A DNA stretch of 64,000 nt from positions 13,454,001-13,518,000 of the forward strand of contig JANJGN010000022.1 of assembly GCA_026770705.1 (NCBI GenBank). The letters are read 5' to 3'. Position numbers and translations under genes: made by a program. The notes under the pieces are model-generated. The model saw only the letters and a program-made list of their open reading frames with translations, made no database searches and had not been told where the DNA came from. Positions within the stretch are counted from its first letter, which is position 1. Each line of letters starts with the position of its first letter. This document shows positions 1-64,000 of this stretch, one piece after another. The stretch is from Isurus oxyrinchus (Eukaryota).

Positions 1-2305
1 AGAGGCTTTGAACAAATGTTTTGTATCCGTCTTCACAGCGGAAGACAAAAGTCTAAAGAATAGTAAAAAAAAATCAAGAGGCAAAAGGGAAAGAGGAACT
101 TAAAGCAACCACCATCACTAGAGAGAAAAAAAAAACAACAGGAATACTAATGGGGCTTAGGGCTGACCGCCTGCACCCTCATGTCTTAAAAGAATTGGCT
201 ATGGAGATAGTGAATGCATTGCTTGTAATCTTCCAAAATTTCTTAGATTTTGAAATGGTCCCAATGTATTGGAAAACCAAAATACAACATCTTTGTTCAA
301 GAAAGGGGAAGACAGCAAGTAGGAAATTATATGCCAGTTAGCCTAACATCTGTCATTGGAAAATGCTAGAATCCATTATTAAGAGGTAGTAATAGGACAT
401 TTAGAAGATCATTATACAATCTGGCAAGATTAACATGGTTTTCTGAAAGGAAAATTGTGTTTGGCAAAATTTATTAGTGCTCTTCGAGCATGTAGAAGGC
501 AGAGTAAATAAAGGGGAACCAGTAAATGTAGTGTATTTGGGTTTCTAAAAGGAATTCAATAAGGTAACACGTAAAAGGCCACACAAGTTAGGAGCTTCTA
601 GTATTGGGGGTTAGAGAACTGGCTAACTAACAGGAATAAGAGACAGGATAGCAAACTATTTACGATCTATATTAATAAGCTGAATGAAGGAACCAGCTCT
701 ATTACAGTTAAATTTTCTGACAACGTGAAAATCAGTTAGAAAGCAAGTTGCGAGGAGATTACAAAGAGCCTGCAAAGGGATATAGGTAGGTTAAATGAGC
801 AAGCAAAAATTTGACAATGGAGTGTAATGTGGAAAAGTCGGAGGTTGTCGACTTTATCAGCAAGAATAGAAAAACAGAATTTTTTTAAATACAGAAAGAC
901 TGCAAAATGCTGCATTACAGAGGGATCCAAGTGTCCTTGCACATGAAATCACAAAAAGTCAGCATGGAGGTACAGCAAGTAACTAAGAAGGCTGTCATGA
1001 AGAGATTAATATCTATAATGTTATTAGAAAATTTTTTTTAAAAAGAGAGTTTAGTGGTGTCTGAGTGTGTCCTAATTGGATTAAAGTCAGCTGGTCCAGA
1101 GGCTTTGAAAAATAGAAAGAAGTAGGTTTGAAATTGTAATTAGATGAATGGGGAAGTTTAGAAACAGATGTCAAGGAGGCAATTTGCATTTTTAAATAAA
1201 CCATTCAAAAGAATGGGTGAAACCTTACACCTAGCTAGAAGATGCCAAGCAATGTATTTTTTTTCAGCTAACTAATACAATTGGTGGGATGAAAGGCTGT
1301 TATTGTTAGAGGTGGTAAAATTAAAGGCCTAGTGATACAATGGAAAATTTATATTCAAAGAGAAAGATATGTATAAAAGGAGAGATTGTGTGTCAGGCAG
1401 AGGCATTTTATGATCCAACAAGTGTGAGAAGCCTCCATGTTGTAAACCTCAAGTCTGTCTGCAAGGACCCAGAGCTGAAGATACTCATTTTGAATGCGTG
1501 TCCAGGGGTGTGCTCTACCAGGTGTCTCTTTAAATCTATAACATTTACTGTTGCCTTACCAGGATCTAACTGTGTGTCAAATTAATTATGGGATTTTTGT
1601 AGTTACTACAGTAGTAATTTTGTAGACGTATGTATGTGTTTACAATCTTTGTATTAATAAATGTTTACTTTAGTTTTATAAAAAACCCTCTTGAAACTCG
1701 GTGGTCTTTTACTACTGAATTCAAAGCCTGCATCTCGAAACATACAAATTGCAAAAATGAGTTATGACAGTTGTCTCAAGTTTCCCTCTGGGATTTGAAC
1801 AGCTCAGCCTTTACCATCAGCTGTGTCATAATAAGGCAAACAGAATGTTGGCCTTTATTGTCAGAGGGATGGAATATAAAAATTGGGAAGTCTTACTGTA
1901 ACTGTACAGGGCACTGCTGAGGCCACACCTACAGTATTGGATACAGTTTCAGTCACCTTACTTAAAAAGGGGCATACTTGCATTGGAAGCAGTTTAGGGA
2001 AGGTTCACTAGGTTGATTCCGGGGATGAGGGGTTTGTCTTATGAGGGAAGGTTGGGCCTATATTCATTGAAGTTTAGGAGAATGAGGGGTGATCTTACTG
2101 AAACATAAGATTCTGAGGGGGCTTGATATGGCAGATGCTGAGAGGATGTTTTCCCTTGTGGGGGAATCTAGGACAAAGGGGCACAGCTTCAAAACAAGGG
2201 ATCTCCCATTTAAGATGGAAATAGGAAGGAATTTCTTGAGGGTCACTAGTATTTGGAATTCTCTTCCTCGGTGAGCAGTGGAGGCTGAGTCATTGAAATG
2301 CACAC
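1..2305 (+). mobile_element. Decayed CR1 LINE ORF2 (RT and 3' region), split by a solo LTR
   Basis: Frameshifted CR1 motifs: LHPHVLKELA..IFQN, PVSLTSVIGKMLESII, YRALLRPHLQY and GESRTKGHSFK. Confidence 0.85.
993..1833 (+). mobile_element. Solo LTR (Gypsy-type) inserted in CR1
   Basis: Starts TGTCATGA and ends TCATAATA (decayed ...ACA). 4-bp TSD AGGC at 989-992 and 1834-1837. TATAAAA near 1372 and AATAAA near 1656. The CR1 sequence resumes exactly after it. Confidence 0.8.
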
Positions 2306-2896
2306 AAAAATGCAATAAATAATTTAAAAAAGACATATTTAGTATTTCTATGTTTCTTTTTTAGGGTGCCATGTGGCCTTTTTTGTATAAGGCTGTGCTT
2401 CTACAATGCAGAGTAGCACAGAGTGGCAGGTCAAGCTTACCTATTCTAATCACTCATGAAAATGTGGAAATACCGGAGGTGGCAAGAGACAAGTTATTTG
2501 GTGGGCAAGTAGCAATGAAAAAAAAACAACTTTGAATATGTGAATCTGTAGCAAAGTTGTATTTTTAATGGGATTGTCAAATATGCTTGAGTCAAGGTCT
2601 TCTCTTCATTTGGTAGAAAATGTTTAAGTATAAAGATTATTTTCTGAATTAAGATTGTAATGACATCATGTCGGATAAAGTTCAAAGACTGAAAAACATT
2701 AAAAGTCTTTCAATGGGCTATAATTATGAACACTCATTGTGAAATTATCAAAATAAGTAGCAATATTGTTGTCCTTCCAATTTTGACACTTACGAAACAT
2801 TTTAGGATCAATAATCACTGATGCTTGTATTGTTTTAAACAAGATAAAATACTTTCACAATAGCATTACATTACTCAGTTCAGTAATTTTCCTTAC

Positions 2897-3064
2897 GTGG
2901 TCTGCTACATCCAAAGCATTGTATGTGCATTCAGCAAAGATTTTAATAACTTCTAAAAATTCTATATAGATCTGCTGCACCATTTGGCCAAGGAGATTTC
3001 CTCTAACCCCGCCTACTTCAATTTTTTCAAGCTTTAGGAACTCAACAGTAGTGGAAAATATCTC
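2897..3064 (-). CDS. DNAH17: DNAH17-like exon, 168 nt, phase 0 to 0 (last exon found; the gene continues beyond the left edge)
   Basis: atacAG acceptor and CAC|GTAAGG donor. EIFSTTVEFLKLEKIEVGGVRGNLLGQMVQQIYIEFLEVIKIFAECTYNALDVADH; EFLKLEKIExGGVRGNLLG matches DNAH17. Confidence 0.9.
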
Positions 3065-3639
3065 CTGTATAAAACAAAATTTGATAACTTATTATATGGT
3101 AAAGTGATAAGTATTCAATTCACATAATCATTCAAATCTTCATCACCATTACCTATTAGAACTATTGGTAATATATTACCATCATCATTACTTAACAGTC
3201 ATACTAGCAGCTTCAGATTTCATTAGATGGAACTTCATAAGTAGAATATTTCCATTTGGATGTCTACTGTGTCACTGATACACTCTGATCCTCCTGGCCC
3301 CTGCCTCAGGCATCCTTCTACCCCTATCATGGATATTTCCACTTCCAGTGACACCCTCCACCAACAATTCTTTACATACATTGCTGGTGACAGTCCAAAT
3401 GGGTTTTCAGTAGTGGTCTGATCACCCCTTCTCAAACTTTGATCTCCACCCACCGGCAGAAATATCCATTGCGCCAGTATTTAGGAAATATTAATGAAGC
3501 CCAATGGTTAAATCCTCAAGTCCTTCCCTTCTTCATATAGCTCTGCTGCTTCATTGGACTCAGCATCCTTCAACTGAAGCTCATTTCTCTTTCAAGTGCA
3601 ACACTGTTCAGCACGTAGCATTCAGCGATAATTTGCATT

Positions 3640-3960
3640 AGTTAGTTTTCACATGTATGCTGGCGACAGCCAGCTCTACCTCATCACAACCATTTCTCTC
3701 GACTCCTCTACAGTTACTAAATTATCAGACTGCTTATCCAATATCCAGTACTACATGAGCAGAAATTTCCTCCAATTAAATATTGGGAAGACAGAAGCCA
3801 CTGTTTTTGGCCCCCGCTGCAAACTCCATTCCCTAGTTACCAACTCCACCTCTCTCCCTGGCAGTCTGAGATTAAGCCAGTCTATTTACAACATTGGTGT
3901 CACATTTGATCCTGACCTCATACATGCCCATTCTAAGACTGCCTATTTCCACCTCCAAAG
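3640..3960 (+). mobile_element. L2-type LINE RT fragment
   Basis: MYAGDSQLYL (decayed YADD) followed by LSDCLSNIQYYMSRNFLQLNIGKTEA. Confidence 0.75.
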
Positions 3961-3964
3961 CAAA

Positions 3965-4262
3965 ATATCACAAAATAAGATTCCCACAAACAATGTGATT
4001 AATGGCTACCACTTAATCTGTTTTTATTGTCTTATGTTGAGCAATAAAAGGTTGACTAGGACACCAGGAAAATTCTCATATCATAGGTACAGAATATTTT
4101 TACATTCACCTGAGGGGGAGACAGGGTCTAGTTTCAACGTGTCATCCAAAAGATGGCACTCCCTCACAACTGCACTGAACTGTCAATCTAGATTGCTTCA
4201 TGACTATGGAGTAAGGCTTGAATCACTGACTGCAAGAGAGAGTGCTATCACAGAGTCAAAGG
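3965..4262 (-). mobile_element. DeuSINE-like (SacSINE1/AmnSINE1-type) SINE, decayed
   Basis: Segment ttacattcacctgagggggagacagggtctagtttcaacgtgtcatccaaaagatggcac resembles the reverse of the Deu domain; tRNA-like head near 4200-4262. Confidence 0.6.
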
Positions 4263-4922
4263 TCTCACCAATTAGTGTCTGCTTTGTACAAAGAAAGTGA
4301 TAAAGGTATGGCAAACATTCATTAAGTTTCTAGAGAGACAAAATGCAGATTTGTTTATCTAACATGTCTCCTATGCCTGGAAAGGTTTGGTAGCATAGAA
4401 GTTTAATATCATGGTGATCTCAACAGCAAGCAGGATGAGTTATCCCAGACTTTCATACTGCTTATAAATCAGGCTGCAACAGATGTCAATGCATCTACAG
4501 TGAAATGGAGATACAGAAGACACATTTACTAGGATGCTCAGGTACATTTTAAGGTAGTATCAGGTAGTATCATGGCATGCAAGGTGTCTTTGCCATTGCA
4601 ACTAGTGGTGGTCCTCATACAGTTCATGCAACAATTAGGAGGTACAGAGTTATATATTGAGTTTCAATGCTCAATTTCCTAGTCAAAAATCATATGGGAG
4701 GTAAATCTGACCATTTTTGAAGTAGCATTCAAAAAGAAGAATGACAGTTGCATAGATGGTCTCACTTTCTAATGATCTAATTCTGGGGGAAAGTAATGAA
4801 ATTAATTCTTCACTAGACATGTCCTTATGGTCAATAACCTATGCCTCACTACTCATTGTGATGACATACCAGTGCTCTGCACTCTTGTGCCCAGGAAAGG
4901 AATGAAAAGCAAAATACAGTAC

Positions 4923-5009
4923 CTCAATAGTCTGTAATCGGTCCATAAATCTGTCCAACCTTGCAAACACAAGATGTGAGGGGAACTCCCAGTATTTTGG
5001 TTCTCTATC
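4923..5009 (-). CDS. DNAH17: DNAH17-like exon, 87 nt, phase 0 to 0
   Basis: ttttAG acceptor and GAG|GTACTG donor. DREPKYWEFPSHLVFARLDRFMDRLQTIE. Confidence 0.9.
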
Positions 5010-5244
5010 CTAAAATAGAAGGAATGTATTTTTCTGTAACAACCAGATACAAATTTAATAGCATTTTCTCAACTATTGTGCAAATATATGAACACCAGTG
5101 CCTTTTTCTATCTGAAACACAAGATACCCAGCTTGAAACCTTTGCTACAGGATTAGAACAGGTAAATCAATGACAATACTTGCATAAAAGTATTCAAATT
5201 TGTTTGAAAACTGGTCAATGTAAAACATTCTGAATGTACAGTAC

Positions 5245-5397
5245 CTTAAAGAATGTGTGCATTTCTGACCGGTTATGATCATAAACCTGGTAAAGCTTCC
5301 TTAAGACAGATATTGTCAGGTGGATTGTTTCCAGCACCTCCTCTATTTCCCCCTGTAATCCTTTCATTAACTCATCTGGATTCAAAAAGTGACAGGT
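5245..5397 (-). CDS. DNAH17: DNAH17-like exon, 153 nt, phase 0 to 0
   Basis: ctgtAG acceptor and AAG|GTACTG donor. TCHFLNPDELMKGLQGEIEEVLETIHLTISVLRKLYQVYDHNRSEMHTFFK; KGLQGEIEEVL matches DNAH17. Confidence 0.9.
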
Positions 5398-5630
5398 CTA
5401 CAGAAAAAAGATTTTCATTGTGTTAATTACTAAGATGTAGTATTAGTGTCCAGCATCCAGACAGATTGAATGTACATTTACACAATACCATAAATTATAA
5501 GTGCACATTGTCAACAAAACCATAATGCACATTTGAAAAATCAGAATACTGCTGATGCGGGAAATCTGAAGTAAAAACAGAAAATGCCAGAAATACTCAG
5601 GTCAGACAGCATCTGCAGAGATAGAAATAG

Positions 5631-5667
5631 AATTAATGTTTCAGGTTGGTGACCCTTCATCAGGACT
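5631..5667 (-). ncRNA. Minimal hammerhead ribozyme remnant in the Penelope pLTR (canonical CUGAUGA core)
   Basis: Minus strand reads AGTC-CTGATGA-AGGGTCACCAACCT-GAAACATT-AATT. Stems are decayed. Minimal hammerheads in Penelope pLTRs are an established feature. Confidence 0.6.
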
Positions 5668-6775
5668 GGGAAAAAAATTAGAGATGTAAGAGGTTTTGAA
5701 CAAGGGGTGGGTGGTACAAGGACAAAAAAGGTCTGTGACAAGGTGGAAGACAGGAGACATTCAATGACAGAAGAGTTAGTCCTACAGGGCAAAAGGAGAC
5801 AGTTTATTTCTACATTTCTTTCCTTGCTCTATATGCCTACACCAGGTGTGCTACTTTCTGAAAGCCCAAAAAACCCTGCAAGAGAACACCGAAAACACGC
5901 AAAGAAAGGAAAAATATAGGGGGCAGAGTTTATGGTCTGAAATTGTTGAACTCAATGATGAGTCTGGAAGGCTGTCAAGTGCCTAATCAGAAGACAAGGT
6001 TATGTTGAGTTTTACTGTAACAGTGCAGCAGGCCAAGGTCAGAGATATCAGTGTGAGAGCAAGATGGAGAAGAAAAATGACAGGATACCAGAAGCTAGGA
6101 TCATGTTTGCGAACTGAACAGAGGCTTTCCACAAAGCAGTCACCCAATCTGCATTTGGTCTCTCCAGTGTGGAGGGGACCATATTGTGAGCAGCAAATGC
6201 AGTAGAGTAAATTGAAAGGAGTACACAATCACTGCTTTACCTGGAAAGTATGTTGGGGAGAGAAGACAAAAGGGCAGGTGTTACATCTCCTGCATTTGTG
6301 TGAAAAGGTGCCATGGAAAAGGCATGGGTTGTTGGGATGATTGTGGAGTGGGCAAGGGTATCACAGAGGGGATAATCTCTTTGGAATGCTAAAAGGGGAG
6401 GGAAGGAGAAGGTGTTTGGTGGTGGCATCATGCTAAAAATGATCCATTGAATTCAGAAGCTGGTGAAGAGAAAGGGAACCATATGTGCAATAGTGTGGTG
6501 GTGGATACAGTTAAGGACCCTGCCAACTGTGTGTGCGTGTGTGTGTGATCCTTGGTGGAGGAAAAAAGACAACATCTCATAAATGCTAGTGTAGAAGGTT
6601 GCATCATTGGAACAGATGCACTGGAAACAGAGGAACTGGAAGAATAGAATGAGCCCCTACAGGGTGTACGGTGTGAGGAAGTATAATCATGGTAGCTGTG
6701 GGAGTCATTGGGCTTATATGAATATTAGTTGATAACCTATCACCAGAAATTGGGACAGAGAAGTCATGGAAAAAG

Positions 6776-7852
6776 TGTTACAATCCCAGACCAGACACCC
6801 AAATTTTGGTATGATCCTGGGCAAGACCCCAAAAATTTGTTACAATCCAGCTAAGGACCATTAACTTTTTTTTGTTAAAGTAGATGGAATTTGAAATCCC
6901 AATTACTTACTAAGAACAAAACCACAAGATTCCACTGTTTTAAAACAGTCTTCTTTAAACACAAAGAAGAAATCAACAAAGCAAATAGTCATTACTCTAT
7001 TGTTTATTTCATGTTAATTCTGTCTATACATGAATTGACAGGCAAAGTATGGTTAAAAACACAAGCTACACATTAAATGACAGACACCTGCAAGACAGGT
7101 TCCCAAAGTTTCTCAGCAACCCACCCAGACAACAGTCATTACTGAGAGTCACAAAATCCTGTAAAAAAAAACTTGTCTTTCAGCTCCTCTTCTTCCAAAA
7201 GCTAGTCTGATCCCCAGCTGACAACAACTCTATGCCACCCAAGTTCCACAGGCACAATCCTCACCCAAAAGGTACACTATTCCAGATCTCTCAAATCTGC
7301 TCTCTGGTCCAGCCTTCTTGGTCTCTTTTCCAGCTGAGCTAACCTGCTTCCAAGAATACGTCCCCGTGTGATGGCCAGGCTACACCCCAACTTCTAAACA
7401 CAGGCATGGTCCCAGCTTCTCAGCTATGCTGCCGCTAACAAGCACTTCTGAGCTTCCCCGAACCCCAATCTTCTCAGCAGCACAGAGCAATCCCTATGTC
7501 CAGGTTTCCCCAAGCCCAACTCATAGCAGCGTAGAGCTAACAGCTCCCTGGGCTTCTCCATGCTCTAACCTTCTCCACAGCCATGGAGCTAATGACAACA
7601 TTTCAGCTGCGTGGAGCAAACCCTCCTCTTCATCTGCTCCTGACTGGCTGCTGTTCACTCTGCCCAGTGAGCTGATCTGCGACCTTTTTAAACCTCCCAA
7701 CAAGGTTCCACCCTTGTTCCTAGACAGGATCTGGTGTTTCCAAGCTAGGTACGTTTTGTACCTTAAAATGTTACAATCTCCAGTCAACAGGAGGTACCCC
7801 TACTGGTGCTAACTTACAAAAAAAGTCCAAAAAAATATTGTTTCCCCTCACG
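6776..7852 (-). mobile_element. Solo LTR, same family as 57791-58827
   Basis: Begins TGTTACAA and shares tttggtatgat..., aaccacaagattccac and ctcagcaac..cacccagac with 57791-58827. Interrupts the Penelope RT. Right end approximate. Confidence 0.7.
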
Positions 7853-8755
7853 AAGAGTTAGAGTCAGAGATGGGTCATGTGAAACTGAGGGAAGGGTGGA
7901 AATTGGAAGACAAGTTGAAGAAGTTTTTCAATTCATGGCAAGTACAAAACATGGCAGTGATGCAATCTATGTACTCGAAAAAGAGTAAGTAGAACTGGAA
8001 TAAGGAATGTTCCACATATTCCATAAAAAGCCAGGCATAGCTAGGAGCCATATAGATATCCATATCAACACCTTAGAGGAAGAGAGATGAATTAAAGGAG
8101 AAATTGTTCAATGACAGAGCATGTTCACCCAGGCGATGGTTATTGGAAACTGGTTAGGCCTCCACTGAAAGATGAAGTGGAGAGCCTTCAGACCATCCTG
8201 GTGGGGGAAAATGGAGATGTAGAGAGATTGGACATCCATGATGAGGAAATGGTTAGGGCCAGGAAATGGGAAGCTTTTAAAGCTAGAGGGCAACAGAAGA
8301 GTCATGGATGTAGGTGGGGAGAGACTGGACAAGGGGAGAAAAAAAATGGAGTCAAGGTAGGAAAAAATCAGTTCAGCGGGGCAGGAACAGGCTTAAAAGA
8401 TAGGTCTACTAGGGCAGTCCGGTTTATGGATCTTAGAAAGGACATAGAACTGAGCTGTACAGAACTGATAAACTAGGAGGTAAGAAGGTCACTGGAGGAG
8501 ATGAAGTCAGTGACTGTTATGGAAACAACAGCTTGACATTTGATGGTGGGCTCATGGTCAGAGGGAGGAAGGAGGAATCAAGGGAATCACTATATTAAGG
8601 GTTGTTTGCTAATGAAACAATTAAATTGGGTCCAAAACAATGATGCAAATAAGAAAAGCATAAGCAATTGTTTCTTAATTAGTTAAAGTCTAATTGAGAT
8701 TAGACAGGTAACATATGGTTGGAAAAGTACTATGCAATGAAAAATATATACATAC

Positions 8756-8881
8756 CATCTCAATGAAGAGGTTGAAAATCTCTTGTAAGATAACTATGAT
8801 CCTAGCAGGGATGCTGTAATATCGAGAATTGGCCCACACTAAACAAACAGTATGCAATATAACATCAACATAGGGGGACAC
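8756..8881 (-). CDS. DNAH17: DNAH17-like exon, 126 nt, phase 0 to 0
   Basis: ttttAG acceptor and ATG|GTATGT donor. VSPYVDVILHTVCLVWANSRYYSIPARIIVILQEIFNLFIEM; the PARIIVILQE motif is DNAH17-like. Confidence 0.9.
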
Positions 8882-8961
8882 CTAAAACCAAATGATCTTA
8901 ATATTAATAAAGGGTAAATATTTCCATTGCTCTATTCACAATCAAGCCTAATATTATTAAC

Positions 8962-9084
8962 AAATAGAAACAGAAAATGCTATAAATGCTTAGCAGGTGT
9001 GATAGCATCTATGGAGAGAGAAACAGAGTTAAATGTTTCAGGTCCATGACTAATAACCTTTTTCACAGACCTGAAACATTAACA
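8962..9084. mobile_element. Old Penelope pLTR remnant with an inverted segment
   Basis: aaacagaaaatgct...tgtttcaggtc followed by the inverted gacctgaaacattaac. Confidence 0.55.
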
Positions 9085-10125
9085 GTCTGTGCCCACATGC
9101 AGCAAGACCTGGATAATATTCAGGCTTGGATTGAATAAGCGGTAAGTAACATACTTAGCTACTCAAATACCAGGCAATGATCATCTCCAACAAGAGAAAA
9201 TCTAACCATTTCCTCTTGACTTTTAATAGCACTACCACACTGAGTGCCCATCAAATTCCTGGGAGGGTTACCATTGACCAGAAATTTAACTGGACCAGCC
9301 ATATAAATACTGTGGCTACAAGAGTAGGTCAGAGGCTGGGAGTTCTGTAGTAGGTAAATAACTCACCTCCTCATGCAGCACAAGTCAGGAATATGATGGA
9401 ATACTTTCCATTTGCCAAGATGACAACAGCTCTAACAACTCTCAAAAAGCTTGATATCATCCAGGGCAAAGCAGCCTACTTGATCAACACACCATCCACC
9501 ACCTTAAACATCCACTCCCTCCATTAACAATGCACAGTGACAGCAGTGTGTATCATCTATAAGATGCACTGATCAACTCACCAAATTACCTTTGACAGCA
9601 CCTTTCAAACCCATGATCTCTAACATGAGAAGAATAAGGACAGCAGACACATGGAAATATTAATTCCAACAATTATATGTCAAGGAAGAATCAGTCTGAA
9701 GCTAGCCTGTACCTTAAAACAGATTTGGTTCCAAGACAATAAAGTGAGGTCACAAACTCTCCCAGACCCCCAGTGAACTGGTTTATATACGCTTGCAATG
9801 ACTCCCTCATCCTTCCCCAATCTGGGACAACTGTGCTTAATTACCAACTTAAAACATGTCTTCTATTGCAGCACAAATTCAACATTAACAGGGAACACCA
9901 CCACCTGTAAGTTTCCCCCCAAGTCAAAACTGAGTACTGTATTACAGTTCCTTCACTGGCTGGATTATAAGCCTGGAACTTCCCGCCCAGCAGCACTATG
10001 GGTGTACCTACATTAAATGGACTGCAGCGGTTCAAGAAAGCTACTCACCACCACTTCTCAAGGTCATTTGGATGGGCAAAAATGCTGGTCTTGCCATAAA
10101 TGCATATCTCCCATGAATGAATAAA
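9085..10125 (+). mobile_element. CR1/L2-clade LINE 3' fragment (family with the ...cccatgaatgaataaa tail)
   Basis: Homologous to 21535-22592 and 61145-62950; 3' tail gatgggcaaaaatgctggtcttgcc...cccatgaatgaataaa. Confidence 0.75.
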
Positions 10126-10134
10126 TCAAAACTG

Positions 10135-12366
10135 CTGCCAACTGCCACCTATCGCCCTTCCTCAACTGATGAATCAGTGCACCTCCATGTTAAATATCAT
10201 TGGGAAGAAACACTGAGGGAAGCAAGGGCTCAGAATGTACTCTGAATTCAATATCCATCACCAAGAGTGGCTCAGCTACTGACACAGCTAGCCAAGTCCT
10301 GAATAGCAAATCTGCCAGAGTGGGTCTGTGAAAATACCGATAAGAAGAAAAAAGCTATTTGACCTCATACTCACCAATCTCCCTTTTGCAGATGCATTTG
10401 TCCATGACACAATTGGTAGGAGTAGCAACTACACACTCCTTGTGGAGAAAAAGTCATATTTTCACACTGACAACACACTTCATTGTATTGTGTGGCACTA
10501 CCACTGTGCTAAATGGGATAGATTCAGAACAGATCTAGCAGCTCAAAACTAAGCACACAAGGCATTCTGGACATCAGCAGGAGCAGAATTCTATTTCATC
10601 ACAATCTGTGAACTCATGGCACAACATATCCCTAACTCTATCATTTCCATTGAGCCAGGGTACCAACTCTGGTTCAATGAGGAGTCCAGGACAGCATGCT
10701 AGAAGCAGCAACAGGTATATTTAAAAATGTGATGCCTACCTAATGAAGCTTAAACAAAGGACTACGTGCATGCTCAAGTAGCAAGCTAAAGACACAGCTA
10801 AGTGATCCCATAATCAACAGATCAGATCCAAGCTCTGCAGTCCTGACACATTCAGTCATGAATGGTGGTGGGCAATTAAACAAATAACCAGAGGAGGAGT
10901 CTCCACAAACAACCCCATTTTCAATGATGGCAGAGCTCCGCATATCAGTGCTAAAGATAAGGCTGAAACATTTACAACCATCTTAGTCCTCCTCCTGAGG
11001 GTCCCAGCATCACAAATGCCAGTCTTCAGCTGTTTTAATTTACTCTACATGATATCAAGAAACGTTTGAAGGCACTAGATACAGCAAAAGCTATGGGCCC
11101 TAACAACATCCCAGCTGTAGTGCTAAAGGCTTGTGTTTCAGAACTAGCCAGACCCCTAGCCAAGCTGTTCCAGTACAGCTACAATTGCATCTACCCGACA
11201 ATGCAGAAAATTGCCCAGGTATGTCCTGCCACAAAAAGGTTAAACCTAATCCACACAATTACATCAGTCTACCCTCATTCATCAGCAAACTGATGGAAAG
11301 CATCATTAACAGTGCTATCAAGTGGCATTTACTTCTTTATAACCAGACCATGGATGCTCTGTTTGGTTTCTGCCAGGGCTACTTCCCTCCAAGCCTCAAT
11401 ATAACCTTGGTCCAAACATGGACAAAAGCACATAATTCCAGGGGTGGGGCAAAAGTGACTGCCCTTGACAACAAGGCAGCTTTTTACTGTGTGGAATCAA
11501 GAAGCCCTAGCAAAACAGAAGTCAATGGGATTCAGATGGAAACCTCTTCATTGCCTGGAGTCATACCTAATACAAAGCAAGATAGTTGTGATTGTTGGAG
11601 GCCAATCAGCTCAGCGGCAAAGAACATTCACGCTACAGTGACAGACAATGACCATCTCCAAGAAGGGAGAATGCAACCATCTCTCCTTGACATTCAACAA
11701 CGTTACCATCACTGAATTACCACCCCACCAACATCCTGAGGTTTACCATTAACCAACAGCTTAACTGAACAAGCTGCATAAATAGATCAGAGCAGATCAG
11801 AGGTTGAGAATTCAGCGGCGAATTACACACCTCTTGATCTTCACAAGCCCTTTCATCATCTACAAGGTACAGGTCAGGACGATGACAGAAAACTCCACAT
11901 TTGCCTGAATGAATACAGCTCCAACAGGACCCAAGAAGTTCAACAACATCCAGGATAAAGCAACCCACTTAATTTGCTGCCCATTCACCAGCTTAAACGT
12001 TCACATTCTCCACCATATGTACACTATGGCTGCAGAATGCACCATCTATGAGATGCACTACAGCAACTCACCAAAGCTCCTTGGACAGCACCTTTCAAAC
12101 ACCTGACCACTACAATCCAGAAGAACAAGTGTATTCAAGTGTATGGGAACACACACCATTCTGACTTGGAAATATATTACCATTGCTTCACTGTCACTAA
12201 GTCAAAATCCTGTTACTCCCTCCCTAACAACATTCTGGTAGTATCCACACCATATGACGACCACGGTTCAAGAAGGTGGTTCACCATCACCTTCTGAAGG
12301 GTTATTAGAGATGGGAAATGAATTAATTGCCTTGTCAGCAATGCCCACACCACCTGAATGAATAAA
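10135..12366 (+). mobile_element. CR1/L2-clade LINE ORF2 (endonuclease and RT), decayed and internally deleted
   Basis: LFDLILTNLP..DTIGRSSNY (endonuclease end), KALDTAKAMGPNNIPAVVLK and ISLPSFISKLMESII; same 3' tail at ~12300-12366. Confidence 0.85.
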
Positions 12367-12419
12367 GGAATGGATTTTATTTCTTCTTAACAGCCAAGTC
12401 ACTTTTAACTGGCAGTTAA

Positions 12420-14953
12420 ACTGGCAGACCCCCAAATAGTGAAATGGAGATAAAAGGACAAATATGTAGGCAAATTTCTGCTTCTAAAAATAAGAGGGCA
12501 ATAATAGTATGAGACTTCAGCTATCCTAATATCAACTGGGATTCAAACAATACAAGGGGCACTGTGGGAGAAACATTCATGCAATGTGTCCAGGAAAATT
12601 TTTTCAACCAATTAGTGACAAACCCAAAGAGAGGAGATGCAATTCTAGACCTAGTCTTGGGGAACGAAGAAGGGCAAGTGGGTGAAGTGACAGTTGGTGA
12701 CCATATCAGGAACAGTGATCACAGTTCAGTTAGATTTAGCATTACCCTGGAAAAGGACAGAGATAAGGCAGAGTAAAAGTCTTGAACTAGGGGAAGGCAA
12801 ATTTTGCAGAAATGAGAAAGAACTTGGCTGAGGTGGACTGGACAGCACTGTTGGATGATAAAACAGTGGAAAACCAGTGGGAAGCACTAAAAAGCGAGAT
12901 CCTAATTGTACAAAGTAGACATGTCCCCTACAAAAATAAGAGTGCTACTGCCAAATCTGGACCTCCCGGGTTGTCCAGAGGAATACAAGGGAAGATCAAA
13001 CAGAAAAAGAAAGCATACAATAAGCACAAAGAACTAAGCACTGCAGATAGCCTAGGTGAATATAGGAAGTGCAGGGACAAAGTAAAAAAGGAAATAATGA
13101 AATCAAAGAGAAGGCATGGAAAAAGGTTAGCAAGTAAAGTTAAAGATAACCCAAAGATGTTTTACCAATACATTAATGCTAAATGGTTAGTTAAAGAAAA
13201 AGTGGGACCTATCAGAGATAAAGATGGAAACTTCTGTGTAGATGCAGAAGCAGTGGGAAGAGTTTTGAATTAATATTTTGTCTCCGTGCGATAGGGAGGA
13301 TGTAGATATTGTAGTCCAGGAGGAACATGGCAAGATATTGGATGGGATAGTCATAAAGAGAGAGGAAGTACTCAAAGAGTTGAAATCCTTGAAAGTTGCT
13401 AAGTCACCAGGGCTAGATGGATTGTTTCCGAGGCTGCTGAAGGAAGAAGGGAGAAGATAGCAGATGCTCTGAGGATGATTTTCCAATCTTCACTAGATAC
13501 AGGGGAGGTACTGGAGGACTGGAGAAATGCAAATGTAGTCCCATTGTTTAAAAAGGGATCAAAGGAAATGCCAAAAAATTATAGGCCAGTTAGTCTTACA
13601 TTGGTGGTGAGCAAATTAGTAGAATCAATCCTGAGAGATAGGATTAACTGTCATGTGGAAAGGCATGGACTAGTCAGGGATGGTCAGCAAGTATTTGTTA
13701 AAGGAAGGTCTTGTCTCTCAAATTTGATTGAATTATTTGAGGAAGTGAGAAGGGTTGATGAAGGTAGTGCAGTGGATGTTGTGTACATGGATTTTAGCAA
13801 GGCATTTGACAAGTTGCCACATGGCAGATTGGTCAGGAAAGTGAAAGCCCATGGGATTCAAGGTAATGTGGCAAACTGGATAAAAGGTTGGCTTTGTAAC
13901 AGGAAACAAAGGGTAATGGTTGATGGATGCCCTTACAAATGGAAAGTTGTCTCAAGTGGTGTTCCACAGGACTCGGTGTTGGGACTGTTTGTGTTATATA
14001 TTAACGATTTGGACATGAACTTGGGGGGCACAATCGGGAAGTTAGCAGATGATACAAAGCATGGCCGAGTAGTGGATAGTGCAGAGGATAGCCATAATCT
14101 CCAAAATGATATCGATGGGATGGTGGAGTGGGCGGTAAAGTGGCAGATGGATGTTAACATAGAGAAGTGTGAAGTCATACATTTAGGAAGGTCAAACAGT
14201 TACAGGGAAAATAAGTGGGAATATACCAAGAGGGGTAGATGAAGTGAGAGATCTTGGCGTACAAGTACACGTGTCCCTGAAGGCAGCAGTTCAAGTAGAC
14301 AAGGTTGTAAAGAAGACATATGGAATGCTCTCCTTCACTGGCAGAGGTATAGAATATAAAAGTAAGGATATAATGTTGGAATTGTATAAAACACTGGTGA
14401 GGCCACAACTGGAGTATTGTGTGCAGTTCTGGTCACCACATCACAGGAAGGACGTAATAGCTCTGGAGAGAATGCAGAGGAGGTTTACAACAATGTTGCC
14501 AGGGTTAGAAATGTATAGCTATGAGGAGAGATTGGATAGGTTGGGGTAATTTTCCTTACAACAAAGAAGGCTGAGAGGTGACTTGATTGAGGTGTACCAA
14601 ATTATGAGGGGAACAAATAGAGTGGACAGGATAAAATTGTTTCCCTTGATGCAGAATTCCAGAACCAGGGGACATAGCTTCAAGATAAGTGGCAGAAGGT
14701 GTAAGGGGGATATGAGGAAGAACTTTTTTACGCAGAGTAGTGGGTGTCTGGAATTCACTGCCCAAGTTGGTGGTAGAGGCAGAAACTTTAAACTCTTTTA
14801 AAAAGTACCTGGATCTGCACCTAAAGTGCTGTAAGCTGCAGGACTACGGGCCGGGTGCAGGAAGGTGGGATTAGAAAGGGTGTCCTCAGGCTGGCATGGA
14901 TATGATGGGCTGAATGGCCTCCTTCTATGCTGTAACTTTTCTATGGTTCTATG
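12420..14953 (+). mobile_element. CR1 LINE, 5'-truncated, relatively young but with stops and frameshifts
   Basis: ORFs 12564-14801: PKRGDAILDLVL, NYRPVSLTLVVSKLVE, MDFSKAFDK, SGVPQDSVLG, LADDTK, LVRPQLEYCVQFWSP. 3' tail ttctatggttctatg. Confidence 0.95.
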
Positions 14954-16176
14954 TTTATCAAATTTCGTTTGGTTGCTCCACCTCCACATCTTTCTTCTCT
15001 ATCTCTCTGAAATACATTATACTATGCAATGTTTAATTCCCAGTCCTGATTTTTCTGCAGCCATGTCTGAGTAATCTCTACTATTATCCAGTTCCTCGCA
15101 ATGTATTAGTGCCTCCAGGTCCCCTGTTTTATTATTGACATTGCGCATTGCTGTACAGAAGTTTAATTGATTGTTAATAACAGTGTTTCTTAATTAATTT
15201 TTATACCTTTTTACACTCCTCTTCCATAATTCTACATGATCTACATTCCATCTAAGTTCTCACTCAGCTTATTCTGTCCTATGCTTGCCTTTTCAGTTTC
15301 ATATATATTTTGGCTAATTTCCACACTCACAACCCAACCCCAACCCCGCCCCCCTACAATGACCATCTGGGAAGTCCCTACATTGGGCTGTCTTGCTAAT
15401 TAATTAAAACTAATTTAAATACCAAGACTAATTATACACTTATTTAAGTTCAGTGATATAATGAACTTTATACTGAACTATATTTCTAATCCTGTGATAT
15501 GCTCTGGGTAAAAGCAGCTGAGAGGTGACATGATGGGGAATCATGATTTGGGCTTTCACTGACCATGTGTTTTTAACCCAAAGGCTTTGAAAGGGACCAA
15601 CTAGCAAAATGATAAACTTCAACAGAAATCGAGCAGTGTGCGCCAACAGGCAGCCTACTGCATGAGAACTAAAAGATAAACACCTTAGCAAAATCTCAGA
15701 GGCCTTGATGTTGGTAGAGCCAAGACAAATAGCCATGTACTAAAGCCACTATATTTTTCTTGCTTTGGCCAGGCCTTAGCATTGATAGGATATTACGACT
15801 TGGTAGGACTCCAAGGATGGGAAGCCAGAGCTTGAGAGTCTGACCTGACTTAGATAGGGAGATGGGTAAATAACATCTTTTGTAATTGAGTTGTTCAAAT
15901 AATAGAGAGGTTAAGGATTGGGTTTAATCAGTCTCATTAGCCTTTGGAGTGTAAAAATAGTATAAGAGGAGATTCCCTAGCACAGACTGACACAATGGTA
16001 CCTGGAGCATGGTCAGGGAGTAGTTACATGGAGATTGCTTGGCCTTTGTGCTTTGATTCTACTGCTCAGGCACGGGCATATGTCAAATCTTACTCATACT
16101 GAATAAAATACAATCACTGTCACCAATAAAATCATCACTTCAACTCATTTCAGAACTGGAAATTGAAGGAATTAAA

Positions 16177-16829
16177 GGGCAGAATTTTACGTCACGAGGC
16201 CGGATGCGCACCCGATCCGATCGAGCGCAAAATAGCACGTGATGACGTCATCTTACACTCGTGCGATATTTCAGTCAGCGGGCGCACGCAAGAGTTGGCA
16301 GCGCAACCGCTGACAATTAAGGGGCCTATTAAGGCCATTAATTCATTAATTAAGAGATTTTTTGCTGCCCGTCCAACATTATGGTTGGCGCACAGGCGAA
16401 TCGGCCAGGCGGCCTTTGTATTTTTGAGGAAACCTCATCCACGGGTGGGATGAGGTTTCTGACATTATTTTAAAAATAATGTTTTGACAGAATTTTTATT
16501 ATGCACGTGTTCATGTGAGTGAGTCCTATGTGGGACATTTTTTTCACAATTTCCAAATCTTTATTTTTGATTTTGAAAATTCTTCAGCTCCCTGGGGCGG
16601 ATCTCTGCCTTTAGGGAGCTTTCTTTGCACGCTCCCCCGCACCCGGGCTGATGCAGCCCCACCCTCATCCAGATAGCACTAAGCTTCTCAACATGCATTT
16701 CACTCTGGCTGGCAGTTAACTGGCCAGCCAGCATGAAATCGCAGTCGGGGGCCGGTCATGGGCAACAGTCCATTTCCCAGTTCTCCGGCCCGCTCACTGC
16801 GTCCACCCAATGACCCAAAAGTACTGGCC
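16177..16829. mobile_element. PIF/Harbinger-type MITE
   Basis: Left TIR GGGCAGAATTTT, decayed right TIR aaaagtactggcc. CpG-rich. Inverted homolog of 20686-21403. Confidence 0.7.
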
Positions 16830-17004
16830 AAAGGGTTTACAAGGTGGAGTCTGTCCTCTCAGGACAGCTAACTCCTGCCCCAGTACTGGTGCCATTGCTC
16901 CCTGAAAAGGAACCCTTCTTTCCCACACCAGCTCATTAGCCACATGTTAATTCTCCTGTTTGACTATTTCAATGCCCACCTGCATATGACTCAGGGTAGT
17001 ATTC

Positions 17005-17612
17005 CAGAGGAATTGAATACAAAAGTAAAGTAGTTATGCTTCAGTTATGCAGGGCATTGGTGAGACCACATCTGGTGTACTGTGCGTAGTATTGGTTTCC
17101 TTATTTAAGGAAGGACATAAATATGTTGGAAGCAATTCAGAGAAGATTTACTAGACTAATACCTGGAATAAGCAAGTTGTCTCATGAGGAAAGCTTGGAC
17201 AGGCTAGGATTGTATCCGCTGCAGTTTAGATGAGTAAGAGATGACTTGATTGAAACCTTTAAGATCCTGAGGGGTATTGACAGGGTGTATGTGGAAAGGA
17301 TATTTCCTCTTGTGGGAGAATCTAGAACTAGAGGTCACTGTTTAAAAATAAGAAGTCGCCCATTTAAGACACAGATGAGGAGAATTTTTTTCTCTCAGAA
17401 GGTTGTGCTCTTTGGAACTCTCTTCCTCAAAAGACAGAGTCTTTGAATATTTTTAACACTTAGCTAGATAGATTCTTGATGAGCAAAAGGGTGAAAGGTT
17501 ATCAGAGTTAGGTGGGAATGTGGAGTTATTGTTCCAATCAGATCAGCCATGATCTTATTGAGTAGGCCAAGTGGCCTACTCCAGCTGCTAAATTTGTGTT
17601 CGAATGTATGTC
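17005..17612 (+). mobile_element. CR1 LINE 3' fragment
   Basis: LVRPHLVYC, ETFKILRGIDRV..GESRTRGH and the tail atcagatcagccatgatcttattga...ggcctactcc. Confidence 0.8.
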
Positions 17613-17967
17613 CATAAGGAAGGCAGCAGCTGACAATGGGCACAAATTTCAGCTTTTTGGTTCCAGTGGCAATGTGGAACAATATTCTCTGCAGGAACGG
17701 CAGAACCTCAGGCATCAGGAGAGCAGTTGAGAGGCAGGATGGATACGAGGCCATACCCTTAGCATATAATTTAGTGCTGAAGGCAGAGCTACCTTGAGAT
17801 AACTGAAAACTGGTGCCAGAGGAGACTGCAACTTTCCAGACAGTTGGTCACATATATCTGTGCCCGTGCCGTCAAAGACCTCACACTTCTCAGCACTGCT
17901 AACTATTACCTATCAGTAGCCTTCAAAGTCAATGTTGGCCTTACACTTTGCTTCTGGCTTCTTCCAA

Positions 17968-18611
17968 GGGCTGGATTTTACAGGGTGCCATAGTCCCCAC
18001 CGACCCCCACATAAGCTAAATAGTTGGTGGTGAGTCTGTCCATAATTCTAATGGCAATCTTGCAACAATTTAATGCTGGGAGTAACATTAACTACTTTAA
18101 GGCAAGATTTCCACCCCAATCTCAGGAGGAAGTTGCACCTTAGAGAGCTTCCGGCCAAGCTGATGGCTGGCTGTTCTATAGTCCCAGCAGCACCAGGCAG
18201 GAGCAGTGGCCACTGCTGGGACTACAGCATGCCCCAATGAAGAAGATCCCAACTCAAAGTTAAGTCCGGGATATTGTCAGGCTAGGCTGGCGAGCCCCAG
18301 CGAGGGCGGGTGAGGGGTTGCAGGGCCTAATATGAGGGGCTGGGGGAAGGTAAAGTTGCCAGCTCATGCAGCTAAAGTTGCTGGGCTTCCTGCATAGCAT
18401 GTGCCTTCCCCTGCTGTAGGTAAAATATCTGTGGGGGTGGGATGAAGCCCTTAAGTGGCTATTAATTGGCCAAGAGCTGGCAGACCACCCAATGCCTCCC
18501 CCATCCACCCCCCAACCCCGTAAAATTTCAAACAGGTCGGGAAAGCCACCCGCTGGACTTATAAGGCTCTGCCCTGCCTTCAAACCTAGCAGAGAATGTC
18601 AAATTCAGCCC
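17968..18611. mobile_element. PIF/Harbinger-type MITE
   Basis: Imperfect TIRs GGGCTGGATTTTACA ... TGTCAAATTCAGCCC. Confidence 0.65.
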
Positions 18612-18653
18612 TCAAGAATCAGCTATGGTCTTGAACCTGCTGTACACCATTGC

Positions 18654-19453
18654 TTTACAATCTTAGTAGAGACCAGTGACTTTCTCTTAAAAACATTTCT
18701 GAAATTCCAGTTGGAAAGAATGAAGCCACAAGATTCCACACTTCAAAACAGAAGAATTTTTACTATAAAGGAAGAAACAAAGAAAACACTAAATACTATC
18801 TTAGATAATAACCTATACTCTAAAACCCAGAATCAACATAAGTTAAACATGAATTAACAGGCAAATTGCAGTCGAATAAAAACTACAAATTACACATTAA
18901 ATGGCAGATACAACTAAAACAGAGCTTATGAATTGGCTCAGCAGTCCACTTAGCATATACATCATTAATCTCGGTCACAAAGTCCTTCAAAATTCTGCCT
19001 TCCTCAGGAAGGATTTCTGTTCCTCTTCTCAGAGGATTTAGCCTGATCCCCAATAAATAGCAGTGCACAATCAACCTCCTCAACTCTGGTAATAATGGTC
19101 TAGATAGTACAGATTCACTACTGTTAACTTGAAGTAACAAACAGCTATAGCAACTATAACTTTGCCTACAGTCAGCCTCTGAATCTAACCCATCTTTTTC
19201 AGCCTGTCTGTACTGTACCACTGGAATCATTATCATCTACTGAACTCGGATGGCTCTGTATCCTTTTATATGTTTCAAGCCCCAGTTTCAGTCTCCCCAT
19301 AAGTTTCAGTTTCCAATCTTAGTTTCAGTCTTAGTTTCCTTAGAAACCAGAAGTGCCAGTTTCCTTTCTTAGTTTCCTTCTCTTCTTGGCTTCCCTTTTC
19401 AGTTAGGGTCTGTCTCAAAAAATACGACCTTTGAAATCAGGGTATCCATCACA
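18654..19453 (-). mobile_element. Solo LTR, related to the 6776 and 57791 family
   Basis: Shared gccacaagattccac motif; right end ...ccatcaca. Boundaries approximate. Confidence 0.5.
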
Positions 19454-19485
19454 ACTACATCTCGCAAGTCACTCAATCCATATTT

Positions 19486-19830
19486 GTGAGAGCTGGACAG
19501 TACACACAATTTGAGACAAATGTGGTGTTGCAGGCAAAGTGTGCAGTGGGTTTGGGCCCCATTGCTGCACTACCCCAGGCAGAGGGTATCATTAATTGCA
19601 TGCACATGGTTATCAACGTAACCTGTGACCGGCAAGTCAGATTTATCAACAGGAAGTTCTTCATTTCCTCAATGTTCAGCTGGTCTGCGATCACAACAAG
19701 AGCTTCCTCCATCTGTGTACTCATTTTCCTGGTAGTTGCCATGACTCCTCCTTCCTTCAGCAGTCCAGGATGCATCTCTTCACTCAACTCTGAACTCCAT
19801 GGGTGACAAACGAGATCCCTTGAAGAGATA
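19486..19830 (+). pseudogene. Harbinger (HARBI1-like) DDE transposase fragment
   Basis: IAALPQAEGIINCMHM..FINRK, then after a frameshift NVQLVCDHNKSFLHLCTHFPGSCHDS. These are decayed GAIDCTH, NRKG and PGSxHD motifs. Confidence 0.8.
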
Positions 19831-19844
19831 GCTACTCAACTGTC

Positions 19845-20622
19845 TAGGTGGTGGTGTTCCCTTGTATCTGCTGTCCTTGTCCTTCTAGGTGGTAGAGGTC
19901 GTTGGAAGGTGCTGTCGAAGTTAAGTTCCTACATTGCATCGCGTAGATGGTTTACAGTACTGCTGCTGTGTATCAGTGATAGAGGGAGTGGATGTTGACG
20001 GTGTTGGATGGTGTTCCAGTAAAGCAGGCTGCTTTGTCCTGGATGGTGTCAAGCTTCTCGAGTGCTGTTGAGGCTGTAATCACTCAGGCTAGTGGAGAGT
20101 ATTCCATCACGCTCCTGACTTGTGCGTTGTAGATGGTAGACAAGCTTTGAGGAGTCAGGAGGGGAGTTACTCTCAGCAGAATTTCCAGCCTCTGACATGC
20201 TCTTGTAGCCACAGTCTTTAAATGGCTGGTCCAGTTCAGTTTTGGGTTAATGGTAACCCCTAGTGATGATAATGTCATTGAAAGTCAAGTGAAGAGGGTT
20301 ATATACTCTCTTTTTGGAGATGGTCATTGCCTAGCACTTGTGTGATGTCAAGCATGATGTCTGCAATGCTTGCAAGAACAAGGGTAGTCTAGAGAGATGT
20401 TTTTGTTTTGGGAGGTCGAGCTAGTGTCAGTTGGCACTTATCAGTCCAAGCCTGAATGTTGTTCAGTTCTTGCTGCATAAGGGCATGGACTGCATAAGTA
20501 TCTGAGGAGTTGCAAATGGTGCTGAACATTGTGCAATCATCAGCAAAAATCCCCACTTCTGACTTTATGATGGAGGGAAAGTCATTGATGAAGCTGTTGA
20601 AGATGGTTGGGCCTAGGACACT
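19845..20622 (-). mobile_element. CR1/L2-clade LINE 3' fragment
   Basis: LGVTINPKLNWTSHLKTVATRA..IYNAQVRSVMEYSPLA (ORF 20084-20278). Confidence 0.8.
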
Positions 20623-20685
20623 AAGATTTTAGGGCTGTGAGGTATAAATTTCTTCTAGCTTAAATCTCTAAGTTTCGAATTCTTA

Positions 20686-21403
20686 GGGCAAAATTTTCCC
20701 CCTGTCAGGGGGGAAGTGCAGGAGCGGGTGCGGGAGGGGGTGCGGGTGGGCAGGCTTCTGATCGACGCCCCCATCGGGGGCGCGCCACCATTTTATGTGG
20801 ACCGGCCAATTAAGGCCCGCCCAGCATGACGTCCGCCAGGAAGCGCTGTGCGCTCCCTGTGCGGTTGGGGGGGATTCCCTCAGCCAGGAGTGTGCTCTTT
20901 CGCACATGCGCGCGAAAGAGCGCACAGATCTCCCTGAGGCAAGGTGCTCCCTCAGGGAGATCAGCTCCGATTTAAAACTTTCAATAAAGGTGATTAAAAA
21001 ATTTCCCTGCCGTGTACCCTAATGTGACACTGTCACACGAGTTGGGACATGTCCATAACTTTTATTTAAAGATTTAATAAAAATTTAAATACCCTCATGA
21101 AACCTCATCCCGCCCATGGATGAGGTTTCATGTTTTTTCCGAAGCCCACCTGGGCTCCCGGCCTGCCTGCCAAACGTAAGGTTGGATGGACAGGTCCATC
21201 AACCATGTTACTTAGCTTTTTAATGGCCTTAATAGGCCGTTGACAGTTTGATGGGCACGCAGCCAATTTGGCTGCGCACCCGCCGAACCGAAAATCTAAA
21301 TGATGCGGGGTGATGTCGGGACGCGCGCCCAACGAATTCCCACGTCATTTTACGCGTCAGCGAGCAGGCCCCGCCCCTGCTCTCCGACCAGAAAAACCTG
21401 ACC
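20686..21403. mobile_element. PIF/Harbinger-type MITE, young (CpG retained)
   Basis: TTA|GGGCAAAATTTTCC ... GAAAAACCTGACC|TTA, giving a 3-bp TWA TSD. Internal 15-bp hairpin at 21096-21132. Confidence 0.8.
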
Positions 21404-21953
21404 TTAATTTCTAACACTAGGGTCCTCATCTGTGCCTGACCTAAGGTATAAATAACTAGTATTTAATAATCAAATAGAATTTAAGTAATATTTTAGATAT
21501 ACTTAAAAAAAAGACAACATGGAAGTCTCTCATCCGTCAAGTTCCTAGGCCCAACCATCTTCAGCTGCTTCATCAATGACCTTCCTTCAAAAGTACGGAT
21601 GTTCGCTGAGGTTTGCACAATGTTCCAAACCATTCGCAACTCCTCAAATACTGAAGCAGTCCATGTTCAAATGGAGCAGGACCTGGACAATATCCAGATT
21701 TGGGATGACAAGTGGCAAGTAATATTCACACTACACAGGTGCCAGGTAATAATCATCTCCAACAAGAGAAAATCTAACCATCGTCCCTTGACATTCAACG
21801 GCATTATCATCGCTAAATCCCCCACTATCAACATCCTAGGGGCTACCATAATATAAAAACAAAAAAAAAACTGCGGATGCTAGAAATCCAAAACAAAAAC
21901 AGAATTACCTGGAAAAACTCAGCAGGTCTGGCAGCATCGGCAGAGAAGAAAAG

Positions 21954-21992
21954 AGTTGACGTTTCGAGTCCTCATGACCCTTCGACAGAACT
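21954..21992 (-). ncRNA. Mirror copy of the hammerhead candidate on the strand transcribed by the host gene
   Basis: Exact reverse complement of 21999-22037 within the palindrome. Confidence 0.6.
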
Positions 21993-21998
21993 TGATCA

Positions 21999-22037
21999 AG
22001 TTCTGTCGAAGGGTCATGAGGACTCGAAACGTCAACT
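21999..22037 (+). ncRNA. Minimal type I hammerhead ribozyme candidate, variant core CUGUCGA
   Basis: AGTT-CTGTCGA-A-GGGTC-ATGAG-GACTC-GAAACGTC-AACT: stem I AGUU/AACU, stem II GGGUC/GACUC, GAAA, and a GUC triplet ending at 22033. Confidence 0.6.
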
Positions 22038-22596
22038 CTTTTCTTCTCCGCCGATGCTGCCAGACCTGCTGAGTTTTTCCAGGTAATTCTGTTTTTGTCC
22101 TAGCGGCTACCATTGGCCAGAAACTGAACTGGACTAGCCATCTAAATACTGTGGCTACAAGAGCAGAGCAGAGGCTAGGAATCCTATGGTGAGTAACTCA
22201 CCCTCCAAGCCTGTTGACCATTTACAAGGCACAAGTCAGGAGCGTGATGGAATACTCTCCACTTGCCTAGATGAGTGCAACTCCAACAACACTCAAGAAG
22301 CTGAACACCATTCAGGACAAAATAGCCTGCTTGATTGGCATCCCATTCACAAACATTCACTCCTTCCACCACTGATGCACAATGGCAGTGTGTACCTTCT
22401 GCAAGATGCACTGCAGGAAATCCCAAGGCTCCTTAGACAGCATCTTCCAAACCCACGACCACTACCATCTAGAAATACAAGGACAGCAGATGCATGGGAA
22501 CACGACCATCTGGAAATTCCCCTCCAAGCCACTCGCCATCCTGACTTGGGAATATATCACCATTCCTTCACTGTCATTAGGTCAAAATCCTCGAAA

Positions 22597-23135
22597 TGCG
22601 AGTGAGGCATAATCTCAGTTTGAATTGTGAGGGAACAGAAGCTGAAAGAGTGCCCAGTTTGAAACTGTTGGAACAATCTACATTGATCCCTAGAGTCTTT
22701 TGAAAAAGAAAGGGACAAGCAGATTAGCTTGGAAGTATTGGAAAAGTGACTAGAATAAAAGGACAGAGACAACCACGGCCAACAGATGGTAAATGAAAGT
22801 TTTACCTTTGAGAATAGCTGAGGAGAATTAAAGATGATTCCCAGAGGACTGAGACATACTTATTGATGTTCCCAACAGAAGTAAATAACTTTAAAATTGA
22901 TGTAAGATTCTCTATCAGAGATTCTTAGGGAAAATAAGTAAACCTGAGTGCTTAATATATATATAGTCATAAACAACATTAACTTATAGTGCTTGTTTTG
23001 TTTCAGTCTATTATATACAATAAAATTGGTTTTGTTTATTTAAAAAGTGTAATTTTGTGGCGTAGTTCTATTGGTTAAAACAAGATGTTCTAATTTTCTC
23101 TTTACATGTTAATAGTTTCTAACCAGATCATAACA
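22597..23135 (+). mobile_element. Partial solo LTR
   Basis: AATAAA near 23019 and the terminus ccagatcataaca, which resembles the end of the 47209-48513 LTR. Confidence 0.45.
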
Positions 23136-24817
23136 CAATTGAGAACAGCAAAGTTTTAAGCCAGGCAAATTTAAAAAGAGAATGAATGATCAACTAGCAA
23201 AGTGCTTTACAAGAAGAATTTGAATTTCTTTCAAAGGATGGGGAAGTCCATACCTATCAGAGGGAATTCAACATTCCTCTGTGCTCACTGAATTAGGAGC
23301 ATATCATAACAGCATTAAACTGACAACACTAGTCTCAGGAGCAACAGCTTCTGCCAGTTTGCAACCCAGCAGCTAACAAGACAGTAAATGGTGTAATGCA
23401 TTTTTTTTAGAAAGTTAAAAGTTCCTGGTGATTTTTTTTTGTGATTGGAGGCAATTCTTATTTATATGTGCACACTGAACACATAGTTACAGACAGGGGA
23501 GAGTTGGTAGGATGGTTCCCCCTTTTTCCACCTCTCAATTTACCAAAGACAGATGTGTCTTTAAAGAACAAAAGTGTTATAAGCCCCAAGTGCTGAGACT
23601 TCAAGAACAGACAAATGATTGATATTTTCCATAAGTTTTAAACACACACACACAACCATCCTTTGGAATTCTACTCTGAAGTCAAAACATCTGCAAGCCT
23701 ATTGTGAACAGTAATTTTTTGGTTAAGGGCAGCCATTAATCCACAGGTTGCATTTTAATGACTTCTCAAAAGTTCATTTACATTTTAATGTCTTGTCCAA
23801 ATATGCCAGCTAGTTCCATGGCCTTGTGTTGCTCCATGTATATTGATAGGAAAAGGTCACCTGACCTCTCAGCTTCCATTTTGTTTTAAAAATGAAGTAT
23901 TCATTCTCCATAAATCCATAGTCTATATTGCGTGAGCGTGACAACATGAAGCTCATTGTTTACCAGTTAAATGTTGCTGGAACTTTTAGAGATGAACCAA
24001 CTTGCCAGCCTTACTAAGCAATGCATTTGCCCTCGTCTAAATGCTTTTGAGTCTCTACCTCAGTGATAAGCCTAGCCTTCATATTGGTAGGTAAAGCTTT
24101 TTAATCAGTCTAAACATCCATCATTGGCATATGCTGGCTGTAACAAAAACTAAAATGTCGACCGGCACATCACAGTGTTTGTGTTATCAAACAAAACCTA
24201 ACACCAAGACATTGGGAGATGTTAGGACAGGTGACCAAAAGCTAAGTCAAGGAGTTAAATTTAAGGAGGGTCATAAGGGAAAGAGAGGTAAACAAGTAGG
24301 GAGGCCGCAAAGTTTAGTGAGGAAATTCCAGAGCTTAGGGATGGATACAACTGAAGGCATAGCCACCAAATAAAGGGGGGCAAAAGGAAGAGGGTGTCCA
24401 AGAGGTCACAGTATTTCACACCAAATGAAACCTGGAATCAGTGAGCTTAATAAACAAGAAGATTTCAAAATATCATGCCATGGCAATGGCAGTGACAGAA
24501 GTAAAAAGTGCAATACAGGGGCTAATTAGTAAATTATAGACTATATGGCAGTTTATATATATATATATATATATAAAAAAAAATGGATTCTTTAAGAAAC
24601 ATCACTGGCTAATAAGGACTGTTAACTGACAATAAAGAATGCTGTATAGATCTGTTGAAATAGTTATAAACCATGGTTAACTGAAGTTTTAGTTTCTAGA
24701 GAGCCAACTGCCTCTCACACTGTCTCACAACACATTCCCTAAGAGAATATTGACAGTTCCTAGATTATTCCCATATCTCTTCCCTTCACCCCAAGCCTCC
24801 GAGAAAATTCTGCTTAC

Positions 24818-24903
24818 CTCTGCATATTCTGTTTGCTCTAAGTCCTCTATTAAGGATTTGAGAGGAATCAGGTACAAAACGATATCACTTGCCTCTTCTA
24901 GGC
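24818..24903 (-). CDS. DNAH17: DNAH17-like exon, 86 nt, phase 1 to 0
   Basis: acgtAG acceptor and GAG|GTAAGC donor. (G)LEEASDIVLYLIPLKSLIEDLEQTEYAE. Confidence 0.9.
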
Positions 24904-25095
24904 CTACGTTTAATAGAAACAGCACACAATGGAAAAAGAATTTAAAGTTAATCAGTTACCAACTACTTTTATGTAACAAGACTCTCAAGTATAAGCAACA
25001 AATCACAAAAGAATTTTTCAATACATAAGTATGATGCATGTATTTATCAATCAGTGTAGAATTACAGAATGAAAATCTTGGTACACTGTTAGTAC

Positions 25096-25195
25096 CTGCT
25101 CTGATGTCATCGTGAAGGCTTTTCAGAGCTGGCCAGTAACTGCTTTTGGATTTTTCTAGAACTTCAGAAATTTTGCGCGCTTTAGGCGTCCACAA
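25096..25195 (-). CDS. DNAH17: DNAH17-like exon, 100 nt, phase 0 to 1
   Basis: tttcAG acceptor and CAG|GTACTA donor. LWTPKARKISEVLEKSKSSYWPALKSLHDDIRA(G), in frame with the flanking exons. Confidence 0.9.
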
Positions 25196-26229
25196 CTGAA
25201 ATACAGAAACATTTTTTAAATGATAAAGTCACATGCTTTACAATACTATTTCTCTTTGATATCAAGTATGCATCATGCAAGTATTTTTGCAGAGGTAAGA
25301 CAGAAAGTCTTTCATATATATATATATATTTTTTTATCCATAGATAAAAGTTATAAATACATCAGAATGTGACAATATAAGCTTGGAGAATCACTTACAG
25401 GTAATCCATTTCTTGCCCTGTTTTTGGTTTATTGCTGAACATTTTTTTTCAGAGAGAACCTCCCACAGTTTGAAATCTTTTTACCCTCACATTCTCTATT
25501 TTACAGCTCTACCTATAACTCCACCTCAAGGCATAAACACAAATCTCCATCTGAACAGCCAATACTGACACTCACTCACATCTATGTGCCTCACACCCAA
25601 CCCTCAGTCAGCTCAGTATGACAAATGTTGTCATTCCACTCTCCTCATACATTCCACATCTCGCAATCCGAACTCTCTGCTTTCTCTCTAAAGGAGAAGA
25701 AGCTTATGACTCCAGGAAGGTGTTGAGAACCATAGGTGATTCTGCAGCCATAGCCACTCCAACTGTTGCAGAGAATGCTGCGTTGGAGATCGGAGGGTGG
25801 GGGTCTTGCAAAGGCCTGGTGACATATTTTAATATACTGCTGCCATTTGGTCCATTTTGGTTACTCTTTTGTCTCCATCAGTGCAAAAACCTCAATGGAA
25901 CAGAAATGGAGCTAAGTAGAATGTCATATGGTAGGCAAATGTGAGCAGGAACAGCATTCGAGTCAGAGACAGCAGTGGAAGAGTTCCCATTGGAAAGTGC
26001 AGGACTCTCCAAGATATACTAGACTGGACACAAGTGCTGAGCCATGGGGGTCATCCACAAGGAGAGAATTTCTGGAGCAGCAGCAGGAAATATCTATGGT
26101 TCTGTCAGCACCTTCTCAGGTTAGACACACCCTTTGAGAGATACTTGAGGAGACCATCTCAAACATGATGGCATCCGTCTGTCTCAGGAGATGATGGACT
26201 GCACCCAGAGTGTATGTAACTTCTGGATT

Positions 26230-27020
26230 GAATATTGTCTCATGAGTTCTGCAGCTAGCACAGATGAATAGCTTGACGTAAGGTTCACTGGTGTTTTTTC
26301 CTTCCACCAGGCTCTCTTTTCCACTATGGGTTCATGGAATATGTTGCAAACTCCTGGGTCCTTTCTAGGTTAGTAGTACGGCAACTATTGATCCAAGGAC
26401 AACTTTTCATCTTAAAGTAATATAGCTTCCTTGGCTGAAGCCTGTCATTGACTACTCCCTGGTGTGTAGCAATGTCACGGTCAGCTCTGTGATAACTACA
26501 AGTGATAAGGGCACTGGTAAGGGTGGTACATCTGGTGATGATGAAGTCTAATTGGTGTCGGTGGCATGACCTTGAGCCATGACTTGGTTTGAAAGTAGCT
26601 GTTTGTCACGCAGTATTCATGGTAACAGCACAGTTCTAGCAGCCTCTGTCCATTTTCGTTCATCATGCTGATTCTCTGGAGCCTATGCACATGTTTAAGT
26701 CCTCTAGAAGTCCCTCAGTGCTGGGAATTCTGCTGATGGCAGTATCATGTGTCTCATAGAACTGATCTTTGACATCTGGGATGGAGGTGCGTGTCAGGGC
26801 ATAGATGCACAAGGTCAACTGGGCCCACATTTGTTATCAAGCAAAGAGTACGAAGGATCTCTGAGCCTTCTGTGTGGGGGTTCACTCATCACAAGTAGCA
26901 TGTTTTAATTGTGAAACCCACTCCATGTTCATGTTGCCTCTTGGGTTCTGCCCTGCCAGAATAACATGTAGTGTTTCTCTTTCTGGGAGCCACTGTGAGC
27001 AAGCCTAGTTTCTTGCATAG
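26230..27020 (-). mobile_element. RTE-clade LINE, endonuclease fragment
   Basis: MNENGQRLLELCCYHEYCVTNSYFQTK, with upstream YAxT and QETR-like AP-endonuclease motifs. Confidence 0.7.
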
Positions 27021-27029
27021 CAAGAATTA

Positions 27030-27405
27030 ATTTGAGTACAGGAGTAAAGATGTCTTGCTGCAATTGTATAGCACCTTGGTGAAATCACACCTGGAGTATT
27101 GCGTACAGTTTTGGTCTCTACCTAAGGAAGGATATACTTGCCCTAGAGGGAGTGCAACAAAGATTCACCAGACTGATCCTTGGGATGGCAGAATTGTCCA
27201 ATAAGGAGAAATTGAGGAGCCTGTATTCCCTTAAGTTCAGAAGAATGAGATGTGATCTCATTGAAACATACAAAATTCTTATAGGGCTCAACAGAGTAGA
27301 TGAAGGACTGGGAAAATGGCGTTGAGGTTGAAGATCAACAATGATCTAGCTGAATGGCACAGCAGGCCTGAAGGGCCAAACGGCCTACTAATGCTTCCTA
27401 TGTTC
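27030..27405 (+). mobile_element. CR1 LINE 3' fragment
   Basis: LQLYSTLVKSHLEYCVQFWS; tail ggcctactaatgcttcctatgttcc. Confidence 0.75.
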
Positions 27406-27449
27406 CAAGGTTCACACTGAGACTTGTAAGTTCTTTTTTGCAAGAAGCA

Positions 27450-29000
27450 GTGGGGCCATTAACAGTCAGAGAACAACAGGAGCAGCATGGCCTTTAATAG
27501 TGAGAGAGTGCAAGAAGAGAGTGAGAGACCATTAAAGAGTGCGGAGAGCAGCTGATTGGTGAGTATTTCTAGTCCTTAAAGTAAAAGTAAGGTTTTTAGT
27601 TTGTGTTTGGATCTCTAGATTTTTTTTTCTTTCTTTCTTTTTTCTTAAAAATGGCGAGTTAAATATAAGATCGATACTGATGTGTAAAAACAGAACTTAC
27701 AGTAAAGTGTAGAGGGGGGGAATTCTTCAAGTGTAAAGAGCAGGGATACTTTTATAGTTAATTAAGTAATTAAATAAAATACGATAGCGATAGCAGGACG
27801 GGTGATGTGTTGCTGCTGCTGCATGTGGGTATTGCTAGACACCATGATCCAGAGTAAACACAAATGTAGTAATTGTTTGCAGCTTGAGAAACTTTGGATC
27901 CGAGGTGAGGTGTTGGATTCCAAGATGCAGACAATGTGCCACATCAGGGAGGGGGAAAGTTACATTGGCACTTTGCTCCAGGAGGTGGTCATACCCCTCA
28001 GATTAGGTCATTCAAATTTGGTCTGTGATCAGGGACAGGAGGGTGTGACTGCAGATGAAGCAGGCATGGGGACCCAGTGGGTAGCATTCGAGGACCCTCA
28101 GTCCCTGCAACTGTCCAACAGCTACAAGGTTCCTGCAAGCTATGTGGACAAGAGCGGGGACTGCAGGGAGGATGAGTGGACTGACTGTGCACTGTGGCAC
28201 AGGAAGCCATTCAAGTGGGGAGAGGAAATAGGAACGTAGTAGGAGTAAGGGATAGTATAATTAAGGGGATAGATACTGTTCTCTGCAGCCATGAGCGTGA
28301 GTCTCGAAGGCTGTGTTGCCTGCCCGGTGTCAGAGTTAAGGACATCTCCTCAGGGCTGGAGAGGAACTTAGAGGAGGAAGGGAGGGATCTAGCTGTCGTC
28401 GTCCATGTTGGTACCAATGATGTTGATAAGACCAAAAAGGAGGTTCTGCTGAAAGAATTTGAACGGTTAGGAGCTAAACTAAAAAGCAGAATCTCCAAGG
28501 TAATAACCTCGGGACTACTTCCTGAGCCATGGGCAAACTAGCATAGGGTAAATAAAGTCAAGGAGGTAAATGTGTGGCTCAAAGATTGGTGTGGGAGGAA
28601 TGGGTTTCAGTTCCTGGGGCACTGGCACCAGTACTGGAGTAGAAGAGAGCTGTTCCGGTGGGGCGGGCTTCACTTGAACCATGCTGGGACCAGTGTCCTG
28701 GTGAATTGAATAACTAGCGCTTTAGAGAGGGCTTTAAACTAAATGGAGGGGCGGGTGGTGTGGAGGGTTCGGGATAGGGGATACGTAGGCTAACAAAGCA
28801 AAAGGATATGGCAGCATTGCACAGCAGCTATTTAGGTATTGATAACCAGAATGTGACAGAAAGGGACAGAGTGCAAACATAAAAAAAGCAGCAAATAGGG
28901 TCAAAGGGGGAAAAAAATGGTAAAAAGACAAAATTAATGATTCTTTACTCAAATGCATGTAGTATTCGGAACAAAATAAATTAATTACCAACACAGATAG
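27450..29000 (+). mobile_element. CR1 LINE 5' part: 5'UTR and ORF1 (zinc finger/leucine zipper plus SGNH esterase), start of ORF2
   Basis: CCCCMW..HKCSNCLQL zinc finger; GVRDSIIKG..CLPGVRVKD..VVVHVGTND (GDSL/SGNH-type); DGLHLN-like motif near 28665. Confidence 0.85.
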
Positions 29001-29019
29001 ATCTTATATCCACATGTGT

Positions 29020-29670
29020 GCGCGCACACACAGTCCAAATTTTTTAAAAAATAGGTTGTTTGTCCTTTGTCCTTGAGGCACAGATTTTTAAACACTGCAG
29101 TCAATTTAGGCTAGCTGGTTTCTTGGGTCAGTCAGATGTAGTAGGTGTTGCAATTATTAAGTAATAATAATAATAAATAATAATTCTCGGTTCGCTGGTA
29201 GATTTCTGGTTGAGTTGGCTTCTAGAACAGGGCAGCACTCTTATTCCAAAAGATAAGAGTGGAGAGAGAGCAGCTTTCAGCCTGTTTCCTTTGCTGAAAA
29301 CTTTCTTGACACCACCTGTGTCACTTTTAATCTCTCTTTAGTGGCTGGGCAGCCTTGCCTTGAAATACTTCACCCATTGTGTATTTCCAAGAGGTCTGTC
29401 TATACCAGCCATTGTTTCAATATCCAGTCCTTTGCATTTTTAATATCTCTTGTTTAGAGTTATGAGTTTCAATGGGTATCTGGATTATCAGAAATGTCTC
29501 CCTCTTCACACTCCCCTGAGGGTGATTTGTTTGGTCCTCACCTTCACCTTGGAATGTGGCCTTGCATTTTTAAGCAGTTTGCTCTGTCTCAGATAAAATT
29601 GCAAAATTTCCAGTCAGTTGAAAGTTGAAAACTCATATTTTCAAAAATAAAGGACCATAGCCTCGTGACG
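29020..29670 (-). mobile_element. LTR fragment
   Basis: Terminus aaaataaaggaccatagcctcgtgac resembles a reversed TGTCACGAG LTR start; composition differs from the flanking CR1s. Confidence 0.4.
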
Positions 29671-32600
29671 ATCCCCAATCCAAATCATTGATATAGATTG
29701 TGAATAGTTGGGCCCAAAGCACTGATCCTTGCGGTACCCCACTAGTCAGAGCCTGCCGACCTGAGAATGACCCTTTCATTCCTACTCACTGTTTTCTGTC
29801 TGTTAACCAAGTCTCAATCCATGTCAATAAATTACCCCCTATCCCCTGTGCTCTAAATTTGCTTATTAACCTCGTGTGAGACCTTATCGAAAGCCTTCTG
29901 AAAATCCAAATACACCACATCCGCTGGCTCCCCTTTATCTATTCTACATCCTCAAAAAGCTCCAACAGGTTTGTCCAATATGATTTCCCTTTCATACATC
30001 CATGCTGACTCTACCCAATATCACCATTATTTTCTAAGTGTCTAGTTATCACATCCTTCAGAATAGATTCTAGCATTTTCCCTACTACTAATGTCAGGCT
30101 AAATAGTCTTCCAGGGGTAGGCAGGATATGGAGTTGAGGCCACAATCAGATCAGCCATGATCTTACTGAATGGCAGAGCAAGCTCGAGGAGGCGAATGGC
30201 CTACTCCTGCTTCTAATTCAAATGTTCATACATAGTTCCCCATTTTCTCTCTTGCCCTCCTTTCTTACATTTGTCACCTTCCAATCTGCAGGAATCTATA
30301 GTATTTTTGAAGATGATCACCAATTCATCCACCATCTCTACAGCCATCTCTTTGAACACTCTGGGATGTAGATCATCAGGTCCAAGGGTTTTCTCAACTT
30401 TCAGTCCTATTAATTTCTCCAGTACTACTTTTTTTACTGATATTAATCTCTTTCAGTTCCTCATACTCACTAGTCCCTTGGTTCTCTAGTATTTTTGGGA
30501 CGATTGCCATATCTTCCTCCGTGAAGACAGACACAAAGTATTTGTTTAGTTTCTCTGCCATATCCTTATTCCCTATTATAAATTCTCCTGTCTCTGCCTG
30601 TCATGAACACAGTCAGTTTTTATGTGTCTCACCAGTTTACTCTCATATTCTATCTTCTCTTTCTTTATCAGTTTACAAACATATGAATTAAGAGTAGGCC
30701 ATTCAGCCCCTCAAGCCTGCTCCGCCATTCAATAAGATCATGGCTGATCTGATTGTGGTCTCAACATTCCACATTTCCCCTCTAACATTTGACTCCATTG
30801 TTAGTTAAGAATCTATCTACCTCTGCCTTAAAAATACTCATTGACCTTGTCTCCACTGCCTTTTGAGAAAGAGAGTTCCAAAGATTCATGACCCTCTGAG
30901 AGAAAAAGAAATCTTCTCATCTCCATCTTAAATAGGACATCCCTTATTTTTAAAACCCCCTATTTCTAGTCTCCCACAATGTGAAGCATCCTTTCAGCAT
31001 CCACCCTGTCAAGCCCCCTCAGGATCATATATGTTTCAATGAGATCATCTCTCATTCTTCTGAACTCCAATGGATAAATGCCCAGCCTGTTCAACCTCTC
31101 CTTGTAAGATAACCACCCGCCCCATTCCAGGTATCAATTGAGTGAACTTTCTCTGAACTGCCTCTAATGCGTTTATATCCTTTCTTAAATAAGGAAACCA
31201 AAACAGTACATAGTACTCTAGATGTGCAACTGTAGCAAAACATTCCTACGTTTATATACATTCCCTTTGCAATGAACGACAACATTCCATTTGCCCTCCT
31301 AATCACTTGCTGTACCTGCGTACTGATTTTTCCTGATTCATGTGCCAGGACACCCAGATCCTTCTCTACATCAGAGTTCTGCAACCTCTCTCCATTTAAA
31401 TAATATGCTGCTTTTCTATTCTTCCTGCCAAGGTGGACAAGTTCACACTTTCCTAATTATACTCCATCTGCCAAATGTTTACCCACTCACTTAACCTTAT
31501 ATGTCCCTTTACAGACTCCTTATGCCCACCTCACAACTTACTTTTCTACCTATCATTGTGTCATCAGCTAATATAGCAACCATACATTCGGCCTCTTCAT
31601 CTAAGTCATTGTAAGTTCTACTAGCTGTCATGGTGGCTTTTGAACCCACTTGTCCAGAGGATTAGCCGAGGTCTCTGGATCACTAGATCAGTGACATTAC
31701 AACTATGCTAACATCTCCCCCAGTTTCTTGGTCCTCCTTTGCTGAATTCTAAAATGTTTCCAATTCTCAGGCTTACTACATTTTTGGCCACTTTATAAGC
31801 CTCTTCTTTTTATCTAATGCATTCTTTAATTTCTCTTGTTGGCCATGGTTGCGTCACTTTTCCTGTTGGGTTTGTGTTCTGTAAAGGAATGTATATTTGT
31901 TGTAAATCATATATTAATTCCTTAAATGCTAGCCATTGCCTGTCTAGCATCATACCTTTTAAGGCAGTTTCCCAATCTACCACCGCCAGCTTGCCTCTCA
32001 TACCGTCGTAATTTCCTTTGAGACCCTAGCTTCAGATTGAACTACATCTCTTTCAAACTTAATGCAAAATTCTTTTATACTGTGGCCACTCTTTCCTAAA
32101 GGCTCCTTTACGAGATTATTAATCAGCCCTTCTCATTACACAATACTAGATCTAAAATGGCCTGTTCTCTAGTTGGTTCCTCAACATACTGTTCTAGGAA
32201 ACCACTTCATGTACATTCCAAGAATTCGACCTCCACAGCAGTGCAAGTTAGGTTTGCGCAGTCTATATGTAGATTAAAGTCCCCCATGGTCAATTCTTGT
32301 TACATGCAACTTTAATTTGCTGCTTTATACCATGCCCTATAGTACCACTGCTGTTGCGTGGCCTATAAACAACAATTACCAACATTTGCCACTGCTTGCT
32401 AGTTCTTAGCTCCACCCAAACTGATTCTACATCTTGATCAACCGACCCAAGATCCTCTCTCACTAATGTACTGATCACAGCCTTTATTAAAAGCACTAGC
32501 CCACCTCCTTTTCCTTTTTGCCTATCCTTCTTAAATTTCAAATACCCTTGAACATTCAGTTCTCAGCCTTGGTCACCCTGCATGCACATCTCTGTAATGG

Positions 32601-33430
32601 CTATAAGATCATACTGCTACTTGTGCCATCAATTCATCTATCTTGTTTCTAATGCTAAATGTATTCAGGTAGAGAGCCTTCAATGCTGACTTTTAACATT
32701 TTTCTGTACTTGGATCCTATTTGATGTTGGCCTTTGTTTCTGTTTGTTTCTGCTGTCTTTCAATTTTTCGTACTAATTTTCTTCCTAGTATTACCAGCTT
32801 TGTTTCTCTACAATCTTAATTCCCTCAGGTTCCCATCCTCTTGCCAAGCTAGTTTAAACTCTCCCCAGCAGCACTAGCAAATCTCCCTGCGAGGATATTG
32901 GTCCCTGTCCTCCTTCTACAGGTCCCACCTGCCCCAGAATTGGTCCTAATGCCTCAGAAAACTAAAGCCCTCTCTCCTGCAACATTTTTCCAGCCATGCA
33001 TTCATTTGCTATATCCTCCTATTTCTGTACTCACTAGCACCTGGCACTGGGAGTAAACCTGAGAGTATTACCTTTGAAGTCTTGCTTTTAATCTCTTTCT
33101 TAGTTCCCTAAAATCTGCTTTCAGCACCTCATCCCTTTCTCTACCTATGTTGTTTGTACCGATGTTGACCACGACACCTGGCTGTTCATCTTCCCAATGA
33201 GAATCTCAGCTGCTCCATCACATTCTTGATCCTGGCACCAGGGCGGCAACATACCATTCTGGAGTCATGCCTATGGCCGCAGAAATGCCTGACTGTTCCC
33301 TTAGCTATTGAATCCCCATACCACTATTGCTCTTCTGCTCTTCTTCCTCCCCTCCTGTGCAGCTGACCCACCTATGGTGCCACAGGCTTCACTCAGTCTG
33401 CACTCCTCTGAGGAACCATCGCCTTCGTTG
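29670..33430 (-). mobile_element. CR1 LINE (ORF1 esterase, endonuclease, RT), decayed, with nested CR1 3' pieces and a SINE head
   Basis: KKDRQKGKGGGLVLLIK..ESVWVELR..VVYRP (32290-32541); esterase remnants at 32850-33350; RT remnants (DFQKAFDK) at ~29890. Confidence 0.8.
30675..31617 (-). mobile_element. Nested CR1 LINE 3' fragment
   Basis: EKDLGVLAHESGKISTQVQQVIRRANGMLSFIAKG, with a CR1 tail at the left end. Confidence 0.75.
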
Positions 33431-34549
33431 AACCATTGTTGGTACCATCAACATAGAGGGAGCAGGCATCGAGGTCCTACTGTAAGTTTTTCAGGAACTA
33501 GAGAGGAAGTTTAAAAAGTAGGACTTAAAATGTAGTAATCTCTGATTACTCCTAGTGCCACGTGCTAGAGTCAATGTGTGGCTTGAAGCATGGTGCAAGA
33601 GGGAGGGCTTCAGGTTCTTGGGGCATCGGGACCAGTGCTAGGGCAAAAAGGCACCTATTCAAAACAGCTAGGTTGCACTTCAATAGGACAAGGACCTTGC
33701 AGGAAGGTTCACTAGTTTGGTTGGAGAGGGTTTAAATTAAATTTGCAGTGGGATGGACACCAGAATAAATAGAAACAGGAAAGAGGAATAAGATGCATAA
33801 CATTTGAATACTAGGCAGTCCTAAAGAAGGGAATAGTTCCATATTAAATAAGGGCAGACTAAGTTGAAATAGTAAGTTATTAGGTACGTTCATGCAACAA
33901 GCAATTATGATCTGGATTGCACTGCCTGGGAGTGTAGTAGAGGTAGGTTCAATTGAAGCATTGAAGAGGAGATTGGATTATTATCTGCAAAGGAAGAATG
34001 TGTGAGGAGAAGGTGGCGAAGTGGCACTGGATGAATTGCTCATTCGGAGAACCAGTGCAGACACGATGGGCCAAATGGCCTCCTCTTGTGCCATAGCAAT
34101 TCTGTGATTCTATTCCCTTCAGTTACTCCATGTGGTAACAAAATTTCACATTCTTTAGGAAAAGAAGTTTTGCCTGAATTCCCTACTGATTACTAACTTA
34201 TATTAAATCCCCCAATTTTTGACCCACCCTAACAAGTGAAAATATCTTCTCAACGTCTACATACAATAATATCTTTTTTAGGTCTGAAGTGAGTGACCTT
34301 GTATTTCTCAGTGTTGAAGTCTATCTGGCAAATTTTTGCTCATTTACTTCATCTAACAATGTCCCTTTAACAACCTTCTGGTCCCATCTACACTACTCAT
34401 TCATTGTTTCATCTTAGAGTCATCAGTAAACTTAGATATATGGCTCCCAATTCCTTCATTTAGGTCATTTATAAATATATATTTTAAAACTGAGATCCCA
34501 GCACAGATCCCTGGGGACACCAACAGAGAAGAAAGAATGTCAGTGACTT

Positions 34550-35700
34550 CGTAGCTCTAGTTTCTGATATATATGGCATAACTGAATAGCTGGAGTTATG
34601 TGGAGACAGCATGTGAAGTTGGCAGCATTGGTAGGTGTGTGAGGGTGAGATGGAATTTCTAGATGTTAGGCCTGAGCCATGAGTGCTAGGAAGTGCTGCT
34701 GGGTGAGTGATGGATTGAGCAGCATGAGAGGTTGGTAGTGTAAAGAATTGGAGATGTCATATGAAGATTCATGATCACCTATGAAGGTGATTACATTTCT
34801 TACGGGACTACTGCCTCTGTTCGAGGCTCTGGGAGTTGACCTCCCTGGCCACCTGCTCCCACTTCCTTCTCAGGGTCATTCTTGTGGGTCTGATAGCACC
34901 CTATGGATTCATCGCATCGCTCCTCCTGCCCACCTCCACGACTATTGCCTCCAGCCCCACATCCATCATCCTGGAAGCCACACTAGCCCAGATGTTCCAT
35001 TTTCTATTTTTTAAATTCCCTTTAAGAAGGACAGCCTGCTTTTAAGAAGAGCAGGCTGGATGCACCACATGATCTCAGAATAATGCTGCTCAGATCCCTG
35101 TTGAGCACAGAGGAAGCTGGCAATGGTGCAGAGAAAGCCAGCCGCGCTGGAGCTCTCTAACCGAACACTACCACCGGGTAAATGAGGTGGGAACTCTAAG
35201 TTTGTAGCAGTCCGCCTCCAATGGAATTAACACAATCAGGTTGTGAGATTGTGATGTCCACATGCAAAACAATGATGCAAACAAATTTTTAGCCACATGT
35301 GTTTGACAACAGGAAGAGTTCCAATCCTTCAATGTTCAGCTGGACTGTGACCACGGCAATGAATAATGCAGATCTGTGCCCAGTTTCCCAGCAATAATCC
35401 TACTGTGCCGATCCTCAAATACTCCCACTACCCCATCATTGAATCATAAGAGGGGCTCTAATCTGGAGTAGCCCCTTTGCACCTGATTCATGACTCATGC
35501 CAGGAACGCTATCACAAATGCAGAGGTCCAATACAATGAGAGAGGCATGCTAAAACCAAAGCTCTTATTGAGCAAACCATAGGTGTCTCCAGCCAATCCA
35601 TTAAGTCCTGAATGGTTCCAATCTGGTGCAATCCTGCAGTATAACCACGAGCGAGTCTCCAGATTGGTGGTCATTTGCTGTATGGTACACAATTATGTCA
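34550..35700. mobile_element. Decayed Harbinger element: Myb/SANT gene (minus, ~34775-34990) and divergent transposase (plus, ~35240-35698)
   Basis: Minus: LEAIVVEVGRRSD..KWEQVAREVNS..RKKCNHL. Plus: NRK..NVQLDCDH, EVQYNE..IEQTIG and SGAILQYNHERVSRLVVICCMVHN. Confidence 0.7.
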
Positions 35701-36798
35701 ACACTGTGGGTGTACCTACACCATATGGGCTGCAGCGGTTCAAGAAGGCAGCTCACCACCACCTTCTCAAGGGCAATTAGGGGTGGGCAATAAATGCTAC
35801 CTAGCCAGTGGTGCCCACAGCCTGTGAAAGAATATGTAAAAAAAAATTCAGAGGTACCAAGCCTTGCTGCTACAGAAGGAAGGTATGCAAGAAGATGAAG
35901 AAGGGGGTGAATAAAAGGACAACAAAGAAGACCAGGTCAAACACTGCTGCCAACCGCATGAACAAAGGCAACAAATTATTGAGGAATGAATCTCAAAAGC
36001 AAATCCTCTGCCCAGCACACCAATAATTCTGCCATTTGGCCCATTCCTTCAACATATCTTCTGAATGTTTTATATCCTTCAATCCCATGATTTTCTTCTT
36101 GCATAATTATGAACATGAAAATCATCATCAATACGAAACAAGATTAACCTCTTTATTTGGTCAGCTCATTCAATCTTTTGTGGCTCAATGCACCTGCTAT
36201 TAATAACCTCTGTACACTGCCACAAAGCAGCTTGGTGAAATTTTTTCCTGTCTTTAAATATTGTCAGGAACACTGGATATTCAAGCTCTGGATATGGCAA
36301 GGTATCAATCAATAGTGGGACTAGTACTGCCAGCCTGCTTGTTTAATGATCATAAAGCCTAGAAGATACAACGGACACAATATTTTATCTCACAAATTAC
36401 ATACTATTAATTGCTCACTACATTTGGTAAGCCATACATAATCCTGTAATGCATGAGTGCACTGATAGAGCATACCATCACTTAATTGGTCTATATCCTT
36501 CCTCTTACACAACTACAAACATGAAAATCAACATTAATGAAAAATAAATATAGCCTCTTGGTCAGACCATTGAACTTCTGTATCAAATTGATGTTAATTT
36601 TCATACTTGTAGGCAAGCTGGGCAGATTTGATCCTATTAATATTTTATAATAGCATCTCAATTATATACATAATTCTAAAGTAACCAATGTTGCTACAGT
36701 TTAAAGCGCACTGTAAAATTTGTAAGACATGAATTTTCCAATCAACTTACTGTTTTATCATTTTTTGCTGTCTTACAATGCATAATTTTTATGAGTAC

Positions 36799-36991
36799 CT
36801 GTTCATGAAGGCATTTTAGATCCTTCAGTCTTAAGTCCCAGAAATCAATCTCTTCTCTAGGCAAAGGGTTTAAGCCATCCAGCAAAGCTTGTGCTGAATC
36901 CTTGTTTAATACATCTTTAACTTGATGTGTCCAATCAATGACTACAGATTCAATAGCATGTAAAGTGGCACCATCTACTTGAATGGTTGAG
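36799..36991 (-). CDS. DNAH17: Axonemal dynein heavy chain (DNAH17-like), first exon in window, 193 nt, phase 2 to 0
   Basis: ttccAG acceptor and CAG|GTACTC donor. Translates STIQVDGATLHAIESVVIDWTHQVKDVLNKDSAQALLDGLNPLPREEIDFWDLRLKDLKCLHEQ, matching the DHC_N1 tail region (human DNAH17 recalled as LHAIETTIIDWSHQIRDVLSKDSAQALLDGLHPLP). Confidence 0.9.
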
Positions 36992-37219
36992 CTGGAATTT
37001 TAAAAAAAAGACATTAGATTGCATATGGTTTATCATTGTCACTGTGCAGCAATTTCAATACAGAGCATGGTACAACGATTAGTTGATAACCTTAGTTCCT
37101 GTAACCAAAAGGTGTTCATTTCCCCGGAGCTTGTTGCCGGGCTTGAAGGAGGGGGACCGGGAAAATAATAGGGAGTTGCAAAGAGACGGCTCCCCAATGC
37201 ATTCCCACAGCAGTAACTG

Positions 37220-37676
37220 TGTTGGTCTTCCAGCGCAAAGAGTTGTCCCCGACCAAGTGTTGCAGACTGGCACATTCCAAGGTCCAGGACTATGTGCTGA
37301 GGGACACACTAAAGCTTGGAGCAGTCGCCGCAAATGCACAATGGGGACAGGTCGCTGTCTAAAACCTTTCTGCCACAGTGCACCGAGGGGCTGGGAACTG
37401 TTGAGAGCCCCTCGGGCTGTACAGCTCAAAATGAATGTATGCAGTGAATACTAATTGTATTGTAATTGAATTGAAGCAACTCAGAGTGCAACATGATGTA
37501 TGCTGATAACTCCAATACCATTGTCTGCATTGACCATATTGAAATGATTGTAATATTCATTGATTGTATTGATGATCCATGTGTAAAAATTGAATCTGAC
37601 TGTACTTTTGTGATGGTGATTTTGAAATGTTCTTCCAGATATTTTATGAATAAAGTATATTTTTCAAAACAACAAA
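37220..37676 (+). mobile_element. 5'-truncated Tx1/L1-clade LINE 3' end with a perfect 19-bp TSD
   Basis: TSD ATTCCCACAGCAGTAACTG at 37201-37219 and 37677-37695. ORF2 C-terminus LVFQRKELSPTKCCRLAHSKVQDYVLRDTLKLGAVAANAQWG. 3'UTR ends gaataaagtatattttt plus a short A-rich tail. Confidence 0.8.
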
Positions 37677-37983
37677 ATTCCCACAGCAGTAACTGACCGT
37701 ACTTAAACAGCCCATGCTTGCAAAACTCAGAACATGCTTGCAAAACTCAGAACAAAGTGCAGTAGTGGGCAGGACAAAAGATTTTTTAACCCACTGGTCG
37801 TATTGGCAGCTTTTCACACTGTATTGTCCCATTCCTGGCACATCCCACCTCATTAATTTTGCATTCATGGGGAACACACCAGTTCTCTGGCAGGCAGGCT
37901 TCGATTAGCCCGCCACACTGTTACCTCAGCACTTCCTCACTTCAGGCGCCATATTCAAAGTGCACCAGAGCGCATGCCTACTT

Positions 37984-39731
37984 CATGTCCTCAGGCCAGG
38001 ACTGCTCCAGGCAACTGATGACCTCTAAAGCAGACAGCAGCACCCCCAATTTAATGACACCCCTCTGGGGTGCCTGTTGGGCACAGTGGAAGGCTGTCGC
38101 CATGTCCTCTACTCCCACTTTGGCCACAGGAGGTCCATTGGAGTCACCAATCCAGCCTGGCAGGCGGTGGCAGCAGCGGCCAACGCCAGCAGAGAATTGG
38201 TCAGCTATCCAGTGCAGGAAGGGGATGAATGCTCTCATCCAAGTCAACCACCTCATCATTCTCAATTCTAACACTCACAAGCCAATCACACATCCACAGG
38301 GATCGCACACCTCAAGGGACATCATCACTAACTCTCACACACACCCTCACCATCTCCATCAGGCTCAGATCCTCTCGACCTCGCATCCTCATCCCGACCA
38401 TGGCACCGCTCACCATATAAACATTCCATGCAGTGCTCACATTCTCTACATCTGATTTCACGCAGGAGAAGCTGGCTCACAACAATAGGGAGAGGTTCCA
38501 GATTGGGGGTGGAGTGGTCCACATTAGGCCCTTCACTCACTTTGAGAAGCGTGTCATCACACTGACTGGTGAGGACATGGACCGTGCCTGCGGCAACAGT
38601 GACACTGGTGGCGAACACCCACATGAGGATCCTGCACCCATCATCCCTCTCTCAGCGCAACTATGAGTGCTCCCTCTCCTGCTTTTGATTCTGCCGCCAT
38701 GCACTAATTACCTCTACTTTGGTTCACAGGAAGCTCTGCCAAGCGATCAACACCCTCAGCCAGCTAGTCCTTCAGCTCCATCCAGGTCCTCATCTCCAGC
38801 CAAGAGGACACCTCCTCCATTGAAGAGCTGGAAATAAGCAGCCTGGAAGACCCATCACAGCACTTACTCACACCCTCCACCAGCGCTGAGAGACATACCT
38901 TGGTAAAACGATCTTGATCGAGAGCAGGCTCGGGTTCTTAATCTGGTGGTCACCACACAGACATGTGCCTGCAGCAGGAGGACACAGATTCAGCCGAGAA
39001 CCCCGGTGCTTGGAGGGCTGCTGGGGAACAGGCATCTGAAAGGTCCAAGTCAGATGATGAACCTCTGGATTTGGTCTTCAAACTTCCTGGAGAGTCAGCA
39101 GAACGCCGAGGAACATCACACAAAGCTTTTGGAAGACCTCAACAGAGTGGCACGCGAGTCAGAGGAATGCATACGCCTGCTCTCTGATGAAGTGGTGTCC
39201 ACATGTGCATGTATAGAGCTCTCCAATGGGAAGGATGGTAGATGCCATGGAGACTCTAGTCCAGCAGAACATGGAAATGCGCACAGATTTGCACTCCATC
39301 GCGGTAGCCATGGGTGAGTTCCTGCACTGGCAATGTGAAGGGGAAATGGAGAATCTCGATGTTCCTCTCGGTGGTCCTTCCCCTCAAGGAGTCAGGCCAG
39401 AGCCCTTGGATACCTGAAGGGAGGAGGGGCAACAGCTGGACCCTCCTGGATCATCCACTCATGAATCCCAGAAGCTGTCCTCTCTCTCCTAATTCACTTT
39501 GCTTGTGACCCCTTCAAGCTCGTCCTCTGTCACCACAGAGAGAGCTGGCCCACAGGAGGACAGCCAAAGCAAGCCAGGGCCCTCAAGGCCTTGGGTCTCC
39601 AGAAGAAGACTCACACCAAAGTCATCAGAGGCAACAAGGCCAACCATTGCACAGGTTGTCTCCACCTCTGCTGCGGAAGTCAAGGGAGCATATAGAAGAA
39701 GAGGTAGGTCTAGAAAAGTTAAGAATTTCTG
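37984..39731 (+). pseudogene. Harbinger Myb/SANT DNA-binding gene (NAIF1/MSANTD-like), intron-containing, frameshifted
   Basis: APQFNDTPLGCLLGTVEGCRHVLY..AWQAVAAAANA..SAIQCRKGMNALI. Second exon after gcag: EKLAHNNRERFQIGGG..FEKRV. Low-complexity third exon ends RRRGRSRKVKNF*. Confidence 0.75.
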
Positions 39732-41936
39732 ATCACAAGTGGTTGCACGGGTGAACACATTTTGTTACTTAATAACCTGAAAATATATTCACTTTCGCTG
39801 AATAATGTGTAATGGTGTCTTTCAGCTTCATTTACAGGCTTCGCGAGTCCTTCCCCCGCATCCCCCCCACTAGCAGTTCAGCTACACGCAGCCGGGCCAT
39901 GAGTGATTTTGGAGGGAGAAGTGACCAAGTAATACTGTTTCCCTCGGCTTGGCAGGAGAGGTCCTGTGAAATGTATCTGTATATGCTCCCATGGGCCCCT
40001 TGGTCGAGGCTGATAGTGCTGCGCATGTCAGGTACTGCTGGCAATATTTGGCAATGTTTCTTCCCATTCCCTGCCACAACTAGCACCTGCCCATCCTTCC
40101 TTATATAGCTTCTCTCCCATGGCGGGTGATTCTGTGGTATATTTTCATGAGGTTCTGTTGTATAAAGCAGGGCACTACTACCTTTCCTCCCTTTCGCCAA
40201 ATTCCATCTGTGACTTTGTCTGTCTGCTGTTTTTCCCACTGACTTCTCTCTTCTCCCTCAACGTCTCTGTGTAAATCAGCCATATTCACCCCCTCAAGTC
40301 CAAATGCTACTGGGGCCACCGGGTACTCCGGACTGGTTGCCACAGCCTCCTTAGCTGCTGCATCCTCCCATTAGTTGCCCAATTCAATAAGGTCCACCAC
40401 CTTCTGGTGAGCCTTGACCTTTATTAGTGGTAGCTTCGCAGCCTCCACTAGTTCCTATCTATCGCTTCATGTTGTGTGCATCCTCCTCATGATGTAACGA
40501 CTCCAAGCAACCACATAATCATGCACTACCCCAAAAACACAAGTACTATCGGTATAAATATTAATATTAGCTCTTTTCCCATCCACCATATACAAGGCTC
40601 TTTTAATGCTATCAACTCCGCTACTTGGACTGAAAGGTCTCCTGTTAGTCTACCCCTATCCAAGATCCGTCCTTCTCCATCGACAACAGCCCATCCAGTA
40701 CAGGAGATCCCATCCACGTATCTGCAGGACCCAAGTATGAACATGTCTACATGTTCAATTCATTTTCCCTCAGAGTCCCCAGGCTTTCTTCATCTATCTC
40801 CCGCAGACAATTATGTTCTAGTTCAATCACATGTTCCTCCCTTCTAACAATAAGCCCTCTGCTGGATTGACCCTAGAGTCGCAAATTATTACGACTGATT
40901 TGTCCTTTGGTAATAGCATGACTTCCCATGCTGCTTGCCTACTATCTGACACAGTTCTCAGCTTCCTGTGTTGATCAATTCCACTATAGTGTGTTACATG
41001 TGCAATATCAATTCCCCAGTCATTACTATGGGTTCACACGCCTTCAGTGACCATGATGCTACGCATTGGGGCATCCCACTTTGCCTTGTTGAAAAGTACC
41101 CTACTGGCCTCATCCAATCTCCGTGTTCCTGAGCCAGTACTGTGCTGTAAAATCCTCCCTCACTTCTTTTCTGGTCCACTATCTCCTGCTGCTGTCTCAC
41201 TTCGGACCTCAATTCCCTAAGCAGTCTACACAACTCTACAATGCACCTTCTTATCCTATCTTTCAATGGCTCAGTACCTTCAATTCCAGTGGCTGTTCTC
41301 CCTGGGAGCTGCTTAACTCTGCACGTGATCATGGTGTTAATCCTGTGGTCTTACTTTTTGTAGCTCACAGGCACATTAATATAGTCAGTAATACATCTAT
41401 TTAGCCTTTTCCCAGTTTTTCCTTTACCTGTATCCATCTTGTGGTAAATTGTTGTTAAGTATTATTTCTCCTTACCCTTCAATTGCCTCAACTACAGATT
41501 CCTTATACTTACATGTTTAAGTTGTTTTTATTCCCTCCGACCATGACCATCCTAAGATTCTCTTGAGGTTAGTTTCTCTATTGCCTTAATCATTTAAAAT
41601 GTTTCCTTACTCTTTAGTCCATGTTAACCATTCCATGTCAACGGGGATCTGTGTCTCTAAAACTTTGCCATCTACTCCTGTGAGGTTCCAATGTCTCAGG
41701 TGATGGTCAGATTATCAAATTCAGTTCTCTTAAAACAGTTTGTATATTGTGTCTTCTTTCCCTAACTCTATCTCCTACACTTAATCATTCCTTCATACCA
41801 TTTTACACATGCAAGCTACCATCTTATCTCGGTTCAACTTGTCTGGAGAGACTTTACAATCCAATAAAGTAGTCTCATAACTTTTTTAAAACAGAAATCA
41901 AACATTTCTATTTGATTCCAAGCATCATGTTTTGCT

Positions 41937-42311
41937 AAAAACAAACCTTGAGTGCCCTACCATCCATTCTTAATTAGCACATTCGTTTAGATAATATCAC
42001 CAACTTTAACTTTAACACCTATGTGTTCTTTTGTACCATTGTCACTGACATCTTTTGATGATCTGCTTCTATCACTGACATCTTTTGATGATCTGCTTCT
42101 ATCACTGCTTGTTTGTCTACACAACCACCTCTCTCTCTCTCTATCTCTCCGCCCCCCACACACACACACACCTTAAACCAGCTTATATTTCAACTCTTTC
42201 TTGGACTCAATCAAGTTCTGTCGAAGGGTCATGAGGACTCGAAACGTCAACTCTTTTCTTCTCCGCCGATGCTGCCAGACCTGCTGAGTTTTTCCAGGTA
42301 ATTCTGTTTTT
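41937..42311 (+). mobile_element. Short Penelope pLTR insertion, same young family as 21850-22097
   Basis: Perfect 13-bp TSD ATCATGTTTTGCT at 41924-41936 and 42312-42324. The last ~100 nt are identical to the right arm of the palindrome. Internal 30-bp tandem duplication at 42042-42101. Confidence 0.85.
42214..42252 (+). ncRNA. Minimal hammerhead ribozyme candidate, variant core CUGUCGA
   Basis: Identical to 21999-22037; GUC triplet ends at 42248. Confidence 0.6.
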
Positions 42312-43930
42312 ATCATGTTTTGCTTCCTTATCTTCTCCTCAAACAACATTTTATTTTCTCAAAGTAACCCACTAGATTGTGTCTGATCTTCTTTCATTTT
42401 AGAATTACCCCAGATTCATTAAATCTGCCAAAATTTGGATTTCTGCCAAACTCTGTCAAGGTCTTGAGCTTAACCTTATATTTTGGGAACAAACTTACAC
42501 ATACAAAAAGCTGGCAGCATTTGAATTAGTGTCAATTGTTGTCAAACCTTTTAAAATAAAAATTGCTTTTTGAGGACTTTATCAGGTATCAAATGTCAAA
42601 TTTTTAAACTTTGTAAGAACTATAATTTATACTATTCTCATGTGTATAAATTTGTATCCAGATTAAAAATCCCACATGTTTCTCAACACATATTCTTTAT
42701 CTTGGATAGCATCCCAGTTATTCAAAAGTAGCCTGTTAAATTACACTGTACTTTCCACATTTCAAGATTGTCCCAAATTCAAACAGTGCTGTGGAGATGC
42801 AGATTTCCTTTCCTATTTAATTCATCTCTTCAAAAGAAACCCCTTTTTATCGATAGGAAGCACCCAGATTGTGTGTTTATGCCTTTTGGTTTTCCTAGAA
42901 TCCTTTTACATTTCAGGTAGTTTTTTTTTTGCAAAGGCCGATTCATTTCAAACAAAGGAAAGCCCTGTTTTATCTTTACAATACATTGAAATTGCGATTT
43001 TGCCGGAAATCTCAACTCGAACCTTATACTCAGACCATTGGAATGTATGAGTATACTTTTCCTTTAATCTAATCTGAGGCTTTTGACTCTAAAGTGCTGA
43101 ACTCCACACACAATGACAACTTAGGAAAGAAAACACATTAAAGCTCACAAACAAATGCTTCCTTGCAAAGAAACACACATATGTATATAAAGGTATGTAT
43201 TTCCATTCTCATAACATTGAACTTAATGATTTAAAACTTTCATACTCTAAACAAAACTTCATGTAGCAGTCGGGGGGACGGTGGGAAATAAAGGGACGTT
43301 GGAGGCTTCACCTACAGGGACAATCAAACCAACTGAAGCTCACATTTCCTCTGCTCCTGTCTGCCACTGCTCATTAACCCCTTCTAGGGATACCCCTCTC
43401 TCCTTCTCTCTCTCCAGCATAAACAGCTCTTGTGACTTAGATCAATTCCTTTTTAAGTAATTTACCAAAAATTCAGTGGGGCACGTTTCAGGTCCCACTC
43501 ATCCTTCTGCACTGTCTTAATAATTTTCTGCTATAAGCATCGTGATGGAGCCCTCCAACCCTCAGTCAAGGTCAATGGTGCTCTCTTTCTCCTCGTTCCC
43601 TGATTGCATTTTTTTTTTTATTCATTCTCCGCACGGATGCAACCAGTGTGGTCTTCTATTACAGCCTATACGTGGATACCACCAGCATGGATTTGGCTAT
43701 CTTTCAGCCCCTGCATGGATACCACCAGTGCGGATTTGGCTACGGCCCCTGCGTGGATTTGACCTTTCGTTAGCGACCTCTCTTCTCAGCGCTTCCTGTA
43801 CTGAGTTCTCCTTTAGATTCTTTGATACTCGACCAGACCATCTTCGGGTCGGCTTACTACACTAACAATGGGTGGTAAATATACTATACTCACCCGTTTT
43901 GCAGTGCGGCTCCAATGGTCCGAGATGAGT

Positions 43931-43948
43931 ATCCTGCTGACTTTGCCA
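43931..43948 (-). other. Primer-binding site, tRNA-Ser
   Basis: TGGCAAAGTCAGCAGGAT matches the complement of the tRNA-Ser 3' end TGGCGTAGTCGGCAGGAT at 15/18. Confidence 0.75.
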
Positions 43949-43951
43949 GAT

Positions 43952-44462
43952 TGTTGTGGTGCCTTCTCAGAATTGACCACAGGAGACTCAGATACAGTTT
44001 AACAATCGTTTTATTGAAGTGAATGCAGGGAGAGTCTGCCTTAGACCAGCTAAAACAGAAGTCTACTGATTACAGGAAAACTATCTTTTTTATACACAGT
44101 TAGTTACATTGCATTATTCAAATTCCAATCTTGTCAATACATAATCACATAATAAGCAGATGTCCCCAGTCGTATCTTTTTCTTACCCAAGCTAGGCCTC
44201 TTTATCTCGTTCTAGCCTGATCCTGCTTGTCTTTAACTTATGTGTTTATCCTCATCACCCCCGCAACAACCCCCCCACCCACTTTTTGTCTCCCATCTAG
44301 TTAATCCCTTGTGATCTCCAAGGTCTTTCTGGAGAGTTCTGCTAATATCAGCCCTATGGTGTACAAGGTTCATCTGGAGAATTCTGCTGACCTTTGGTTT
44401 TACAAATAGAAGTCCCTGTTTACACAGGGCTTTTCGGAGCCTCATGCAAGCATTCTCCCACG
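43952..44462 (-). promoter_or_regulatory. 5' LTR of the ERV-like element
   Basis: Minus strand (C/T)GTGGGAGAATG...ACCACAACA; TATAAAA at 44088-44094; AATAAA at 44010-44015; lies 3 nt from the PBS. Confidence 0.7.
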
Positions 44463-45107
44463 CACATGGAGCGTTCCTCCATCACACTCATCTCAATGTC
44501 CTGGACATTTTCAATGCTGCCTGCTGGCGTTCTTTTTCAGTTGTCCATCTGAACTGACTGGCATCTCCGCCTACTCACTGATTATACTGCCATGCAACAC
44601 CTGTGCCCTATGGGGCTCCGCTCACTTTCGATTTTGATAGCCATGGCAGTCATTACATTTCTCCTCAGCTCCCCCATCCTTTCCCCTCTCCCAGTCACCC
44701 ATGTCCTTTACCCCATCACTGCTGAGCCCCCTGGCATCACCTACCAATGAGAACCTTTTCTTTCCAGGATGTCCAGGTGAATGTGCTCATTCCCTACCTT
44801 CCTGAGAATCCCACCTTCATCCACATCCCCGAACTCCTCCTTTCCACCCCCAGGGTCCATGTCTGCCTCCAAATCCCCATCAACCACCAATCGCCATTCA
44901 TTCTACCATTACCATCGCACCCTCACCCTCCCACACTTCTGACTCACTGCCCCCTCTCATACTCACCATTCCCTCCTACCACACCCACCCTCAGTTCACG
45001 CACCAGAAGGCAGTCATTGACTCCACAGACCCCTGCCTTGTATGTTCACCTGTACATCCCCCCTTACTCCCTCCTCTACCCTTACTCATTTCCCTTTCTT
45101 CTCCCCA

Positions 45108-45212
45108 GACTCCTTCCTCCCCTTGAACTCCTTCCCCCCCTGAACTCCTTCCTCCATGCCGAAGTCCTTCCCTCCTCCGAATTCCTTCCCCTCTCTGAAC
45201 TCCTTCCTTTGT
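45108..45212. repeat. Degenerate ~18-bp minisatellite (gaactccttcc...) within a C-rich tract
   Basis: About six units: gactccttcc, gaactccttcc twice, gaagtccttcc, gaattccttcc and gaactccttcc. Confidence 0.65.
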
Positions 45213-47208
45213 ACCTACCTTCCCACATGCTGCATTCTCCCCTGTTTCACCCGCCCCCTCCCTCCCAATCACACACCCCCCGACACCTTTGTTACCCCCC
45301 AACCTCACCACACCCATCCCGATACACCTTCCTCTCCAAATAAAACCTAGACCTTCCTCTCCCACCAACCCCCCTTTTCGGTAAACCATCCTCTCTCACT
45401 CACAGCTGGACCTTCCTCCCCGCCCCCTCGCTGATCATCTGTAGCAGACCATGGCGTAGACAGTGATGTTATGAAGCAGACTCAACACGTCAACGTAGAC
45501 TTCCCACCTTACAGGAGCTGCTTCGGGGGGAAGCCATGCCCATCAGATTCCACCAGCACGCAACACGTGTTCTTCCAGGGTCCTGCAGCTGCAGGATTTC
45601 AGTATTTTCTTTTCCTCAGATGTCGACAGTCTGGGCAAGGCCCTAAAGCTAAGTCCCAACTTCCGCACATCACACTTGTCCAGACGTGTTCATGGCTGGC
45701 GTGCTTTCCCACTGGCATAACAGTAAATCTGGCATGGGGCAAGGATTCTGGTTGGGCCTTACTTTGCATCCCATTAGCAGGGTCCAAAGCAGATTCATAC
45801 CAGCCTCCTGTGGGATTGGCATTCCGCCATGGCAGACACCATCAGATGATCCTCCTGTGCTTCCACACTGGTGTGAAACCGATTTTTGGCCTTCTCACCA
45901 CATTGTTGTTGTTCCACCCACCCACCATGATGCCCAACACCAATGGAGCTGGAAAATTCTGGCCACAGTGTCTAACACTAGATGTGATTCTGTGATTGAA
46001 CAGCACTTACTGAACCCGAATATGTTAAAAATTACACTTACAACCAATTTAAGATTATTAGTCGAGCTCATGACGTGGCTCACTTACCCTTGCTGGAAGC
46101 TACATGTGTTCATGTGCAAAGCCCTGTCCTCTGGAAACAGAAAGTCTATGTCCAGGCATTATGCCTTTTTCAATTAAACAAAAGCATGGGGGACAACTGT
46201 CCCCTGGTGCTTTCCCCGTGGCAACACCACAACCAGAGTTGCATTTTTTGAATTTCAATAAAAGCCTGGGGGAGAACTGTCCCCAAAGCATGTTCCATGG
46301 CAATGCCTAAACCAATTAGAGTCCACGTACCATGCTTTCTCATGAAGTATAAATTGCTGTTCCCTTTGAAATTTGGTATTCTTGCACCTGTGCCAGTAAA
46401 TGCAAGATGAAAAGTTTCAACAGCATTCTTCTTTTTTCAACAATATTCAAGTTCTGTACTACTCCTTTTTCCTCCCAAATCCATAGGATAAGTGCATGGA
46501 GTCTTGATGTGAGAGATAAAAACAACAGTTTTGAAGATTTCAGCTGGAATGCCATGTGGGCCACAGGCTTTGTCATTTTCTATTCATTTGATTGCTTGTT
46601 GCAGCTCTCCCATCAATAGTGGTTTACCCATGGATTCTACCACAAGGATAGCCCAGAGAGTGTCAACTGTCTCTGTGGATTAATGATTGAGCAATTGTTG
46701 GAAATGTTCTTTCCAGCAATGACAGGTGGCATTATAATCCTTAACAAGAAAGACAACATCCTGTGAACGAAGAGCATTCTGTCCATTTGACCTTGGTCTA
46801 TTCATGCCCCTAGTGACTTCAAAAAAATTTTGCATGTCATGATGGTCAGCATACTGTTGGATCTTTTGGGCTTTCTCTTCTCAGCAAATGTTCTTTAACT
46901 TCCAGGTTTGTCTTTGGGTGTCAGCCTTGAGCTACTGGAATGCTGCCTTCTTGATGTGCACTCTTGGGTTGTTCCGCCAAGCAATGAAAGCTCATTTTTG
47001 TTCCAGAAGGTCACATGTTTCTGCAATACTTTAGTCAACCCAGCCCTGGTGATGACAACGCTTGAAACAAATGGTCTACACACAGGAGTCCAGTACAGCT
47101 GGCTTTAATTGATCCCAATTCTGAAAACGAGCTGGACGTGTGAAGATATACCAGATTGGTTGTGAGCTGCACTTAAAATTGTTCTCTTTGGTTCAGTTGC
47201 TTTAGTGC

Positions 47209-48513
47209 TATTACAAAACCCAACCTTAGTATTGAGATCAGAGGTCAGGAACTTCAACTTCCAACGGACCTTGGACTTTCTGTGCATGCACAGGCCAGCA
47301 GCGGGCTGTACATGCACAGTTCTGCATTTTTATATTCTTCAGGCCCAGGATAGGCCCAACCCACCGCGCATAAAGCAAAAAGGGTGTGAGAAACCCAGAT
47401 CAGGTAACCGGGAATGGAGCACCATGAATGACTAGTGTCTAAGACAGGGGACAGGGAGAGAGAGGTCCCAAAAAGGTCTAGGTAAGGGACCGAGACAGGG
47501 GACAGAAATAGTTAAGTTGAGAAAAAAGGAGCAGAGAAACAGGCTCCAATTTGAGAAAGGTCTATGGGGATCAGACTTTAAGTAAAGTGGGCTCAGAAGA
47601 AGCCCTGAATATCCAAGAGGGCAGCCAAAGATTGGTGACTCCATGCTGTGGGCCTTTGGAGTAAAAGGTACCCACTTTGGAGCAATAGTGTTCTGCTCAG
47701 TGTGGCCGAAGATCTGAAATTGTGCTTGCGAGTTGCTGCTTGAGTGTAGACTCAGGAATCCGGGTGGCGGCGGGGGGGGGGGGGGGACACAGAATCTCAG
47801 TAGATGAAACTGAAAACTGCGCCGTTGTCAATGCCATCCGAGTCTGGTAATTGAAGAAGGCTCAGGAGAAGGCCTGAAGATCCAAGAAGGCAAGAGAAGG
47901 TTGGTGACTCCATGCTGCGGGCAAAGATACCCCTTTGGAGCAGTGATGTTCTGCTTCCCAGTCCGAAGAACTGAGGCTGTGCTTGCGAATTGACGTGTGA
48001 ATGCACTTGGGAATCCAGGGAAACAATCTCAGAAGTCTAAACTGAAACTCTGAGGTGGGCCTTCATTGAAGCTGTCTGAGTTCGGGCAACCTTTGGAGAG
48101 AATTCCAAAGCAAGATCTTCGAAGGTGAAGGTTGGAAATCCTCGTGGGAAAGGCAATTTCCATGAGTTTGGTTGACTCACGATGTCACTGATGGGCTGGT
48201 TACTGAGAAACCCATGGAAACTGTTTTGGTCATATTTGGCATTTATTGTGTAATGTAGTGTGTTCGACCACAGTTTGCCTGTTAATTCATATATACCTTG
48301 TAATTACCCTGAATGTTAAAGCATAAGATAGATATTGTAAATTGCTTCATTTTTCTGACCTTGTATAGTAATATTTATTTCTGTTTGGAACCTTGTGGCT
48401 TTATTCTATTAGCAAGTGTCTAGAATCTCAAATTTGGTCGACTTTACACAATATGTTTCATTCCCTAAACGGATCTCTTCAGCGACCTAGGGGTCTGACC
48501 TAGAATCATAACA
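47209..48513 (+). mobile_element. Solo LTR (inverted relative of 57791-58827)
   Basis: T(A)TTACAA...TCATAACA, flanked by GTGC and GGGC (4-bp TSD with 1 mismatch). Homologous to the reverse complement of 57791-58827. Confidence 0.7.
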
Positions 48514-51500
48514 GGGCTAAGACATTGATCTTCTTCCTCCAGAACTTTTGGTTCTTTCGACGTCTTGGTAGATGTTCATCACCGATCGAACAACTCAATG
48601 ATCTGTCCAGCAAGCATCAGTCCCCTGTTGGATCGATTAATATGGGCATCACTTAGATCTTTGACTCAAGCAATTACATAATCCAGGAGATGCCAGTGCA
48701 TTGATCTACGGTGTCTTTGTATGGTTTTGTATCTGTCCTTCTGGTGGAAGAGGGTATTTGTCATAATGAGGTGATGCTGAGTACACTGGCAGCAGGAGGA
48801 CACCATGTGCACTGGTTTTTCCCACAATGTTTTTTCTCATGGTTCCTCTCCAGACACCAGCATCAAGTCCAACCTTGGCATTGAAGTTCCCTCGAAGAAT
48901 TATCTTTCTTCTTTTGGCACTGCATTGAGAACTTCATCAAGGTCAGAATAGAACTTTTCCTTAACATCTCCATCAGAGTCAAGGGTCAGGGCTTAAGCGC
49001 TGATGACAGTGGCATATTGGTAATGGTTGAGCTGTAGGTGAGTTGTCATGAGCCTTTCATTTATACAATTGGGGAATTCTGCCAGTGCATCCAAGGTCCT
49101 ATTCTAAATGGCAAAACTGACTCCATGGATATGAAGATCGCTGTCAGTGTTTCCTTTTCAGAACAAGGTGCATCCTCCTGCCTGATCCAGGTAGGCAGGT
49201 CTCACCGAGTGCAGCAGTGCCAATTTGGAGTTTTGGGTGACATTTCTTCTTTCCGGATGGTCACCCTTGAGATTCCAAGTTGCAAAATGTAAAATTTTCT
49301 TTGATCAATAAGATAGTAGTCCTGTAGGATGTGGTTCCCCAGCCAGCAGAGCTCATTTTTAGGGGCACTTTTTCTAGACCCTTCCACATTTGGAGTGAGC
49401 AGAGGGTATCCTGAAGAGGACTGCTCAGTCACAGATCTGCTACTCAAAGACACCTCTGCCCCAACACGGGTGTCCAACAACCTTCATGGCTCTGCCTTGA
49501 CTAGGGACTCTCAGGTTTACTGCCCTGCCCCTGTTGCCAATTCTCCATCACTAAATGGACCTGGTAGAAGCCTGCACGTGACTTTGTTTAAGGTGGGGAC
49601 CCTGGGATGCTGTCAATGTCCACAAAATCTTGACAGATTGGTGTTCAGCTTTTGGTGACATGTCAAAACATGATGATCGGTAGCACCTTGCCATTGCAGC
49701 CTCCTTCTACCTTTTCAGCACAGAGATGGAATCAATGTGTAATATACCTTTAAGACAAATGTTGTAATGGAAGATCACATGATCTTGGTATCCAATAGCC
49801 GAGTAGCATGGGCCCTGTAGTCAGTAGTCCTGAGTTAAGAGTCTGAAGTGTAAAGACAGAGTTTTGAGTTGTAAGCACACATGTGTAGCTGCTGAGTTCC
49901 TTTTCTAAATAAACTGAATGTGTTTCTTCTAAGAATGATTTATTGGTCTTCTCTGTCTATGGTACAAACTCGGTCACCCCGAAACAAGTGTGCAACCCAG
50001 ATTCTCAAGTCCCAACAAGCCAGGGTACCAGATCCAACAAACTGGCGACGAGAGTAAAAAGCAAGAAAAGGACATGAAAGGGCGAGAAAAAGCAAGAAAG
50101 AACAAAGGAAATCAAGAGAACCAAAATCGGGCCATACCTTGCACGGTAATTGTAAGTAAAAAAAAATCTCCATCCTGATCGTCGAAGCAATCCCCTCACA
50201 GCATGCCACAATTTGGAAGACTTGAACCTTTCGATTCAGCCTCGGACGATTGGTCTCATCATGTTGAACGCCTCGCTTTCTTCTTCCAGGCAAACGACAT
50301 TGCGGGAGAGGAGAAGAAGCAAACGATCCTCTTATCCACGTGGGAGTAAGACATATGGATTAATTCGAAATTTTTTGGCACCCAGTGCCCCAGATTTAAA
50401 AAGTTTTGATGACTTAGTGAACCTCACAAAGAATCATTACCAGCCAAAGCCCTCAGTAACGATGCAACGGTTCAAATTTAATTCAAGGAATAGAGCCATG
50501 GGGGAGACAGTTGCTGGTTATGTGGCAAGTCTGAAGCAATTAACAGAAATATTGCGGGTTTAGTACATCTATCAATGATATGCTTAGAGATTGTTTGGTG
50601 TGCAGTGTAAATGAAGATGCGATTCAGAAGAGATTACTGTCTGAAACAAATTTGAATTTTCAGAAGACATTGGAAATTGCTCTGGCAATGGAAGGCGTAG
50701 TGATGGACTCGAAAGCCATACAGGGAGTGCAAAATGGTGATATCCTCCATGTTAGGCAGGGAGCTTCAGCCAAAAAGAGTGCGAAAATACAAGGCTTTGT
50801 TCAGAAGCAGGAAGCAGCCACTGCTAGCAGATAAATAAAAAGAGATGACATAGCATAAAGAGAAAACATGGCATAATGGTAACAGAGGTAGAAGCAGGAA
50901 ACCTTTAATGAACCACAGTTTAGAAATCAAATGTTTTCTCTGTCATCGAAATGGACACCTCATGAGACATTGTAAAGATAGAATCAGGCAGACTTTCAAA
51001 CAAAACCAAAATCCCAACGTGATCTACAGCATTGAAAAACCTGAAGTAATAGATTCAGATATATTTGTTTCTTAATTTAAAGGTAGGAAGAACAGAACTT
51101 ATGTAACCATGAGAGAGAATGAGAGGCCAATCAAAATGGAGGTGGTTACAGGAGGGTCCACTACAGTGATAGGTGAGCATACTTTTAAATAACTGAATCA
51201 TGGGGAACGTAAACTAAATTTGGAAGAAACAGATACCAAATTGAAAACTTACACGGGAGAAGACACACAAGTCAATGATATAAGTAGTCACAGTACACTA
51301 CAGGAGGTCAAACAGTGAAATTACCCTTGATGGTGGTAGCAGATGAGGGACCTAGTATCCTCGGACAAAACTGACTGAAAGAAATTAAATTGGAATGGGC
51401 TGAAATCTTCCAACTGAGAACGAATAGGCTCTGAGAGCTACTATAAAAATATGCCTCAGTCTTCAAGGACAAACATGGAAAGATTGAGGGGCCACAAGCA

Positions 51501-53307
51501 AAAATTCATGCGGATCCAGAGGCAACACCCAGATTCATGAAGGTAAGACCTTAAACAATGCGGGAAAAGGTAGACACCAAACTGGACTGATTAGAAAAAC
51601 TGGGAGTGATACAACAAGTGCAGTTGTCAGAATGGGCATGAATTGTATTTATTCTCAAACCTGACCAAAGCATTTGAATTTGTGGGAATTGCAAATTAAC
51701 AGTCAATAAAGTGGCTAAGTTGGACAGACACCCCACACCACAAATTGAAGGCTTGCACTCTAAACTGGCAGGTGGAACTGCCTACATGAAGCTTGAGATG
51801 GGTCATGCTTATCAACAATTGAAATTAGAGAAGGCCTCCTGGAAGTTTGTCACCATTAATACACACAAAGTGTTGTACCAATCAATATACCCGTTTACCT
51901 TTTGGCGTATCTTTAGTGGCACCATATTCCAAAGAACCATGGAAAATGTACTACAGGGACTGCCCCATGTTGTAGTTTATTTAGATGACGCTCTGGTTAC
52001 AGGACTCACTGAAAAGGAACATTTGGTAAACTTGGGAGAAGTTTTAAAATGCTTTTCGCAGGTGGGAGTGTGTTTGAAAAAAGAAAAGTGCACATTCCAA
52101 GCGAAAGAGGTGACATACCTAGGTCACAAGGTAGATTCACAAGGTCTACACCTAGTTTAGAGAGAGGCACCAGCACCAAAGAATACATGTGAACTCAAAT
52201 CCTTCTTGGAAATGATCAATTACTGCAGACGTTTCTTGCCTAATCTGTCGACTGCTCAAGAAAAACCAACAATGGTCTTGGCAAGCACCTCAGGAAGAAG
52301 CTTTCACAAAAGTGAAACAGTTGTTGCAATAATCATCTACCCTACTAGTACATTTTGACCCGAAGAAAGACATGTGACGCATCACCCTATGGAGTGGGAG
52401 CAGCGCTCTCCCATCGAATGGAGAATGGGTCAGAATGGCCTATAGGATATGTGTCAAGAACACTCAATATAGCAGAAAAGGGGTACTCACATAGAAAAAG
52501 AAGGCTTGTCAATCATCTTTGGCGTTAAGAAATTTCACCAGTATGTACATGGTCGCCATTTTACTATCATATCAGTCCACTAGCCCTTGCTGGGAATATT
52601 CAGAGAAGATAAGGCTATACCACCTATAGCTTCAGCAAGAATACAAAGATGGGCACTGATCTCAGCAGCGTATGAGCATACTTTCATTTATAGACCCAGA
52701 AGTCAAATTGCAAACACTGATGCACTTAGTCATTTGCCCATGCAAGTAAGCGATGAGGATGTTCCAATTCCTCAAAAATTTGTTTAATTATTGAACTTCC
52801 TGGATTCATCACTGATATGTGCTGGACAGATTGGAGATTGAACAGGTTGAGACTCAGTCTTACCCAAAGTACGAGAAGTTCTTCATGGTTGATCACAAGA
52901 ACAGGGATCAGACAAAATGAAATGGTATTTCCAGAGAAAATACAAAATAACCAGCCATGAAGGTATCTTACTGTGGGGAGCACGAGTGGTTGTTCCTCCA
53001 AAAGGACGAAAGCCATTGTTGTCTGAACTTTATAGCACACATCCTGGAATTTCCCAAATGAAAGCTATAGTACGCAGCCTGGGATAGATGGAGAAATAGA
53101 GACCTTAGTGAGAAGTTGTATGCAATGTCAGCAAGTGCAAAAGTCACCTTCAACAGCTCCGTTACACCCTTGGGAGTAGCCAGAGTGTCCATGGGTACGA
53201 TTACACATTGACTATGTGGGTCCTTTCATGGGAACAATGTTTCTACTTATCATTGATGCTCACTCAAAACGGATGGGCATATATAAAGTGAAGTCGTCGG
53301 CATCTTC

Positions 53308-53742
53308 TGTGGCGGCTTAGACAAATAGGGAACCCACTTAGTACTGAAAGGGTTAATGGAGAAATTGAATTAAATGTTTAGGTCTAAGAGAAAAATATTG
53401 CAACCTTGAAGAACAATATCATCTTGTCTGACTACTGTAGGATGAGCCCTGAGACATTCCATGTGCCTCTCTCTCGGGCAGAATGTAATCAAAGTTGTGA
53501 TAACCACAGCTGTTGTGTAGGAACGGAAATTAACTAAAACATGGATTGGTCAGTTAATGTATGCAAATAAGTGGATTGAGATGTGCAAAATTTACTGATT
53601 GGTTGTGAAATGCTTTTAAGCAAATGTTTGTGTATTCTGCTTGGAGACGGCACAATAGCTCTCGTATTGTTCTCACTTGTGCACAAGTAATAAATGGGGT
53701 TTCTATGTATTAATGATGCCTCGGTGTGATTAATCTCCGACA
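53308..53742 (+). mobile_element. Solo LTR nested in the Gypsy integrase
   Basis: TGTGGCGG...CCGACA; 4-bp TSD CTTC at 53304-53307 and 53743-53746; AATAAA near 53688. Confidence 0.8.
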
Positions 53743-54159
53743 CTTCAAGTACAATTGACAAGCTAGGTCAAAGTTTCGCAATTAATGGACTACCAGTAGT
53801 CTTATTAGATAATGGAACATATTTACAAGTACTGAGTTTCACCGATTTATCAGCCTCAACTATATTGCTCATGTAAAAACTTCGCCGTATCACCCTTCTT
53901 CAAATAGACTAGCCAAGACAACGGTTCAAACATTCAAGTCTGGTATGAAGAACTGGTCTGGAAATTCAATTGCAACTAAACTACCATGTTTTCTGTTCCA
54001 TTATAGGCCCACCCTTCATACAACAACAGGTATCATGCCTCTGGAATTATTGATGAAGTGCTATCTCCGATCGAGATTGAGCCTAATTATGTCAAACTTG
54101 GGAGGGGAGAGCGAAAAGAAGTCAGGGAAGTCAGAAAACTGGACATGACTGGCTCAATT

Positions 54160-54756
54160 CACAGAATCACAGTGCAGAAGAGGCCCTTCGGCCCATCGAG
54201 TCTGTACCGACACGTGAGAAACACCTCACCTACCTACCTAATCCCATTTACCAGCACTTGGCCCATAGCCTTGAACGTTATGACATGCCTAGTGCTCATC
54301 CAGATACTTTTTAAAGGATGTGAGGCAACCCGCCTCCACCACCCTCCCAGGCAGTACATTACAGGCTGTCACCACCCTCTGGGTAAAAAAGTTTTTCCTC
54401 ACATCCCCTAAACCTCCTGCCCCTCACCTTGAACTTATGCCTCCTTGTGACTGACCCTTCAACTAAGGGGAACAGCTGGTCCCTATCCACCCTGTCCATG
54501 CCCCTCATAATCTTGTACACCTCGATCAGGTTGCCCCTCAGTCTTCTCTGCTCCAATGAAAACAACCCAAATGTATCCAACCCCTCTTCATAACTTAAAT
54601 GTTTCATCCCAGGCAACATCCTGGTGAATCTCCTCTGCACCCCCTACATGCAATCACATCCTTCCTATAATGTGGTGACCAGAACTGCACACAGTACTCC
54701 AGCTGTGGCCTCACCAAGGTTCTACACAACTCCAACATGACCTCCCTACTTTTGTA
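54160..54756 (-). mobile_element. CR1 3' fragment nested in the Gypsy element
   Basis: LVRPQLEYCVQFWSPHYRKD and MQRRFTRMLPG; CR1 tail; flanking CAATT repeat at 54155-54159 and 54757-54761. Confidence 0.85.
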
Positions 54757-55979
54757 CAATTGTGACAGGACATTTAATGTAGGAAAGAAGGTATATGTGA
54801 AGAATTTTAGAGAAGGACCAACATGATTGGTGAAATAAGTGCAATAACTGGACCTCTTTCCGACCACGTGAAAGTGGAACATTAAGTCATACGGACACAT
54901 GTGGATCATATGAGGAGAAACAAAATGCCCAGATATGATTCCACCAGTGTTTGTGACTAAGTCAACATCTCCTGTTGAAAGAACTCAACTGATTACAGAT
55001 GTGTCTGAAGGGTCGACTGTACCTGAAAGAGTCGAGGAAACAGATTTGCGGGTACCTAATGAACAGCCTGATGATCAGATGACTCCGGTGAAGGAGGTTC
55101 CCATCAGAAGGTGTAGAGCTGAGACATTCTACAGGCATAAGGAAACTCTCAGAAAGACTGACTTTGTAAGTTACTTACCTGTTTGAAAAATTTGAGATTT
55201 TGAGGAAAAGTGTAAAATGTATTCCTGAGTAAAGGGGGAGGAATATAGTAATCTGATGTATAATATACCTTTAAGACAAATGTTGTAATGGAAGGTCACA
55301 TGATCTTGGTATCTATTAACAGAGTAGCGCAGTCTATCTCTGTAGTCAGTAGTCTTGAGTTAGAGTCTGAAGTGTAAAGACAGAGTTTTGAGTTGTAAGC
55401 ACATAAGTGTAGCTGCTGAGTTCCTTTTCTGAATGAACAGAAAGTGTTTCTTCTAAGAATGATCTACTGATCTTCTCTGTTTATGGGACTAACTCCGACA
55501 CCCCGAAACAAGCATGCAACCTGGATCCTTAAGTCCCAATAAACCAGGGTACTGGATCCCACAGAAACACTGTCTTCCTTTGCTTGTACTGCCATTGAGG
55601 ACTTTTTGGACCACACTGTCTGGCATCTCCTGTTCTTCACAATAAGAGGTTGTGGAAGAATAATTAATCCAGGCTGGTCTTTTGGCTCAAGCTGTTTTAT
55701 TTTCAAGACAACTCTTCAGTGCTACTGACTTCCAAATAGCCTCCATACAAAGTGTTCCAGCTGTATCTTTTTATTCTATTTAGATGGGATAATCAATGCC
55801 CAACACCTGTTTAACTAGCAATTGTCTTTAACTGGATGATTGCCACTTTGACACCTCCTTCCGACCTTGCCGCCATGAGTGGCCCTACCAGGAGCTAGGA
55901 CCTCCAGATGGCATCGCTCAAGGGATCGTTGGAGCACACAAGCCTCTCCACCATGTCAAGGTGGTGATCCTCAGAGGGT

Positions 55980-56780
55980 CTCCAATCTATCCACTTTATT
56001 GTAATCACTCACCTCTGCAACAATTCTGGTAAATCTCTTCTTTACCACTCCAAAGCCTTCATGTCCTTCCTAAAGTCTGATGTCCAGAATTGGACACAAT
56101 ACTTCAGTTGGAGATGAACTAATGTTTTATACTTGTTTAGCAGAACTTCCTGACTTTATATGCCTCTATATAAAAAGCTCAGGACCCCATATACTTTATT
56201 AACTGCTAAAGCTTTGTGCAAAAGCACCCGCCACCCAACCCCCATCGGACTTCTCTTTTCTTCACCTCCTTTAAAATTATTCCACTTAGCATATGCTCTT
56301 TATTTTTCCTTCCAAAATGCATTAACTCACTTTTCTGCATTAAATTTCATCTGCTGTATGTCTGCCCATTCCAGCAGCCTGTGTCCTCTTAAAGTCTACT
56401 ATTATCTTTTTCATTGTTTACTATACTTCCAACTTTTGTATCATATGAAAGCTTCAAATTTGTGCTTGAAGCTCTAAGCCCAAGTCATTAGTGTACATCA
56501 AAAACAGCTTTGGGCCTAGCACTGAACCCTGGGAAACCATATATAATTCACAACTCTGTTTTCCTCAACCAATTTTGTATTCATGTATGTACTGCTCCTT
56601 TTGTCCTGGGGCTTCAATTTCACCAAAAAGCTTAATATGTGCTATATTATCAAACATCTTTTGAAAGCCCATTTACGCAGCATTAAATGCATTGCCTTCA
56701 TTCACCCTCCCCATTGACTTACTTAATGTTTTGGTAAGGTAAAGGCAATTTGCCCTTAACAAATCCATGCTGGTCCTCCT
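55980..56780 (-). mobile_element. Old CR1 RT fragment
   Basis: Decayed FQKMFD and QHGFVKGK motifs on the minus strand. Confidence 0.55.
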
Positions 56781-57499
56781 TGGTTCATTGACAGATCCAA
56801 GGCATTTGCTGTGACTCCTAGCAAAAAGCAAGAATGCTTTAATCTTCTAAAAAATCTTAAAGTCTTAGGAAAGTTAAAACAATTCTCCAAGAAATAGAGA
56901 AAAATTACTTCTACTGCAGACTCTGCAATGTCATGTAAAATAACTTGATTTTAATTGAAGTTTATTTATTGTATAGGATAATAATTAATTTTATACATTA
57001 ACACTACCCTTCTTTCACTTCTCCACATATATCTCCAGCTAACCTCATTAAGTACAGATCCATCAATTTCAACAAACATTGCATTTACGTTTAGTTTTGG
57101 CAGTAACTGGACATTAACCACATATAGTTATTGCTGAACATCTAATAATCAAATTATAAGATGGTCCATGTTAACACTGGCATTATGAAAAAGAATATAT
57201 CAAGAATTCTGTTGAAATAATGTTAAATTACTTACAAGCTGACCTGAAAATTCCTGGATCTCTATTAACTGAAATGGGGGCAGGGCTTAATTCAACCAAA
57301 ATCAGAGCAGGCTAACTTCAAAGTTTATATAATGTTGGCAGGACTAGGGTAAGAGTCCTGTCAGCAGAGAAAGGGGGAAGAGAGGGGAAAGGTATAACTT
57401 CCTTATTTAATGGGTTGTATATAACTGCAGGCAATTTAAAGAGTAACTGAATTTGCTGTTCCAACACACATTAACAGCATCTAAATTAGTTGAGGCTAA

Positions 57500-57690
57500 T
57501 ATGGAAGTGCTGCCACTCCAAATTAGAAAAAGGAGGGATGTTAATGTTAGAAGGCCTGGGAATAGGCCAGTATACACAGCTGCATGGGTCATGTGGAAAG
57601 AGGCAGCTGTAGCTAGGTAGGGCCTTGATAATCCCAACAGTTCCCTTGCAGCATTGGAAGAAGTTTCATGATCTTATCAAGTCAGCAAAG
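57500..57690 (+). pseudogene. Very decayed Harbinger Myb/SANT exon
   Basis: MEVLPLQIRKRRDV..WKEAAVA..QHWKKFHDLIKSAK followed by a GT donor. Confidence 0.5.
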
Positions 57691-57790
57691 GTAATAGTAT
57701 TTTAAAATGAGAAATAGAGCAAATAACTGAACCACAGAAAAGCAAATTGGTAATCCCTAGCACAAAAGTGAAGAACTACCTTTAGCGGTG

Positions 57791-58827
57791 TGTTATGAGT
57801 CTGGACTAGGCCCTCAAGTTCTTGGTATGATCTAGTTAGGAACCAGTAACTCCTTGTTTAAGGTAGACAAAGTTTGAAGTCCAAGACACTTGCTAAGAGA
57901 ACAAAGCCACAAGATTCCATGTGTTTTGAACGAACAGAACAAGCTTTACACAAGGTCAGAAAGATAAAACGATTTACAATATCTATCCTATACTCTAACA
58001 ATCAGGGTCACGTGCAAATGAATTTACAGGCAAACTGTGGTCAAACACAACACAATGCACACTAAATAGTAAATGCAACCAAGACAGATCCCACGGATTT
58101 CTCAGCAAACCACCCAGACGTTAGTAAACATTGTGAGTTAACCAATGTATTTGGAACTCTTCTCGCTCACAAGGGATTCCAGTCTTCACCTTTGAAGATC
58201 TCGCTTTGGAATTCTCTCCAAAAGTCACTCCAATTCAGATAACCTCAATGATGGCCCACCTCACAGGATTTCAATTTCATCTCATGAGACTCCATTCCCC
58301 TGGGTTACCAAGCCTGCACTCTAGCTCCAACTCACAAGCATAATTTCAGCTCTTCAGTCGCACCGTGCAGAACACTACTGCTGCAAAGGGTTACCTTTGA
58401 CCCAACGAACCACCGCATGGAGCCACACACCTTGTGCTGCTTTCTTGGATCTCCCTCACTACTTAAAGTCTGCGAAACGCTGCCTTTTTTCTGCATGGAG
58501 CCTCTGTTTTTGCTCCTCTCTCTCTTCTTAACTGGGACCTATCCCTGTCCCCTATCTAAGACTCTTTTTTAGGGACATCTCCCTGTCCCCTGCCTTGGAC
58601 TCTTCTTAAACACCTGCTCCAAGGTCACATGATCTGGGTTTTCGTGCCTTCTTTTCCTTTTCAGACAGGCATACTTGGCCTGTCCTCGACCCGAAGAACT
58701 ACAAAACGCCAAAGTGCGCATACACTACCCCCTTCCAGTCTGCACGTGTGAGAAACTCTCAAGGCCTGCAGGGACATGGAATTTCCAATCTCCATTCGCC
58801 GACAAGGTAAGTCTGGATCTCGCAACA
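57791..58827 (-). mobile_element. Solo LTR
   Basis: TGTTATGA...CGCAACA with a perfect 4-bp TSD GGTG at 57787-57790 and 58828-58831. Confidence 0.85.
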
Positions 58828-60354
58828 GGTGTCATATGGCCATAAATTCCTACACTCAGAAGTAACATGGAAACACATTTCCTGTAATATATGCTAGCAC
58901 ATTGAAGTTCTCTTCCTTGATCTTTATTTCATTTCAATTAGCCTTAATACAATTCACTCCTCAATCCCAACATATTGTGAATGCAGAATCTGTACACTGC
59001 AGTTGCCCATTAATATTGTACATTTCTCTTATAGTAGAAGACAGTACATTATGCATAAGGCACACAATTGGGAAAGAATCTGACATTTAACATCAAATGA
59101 AGAGGAAGCAATCAGAATAATTTGTTTCAAATCTCACCAAGTAGTTGGGTATATGAACGTTGTGTTTGTGAGAATTTATATTTCTTTTTAATACAGAATA
59201 TCCTTCCATCTGTTCAGTAGATATCACTTTTCTCCTGAGATTCACCAAGTAATTGCTAAGATAGAAGATTTTTGAGTTGACTAACGTTAACAGTGTTATT
59301 TTTTTACACAAATGGAGCAAGCTCGGAGGCAATGAAGAAGATTGCTGAAGAACAAAACAATGAAGTCACCCCTAACTCTGGTAAGCACTCATCCTCCCCA
59401 TATCACACACTTTGTCTTGCACACAGCAACTCAGACACCCACTTGAGGATTATAGATAACACTGATGACAAATGACAGGTGTGACACAGAGCACATGGAA
59501 ACAAAATGCAGGTGTGAAAGTGGGACCTGATGGAGTTGAGTATAGACACAAGATATGTCAACTCCTGCACACAAAAGGAAAAAGTGCCAGCAGAGCACCA
59601 GGCACATATAGAGGCTCCACACAACTTTGTTCAATGCGCAACAGATGGTTTGGATAGTAGAATCTACTGATTGCTATGCACCAACTTCTCAGAGGGTTTT
59701 AAATCATTGCAGGGCAGCATGGAGAAAGTAACAGCTGCAGGATAAAATGCCAACCTTTCCTACTTCATGAAAGACCCAGGCAAGGCTGTCAACTCGATGT
59801 GCAGGCACTGAATGAAGAACTGTAGATCTTGGAGCACCACCAGAAGAGGTCAACGTCAATCATAATGCAAAGTATACTGGCTATTCCTCAGAAACATCAA
59901 AGGATATTTGGTTGACTCTCTTTGAGATTTAAAGATCTTTCTGATTCTTTGAAGCTCATACTCACACTAATACTGCTCATCAAAATGCTGTTTTCAGCGT
60001 CAAGGGAGTTGCTGATGTGTGTTTTGATGAGATTGCTTCTCTTTACAGCAGTGGTACAAAGAAACAAAAGAAAAGCTTCGTGCATGTGTCTTCACTGTTG
60101 CAGTAATAGACTGCCAAGAAATCCATGACATGCCTGTCCCAGGTCCATCACAGATCCTGAGAGAAGCACAAGCACCATTCCATCAGGTCATAATATTTTA
60201 CAGTAGCCATCTACTTTCTCAGACCCCAGGCCTTCAAGTGGCATGGAGAAGAAATGTTAGAATAAAAAAGAAAAACTTGCATGGTCACAAGGGATGTGCA
60301 GTGCCAAAATCAAGTAATGTTTCTGCTAATGGCTACAATAAATCATTCATTAGC

Positions 60355-60725
60355 AGGGGTGCAATGGAATAATGGCTATGATAATGGACCAGTAATTCAG
60401 AGGTCTGAATTAATAATCACACCATGGAAACTGGAGAATTTAAATTCAGCTAACTAAATAATCTGAAATGAAAAGCTGGTGACCATAAAACTGCGGATTG
60501 TTGTGAAAACCCATTTAGGTAATTAATATCCTTTAGTGGAGGATATCAGCCATTCTTACCTGGTCTGCCTCATATATATGTATCCAGACCACACTAATAT
60601 GATTGAGTCATAACTGGCCCCTGAAATGGCCTAGGCATACAGTTGTATTCAAGAAGACGCACTTTGGGATGGGTAATAAACGTAGGCCTTGCCAGTGATG
60701 CCCATATCCCATGAATGGATAAGAA
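60355..60725 (+). mobile_element. tRNA-derived SINE sharing its 3' tail with the local CR1/L2-clade LINE
   Basis: Homologous to 62408-62797; tail gggatgggtaataaacgtaggccttgccagtgatgcccatatcccatgaatg. Confidence 0.65.
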
Positions 60726-60879
60726 AACATACACCCTGTAAAAACCCCTGCTCCGACAAAGGAGCAGACTGATTTCAGTCCACCTGCAACACTGGAATTG
60801 TCTTCTCTTTTCTTTCATTCCACCTCAACCACCAAAAATAAATATGAACTTCCTCCAGCCACAAACTGTAGTAAAATTG

Positions 60880-61050
60880 GCATAAAAACAGAAAAGGCAT
60901 CATCTGTGGTGAGAAACGTAGTTAATGCTTCGTCAGAGGAAAACTCATCCACCTGAAACTTAACTTTGTTTCTCCTACCAGACCTGCTGAATAATTTCAG
61001 CAATCTCTGTTTTTAATTCAGATGTCCAACATCCAGAGTATTTTTTTCTT
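60880..61050. mobile_element. Old Penelope pLTR inverted remnant
   Basis: aaaaacagaaaagg...gttaatg followed by cctgaaacttaact...cagacctgctgaa...tctgtttttaattcagatgtccaacatc. Confidence 0.5.
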
Positions 61051-61144
61051 GTGGGTAAAACGTTGTGGGTGGTAGAGTGAAATGAATAACGAATAAGCAA
61101 CCCATTTTGCGTCCTGCCTTATTTTCTTTATTGTTGATTGCAAC

Positions 61145-62950
61145 CTATCCACAATGAACAGGATAAATCAAATCCAACCAATTATGGCCCCATCAGCCCA
61201 CTTTCAATCTTCAGCAAAGTGATGGAAGGTGTCGTCAACAGGATTATCAAGCGCCACTTACTCAGCAATTACCTGCTCACCAATGCTCAGTTTGGGTTCT
61301 GCTAGGACCACTCAGCTCCAGATCTCATTATATACTTAGTCCAAACATGGGGAAAGGACAAAAGAGCAGAATTCCAGAGGTAAGGTGAAAGTGATTGCCC
61401 TTGAAATCATGTCAACGTTTCACTGAATGTGGGATTAGAACGCATATTAAAATTGAAGTCAATGGGAGTTAGAACAAAAAGTCTTCAATGGCTGAAATCA
61501 TACATAGAACAAAATTAGATTGTTGCGATTGTTGGGGGCCAATTATCTCAGCCCCAGAACATCACTGCAGGAGTTCCTCAGGGTTGTGTCCTAAACTCAA
61601 CCATCTGCAGTTGCTTTATCAATGACCTTCTCTTCACCATAAGGTCAGAGATGGGCAAGATCGCTGATGACTGCAGTGTTCAGTCCCACTCATGACTCCC
61701 CAGATTCCAAAGCAGTCTGTGTCCAAATGGAGTGAGCCCTGGACATGATTCAGGTTTGGGCTGATAAGTGGCAAGTAACATCTGCACCACACATGTGCCA
61801 TCTTCATGAGAGGGTCCAACCATCTCCCCTTCACATTCAATGGCATTACCATTGCTGACTCCCTTACCATCAACATTCTGGGGGTTACCTCTGACCAGAA
61901 ACTTGACTGAACCAAGTATACCAATACTGTGGTGACAAGAGTAAATTAAAGACTGGGAATTCTGTGGAGAGCAATTCATCACCTGACTCCCCAAGCTCTG
62001 TTCACCACTGAAAAGGCACAAGTCAGGAGTGTGATAGAATATTCTCCACTGTGTGGATGAACACAGCTTCAACAACACTCAAAGAGCTCAACACCATCCT
62101 GGACAAAGCAGCCCGCTTGTTTGTCAATCCATCCACAACCTTAAACATTCACTCCTTCCACCATCAAACCACAGAGGCTGCACTGTGTACTATATACAAG
62201 ATGCACTGGCAGCAACTTGCCAAGGCTGCTTCAACAGTACCTTCCAAACCTGTGACTTCCACTACCTAGAAGGACAGGGCAGTAGATGCATGAGAACACT
62301 GCTACCTACGTTCTCCTCAAGTCACACACCATCCTGATTTGGATACATATCTTCATTCCTTCACAGTCACTGGGTGAAAATCCTAGAACTCCGTTCTGAA
62401 AAGGGGTGCCGGCGATGTAATGGTAATGTCACTTGTGTAGTAATCCAAGAGGGCCAGGCTAATTCTCTGGGGACATGGGTTCAATTCCCACCATAGCAGC
62501 TGGTGGAATTTAAATCCAATAAATTCAATAAACAAAATCTGGAATATTACGTTAGTCTCAGTAATGGTTGCAATGAAAACTATCACTAATTGTTGTAAAA
62601 ACCCATCTGGCTCACTAATGTCTTTTAGGGAAGGAAATCTGCCGTCCTTACCTGGTCTGGCCCGCATGTGATTCCAGATCCACAGAAACGTGGTTGACTC
62701 TTAGCTGCCTTCTGAAATGACCTAGCAAATCACTCAGTTCAAGGCAATTGGGGATGGGCAGCAAATGCTAGCCTTACTAGCAACACCCACATGAAATAAT
62801 GATGCAGTAAAAAGCACTCAGGGTGTACCTACACCACAGGTTCTGCAGCGTTTCAAGAAAGTGGCTCACTAACAACTTCCAGAGGGCAATTAGGGATGGG
62901 CAGCAAATACTGATCTTGCCAGCAATGTTCACATTGCATGAAAGAATAAA
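61145..62950 (+). mobile_element. CR1/L2-clade LINE RT and 3' end, with a nested SINE
   Basis: NYGPISPLSIFSKVME, GVPQGCVL and IADDCS; 3' tail at 62820-62950. Confidence 0.8.
62408..62797 (+). mobile_element. tRNA-derived SINE
   Basis: A box-like ggcgatgtaatggt and B box GGTTCAATTCCC; central aaacccatctggctcactaatgtc..agggaaggaaatctgcc; LINE-derived tail. Confidence 0.75.
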
Positions 62951-63654
62951 AAATTGTAGCAGTTTCAGGAACTATTGTTTCAAAATGGAGTGACCACTCT
63001 CCATCATACTTCTCTTCTGAAGGTTTAATAAAATATCTCCTTTGATAATAACTACTAATCTTGTCTGATGACTTAGCTTTGTGTTCCCTTGTTTCAGAGG
63101 CCTTCATGGTTGCCTAATTTTTCAGCAGTGCAAATACCTAGATTGAGATGCTGTGTGCTAATCTGTTTGGGTCAGTATCTAGCTGAGAAAAATACAGCAA
63201 CCATTTTAAAACTAGTCAGATATTAGGAAGGCCCAGGCTGAAGTATAGTTGCCTATTATGCTAAAAATATCCTCAGAAAATTGTACAAAATGGGCTTGTG
63301 GAAATTAGAGAGTGCTGAAGCAGACAGAAAGATTGTTGCGCTATGAAAAATTCAGTACTAACATTCTTGTAGCCAAAATTTTCATTCACTCCTATTATGA
63401 TATTGCAACAAGCCTGCAGTTGACATTACACTTTGCAAAATAATGTTATGATGGCAGATAAACAAGCATCGCACACATCAATTACTAGAAATTAAGTGTG
63501 ACATTCAACAATTTTTGATGCTAAAATGGAAGGCAATTAGATTTGTCCAATGAAAGTAGATTGCACTCGGCTATTATTCAATACAGTACTAGGGGAAAAA
63601 ACTTAAAAATTAAACTACAAATCTAATTTTGAATAAATAGAAGTTTCAAAAGAA

Positions 63655-64000
63655 ATCCCCCTCTATAAATCCTGTGAAGTCTCACGAATGCCCTGTATAA
63701 CTGAAGCATAATCTCCCTACTCCTGTATTCAATTTCCCTCGCAATAAATAATAACATTCTATCAGCTTTCCTAATTACTTGCTTTATTTGCATACTAACC
63801 TTTTGCAATTCAAGCACTAGGATACCCAGATCCCTCTGCATCTCAAAGCTTTGCAATGTCCCACCATTTAGATAATATGCTTGTTTTTAATTCTTCCTGT
63901 AAAAATGGACAATTTCACATTTTCTTACATTGTATTCCATTTGCCAGATCTTTGCCCACTCACTTAGCAGATCTATATCCCTTTGAAGCCTCCATATATC
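63655..64000 (-). mobile_element. CR1 RT fragment running off the window edge
   Basis: QRDLGILV..LQKVSMQIKQVIRKADRMLLFIAREIEYRSREIMLQLYRAFVR. Confidence 0.8.

What the first reader, a model, noticed from the sequence alone, without database searches (positions are those of the whole stretch)
21999..22037. Hammerhead with a non-canonical catalytic core (CUGUCGA instead of CUGANGA), identical in two independent young insertions
Seen: AGUU-CUGUCGA-A-GGGUC-AUGAG-GACUC-GAAACGUC-AACU is identical at 21999-22037 (+), 21954-21992 (-) and 42214-42252 (+). The older Penelope at 5631-5667 has the canonical CUGAUGA. Known: A6 is normally conserved in the hammerhead core, and minimal Penelope hammerheads lack a stable stem III and are thought to cleave as dimers via the self-complementary ACGU. 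Inference: the A6U change belongs to the recently active subfamily rather than to post-insertion decay. It is therefore either a tolerated natural variant or a sign that this subfamily spreads without self-cleavage.
Basis: partly seen in the sequence, partly recalled or inferred. Interest (0 to 1): 0.75.

Follow-up and report, generated by a model that had tools for sequence, protein, structure and literature searches.

The report
Hammerhead core change fixed in retrotransposon
A jumping gene with over 60,000 copies in this genome carries a hammerhead self-cutting RNA motif in which one normally invariant core letter changed long ago and stayed changed, which likely slows the cutting even though the rest of the motif has been kept.

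Summary
The U6 core is not decay. The exact U6 29-mer has 61,428 copies in the genome, against 141 with A6. It sits in all three pLTRs of a tandem Neptune-type Penelope-like element with an intact 918-aa ORF. It arose once from CUGAUGA ancestors and persisted through about seven successive subfamilies (trunk dS about 0.19). Since then the motif changed only at positions hammerheads tolerate (N7, loop 2, H17, one wobble), so the fold is still constrained. Insertions do not begin at the cut site (230 copies). About 40% begin 1-10 nt upstream of the core, about 30 nt behind a TATA-like box, and A6 ancestors show the same. Templates are therefore uncut or re-ligated. Best reading: a down-tuned ribozyme, favoured or tolerated because reverse transcription must cross it. 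Cleavage itself is untested. Earlier scan notes found ordinary Penelope hammerheads in other shark-type genomes and a different core variant in a Euglena-like genome; none of those listed mentions position 6. Verdict: new variant of a known kind.

The parts
21999..22037 (+). Hammerhead-derived motif, minimal type I layout: stem I 21999-22002/22034-22037, core 22003-22009 with U6 at 22006, bulged A 22010, stem II 22011-22015/22021-22025, GAAA 22026-22029, palindromic ACGU 22029-22032, C17 22033
   Evidence: numbering by the min-HHR consensus of PMC4209133
21954..21992 (-). Second identical motif, the inverted arm of the same insertion
21850..22097 (.). Fold-back mini insertion of the Penelope-like element. 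The arms meet at 21995/21996; the left arm carries the longer tail and the right arm the shorter. It interrupts an older dispersed repeat.
   Evidence: the CR1/L2-like label for the host repeat is recalled, not tested
21834..21849 (+). Target-site duplication, left copy (16 bp, 1 mismatch)
22098..22113 (+). Target-site duplication, right copy
22038..22097 (+). Linker and invariant tail block behind the motif; likely holds the internal start of reverse transcription
   Evidence: no trunk change in the 32-nt tail block; role inferred from PMC11167929
41937..42311 (+). Second, independent 5'-truncated insertion (3' UTR, TATA-like block, motif, short tail; no ORF), flanked by a 13-bp TSD at 41924-41936 and 42312-42324
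42214..42252 (+). Third identical motif (U6 at 42221)
42174..42191 (+). Invariant block with a TATA-like box about 30 nt upstream of stem I; likely the core promoter
   Evidence: promoter role inferred
5631..5667 (-). Decayed A6 motif of a distant, older Penelope-like family; ORF remnants at 5916-6771(-) and 7860-8577(-). Used as outgroup.

Best explanation
This is the pseudo-LTR hammerhead motif of an abundant Neptune-type Penelope-like retrotransposon; an A-to-U change at core position 6 became fixed once and was kept through all later subfamilies, and it likely leaves a slow, down-tuned ribozyme whose fold is still under selection. Shown: U6 is the lineage state, the motif lies outside the ORF, later changes hit only tolerated positions, and insertions are copied across the cut site. 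Inferred: the RNA starts at the first base of stem I. Reverse transcription starts in the tail about 65-100 nt downstream of the cut site and has to cross the motif to reach the ORF. Fast cutting would sever the priming site from the ORF, so weak cutting costs nothing for insertion and may help it. Also inferred: residual, probably protein-assisted or dimer-dependent cleavage of a minority of transcripts keeps the remaining core under selection (decapping for translation, or processing of tandem read-through RNA). No cleavage was measured.
For: (1) Counts: 61,428 U6 vs 141 A6 copies of the same 29-mer. G6 extrapolates to about 90 (5 of the first 100 of 1,787), so A6 revertants are about as rare as a comparable transversion and never amplified. 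(2) The tandem unit L051 has an intact 918-aa RT + GIY-YIG ORF and U6 in 3 of 3 pLTRs; the ATG lies about 140 nt behind the cut site. (3) In an ORF tree of 61 copies rooted on the distant window element, A6 copies are basal and all U6 copies form one clade (UFBoot 93), with two A6 revertants nested inside. (4) Since U6: dS 0.19, dN 0.035 over 287 codons. The motif took 6 trunk substitutions: N7, loop 2 (three), H17 U to C, and one A-U to G-U pair. That is 4 of 8 free sites vs 1 of 30 constrained sites, Fisher p=0.004; Poisson P(<=1 of 30)=0.013-0.022. (5) 38 of 93 copies end 1-10 nt upstream of C3. Only 230 copies genome-wide pass the cut-site junction filter, against 114 at a control position and about 111 per position on average. 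(6) Literature: changes at position 6 lower but need not abolish activity (natural A6C, kobs <0.1/min, PMC3088659; Mn2+ rescue, PMC7151607). CUGA-turn single mutants were low in a mutational scan (PMC9901934). The Anolis PLE hammerhead cuts only with protein and is dispensable for insertion in vitro (PMC11167929).
Against: No cleavage data, and I found no rate for A6U itself. The 10 other core bases alone are not significantly conserved (P=0.12-0.15). Non-hammerhead blocks are as invariant (TATA block 0 changes in 18 nt, tail block 0 in 32), so the constraint could come from promoter or protein binding. In a 100-nt context RNAfold gives the stems little weight in the U6 copies (stem I <=0.01, stem II 0.02-0.23), and the lowest-energy dimer is not the double hammerhead (-18.2 vs -10.1 kcal/mol). 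A6 ancestors also lack cut-site junctions (1 of 30 loci), so that test does not show that U6 changed cleavage. Re-ligated circles would look uncut in DNA. Larger copy numbers of U6 subfamilies are confounded by age. The subfamily majorities rest on 7-40 copies each, grouped by my own motif rules with a few misassignments.
Confidence: 0.5

Rival explanations
1. The motif no longer cuts at all. It has been kept as a structural or DNA element at the transcript's 5' end (initiator or downstream promoter element, binding site for the element's protein, or translation element), and the hammerhead-like pattern of conservation is a by-product.
For: The motif begins at the likely start site, 29-32 nt behind an invariant TATA-like block (offsets printed are 2 nt too long, corrected by hand). 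D. virilis Penelope has an internal promoter with a downstream element containing ACGT (PMC2377424). Naiad elements lack canonical hammerheads and still reach very high copy numbers (PMC8557442). C6 also amplified (85 of the first 100 of 1,787). CUGA mutants were low in the scan.
Against: The changes that did occur follow catalytic rules (H17 stayed H, N7 free, stem II change kept the pair). A pure DNA element would not need both stems and the ACGU palindrome. Only 4 free sites changed, so this argument is modest.
Confidence: 0.27
2. U6 is a fully tolerated variant: in the dimer or on the element's protein it cuts about as well as A6, because U6 removes a competing hairpin between the core and the cleavage triplet.
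For: For natural 39-mers, the gap between the lowest-energy fold and the hammerhead-like fold is 1.4 kcal/mol with U6-C7 and 5.4 with A6-C7 in the present background. The rest of the motif stayed constrained over dS 0.19. A6 is not a catalytic acid or base; it stacks on G5 (PMC11300833).
Against: The A6 ancestors in which U6 arose had a gap of only 1.4, and the first U6 forms 2.4, so relief of misfolding does not explain the origin. A6C cost >10,000-fold relative to Mn2+ at 0.3 mM in one ribozyme. All 44 rows seen of 56 published metazoan min-HHRs have A6, although the descriptor required it.
Confidence: 0.18
3. The motif is dead and drifting; U6 hitchhiked with a successful source element and the rest has not yet had time to decay.
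For: The core alone is not significantly conserved (P=0.12-0.15). Insertion does not need cleavage. Published suggestion that hammerheads may simply parasitise PLEs.
Against: 1 of 30 constrained sites changed, against about 6 expected at dS. The adjoining 25-nt spacer took 27 changes and the 16-nt linker took 5.
Confidence: 0.05

Closest known systems
Minimal type I hammerheads (min-HHR) in pLTRs of metazoan Penelope-like elements (Cervera & De la Pena 2014, PMC4209133)
   Same: Position in the pLTR, short stem I, bulged base after A9, G10.1-C11.1, palindromic 15.2-16.2 with no stem III, massive dispersal as solo and opposite-strand pairs.
   Different: U (and in a side branch C) at position 6. 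The published core variant is the compensatory U3-A8. All 44 alignment rows seen have A6, and a CUGANGA descriptor would miss this lineage.
Natural A6C hammerhead of phage Bcep176 (PMC3088659; PMC7151607)
   Same: A pyrimidine at position 6 of an otherwise intact core.
   Different: That is a single phage sequence with measured low Mg2+ and good Mn2+ activity. Here U6 is fixed in over 60,000 copies of an animal retrotransposon with a traceable A6 ancestor, and activity is unmeasured.
PAc, Poseidon element of Anolis (PMC11167929)
   Same: Two tail lengths, internal start of reverse transcription downstream of the hammerhead, uncut RNA as insertion template, no reads found ending at the cut site.
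   Different: PAc has its hammerhead overlapping the ORF start; here it is in the 5' UTR about 140 nt before the ATG, and the ORF has the Neptune-type CX4CxxC linker.
Small hammerhead variants that cleave as dimers (Lunse, Weinberg & Breaker 2017; not held; title seen in a reference list; content recalled)
   Same: Dimer-type architecture associated with PLEs.
   Different: I could not check whether that paper or its supplements list position-6 variants.

Membership tests
min-HHR of PLEs | Core C3 U4 G5 A6 N7 G8 A9 | tested here: not met
   U at position 6; the other six positions fit. Filed as a hammerhead-derived variant, not as a member.
min-HHR of PLEs | G12 A13 A14 A15.1 and U16.1-H17 | tested here: met
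min-HHR of PLEs | Stems I and II, G10.1-C11.1, bulged base after A9 | tested here: met
   Complementary in sequence and kept along the lineage
min-HHR of PLEs | Hammerhead fold favoured thermodynamically | tested here: inconclusive
   Stem II 0.98 and stem I 0.40 in the 39-mer; both low in a 100-nt context; stem I also low for A6 ancestors
min-HHR of PLEs | Palindromic 15.1-16.1 allowing a dimer stem III | tested here: met
   ACGU; the double hammerhead is not the lowest-energy dimer
min-HHR of PLEs | Located in the pLTRs of a PLE | tested here: met
   3 of 3 pLTRs in L051
min-HHR of PLEs | Descent from a canonical min-HHR | tested here: met
   U6 clade nested in CUGAUGA copies; position 6 is the only real motif difference at the transition
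hammerhead ribozyme | Site-specific self-cleavage after H17 | not testable with these tools
   Only contig-type RNA runs were offered, which cannot show ends
EN+ Penelope-like element, Neptune type | Single ORF with RT and C-terminal GIY-YIG | tested here: met
   RVT_1 above cut-off; GIY-YIG 20.0 bits, just under its 22.6 cut-off
EN+ Penelope-like element, Neptune type | CX2-5CxxC linker between RT and EN | tested here: met
   CX4CxxC in the translation; shared with Nematis per PMC8557442
EN+ Penelope-like element, Neptune type | Partial-tandem pLTRs, inverted 5'-truncated copies, optional 30-40 bp tail | tested here: met
EN+ Penelope-like element, Neptune type | RT phylogeny places it in Neptune | not tested
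   No reference PLE proteins were aligned

The most novel reading that the evidence does not exclude
A retrotransposon lineage was selected to detune its own ribozyme. A6U turned the pLTR hammerhead into a switch that cuts only when the element's protein or an unusual ion (Mn2+) licenses it, splitting transcripts into uncut templates for insertion and cut RNAs for translation. Later changes (C7, C17) entrenched U6 by making reversion misfold. The dated series A6 to U6 to C6 would make the open question of what PLE hammerheads are for directly testable.
Probability: 0.25. Interest if true: 0.78.

Novelty: new variant of a known kind. Interest (0 to 1): 0.56.

Why it matters
The role of hammerheads in Penelope-like elements is unresolved: papers propose processing, dispensability or parasitism. 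This genome holds a natural allelic series in one lineage, with canonical ancestors, a fixed change at a near-invariant core base, later changes only at tolerated sites, and intact source elements. Measuring cleavage along the series would show whether catalysis or only the fold is selected. Either answer is useful: a widened hammerhead consensus, or a ribozyme kept for something other than cutting. It also shows that CUGANGA-based surveys would miss a very abundant hammerhead-derived family in such a genome.

Tried and rejected
Rfam scan: no hammerhead family hit; the microRNA hits are the palindrome. Coding constraint on position 6: rejected, since the main ORF starts about 140 nt downstream and the ATGs in or near the motif open only 18- and 9-codon frames (read by hand). 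Alternative register of the core: none fits. A second, permuted hammerhead using the upstream GGACUCGAAA look-alike of the youngest subfamily was considered as the cause of the 5'-end hot spot; rejected because the hot spot is also present in A6 ancestors that lack this sequence. An extended stem I in the young subfamily was not supported by RNAfold. Cut-site enrichment: 230 vs 114 at a control site is about two-fold, but the filters differ (the control demands two non-A bases and holds one more CpG) and many hits fit microhomology; not counted as evidence of cleavage. Raw DNA reads of organisms C-E held 4, 0 and 0 matching reads, so no test. Four probable RNA runs are contigs that cover the motif and ORF but cannot show ends, strand or level, and may hold DNA. 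The 8 listed paper searches for hammerhead with A6U, A6C, CUGUUGA, CUGUCGA, shark or Penelope listed no paper whose title or abstract start points to a PLE position-6 variant; most hits were seen as listings only. The eLife scan's per-mutant values were not obtained (supplement list only). One supplement file of PMC4209133 could not be searched, and bioRxiv supplements are closed; either could bear on novelty. An apparent seventh motif change (G16.2 in group G1, n=7) was dropped as CpG decay because both neighbouring groups have G.

Full report
Observation. The 39-mer is identical at the three stated places, with U at core position 6 and C17 at 22033. Two copies are the arms of one fold-back insertion (21850-22097, 16-bp TSD) and the third lies in a separate 375-bp insertion (13-bp TSD). 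The A6 motif at 5631-5667(-) is real but decayed and belongs to a family only 64-70% identical in the ORF. Rfam has no hammerhead hit.

Abundance. The window is G000:C22:13,454,001-13,518,000 of a 4.98-Gb genome; its repeats look shark-like, which is recalled and not tested. The U6 29-mer occurs 61,428 times. The same 29-mer with A6 and any N7 occurs 141 times, and with C6 or G6 1,787 times; the first 100 of these were 85 CUGCUGA, 9 CUGCCGA, 1 CUGCAGA and 5 G6. A pattern blind to the seven core letters gives 82,547 hits, and the first 100 are 99 U6, 1 C6 and 0 A6. So U6 is the lineage state. A6 revertants are about as rare as G6, while C6-U7 is far too common for recurrent mutation and is read as an amplified side branch. 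Contigs of organism B show no other letter at 2% or more at position 6 and carry almost only the second-youngest upstream variant. U6 therefore predates the split of the two organisms; A6 copies may be under-sampled in that call.

The element. L051 (C1:460,000-469,999) holds a 3.34-kb tandem with 99.5% identity between units, an intact 918-aa ORF and U6 in 3 of 3 pLTRs. The ORF has RVT_1 above cut-off, GIY-YIG slightly below it, and a CX4CxxC linker, which fits the Neptune type described in PMC8557442 (passages). The ATG lies about 140 nt behind the cut site, so position 6 is non-coding.

History. Searches anchored on older flanks give a stepwise series: CUGAUGA with GAGUC/AUACG/GUU, then CUGUUGA in the same background, then GGGUC/AUUCG, then AUGAG/GUC, then several upstream variants, then CUGUCGA. 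The anchor excludes the A6 ancestors by design; one search found 4,778 A6 copies. I extracted 372 distinct copies from 271 loci; 71 reached the ORF and 61 had enough of it for a tree. Rooted on the distant window element, A6 copies are basal and U6 forms one clade (UFBoot 93) with two nested revertants. Copies diverge from their group majority by 5.0% (A6), 4.4% (oldest U6) and 0.8% (youngest) at non-CpG sites; the trunk since U6 has dS 0.19 and dN 0.035 over 287 codons. Groups are 4-21 copies for the ORF and 7-40 for the motif, assigned by my own rules, with a few misassigned. U6 is thus not young and was carried by elements under purifying selection.

Constraint on the motif. After U6 the 39-mer took six trunk substitutions: N7 U to C, three in loop 2, H17 U to C, and one A-U to G-U in stem II (a seventh was dropped as CpG decay). 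That is 4 of 8 free sites against 1 of 30 core or stem sites (Fisher p=0.004; Poisson 0.013-0.022 at the measured dS). Against this: the ten other core bases alone give P=0.12-0.15, and a TATA-like block (0 changes in 18 nt) and the tail block (0 in 32) are equally frozen, while the spacer took 27 changes in 25 nt and the linker 5 in 16. Drift is disfavoured, but the cause of the constraint is not identified.

What gets inserted. Of 93 copies fetched from the first 100 listed, 38 end 1-10 nt upstream of C3 (mode 4 nt, the first base of stem I; 27 of them with an inverted partner), 8 end 11-35 nt upstream and 47 run further. Only 230 copies genome-wide pass a filter for starting at the cut site, against 114 at a control position and 3,902 over 35 positions; 1 of 30 loci starts there. 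A6 ancestors behave alike: 1 of 30 at the cut site, and about 47 of the first 100 ending just upstream of the core, counted by eye with a filter that drops some long copies. The hot spot lies 29-32 nt behind the invariant TATA-like box, and a second mode 3 nt further up appears in the young copies, whose spacer is 3 nt longer. I infer that the transcript starts at stem I and that mini and fold-back insertions are copies of its uncut 5' end. Longer copies cross an intact junction, which could be uncut or re-ligated.

Folding. In the 39-mer stem II is well populated (0.98) and stem I less so (0.40); in a 100-nt context both are low for U6 copies, and the best dimer is not the double hammerhead. 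Natural A6 revertants in the young background fall into a hairpin between core and cleavage triplet, with a gap of 5.4 vs 1.4 kcal/mol. This could entrench U6 and would confound a simple restored-A6 control. These are predictions only.

Literature. PMC4209133 (main text parts 1-2 of 4, supplement part 2 of 3) defines min-HHRs, reports weak dimer cleavage and a U3-A8 variant; 44 of 44 rows seen have A6. PMC3088659 (passages) and PMC7151607 (parts 1-2 of 4) show natural A6C is slow in Mg2+ and rescued by Mn2+. PMC9901934 (passages) finds CUGA mutants low. PMC11167929 (parts 1-2 of 4) shows internal RT initiation, a protein-assisted hammerhead and no need for cleavage in vitro. PMC13725137 (passages) links weak type I hammerheads to translation in RNA viruses. 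PMC2377424 (passages) describes the internal Penelope promoter. PMC11300833 (passages) places A6 stacked on G5. bioRxiv 10.64898/2026.07.22.740005 (part 1 of 5 and passages), PMC6155905 and PMC11014351 (passages) showed no position-6 variant in what I saw. Lunse et al. 2017 was not held, so novelty rests on the searches.

Mechanism and verdict. Because reverse transcription starts downstream of the motif and must cross it, fast cutting works against full-length insertion unless the ends are re-ligated. A slowed ribozyme that still cuts a minority of RNAs fits the fixation of U6, the failure of A6 to return and the retained fold (0.50). A non-cutting structural or promoter role (0.27), a fully tolerated variant (0.18) and drift (0.05) remain. 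It descends from and is laid out like a PLE min-HHR, but fails the A6 criterion, so it is filed as a variant and not a member. New variant of a known kind; interest 0.56.

Noticed in passing
spacer between the TATA-like block and stem I, e.g. window 42192-42213; L029:1472-1496: This 22-25 nt spacer took 27 trunk changes (about five times dS) and ended with a 10-nt copy of the motif's own stem II 3' strand plus GAAA. It could reflect an arms race with host silencing, promoter tuning or template switching.
   Followed up: partly
genome-wide; e.g. L102, L111: A C6 (CUGCUGA) branch of roughly 1,500 exact copies occurs on several upstream backgrounds (7 of the first 100); it matches the Mn2+-preferring core known from a phage.
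   Followed up: partly
window 21850-22097 and many loci: 27 of 93 young copies are fold-backs whose junction lies within 10 nt upstream of the core, giving long perfect hairpins that could feed small-RNA pathways.
   Followed up: partly
L010:1570-1668: A possible GT...AG intron lies between the tail and the ATG; the donor-like GGTA replaces GCTA or GCAA in most of the A6 groups, close to the A6U transition. Not supported or refuted by the RNA contigs.
   Followed up: no
L080, L081: G5A (CUAUUGA) appears in 3 of the first 100 core-agnostic hits, on different backgrounds; not tested whether it is an amplified branch, which would argue against catalysis.
   Followed up: no
window 60975-61015 and 8989-9009(-): Further decayed tails of older Penelope-like copies.
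   Followed up: no
   Followed up: no
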